From: Candidatus Pacearchaeota archaeon
Lineage (GTDB): Archaea > Nanobdellota > Nanobdellia > Pacearchaeales > GW2011-AR1
Direction of reading: 5' to 3'
NCBI GenBank assembly: GCA_016866975.1
Contig: VGKP01000020.1
Span: 1-10,879, forward strand
Length of the DNA: 10,879 nt
The notes under the pieces were generated by a model, which was not told the DNA's origin, ran no database searches, and was given only the letters and a program-made list of their open reading frames with translations. Made by a program: the position numbers and the translations under genes. Of the stretch, positions 1 to 10,879 are shown piece after piece (the stretch's first letter is position 1; every line of letters starts with the position of its first letter).

Positions 1-66
1 ATTATACGAAGATATATTCAACAACAGGGAAGAAGCGGTAAGCAGTTGAGATTAGATAACTTCTAG
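1..66 (+). CDS. tnpA: IS200/IS605-family Y1 (HUH) transposase, C-terminal fragment (5' partial, runs off the window)
   Basis: Frame +1 reads IIRRYIQQQGRSGKQLRLDNF-TAG. YIxxQ matches the catalytic-tyrosine helix at the C-terminus of Y1 transposases, and an IS200/IS605-type end hairpin follows immediately. Not in the ORF track because it is short and partial. Confidence 0.75.
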   Translation: MIRRYIQQQGRSGKQLRLDNF

Positions 67-98
67 ATGCCCCACGGTCTTGCCGTGGGGAGCTTCAC
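66..98 (+). mobile_element. IS200/IS605 right end: guide GATG, subterminal hairpin, cleavage tetranucleotide TCAC
   Basis: Stem CCCCACGG (70-77) / CCGTGGGG (83-90) with a TCTTG loop, preceded by GATG (66-69) and followed by AGCTTCAC (TCAC at 95-98). This is the same layout as the IS608 right end (GAAT-hairpin-TCAA). Confidence 0.8.
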
Positions 99-116
99 TT
101 TTGATCTAAAATTTTA

Positions 117-1322
117 TTACAAATATTGGTTAATCCTTTTTTGTTTTCCAAATTCTTTCAAGAGAATCGATTTATTGATGTAGTTTGAGATTGGCTGCTT
201 AAGCCTGGATTGAATATCATCAAAAGCCTCCTGCAGAGAGTTGAAAATCATGGGATTTATTGAGAAAGCCTCACGGCTGACTTGTCTCAAAATACCTACG
301 CCCAGAGGATCGGTATATTCTGGTCTTATTTCCCTAAAAACCAAGCACAGGGCTTGGCGTCTTATTCTCTCAAGATATTCTGTCAATGCAATGCGATTTG
401 CGTAATAGGCCCCTGTGACTGAATCTGCATATGTCTTCCTAGGGTAAAAATTTTCATAATCTGTCCAGATGCCCATGTTCTTAAGAGATATCTCTATCAC
501 TTCAAAACTCCATTTCTCAGGGAGAAGAAGGAACTCATAATGATTCCCAAGATATTCAGCATGAAAGAGCATAATGTTCGATATCTCAGGATATAATCTT
601 ATTCTTTTTAATTTTTCTTTGGATAGGGTGTCGTCCACTGCAGTGATGGACCATCTTGTAGGAACCAATTTACGGTTTTTCTTCTTTCCTAGAAGGCCGG
701 CTGAAAGTATTTTCATTATTGTAGACGTCTCGATATTTGCTTTTTCCAACTCAATCAGAGAAGAAACTGCTTTTGCGTCTGTGTCATTTACTAGATATTC
801 AACCTTTGGCCGAATCTTAGGATTTTCCTGAAGCCTTATCTTTTCTATCTCGGCAGCATGAGCAATCAATGGCGCATTTGGGGCTTGTTCATCCTGCTGC
901 CTGATAGGTTTCTTTAGGATAAATTCTGTAGAAATAGGCTTGTGAGTCATAGCCACTTCCTGCAATATTGAAAGGAACTTATTCTGAAGCTGATGAATGT
1001 TGCTTTGAGTCCTTCCGTAAATAAGCTTGTTCCTGAATGAAAGTATCTCAGGTATTGTGCGTTTTTGCTCATGCCAAATCTCAGGAGAAGATAGATATTT
1101 GGTTTCTCCATGCTCTTCTGGACTCAATATCCCAGTGTAGACGTTAGGATAATTCCATCGCCCTACGAAGATTTCGGGAGGGCTGGAGCCTGTAAACTCC
1201 TTAATCTCTTTTGCTTTACCAATGGAGAATACATGCTTATCGCATCCCTCTATGCCGCAAATTTTACATCCTAAGAAATTACGGATCTTATGAGTCAATT
1301 TCTCTGAAGATTTTTCGTCCAT
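117..1322 (-). CDS. nreA: Nre-family archaeal DNA repair protein (NreA), 401 aa
   Basis: Recognisable Nre motifs: SPPEIFVGRWNYPNV, GLLG...RKLVPTRWSITAVDD, GAYYANR, EIRPEY..PLGV. C-terminal PIP-like QKRINQYL and an N-terminal Cys cluster. Confidence 0.92.
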   Translation of the reverse strand: MDEKSSEKLTHKIRNFLGCKICGIEGCDKHVFSIGKAKEIKEFTGSSPPEIFVGRWNYPNVYTGILSPEEHGETKYLSSPEIWHEQKRTIPEILSFRNKLIYGRTQSNIHQLQNKFLSILQEVAMTHKPISTEFILKKPIRQQDEQAPNAPLIAHAAEIEKIRLQENPKIRPKVEYLVNDTDAKAVSSLIELEKANIETSTIMKILSAGLLGKKKNRKLVPTRWSITAVDDTLSKEKLKRIRLYPEISNIMLFHAEYLGNHYEFLLLPEKWSFEVIEISLKNMGIWTDYENFYPRKTYADSVTGAYYANRIALTEYLERIRRQALCLVFREIRPEYTDPLGVGILRQVSREAFSINPMIFNSLQEAFDDIQSRLKQPISNYINKSILLKEFGKQKRINQYL

Positions 1323-1354
1323 TCTTTATGAAAATAGATGAAGTATTTATGGAT

Positions 1355-1648
1355 TTATGTTATTTTTATACGTTCGATTGAAAGGATTTCTTTTTTTCTT
1401 TGAATGTAAAGGATAAACCCTGTGATAAGAGTAATAATTGCAACAAAAATTGCAAAAATGCCTATATATGCGAGATTTGAAGGAAATTGAGGGAGCTGAG
1501 CAATTTGCAAAAGCGCAAGTCCTAAAAGAAGAGAGGTGAGTGCGATATTGATATAGGCAAGAAAGGTACGCTCATTAGAAAGTAGCGTTCGTTCATCGGA
1601 AAGAAGGATGTTTTCTTTTTCTAGATTTTTTGAGTACCTCTTTACCAT
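1355..1648 (-). CDS. DUF202 (YidH-like) small membrane protein, ~97 aa; start revised from 1771 to 1648
   Basis: Signature ERTLLSNERTFLAYINIAL followed by two hydrophobic helices. ATG at 1648 lies 21 nt after a TTTATAAC box (1677-1670), the same spacing as at other genes here. Confidence 0.8.
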   Translation of the reverse strand: MVKRYSKNLEKENILLSDERTLLSNERTFLAYINIALTSLLLGLALLQIAQLPQFPSNLAYIGIFAIFVAIITLITGFILYIQRKKEILSIERIKIT

Positions 1649-1669
1649 ACTTTCAAAAGAAGGAAGAGA

Positions 1670-1677
1670 GTTATAAA
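1670..1677 (-). promoter_or_regulatory. Archaeal TATA box for the DUF202 gene
   Basis: TTTATAAC on the minus strand, 21 nt before ATG 1648, with purine-rich GGGAACA upstream. Confidence 0.55.
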
Positions 1678-1688
1678 TGTTCCCTTGC

Positions 1689-1813
1689 TTAGCGCTCAAA
1701 GATTTCTGCCTTTTCTTGAGGAAATACGGAAGGGCAGGAGCCTGAATCAGAGACAAGAGAGAGCTTGTCATTGGGGAGCATCTTGAGGAAAATATGCATA
1801 TTTTTTTCTTTAT
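1689..1813 (-). pseudogene. Possible orphaned 3' fragment of the Cys-rich exported protein gene
   Basis: Open frame KEKNMHIFLKMLPNDKLSLVSDSGSCPSVFPQEKAEIFER-TAA begins at the hairpin element boundary and stops 11 nt before the DUF202 TATA box. Assignment to the upstream gene is inference only. Confidence 0.3.
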
Positions 1814-1931
1814 GTCAAGGAACTTGACTAAAACTCCAGCTTTTAAGCTGGAGTTGTTCCTTGAGCATCCAAAAAAAGAGCGCCTGCATCAAACTGCGGC
1901 TTTTAAGCCGCAGTGGCGCATCGTTTTTTTG
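1814..1931. mobile_element. Non-coding double-hairpin element, putative non-autonomous IS200/IS605 derivative (PATE-like); right boundary uncertain (~1922-1931)
   Basis: Two related hairpins, AACTCCAGCTT-TT-AAGCTGGAGTT (1832-1855) and ACTGCGGCTT-TT-AAGCCGCAGT (1893-1914), each inside an outer stem after an 8-nt bulge. TTTAT (1809-1813) lies just left of it. It coincides with the truncation of the 139-aa ORF. Confidence 0.55.
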
Positions 1932-2322
1932 ATATTCCAGATAATTTTTCGATGTCGGTAAAGCTGTGCGTGAAGAGCGGAGAGGGATTGGAAATGCAGT
2001 CTTGTTGACGGGAAGGAGATGAACGTTGTGAGAGAGAGGATTCTGGAGAGAAAAGCTTTCTGCAAAGTTCAATCGTCTTGCCTCGGCAGTAGGATTCGCA
2101 GCGCCCGCGATTGTTCTGGCAGAACTGTTGGCAGTCTGCTTCTGAAGAGCAGAGTGAGCCGAGGCCTTGCTCTTGTGAAGTGGGCAGAGGGGGAGAACTA
2201 GATGTGCCGAGAGAATCTTCAGAGGACTTTGTTTGTGTGAGTTGCTTATAGGCGACGAAGGCAGCACCGGTTACAACTAGGGCAAAAACAATAATAGCAA
2301 GAATGGTCAATGGCTTAATCAT
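1903..2322 (-). pseudogene. Exported/membrane-anchored Cys-rich protein, apparently truncated by the hairpin element
   Basis: N-terminal hydrophobic helix, Ser/Pro linker, a six-Cys module (CSSEADCQQFCQNNRGRCESYCRGKTIELC), then the start of a further domain (CISNPSPLFTHSFTDIEKL). The stop TAA (1905-1903) is inside hairpin 2. ATGA overlap with the upstream gene. Confidence 0.6.
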
Positions 2323-2657
2323 TTTTTCTCCAGGAATGCGACCGCGAGCCCTGAGAGCCCAACGATTGCGTGCAGCGCTGTGTCAAGTGAATTAAATGCA
2401 TCAAGTCCTGCAAAGTCAGGGAAGAGCGCACCGAACAGAGCAAGATAGGTGAAAAATGCGCCATTGATAAGGGGTAAATTACTCCAGAATGGGCGGCGGT
2501 TCCAGTGAAAGAGAATAACAATGCCGAGAAGAACATGAAAAATCTTGTGCATCTATTCTGCGGTAAAACCCTTTGCTAGAATATCAGTAATAAGTGTTAT
2601 TGAGACAAGGAGAAATAAAATTCCGATGCCATGTGTATACCATCTTTTCAGGTCCAT
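2319..2657 (-). pseudogene. Small multi-pass membrane protein (C-terminal half DUF4383-like), 112 codons with one in-frame TAG at 2555-2553
   Basis: MDLKRWYTHGIGILFLLVSITLITDILAKGFTAE-TAG-MHKIFHVLLG...DTALHAIVGLSGLAVAFLEKK in one frame. ATG 2657 is 2 nt after the previous stop. The ORF track splits it into 2553..2738 and 2319..2552. Confidence 0.6.
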
Positions 2658-2659
2658 TC

Positions 2660-2857
2660 TTATCCTTTCAAATCTGAGATTCCTAAGAGGACAAAGAGCG
2701 CACCGATGGCCACTATGAACCAGAATAGACCGCCCCAAAAGACACTAATTGCTGCGGAGCTTAATCCAAGACTTGTGGATAATGGTGAATAAAATGCTAC
2801 AAGAATTGCGCCAATCACGAGAACCAATCCGACCAAGAGTTCAAGCCATTTATTCAT
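2660..2857 (-). CDS. Small two-helix membrane protein, 65 aa, function unknown
   Basis: Two hydrophobic segments with charged ends (MNKWLE..., ...GISDLKG). TTTATATA box 21 nt upstream. First gene of the minus-strand cluster. Confidence 0.75.
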   Translation of the reverse strand: MNKWLELLVGLVLVIGAILVAFYSPLSTSLGLSSAAISVFWGGLFWFIVAIGALFVLLGISDLKG

Positions 2858-2878
2858 ATCTCTGAGATGTCTGATGAC

Positions 2879-2886
2879 TATATAAA
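2879..2886 (-). promoter_or_regulatory. TATA box for the minus-strand membrane-protein cluster
   Basis: TTTATATA ending 21 nt before ATG 2857. Confidence 0.65.
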
Positions 2887-2956
2887 TATTTTGCTTTTTG
2901 GGCTAAATTAAAAAATTTTCCACTAAAAAATTTTTTAAACTTACTTGCCTCCCTGT

Positions 2957-2987
2957 GATTTGACATGGATAGCTTATTAGTCAAATC
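2957..2987. repeat. 8-bp inverted repeat with 15-nt spacer in the divergent intergenic region
   Basis: GATTTGAC (2957-2964) and GTCAAATC (2980-2987) are exact reverse complements. Confidence 0.5.
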
Positions 2988-2997
2988 CTTCTCAAGC

Positions 2998-3005
2998 TTT
3001 AAATA
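2998..3005 (+). promoter_or_regulatory. TATA box for the DHH / acyP-uppS operon
   Basis: TTTAAATA ending 21 nt before ATG 3027. Confidence 0.65.
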
Positions 3006-3026
3006 ACCTCTTTTTGTGGTATCTAT

Positions 3027-4073
3027 ATGTTGACGAAAAAACAAATGGCTGAATTAAAAGATCATCTAGAAAGAGCTCAAAATCCTTTGTTCCTTTATGA
3101 TAATGATGCTGATGGTCTTTGCAGCTATGTAATACTGAGAAGATGGATCGGGAGGGGCAAGGGAGTTGCTGTAAGAAGCTATCCTGAACTTGATGCCGGA
3201 TATGCAAGAAGAGTACAAGAATTGCAGGCAGATTATGTCTTCATATTAGATAAACCTTTAATATCACAAGCATTCATTGATGAACTAGATATGCTTAACA
3301 TACCTTGTGTCATAATAGATCATCATGATGTTGAGCAGAGTTTTGAAAAGAAATCAAAAAATCTAGCCATATACAATACTGCAAAAAATAAGGGAAAAAA
3401 TAAGAGTTTTGAGCCTGTGACATTTCACGTGTATCAGTTGACCCAGAGAAAAGAAGATATGTGGATAGCCATAATAGGTTGTGTCTCGGATCATTACCTT
3501 CCATCTTTTGCTGAGGAATTTAGTAAGAATTATCCTGAATTATGGGGAAATGTCAAAGAACCATTTGATGCCTACTATGGGACTGAAATTGGTAAAATAG
3601 CACAATCATTAGGTTTTGGCCTCAAAGATTCAATAAGTCATGTTGTTGCTATGCAGAATTTTCTGATTTCTTGCAAACATCCCAGTGATATCACTACAAT
3701 CCGAGACTCATGGGTATATAGCAACACGTATAAGGCAATAAAGGAAAGGTACGACAGAACTGTAAAGGAAGCTGAAAAAGAATTAGGTGATAGAATGATT
3801 TTTTTTACATATTCTGGAGAGACAAGCATGAGTGCAAGTCTTGCTAATCACCTTTGCTATAAACATCCTGATAAGGTGATAGTAGTGGCATATATGAAAG
3901 GTGAGATTTCAAACCTCTCACTAAGAGGGAAAAAGGTAAGAGTGTTGCTTGAGAAAGTCCTTAAGAAATTTCCTGGGGCAAGTGGAGGAGGACATGAAGA
4001 TGCCGTAGGAGCCAGAATAAAGACAAATGAGCTTGCAAGATTGAGGGAAAAAATTGAAGAGGAATTAAAATGA
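3027..4073 (+). CDS. DHH/DHHA1-family phosphoesterase (RecJ/NrnA-like superfamily), 348 aa
   Basis: Motifs DNDADG, ILD, IDHH, IGCVSD, and the DHHA1 signature SLRG...GGGHEDAVG. Substrate cannot be assigned from sequence alone. Confidence 0.88.
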   Translation: MLTKKQMAELKDHLERAQNPLFLYDNDADGLCSYVILRRWIGRGKGVAVRSYPELDAGYARRVQELQADYVFILDKPLISQAFIDELDMLNIPCVIIDHHDVEQSFEKKSKNLAIYNTAKNKGKNKSFEPVTFHVYQLTQRKEDMWIAIIGCVSDHYLPSFAEEFSKNYPELWGNVKEPFDAYYGTEIGKIAQSLGFGLKDSISHVVAMQNFLISCKHPSDITTIRDSWVYSNTYKAIKERYDRTVKEAEKELGDRMIFFTYSGETSMSASLANHLCYKHPDKVIVVAYMKGEISNLSLRGKKVRVLLEKVLKKFPGASGGGHEDAVGARIKTNELARLREKIEEELK

Positions 4074-5107
4074 GGCTTAAAGAGATTGAGATTCATGTTT
4101 ATGGAAGAGTACAGGGAGTGTTGTTCAGGGCGACAATACAGAGAGAAGCGCTCAAAAGAAACATAAATGGATTTGTAATGAATAGAGCGGATGGGAGCGT
4201 AGAAATAGTGGCCCAGGCAGGGAAAAAATCTTTGGAGAGTTTCCTGCAATGGATACAAGAAAGCCCAGGATTCAGCTCAGTTAAAGGATTATCATATCAT
4301 TGGAGAAAAATCGGAGAGAATTTCAAGACATTTGCAGTTATAAAAGACAAGCCTTTCTTTGCAGACCAAGCTAGAGGATTCTTCAATCTAGGAAGATCAT
4401 TGCTTGCACCCTCTGGGAAGATACCCTTACATATAGCTATAATACCTGATGGCAACAGAAGGTGGGCGAAGAAAAAAGGGAGGAGGCCTGAATTTGGACA
4501 TTATACTGCTGCCAGCTTCCAACATATACATGAGTTGTTTGAAGAAGCTAGACGACTTGGAGTAAAATATCTGACTTTGTGGGGATTTTCTACTGAAAAT
4601 TGGAAAAGAGACAGTAGAGAGACCAGGGCAATCTTTGATTTGTTATTACAAAATATTGAGAGATTCAAAGAAGAAGCTGAGAGGCAGCATATAAGATTCA
4701 AGCATATAGGTAGAAAAGACAGGCTCCCCAAAGATCTTGTAAAGACATTATCCGATCTTGAGAAAGAGACAGAGCATTATACTGAATTTAATGTACAGCT
4801 CTGCCTTGATTATGGGGGGAGAGATGAGATAATAAGAGCTGTCAATGGCGTCATCAAGAAAAGAGTAAAGAAAGTCAATGAAAAAGATTTCATGAGTTAT
4901 CTTGATTCTGCGGATATACCTGATATAGATCTTATAATAAGAACATCGGGAGAACAGAGACTAAGTGGATTCATGCCATTCCAGTCTGCTTATGCAGAGC
5001 TTTACTTCTGTGATGTCCATTTTCCAGACTTCACTCCAAGAGAATTAAGGAAAGCAGTAGAGGAGTATGGGAGGAGAAAGAGAACTTTTGGAGGAGGAGT
5101 CAGGTGA
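4070..5107 (+). CDS. uppS: Fusion of an N-terminal acylphosphatase domain (aa ~1-92) and a cis-prenyltransferase / polyprenyl diphosphate synthase UppS (aa ~118-345)
   Basis: AcyP motifs VYGRVQGVLFR and GFVMNRADGSVE. UppS motifs HIAIIPDGNRRWA, GH, FSTENWKR, YGGRDEI, DLIIRTSGEQRLSGF, YAELYF, FPDF and RKRTFGG. One uninterrupted frame. Confidence 0.92.
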   Translation: MRLKEIEIHVYGRVQGVLFRATIQREALKRNINGFVMNRADGSVEIVAQAGKKSLESFLQWIQESPGFSSVKGLSYHWRKIGENFKTFAVIKDKPFFADQARGFFNLGRSLLAPSGKIPLHIAIIPDGNRRWAKKKGRRPEFGHYTAASFQHIHELFEEARRLGVKYLTLWGFSTENWKRDSRETRAIFDLLLQNIERFKEEAERQHIRFKHIGRKDRLPKDLVKTLSDLEKETEHYTEFNVQLCLDYGGRDEIIRAVNGVIKKRVKKVNEKDFMSYLDSADIPDIDLIIRTSGEQRLSGFMPFQSAYAELYFCDVHFPDFTPRELRKAVEEYGRRKRTFGGGVR

Positions 5108-5196
5108 CTTTTAAACGACTGCAGTGTAAGCAGTATTGTTGTGTAGTCTTCTAATAGATAATCGCCTACAGGTAAAATGCAATTTCTATATCAAGA

Positions 5197-5204
5197 TTTA
5201 TATA
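5197..5204 (+). promoter_or_regulatory. TATA box for the deoxyhypusine synthase gene
   Basis: TTTATATA ending 21 nt before ATG 5226. Confidence 0.65.
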
Positions 5205-5225
5205 TTATCTTCTTTAAATAAATAG

Positions 5226-6212
5226 ATGGATAGTGAAAAGATAGCTAGAAAGAATCTTCTTAGAAAAAGCAAGGAAACAAAAGGGGTGCCCATCAGAGGA
5301 CATGATTTCAATGAGGGTCGCGATTATGGAAAGATAATAAACAGTTTTGCTACTACAGGCTTCCAAGCCACTTTTCTCTCCAGAGCAATAGAAATCACTA
5401 AGAAGATGATTGATGAGAATGCAACAATATTCCTAGGTTTTACGAGCAATATGGTAAGCTCTGGGCTGCGAGAAGTCTTGAGATATCTTGTTGAGCATAA
5501 GAAAGTAGATGTTGTAGTGACAACCGCGGGAGGTATCGAAGAAGATATAATAAAATGTCTAGGTAACTTCATGTTAGGAGATTTCAGGGCTTCCGGGAAA
5601 GAGCTTCGTAAAAAAGGGATAAATCGTATAGGCAATATATTTGCACCGAACAATAGGTATGTAGATTTTGAGAAATGGATGCAACCATTACTTGAAGAAG
5701 TGTATGAAATGCAGAAAAAAACAGGCAAAATTCCCTGTGGAAGCGATATCATCTGGAAGATGGGCGAGAAGATAGGTAATTCTGATAGCATATTATATTG
5801 GGCATGGAAAAACAAGATACCTGTCCATTGCCCCGCTTTAGGAGATGGGGCCTTGGGAGACAATATATATTTCTTCAGTTTCAAGCATCCCGATTTCAAG
5901 ATAGACTTAGTTGAAGACATAGCTAAGATGAATAATACAACTATTGGACTGAAAAAGACGGGATTGATTATACTTGGAAGCGGAGTAGTGAAACATGCTA
6001 TTCTGAATGCGAATATGCTTCGCAATGGCGCTGATTATGCAGTGTATATTAACACTGCGCAGGAATTTGATGGAAGTGATGCAGGTGCACTGCCTGAAGA
6101 AGCGGTATCTTGGGGGAAGATACTTCCAGGGGCGGAAAGTGTGAAGGTTTTTGCTGATGCGACTATTGTTTTTCCTCTTTTAGTTGCAGAGACTTTTGCT
6201 AAGAACAATTAA
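5226..6212 (+). CDS. dys: Deoxyhypusine synthase, 328 aa
   Basis: TGFQA, FLGFTSNMVSSGLRE, VTTAGGIEED, INRIGN, DGALGD, GSGVVKH, EFDGSDAGA and active-site EAVSWGK motifs. Confidence 0.96.
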   Translation: MDSEKIARKNLLRKSKETKGVPIRGHDFNEGRDYGKIINSFATTGFQATFLSRAIEITKKMIDENATIFLGFTSNMVSSGLREVLRYLVEHKKVDVVVTTAGGIEEDIIKCLGNFMLGDFRASGKELRKKGINRIGNIFAPNNRYVDFEKWMQPLLEEVYEMQKKTGKIPCGSDIIWKMGEKIGNSDSILYWAWKNKIPVHCPALGDGALGDNIYFFSFKHPDFKIDLVEDIAKMNNTTIGLKKTGLIILGSGVVKHAILNANMLRNGADYAVYINTAQEFDGSDAGALPEEAVSWGKILPGAESVKVFADATIVFPLLVAETFAKNN

Positions 6213-6242
6213 GATTAAAAAGTTGTTTTTCTTGAGGTTTTT

Positions 6243-7613
6243 ATGAAAGCTGAAGTTATTCAAGAGGGAATGATTGGACTGGAAATACATGTTTATTTGG
6301 TGACTAAGGAGAAGCTGTTTTGCAAATGCATTGCTTCTCGTGAAAAGGGATTGAAGGCAAATACAAACATATGCCCTATATGCACTGGATTGCCCGGGGC
6401 AAAACCGATGCTACCGAATAAAGTTGCTGTCGAGAAAGCTGTGCAGGTAGGATTGATGCTTGGCTGCAAAATAAACAATCATCTCATATGGCAAAGAAAA
6501 CATTATGACTGGCCAGACCTTCCTAAAGGATATCAAAATACATTATCCGGAAGCTTTGCTGTACCTGTCGGAGAAAAAGGAAAGTTTCACGGTATAACTA
6601 TCTCAAGCATGCATCTTGAAGAGGATCCTGCGTCTTGGGACCCTGAGACAGGGTGCGTGGATTACAATCGTTCTGGATTGCCTCTAGTGGAGATAATAAC
6701 TGCTCCAGATTTTTCTACCGCGGAAGAAGTCATAGACTGGCTGAAGAAATTGTTGCACGCTCTTGCATATCTCAAGGCTGCAGATACAAATGCAGGAATA
6801 AAAGTAGATGTTAATGTATCAGTACCAGGAATCAGCGAGAGAGTGGAAATTAAAAATATAAGCTCTTTGGAAAGCATAGGAAATGCAATAGATTATGAGA
6901 TAGAAAGGCAGAGAAAAGACAAATGCAAGGAGAAAGAGACAAGAAGATATGATTCTACAAGTGGTAAGACAGTCAAGATGAGGAGCAAGGAAGACGCAGA
7001 GGATTACAGGTTCTTGAGCGACCCTGACCTACAGGATATTATAATAGATCAGAAGATGATAAGCTTGATGAAAGAGAGCCTTCCCGAGGCACCTGAAATA
7101 AAACTTGAGAAATTGGTGAAAAAGTATAAGATTGATGAAGAGAATGCAAGTATATTGGCAAAACATATAGATATAGTTGAATTCTTTGAGAGAGTTGCGG
7201 ATAAGATAGATGCGAAGTTTGCTTTGCCTTGGGTGACTGTGGAATTGCTGCGCTTCTTGAATTATCATTCGACTACGCTTGATAAAGTGAATATTGACCC
7301 TGAACATTTTATCGCATTAATAATGCTTGTAAGGGATGGGAAAATAACACCGTTGAAAGGAAAAGAAATACTTAACCAATTCTATCCAAAAAGCTTCGTG
7401 CCTAACGCGGGAGAGGGGAAAATAAGCGATGTTAAGGAATTGGAGAAGGTTGCTCGCGATGTTGTTGCTAAGAATGCGAAGGCAGCTGCGGATTATAAGG
7501 CAGGAGAGAATAAGTCATTTGACTTTTTAATGGGCGAGATAATGAAAGCAACGCAGAAACGCGCGGATTTTAAGATTGCGCGGAATGTTTTGGAGAAAGT
7601 TTTGAAGAACTAG
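6243..7613 (+). CDS. gatB: Asp-tRNA(Asn)/Glu-tRNA(Gln) amidotransferase subunit B, 456 aa
   Basis: GLEIH, KLFCKC, CPICTGLPG, RKHY..PDLPKGYQ, HLEED, DYNRSGLPLVEI, VEIKN, MRSKE.A.DYR and a C-terminal Yqey-like tail. The length leaves no room for the GatE insertion domain. Confidence 0.94.
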   Translation: MKAEVIQEGMIGLEIHVYLVTKEKLFCKCIASREKGLKANTNICPICTGLPGAKPMLPNKVAVEKAVQVGLMLGCKINNHLIWQRKHYDWPDLPKGYQNTLSGSFAVPVGEKGKFHGITISSMHLEEDPASWDPETGCVDYNRSGLPLVEIITAPDFSTAEEVIDWLKKLLHALAYLKAADTNAGIKVDVNVSVPGISERVEIKNISSLESIGNAIDYEIERQRKDKCKEKETRRYDSTSGKTVKMRSKEDAEDYRFLSDPDLQDIIIDQKMISLMKESLPEAPEIKLEKLVKKYKIDEENASILAKHIDIVEFFERVADKIDAKFALPWVTVELLRFLNYHSTTLDKVNIDPEHFIALIMLVRDGKITPLKGKEILNQFYPKSFVPNAGEGKISDVKELEKVARDVVAKNAKAAADYKAGENKSFDFLMGEIMKATQKRADFKIARNVLEKVLKN

Positions 7614-7616
7614 AAG

Positions 7617-8378
7617 CTATTTTTTAGAGACCTTCCACATTTGATTAAAGATTTCCTTGAACATTCCTGCAAACATCGAGTCTTTGATTAAAAAGCCGCG
7701 AGGGATATTTTTGCTTTTTGCGGTATGCTGAAGAACCACGAAATCTTTGTGGACTATGAATTCACCTTCGCTTTGCTTTTCAATAAACTTGCATTCTATT
7801 TTTCCTATTTTTTTTCTTAATTTTGCCTCTTTTTCTGCACCTATTGGAAGAATCATCTTTGAGCTTATGCCTTTTTTTACTCTTTGCTTGTGTATTTCTT
7901 CCAAATAAAAAGTTGTGAGGTCTTCAAAGCTTTCAACTGAGCCGGTATATGCATCCATATTATCTCCTTTTTCCATTAAATTGTTGAGTTCCAGCCACAT
8001 TGACTTGATTCCTTTTATTCCTTCGAAATATTTATAGTCTGAAATTGTTTCGTTGTTTTTTGGGACTTTTTTCAGGCTTTGAATTGCAATATTTATCTCC
8101 TCTTCTGTTTTTTCTAATTCTTCTTTTTTTGAAAGAAAGATATTACGCAGTGTTTCTGGCGCATTTATTCTGTAAATCTTTGCGTTTTTGTAGAGCTTGA
8201 AGCTTACAACTCCTTTTTCAACCAAAGAATTTAGCACTTCATAGATATGCGAGCTTGGGATGCCTGTTTTTTCGCATAATCTGCCTGTTTTTGACTCTCC
8301 AAGCTCGGCTAGAATGCTATATACTTCTGACTCGTTTAATGTAAACCCCGCTTTTCTCAAATTTGATATGATATCCAT
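7617..8378 (-). CDS. TrmB-family transcriptional regulator (N-terminal winged HTH plus effector-binding domain), 253 aa
   Basis: GFTLNESEVYSIL.ELG....GRLCEKTGIPSSHIYEVLNSLVEKG HTH, a coiled linker, YFEGIKGIKSM, and a C-terminal F...FNQMWK typical of the family. Confidence 0.88.
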   Translation of the reverse strand: MDIISNLRKAGFTLNESEVYSILAELGESKTGRLCEKTGIPSSHIYEVLNSLVEKGVVSFKLYKNAKIYRINAPETLRNIFLSKKEELEKTEEEINIAIQSLKKVPKNNETISDYKYFEGIKGIKSMWLELNNLMEKGDNMDAYTGSVESFEDLTTFYLEEIHKQRVKKGISSKMILPIGAEKEAKLRKKIGKIECKFIEKQSEGEFIVHKDFVVLQHTAKSKNIPRGFLIKDSMFAGMFKEIFNQMWKVSKK

Positions 8379-8438
8379 ACTACTATATGGATATAGTAGA
8401 TAATTTATAAATATATCTTTTTGGCGCGGAAAAGATAT
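8371..8438. promoter_or_regulatory. Divergent promoter: palindromic TATA flanked by inverted repeats (putative operators)
   Basis: ATTTATAAAT (8403-8412) is self-complementary. Inverted repeats: CTACTATAT-GG-ATATAGTAG (8380-8399), ATATCCATA-N6-TATGGATAT (8371-8394) and ATATCTTTT-N8-AAAAGATAT (8413-8438). Confidence 0.7.
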
Positions 8439-8982
8439 GGCTGAAAAAACAACTGATTTGAATTCAGATGAGCTGCTGAAATTTATATTAAAGGCTCACA
8501 GGAATACATATGCTGCACTGAAGGAAGTAAGGCAGAAGAACAGATTCGATATTCCTATATTGCCCGGACATAAGGATTATGATTTTGCCGAAGGGAAATG
8601 GAGGTACCACGATTCTTATTCAGGAAGACTTTGGGCGCCTGGAAGAGAAGTTATTTTTTTGGATGAAAAGCCTGTCTGGTGCATGAGTTATCAGGGAATG
8701 CCCTGCAAATTTTCTCCTGAGTGCAAGAATAATCAGAGTTCTGAGGCAAGAATTTTACCTATGGAATTTTATGATGAAAATGTTTTTCCTTTTCTTAAAA
8801 GAGCTTTGATGAGAGCTGATGAGAGCATGCCTTTTAGAGGGCCTCCAAGATTTAATGAAGAAGAATTTGAATATGGATTTGAGATGCAGGGAAATTACGA
8901 GTATTTTACAGGCAGGGAATCTGTTGTGTATTTTGGAAGAGAAGTGTTTTTTCAGAATGTTATGGGCAGCATTATAAGATAA
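8437..8982 (+). CDS. DUF5680-like protein, 181 aa
   Basis: Pattern WRYHDSY.G...PGREVI....KPVWCMSYQG...FLKRAL......PFRGP..F....FEY.....G....FTGRE.V matches my recollection of DUF5680. Confidence 0.7.
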   Translation: MAEKTTDLNSDELLKFILKAHRNTYAALKEVRQKNRFDIPILPGHKDYDFAEGKWRYHDSYSGRLWAPGREVIFLDEKPVWCMSYQGMPCKFSPECKNNQSSEARILPMEFYDENVFPFLKRALMRADESMPFRGPPRFNEEEFEYGFEMQGNYEYFTGRESVVYFGREVFFQNVMGSIIR

Positions 8983-8983
8983 A

Positions 8984-9082
8984 TTAGAATAGAGGAAGAA
9001 GAATTTGGATGAGTTCTGCAACAGCTCCTAGGATAAAAAACAAGGCGAGAATTATGAGAAGTATTGCGGAAATTACTTTCTT
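8984..9082 (-). pseudogene. Start-less hydrophobic frame resembling the C-terminal helix of the neighbouring permease
   Basis: KKVISAILLIILALFFILGAVAELIQILLPLF-TAA. 15/23 ungapped identities to ILLALLALFFIGGVIAEIISIFL at the end of the 10316 ORF. No ATG/GTG/TTG before the in-frame TGA at 9091-9089. Confidence 0.45.
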
Positions 9083-10271
9083 AATCTTTCAAATGTTTTT
9101 CCTCTATCTTTATCAGGAGAGCTAGGAAAATAACTGTTGCACCTAGAATGTAAAGTGCGTACTGCAAGTTCCAATTCACAAGGAATCCCATTATAATATT
9201 ATTAAGAGTCATTGCAAGTCTGTAAATCATAGAAACTGAAGATATTACTGTCGCCCTTTTTGTTGATGGTATATATTTATGCATATAGTTGAAATAAAGT
9301 CTCTTTCTGGAAAGGCCGAAGCCGGCAATGACCATCATCGACACAATAGCTAAAACTGGAGAATAGGAAGCTCCTAAGATTATGAAAAATACTCCTGGGA
9401 CAAGGGCAGATAATAAGAGGTATCTTGATTTTCCCCCTATAGCTTTCTCAAGGAATGAGAATGAGTTAAGGACTATTATCTGGGCAATGACTAAAAATGC
9501 ATGGATCAAGCCAAAATATGCAATAGAGACACCGAGCTCCTGCAGTTTATACTGGTAAACCCATATTACGAAGAACATTAAAGCTGAGACTATAGTGGCA
9601 TCTATCGCCATTATCTTCAATATCTTATGATTTGCAAAAAAGGATATTCCTTTCCTGAATATATCGATGTAATGCTGATTTCTAGTTGATGCTCTACCTA
9701 TCTTGGGCTCTTTAACTGAGAGGATGATAAAGAACGAGATAAGGATTGGGACAATCATAAGGCCAAATGCCCATCTCACTCCTAGGAAATAGGCTATGAA
9801 ACCACCAATTGGAGCAGATATTAGAAGACCCAACATATTAAGGCTGTCTAACCTACTAAGCAATTTTTTTGATTCTTTCTCTCTCTTTAATTGCCTTAAA
9901 GTGTCGTAAAAAAGAGACTCATCTGCCCCAGATATAAGGGCAAGGCCAAGTCCGAGTATTATTTCACCCAAAGCAAAAATGTAAAACGACGGATATAATA
10001 TATATAATAAAAAGCCAAAAGCAGAAACAAGACTTCCTATAGCAATACTGTTCTTCCTCCCGTATTTATCCGCGATTACTCCTGTAGGTGCCTCAAAGAG
10101 AAGGGCACTTGCAGTGAATATTGCTTGCAGTATCATTATCTGATAGAATGGTATCTTTCCCCATTCTATGAAAAAGGGTATAAGGACCGCAGAGATAAAA
10201 TGCAAGTGATGTATAAATGTGAATAGGTAAAGCTTCCAAATATTGCTTTCGTAGTTATTTTTGTTGTTCAT
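9081..10271 (-). CDS. Major facilitator superfamily transporter, 396 aa
   Basis: About 12 hydrophobic segments, MFS motif A-like EAPTGVIADKYGRK, SGADESLFYDTL, and IPSTKRATVIS in the C-terminal half. Confidence 0.9.
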   Translation of the reverse strand: MNNKNNYESNIWKLYLFTFIHHLHFISAVLIPFFIEWGKIPFYQIMILQAIFTASALLFEAPTGVIADKYGRKNSIAIGSLVSAFGFLLYILYPSFYIFALGEIILGLGLALISGADESLFYDTLRQLKREKESKKLLSRLDSLNMLGLLISAPIGGFIAYFLGVRWAFGLMIVPILISFFIILSVKEPKIGRASTRNQHYIDIFRKGISFFANHKILKIMAIDATIVSALMFFVIWVYQYKLQELGVSIAYFGLIHAFLVIAQIIVLNSFSFLEKAIGGKSRYLLLSALVPGVFFIILGASYSPVLAIVSMMVIAGFGLSRKRLYFNYMHKYIPSTKRATVISSVSMIYRLAMTLNNIIMGFLVNWNLQYALYILGATVIFLALLIKIEEKHLKD

Positions 10272-10315
10272 CTAAATAGTGAATTTTTCTGTTTTTTAAT
10301 CATTTTCTACAAAAA

Positions 10316-10879
10316 TTATCGGAGGAAAATTGATATTATCTCAGCGATGACCCCTCCGATAAAAAATAATGCTAGGAGTGCCAGCAAAATTCTATTTGAA
10401 GGCATGCTGAAACTTGGGGTCAAGTCGCCGTGTTGTTTTGCCCTGCGAACCATTGCAAGGATTAAAAGGGCTGTAAGACCTCCTGAAATAACTCCTCCTA
10501 TGCCTAAAATAGTGGTGAATGTTGCTTGCTTGAATATCATAAATAGAAGATAAAGAAAGACAGGAGTCAATATAGTTATGGACCAGGCAAATAGTCTTGG
10601 TTTCTTATAATCAAGGTGAATAGTATCTATCATAGAGGTTGAAAGAGAGAGATATGCAGTGAACATCGTGATCATACCTAACAAGATAAAAGGCTTGCCT
10701 AAGGCTAATGTAGCAATCTCAGGTGTATCTAGTCCTTTGTATCCAACTACAACTATGGTGAAAATCACATAAATTGTGAAAGCTGTAAAATACGAAATCA
10801 AGATAACTCTTTTCATTTTTTTTCTTTCTCCACTCAATATTGACCTTACTTCAGGCATTGCAGTGAAGGCAAGAAACGC
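10316..10879 (-). CDS. Aromatic amino acid permease-type (Mtr/TyrP-like, APC superfamily) transporter, 5' partial
   Basis: The frame stays open to the window edge (AFLAFTAMPEV...), so the listed Met at 10858 is internal. Multiple TM helices, with AFTAMPEV, ITMFTAYLSLS and GIGGVISGG segments. Confidence 0.72.
   Translation of the reverse strand, partial: AFLAFTAMPEVRSILSGERKKMKRVILISYFTAFTIYVIFTIVVVGYKGLDTPEIATLALGKPFILLGMITMFTAYLSLSTSMIDTIHLDYKKPRLFAWSITILTPVFLYLLFMIFKQATFTTILGIGGVISGGLTALLILAMVRRAKQHGDLTPSFSMPSNRILLALLALFFIGGVIAEIISIFLR

Follow-up and report, generated by a model that had tools for sequence, protein, structure and literature searches.

A recurrent acylphosphatase–UppS fusion in DPANN archaea and CPR bacteria

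The locus and its fused gene

The window we analysed, 10,879 nucleotides of contig VGKP01000020.1, belongs to a DPANN archaeon with a genome of 0.81 Mb at 89% completeness, much the reduced archaeon that the initial annotation had supposed from the letters alone. The gene that concerns us encodes an acylphosphatase (AcyP) domain joined through a helix to a cis-prenyltransferase of the UppS type (Table 1). In the open reading frame list and its translation it is a single frame without interruption, and its start overlaps by 4 nt (ATGA, 4070-4073) the stop of a DHH/DHHA1 gene. Scanned against Rfam and for tRNA genes, the window gave no matches.

Table 1. Features of the fused gene and its 5' neighbour, in window coordinates
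Feature	Position	Strand	Basis or remark
DHH/DHHA1 gene (short RecJ-like), 5' neighbour of the fused gene	3027..4073	+	Pfam DHH and DHHA1; weak RecJ-family NCBIfam matches
Whole fused gene: AcyP, amphipathic helix, UppS	4070..5107	+	345 aa plus stop; ORF list, translation, both Pfam domains, 157 same-architecture homologues
Acylphosphatase domain, residues 3-92	4076..4345	+	PF00708, 3.8e-22; PDB AcyP chains 1v3z, 2w4d, ~2e-13; pLDDT 86-96
Phosphate loop G12..R20	4103-4129	+	Arg20 codon 4127-4129; Asn38 codon 4181-4183
Inter-domain amphipathic, cationic helix (predicted), residues 94-113	4349..4408	+	AlphaFold2 helix and family conservation
Cis-prenyltransferase (UppS) domain, residues 119-341	4424..5092	+	PF01255, 7e-70; TIGR00055 above cut-off; best PDB match 7cpn, 2.1e-50
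DGNRRWA motif of the UppS domain	4448-4468	+	
Thr339 at the RXG position of the UppS domain	5084-5086	+	Codon ACT; unusual residue

The N-terminal part is a full acylphosphatase. Pfam places it at residues 7-89, with 78.8 bits where the cut-off is 22.5, and the match takes in model positions 2-84 of 85. The translation carries the phosphate loop G12-R-V-Q-G-V-L-F-R20, with Asn38 within G-F-V-M-N, and these correspond, under the same numbers, to Arg20 and Asn38 of the Pyrococcus horikoshii enzyme, for which catalytic roles are documented (PMC8147672). When the 157 fused homologues are aligned, Arg20 is kept in all but one and Asn38 in 155, conservation reaches 96% or more at G12, V14, Q15 and G16 of the loop, and the loop as a whole is as strongly conserved as the UppS active site, whose catalytic columns also stand at 96% or above. 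Around the AcyP active site the same 157 sequences display no family-specific change and no sign of altered specificity, and an ESM Atlas search with residues 1-116 returned plain acylphosphatases only. The domain reads as canonical and catalytically competent, and is probably active.

The C-terminal part fills the whole Prenyltransf model (positions 1-219, residues 125-341, 235 bits, with the cut-off at 27) and scores 209 bits with the NCBIfam uppS model TIGR00055, where the cut-off is 109.55. The motifs DGNRRWA (127-133), FSTENWKR (173-180) and IRTSGEQRLS (290-299) are all there in the translation and align with those of solved enzymes. One residue departs from the pattern. The C-terminal RXG motif is important in homodimeric cis-prenyltransferases; here F340-G341 is present but the residue before it is Thr339, against Arg in 142/157 fused homologues, with Arg338 and Arg336 kept. 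Both motif sets had been described at the outset as intact, and this holds for the AcyP and cis-prenyltransferase motifs just listed but not for the RXG arginine.

Between the two lies a stretch that had been called possibly amphipathic and proves to be so across the family, with a mean hydrophobic moment of 0.50 against 0.31 in shuffles. AlphaFold2 predicts a helix at residues 96-112, at a low pLDDT of 56-71. The family consensus is [FY]-h-h-D-[KQ]-A-[KR]-S-h-h-N-L-G-K-x-h-h, within which Asp99 is kept in 149/157 fused homologues (95%) and Leu107 in 144/157. The helix probably holds the fused protein on the membrane surface. How the two domains might pack against each other is predicted without confidence (pTM 0.67), and among the PDB sequence matches no single solved chain spans both parts.

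Distribution of the fusion and the fate of the resident acylphosphatase

The 157 fused homologues were drawn from NCBI, JGI, ENA and Logan, and at 50% identity they fall into 25 clusters or more. Their carriers are Pacearchaeota/Woesearchaeota-like archaea and Dojkabacteria (CPR). The architecture is retained down to ~31-40% identity and in two domains of life. The fusion proposed in the initial annotation is thus real, with one open frame and both Pfam domains, and recurrent rather than a one-off. It also appears to be uncharacterised, as had been claimed: a full-text literature search found no paper tying acylphosphatase to cis-prenyltransferase or UppS. One might still worry that adjacent genes had been joined through a lost stop or a frameshift in assembly or annotation. 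In one relative (G250) the AcyP and UppS halves are indeed split by a single in-frame TAA while still adjacent, so both states exist. The same architecture, in one open frame with a conserved linker sequence, nevertheless recurs in all 157 independently assembled homologues, which makes an artefact very unlikely.

Away from the fusion the two activities show no habit of keeping company. An AcyP frame lay within 6 kb of a stand-alone UppS gene at none of ~78 loci from diverse organisms, nor at any in the window's own family, and the idea of a wider AcyP–UppS neighbourhood was dropped. Stand-alone UppS genes nested among the fused ones (G300, G360, G384, G333) likewise have no AcyP nearby. A scan of genome contigs returned mostly ordinary UppS, with at least two fused loci among the matches listed. 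Cis-prenyltransferase trees place the fused gene among CPR bacterial sequences, though they are poorly resolved and a single origin of the fusion is neither established nor excluded by them; the whole gene was apparently transferred in one piece into the archaeal family of the window.

The DHH/DHHA1 gene sits directly upstream of the fused gene in six other genomes (G304, G305, G189, G241, G250, G743). It is not upstream of the fused gene in the CPR carrier G332. We considered whether it might work together with the fused protein, perhaps by hydrolysing PPi or prenyl-PP, and set this aside: it is short and RecJ-like, and it is found upstream in archaeal carriers only. The adjacency is treated, tentatively, as synteny by descent, with no part in the mechanism claimed.

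Nearly every genome of the window's family (f1) has a stand-alone AcyP, 36/40 in one sample and 10/12 in another, and the gene occupies a locus of its own away from UppS and the DHH gene. Genomes that have neither the fused nor the split gene keep it in good order, with the catalytic Arg in 38/40 and the Asn in 39/40. Of these 40, 29 have no UppS that we could find, six of them at 92% completeness or more, and the canonical AcyP kept in at least 28 genomes of this kind points to a generic acylphosphatase job independent of UppS. In carriers, a term we use whether the gene is fused or split, the stand-alone copy has lost its Arg in seven of eight (to K, N, H, K, Q, N and E) and its Asn in six of eight, while its reading frame is still open. 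The window's own genome has such a degenerate copy, at positions 18756-19004 of contig 6. For loss of Arg, 7/8 carriers against 2/40 non-carriers gives a naive Fisher p of 3.7e-6 that ignores kinship; the contrast is not phylogenetically independent, and the AcyP tree yields only one independent pair on well-supported branches. In two carriers (G305, G332) the fused AcyP is the only one.

From this decay it appears that the fused domain took over the ordinary acylphosphatase job, and we infer that the resident copy decayed through redundancy with it. The pattern of replacement would also mean an active fused domain, and selection for AcyP activity in genomes as small as 0.5 Mb. Acylphosphatases are ubiquitous and their physiological role is unsettled; the carriers amount to a natural replacement experiment. 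If the fused domain covers the generic job, a dedicated new role becomes less necessary, although there is room for an additional one.

Carrier lipids and the meaning of the fusion

Two simple ideas can be set aside at once. The initial annotation had wondered whether carriers might be short of a known polyprenyl-PP phosphatase, and we considered AcyP as a stand-in for one, but BacA/UppP is present in 8/8 carrier genomes tested and in non-carrier kin, BacA occurs in 11/14 genomes of family f1, and the window's genome encodes a PAP2 protein besides. It had wondered the same of pyrophosphatase; the window's genome has a family I enzyme, and PF00719 occurs in 3/8 carriers tested with no pattern following the fusion. 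Since BacA/UppP is kept in all carriers tested, no known phosphatase is being replaced.

One cluster in the window's genome holds the users of the monophosphate carrier: a Glycos_transf_4 transferase, a Wzx-like flippase, a GT2 enzyme and two STT3/AglB genes. A dolichol/polyprenol-kinase-like gene was found in 0/14 genomes of family f1, against 87/301 across the phylum sample, and so a kinase route to the monophosphate seems unavailable to these organisms. BacA and PAP2 enzymes have active sites that face the periplasm in Escherichia coli, the cytoplasmic-side dephosphorylation of de novo C55-PP has no identified enzyme, and such an enzyme would need specificity for C55-PP (PMC4641660).

The reading we tentatively prefer is that two independent enzymes share one membrane-proximal chain and are chemically uncoupled. 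The C-terminal domain would be an ordinary homodimer-type long-chain cis-prenyltransferase making polyprenyl diphosphate, the carrier precursor for the genome's glycosylation genes, and the N-terminal domain would do the job of the separate ~95-aa acylphosphatase of related genomes. On arrival by transfer, the fused gene would have brought a second active AcyP, after which the resident copy lost its catalytic Arg and Asn. The fusion would give co-expression and location, and may have been kept simply because undoing a fusion is hard. On this reading both domains are likely to be active, with no channelling between them. Several observations sit uneasily with this. Long-lived fusions usually unite functionally linked proteins, and this one persists at low identity in Archaea and Bacteria; the inter-domain helix is conserved, Asp99 above all; the other identifiable partners of UppS all belong to the isoprenoid pathway; the split halves in G250 remain side by side; and a dual role, generic and product-dephosphorylating, would lead one to expect just such decay of the resident copy. 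Should two independent enzymes be the answer, the fusion is a streamlined-genome curiosity and a likely marker of CPR–DPANN gene exchange.

A more ambitious proposal, appealing but on balance unlikely, is that AcyP, tethered by the helix to the cytoplasmic face of the membrane, takes the terminal phosphate off freshly synthesised polyprenyl diphosphate, perhaps alongside its generic activity. The monophosphate would then feed the initiating phosphoglycosyl transferase, and the outside-acting BacA would only recycle the diphosphate freed after glycan transfer. The vacancy for a cytoplasmic C55-PP phosphatase (PMC4641660) invites the proposal, and tethering to UppS could supply the specificity. 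In its favour, too, are the monophosphate users in the window's genome, the lack of a kinase-like match in the 14 f1 genomes, most of which have BacA, the conserved and amphipathic helix, the maintenance of the fusion across Archaea and CPR bacteria, and the isoprenoid-phosphate substrates of every other UppS fusion partner seen. The chemistry is less obliging. The established substrates of acylphosphatases are carboxyl-phosphate anhydrides, with a weak nucleoside di- and triphosphatase activity in the older literature, and nothing near the AcyP active site has changed in a family-specific way. A canonical AcyP kept in at least 28 related genomes without a UppS found obliges the proposal to give the enzyme two functions, those stand-alone UppS genes that fall inside the fused clade have no AcyP neighbour, and AlphaFold2 offers neither confident packing nor a well-predicted linker. 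In its fullest form, in which the fused AcyP is the cytoplasmic-side phosphatase giving the monophosphate carrier, is tethered to UppS so as to spare FPP and IPP, and has stand-alone cousins in these reduced organisms that might also serve carrier activation, we consider it doubtful. Even so, for the cytoplasmic dephosphorylation of de novo undecaprenyl- or polyprenyl-PP no natural candidate seen so far is more direct than a phosphatase-type domain joined to UppS, and one small protein with a soluble domain makes two old questions testable, how the carrier is dephosphorylated and what acylphosphatases are for.

Less probable again is a regulatory or by-product module, in which AcyP would bind or hydrolyse a small phosphorylated metabolite and so tune UppS activity or membrane association to the energy state, or relieve product inhibition. 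Candidate ligands would include acetyl phosphate, 1,3-bisphosphoglycerate, carbamoyl phosphate, Pi and PPi. A phosphate loop conserved to the same degree as the UppS active site is what such a module would have, the conserved helix could relay a signal, and the AcyP domain of HypF, which handles a small acyl phosphate for the domain that follows, lends a parallel (4g9i and 3vth match residues 4-92). The water-placing Asn38 is conserved as well, however, which points to turnover over mere binding; pyrophosphatase is not anticorrelated with the fusion; and parsimony counts against a further task for a domain that already covers the generic job. We know of no precedent for control of UppS by acyl phosphates.

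Comparison with known systems

The closest relatives of the C-terminal part are homodimer-type long-chain cis-prenyltransferases, UppS and decaprenyl-PP synthases (PDB 7cpn, 5kh2, 4q9m, 1f75 and E. coli 1jp3), to which residues 113-343 align end to end with E-values down to 2e-50. Compared with these, the fused protein is extended at the N terminus by an AcyP domain of 92 aa and by the conserved amphipathic helix, and has Thr for the usual Arg before the C-terminal F-G. Other natural fusions of close UppS relatives likewise bring one extra enzyme domain: IDI, isopentenyl phosphate kinase, a trans-prenyl synthase or a squalene/phytoene-synthase-like domain (SQS_PSY). Every one of these identifiable partners is an isoprenoid-pathway enzyme with a known role there, whereas AcyP has none.

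BacA/UppP and the PAP2 phosphatases carry out the reaction, polyprenyl-PP to polyprenyl-P, that the product-processing proposal would assign to AcyP, but they are integral membrane proteins of unrelated folds with outward-facing sites (PMC4641660), and they are found in genomes together with the fusion, which has not displaced them. The fused protein has no similarity to either; other loci of the genome encode both.

Stand-alone acylphosphatases (P. horikoshii 1v3z/1w2i, Sulfolobus solfataricus 2bjd, Bacillus subtilis 2fhm) match the N-terminal part over the length of the fold (E ~1e-11 to 1e-13) and share its phosphate loop; the fused domain differs in not being free-standing, and its identity to its family's resident stand-alone AcyPs is only 19-34%. 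HypF, to our knowledge the only characterised multidomain setting of an acylphosphatase, gives a weak match and likewise carries AcyP at the N terminus of a larger enzyme. Its partner domains and its pathway, [NiFe]-hydrogenase maturation, are unrelated to those here, and the zinc-finger and YrdC domains of HypF, for which Pfam found no counterpart in the fused protein, give way to a helix and a cis-prenyltransferase.

Architecture of the fused gene

Two complete domains sit on the product of one open frame. Pfam places the acylphosphatase (AcyP) at residues 7-89 (3.8e-22) and Prenyltransf at residues 125-341 (7e-70), and the score of 209 bits exceeds the NCBIfam uppS equivalog cut-off of 109.55. 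A PDB sequence search divides the protein in the same way: residues 3-92 match the stand-alone acylphosphatases 1v3z and 2w4d (~2e-13), residues 103-343 match UppS-type enzymes (cis-prenyltransferases) with 7cpn at the top (2e-50), and no solved chain in that search spans both parts. The initial annotation described a full AcyP domain with its catalytic Arg and Asn, and this stands. The phosphate loop G12 to R20 and Asn38 are present, with Arg20 and Asn38 numbered exactly as in P. horikoshii AcyP, where the former binds phosphate and the latter orients water (PMC8147672). Its further claim of two intact motif sets holds for the AcyP loop and Asn and for the UppS motifs, but not for the Arg of the C-terminal RXG motif, which is replaced, ahead of F-G, by Thr339, both here and in P0002, a relative 85% identical to this protein; Arg occupies the position in 142 of 157 fused homologues.

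The linker is more than a spacer. Its consensus, [FY]-h-h-D-[KQ]-A-[KR]-S-h-h-N-L-G-K-x-h-h, is conserved across the 157 fused sequences (Asp99 in 149, Leu107 in 144), and a mean hydrophobic moment of 0.50, against 0.31 in shuffles, extends to the whole fused family the amphipathic character proposed for this one protein. AlphaFold2, with a 38-row alignment, models both domains confidently (mean pLDDT 89.9) and residues 96-112 as a low-confidence helix; at a pTM of 0.67 the relative orientation of the two domains in the model is undefined.

The upstream DHH/DHHA1 gene and the fusion form a pair that recurs with an identical overlap in six more archaeal carriers, that is, genomes with a fused or split gene (G304, G305, G189, G241, G250 and G743); in the CPR bacterial genome G332 the DHH/DHHA1 gene is not beside the fusion. 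Elsewhere in the window, one stretch has a G+C of 0.44-0.46 against ~0.37 and only short, minus-strand ORFs; no Rfam family or tandem repeat was found in it.

Features of the window and of related loci
Feature	Location	Coordinates	Strand	Remarks
G+C-rich stretch	window	1815-3044
ORF resembling small membrane protein	window	1903-2322	-
ORF resembling small membrane protein	window	2319-2552	-	weak DUF4383 match
ORF resembling small membrane protein	window	2660-2857	-
Short RecJ-like DHH/DHHA1 gene	window	3027-4073	+	stop overlaps fused-gene start at 4070-4073 (ATGA)
Fused AcyP-UppS gene	window	4070..5107	+	single open frame, 345 aa (ORF and translation)
Thr339 codon	window	5084-5086		ACT
Resident AcyP, window's genome	L003; contig 6	1486-1761; 18756-19004		intact ORF, 91 aa
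Sugar-nucleotide ORF, window's genome	contig 17 (L115)	1281-3461		726 aa
Resident AcyP, G714	contig 12 (L167)	10594-10872
Split gene, AcyP part, G250	contig 3 (L086)	6002-6340		112 aa
Split gene, UppS part, G250	contig 3 (L086)	6362-7081		239 aa; same frame, single TAA in linker

Spread and origin of the fusion

With 157 fused homologues, the fusion is no one-off. All of the best 120 matches in a search of 5.8 billion proteins have both Pfam domains (52-85% identity), the named ones being 'polyprenyl diphosphate synthase [Nanoarchaeota archaeon]'. Among 1.8 billion cluster representatives, searched exhaustively and without a profile, ~25 clusters at 50% identity cover residues 3-341, with identity down to 31%. 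Named fused homologues include two Candidatus Dojkabacteria (CPR) proteins, one Pacearchaeota contig and one Woesearchaeota contig. Across the fused set Arg20 is kept in 156/157 and Asn38 in 155/157, a conservation equal to that of the UppS catalytic columns.

Among 301 species genomes of the phylum the full-length fusion is confined to the window's family, f1 (the window's genome G000, G189 and G241), where G250 has it in a form split by a single in-frame TAA; a second f1 sample of 41 genomes contributes the carriers G716, G720 and G743, and G332 is the sole carrier among 401 Patescibacteria genomes. The phylum, Patescibacteria and 14-genome f1 tallies take in the unpublished genomes G243, G244 and G459, on which no specific claim rests. 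Two metagenomic fusions have a degenerate UppS site in place of DGNRRWA (P0184, L-G-T-R-R-W-A; P0204, R-G-S-Y-I-W-A), and P0204 has lost the AcyP Arg and Asn as well; both may be non-catalytic paralogues. P0146, a fused protein from a Logan assembly, has W at every invariant-Gly site (for example W-R-V-Q-W, D-W-N-R-R), as expected if an organism reading TGA as Gly (code 25, Gracilibacteria/SR1) was called with TGA as Trp, and hints at an additional CPR lineage with the fusion.

The fused sequences cluster in the UppS-domain tree, with 13 label changes against 38.5 when labels are shuffled (9 against 24.7 in a smaller IQ-TREE run, where the supported branches are compatible with a single origin). 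UppS trees place them among CPR sequences; the phylum's usual stand-alone cis-prenyltransferases group with Aigarchaeota and Bathyarchaeia. These weakly resolved trees are consistent with one fusion, followed by movement between CPR bacteria and DPANN archaea.

The resident acylphosphatase and the role of the fused domain

A separate AcyP of ~95 aa, the resident copy, is near-universal in f1 (36/40 and 10/12 genomes in two samples), occupies its own locus and shares just 19-34% identity with the fused domain. In 48 genomes we examined the residues at its catalytic positions. Arg is kept in 38 and Asn in 39 of the 40 non-carriers; among the eight carriers, fused or split, the figures are one and two. 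The carriers' Arg has become K, N, H, K, Q, N and E in ORFs that are still open, and G720 alone retains both residues. In the window's genome the loop has degenerated to G-S-L-Q-S-L-F-F-K and Asn remains; the split-gene carrier G250 lacks both. A naive Fisher test of Arg loss gives p = 3.7e-6 for genomes that are kin; the short AcyP tree supports no more than one independent carrier/non-carrier contrast on well-supported branches, and the variety of residues that took the place of Arg hints that decay occurred in several lineages. One of the two Arg-less non-carriers, G714 (78% complete), has lost Asn too, and its copy clusters with those of carriers; we predict that it has a fused gene that went unassembled. 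The retained, catalytically dead paralogues may have a non-catalytic role. No UppS was found in 29 of the 40 non-carriers, six of these at least 92% complete. Every absence reported here applies to the searched genomes, of which several are incomplete.

The window's genome (0.81 Mb, 89% complete) has a single cis-prenyltransferase and encodes BacA/UppP, a PAP2 protein and a family I pyrophosphatase. BacA is in every other carrier tested, and pyrophosphatase occurs irregularly, with no relation to the fusion, so the idea that carriers lack a known polyprenyl-diphosphate phosphatase or a pyrophosphatase falls. On contig 11 lies a glycosylation cluster (STT3, Glycos_transf_4, Wzx-like flippase, GT2 and a second STT3). 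At 89% completeness, the same genome yielded no trans-prenyl synthase, HMG-CoA reductase, CTP_transf_1 (dolichol-kinase-like) gene or mevalonate kinase; its sole GHMP kinase belongs to a sugar-nucleotide enzyme. A contig 17 ORF with NTP_transferase, CBS and GHMP-kinase domains, probably a fused sugar-1-kinase/nucleotidyltransferase, adjoins a DegT aminotransferase and an epimerase/dehydratase. Because BacA occurs in 11/14 f1 genomes (58/301 in the phylum sample) and the dolichol-kinase-like gene in 0/14 (87/301), f1 appears to use the bacterial type of carrier cycle, between diphosphate and monophosphate. In five f1 genomes (G031, G218, G237, G249 and G291; 91-98% complete) BacA/UppP is present and a cis-prenyltransferase was not found, which suggests that they recycle, but do not synthesise, a carrier lipid.

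If an active fused domain made the resident copy redundant, just such decay would be expected. The fused AcyP is probably active, and probably provides whatever activity keeps AcyP under selection: it would replace that of the resident copy, whose catalytic residues would then decay. Canonical AcyP is kept in genomes where no UppS was found, so its activity is independent of UppS, and for that reason the most economical account is a single membrane-proximal chain carrying two enzymes that work independently, one we favour tentatively, a little short of an even call. The main rival, in which the tethered AcyP additionally removes the terminal phosphate of nascent polyprenyl diphosphate, is plausible but on balance unlikely. 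It would fill a step for which no enzyme is known in any organism, and for which a cytoplasmic enzyme must be very specific (PMC4641660). It also draws on the apparent lack of a kinase route to the monophosphate in f1, on the conserved inter-domain helix, and on the other identifiable partners of close UppS relatives, all isoprenoid enzymes (IDI, isopentenyl phosphate kinase, trans-prenyl synthase and SQS_PSY). The resident-copy results are compatible with this rival, but under it the domain would have to do two jobs. Below both of these readings we rank a regulatory role for the AcyP domain, which is improbable, and an assembly or annotation artefact, which we regard as very improbable indeed.

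Comparison with known proteins

Taken singly, the AcyP and UppS halves are ordinary representatives of their families. The initial annotation knew of no characterised AcyP-UppS fusion, and the literature we searched likewise yielded no description of this architecture; public records label the fused proteins simply UppS. Several CPR UppS ORFs of 404-468 aa (P0153, P0180, P0230) carry an unassigned C-terminal extension of ~200 aa. Natural fusions of close UppS relatives (P0256, P0189, P0190, P0207, P0267, P0236 and P0250) comprise IDI-UppS, isopentenyl phosphate kinase-UppS, UppS-trans-prenyl synthase and SQS_PSY-UppS. P0256, an IDI-UppS fusion, scores above the IDI equivalog cut-off.
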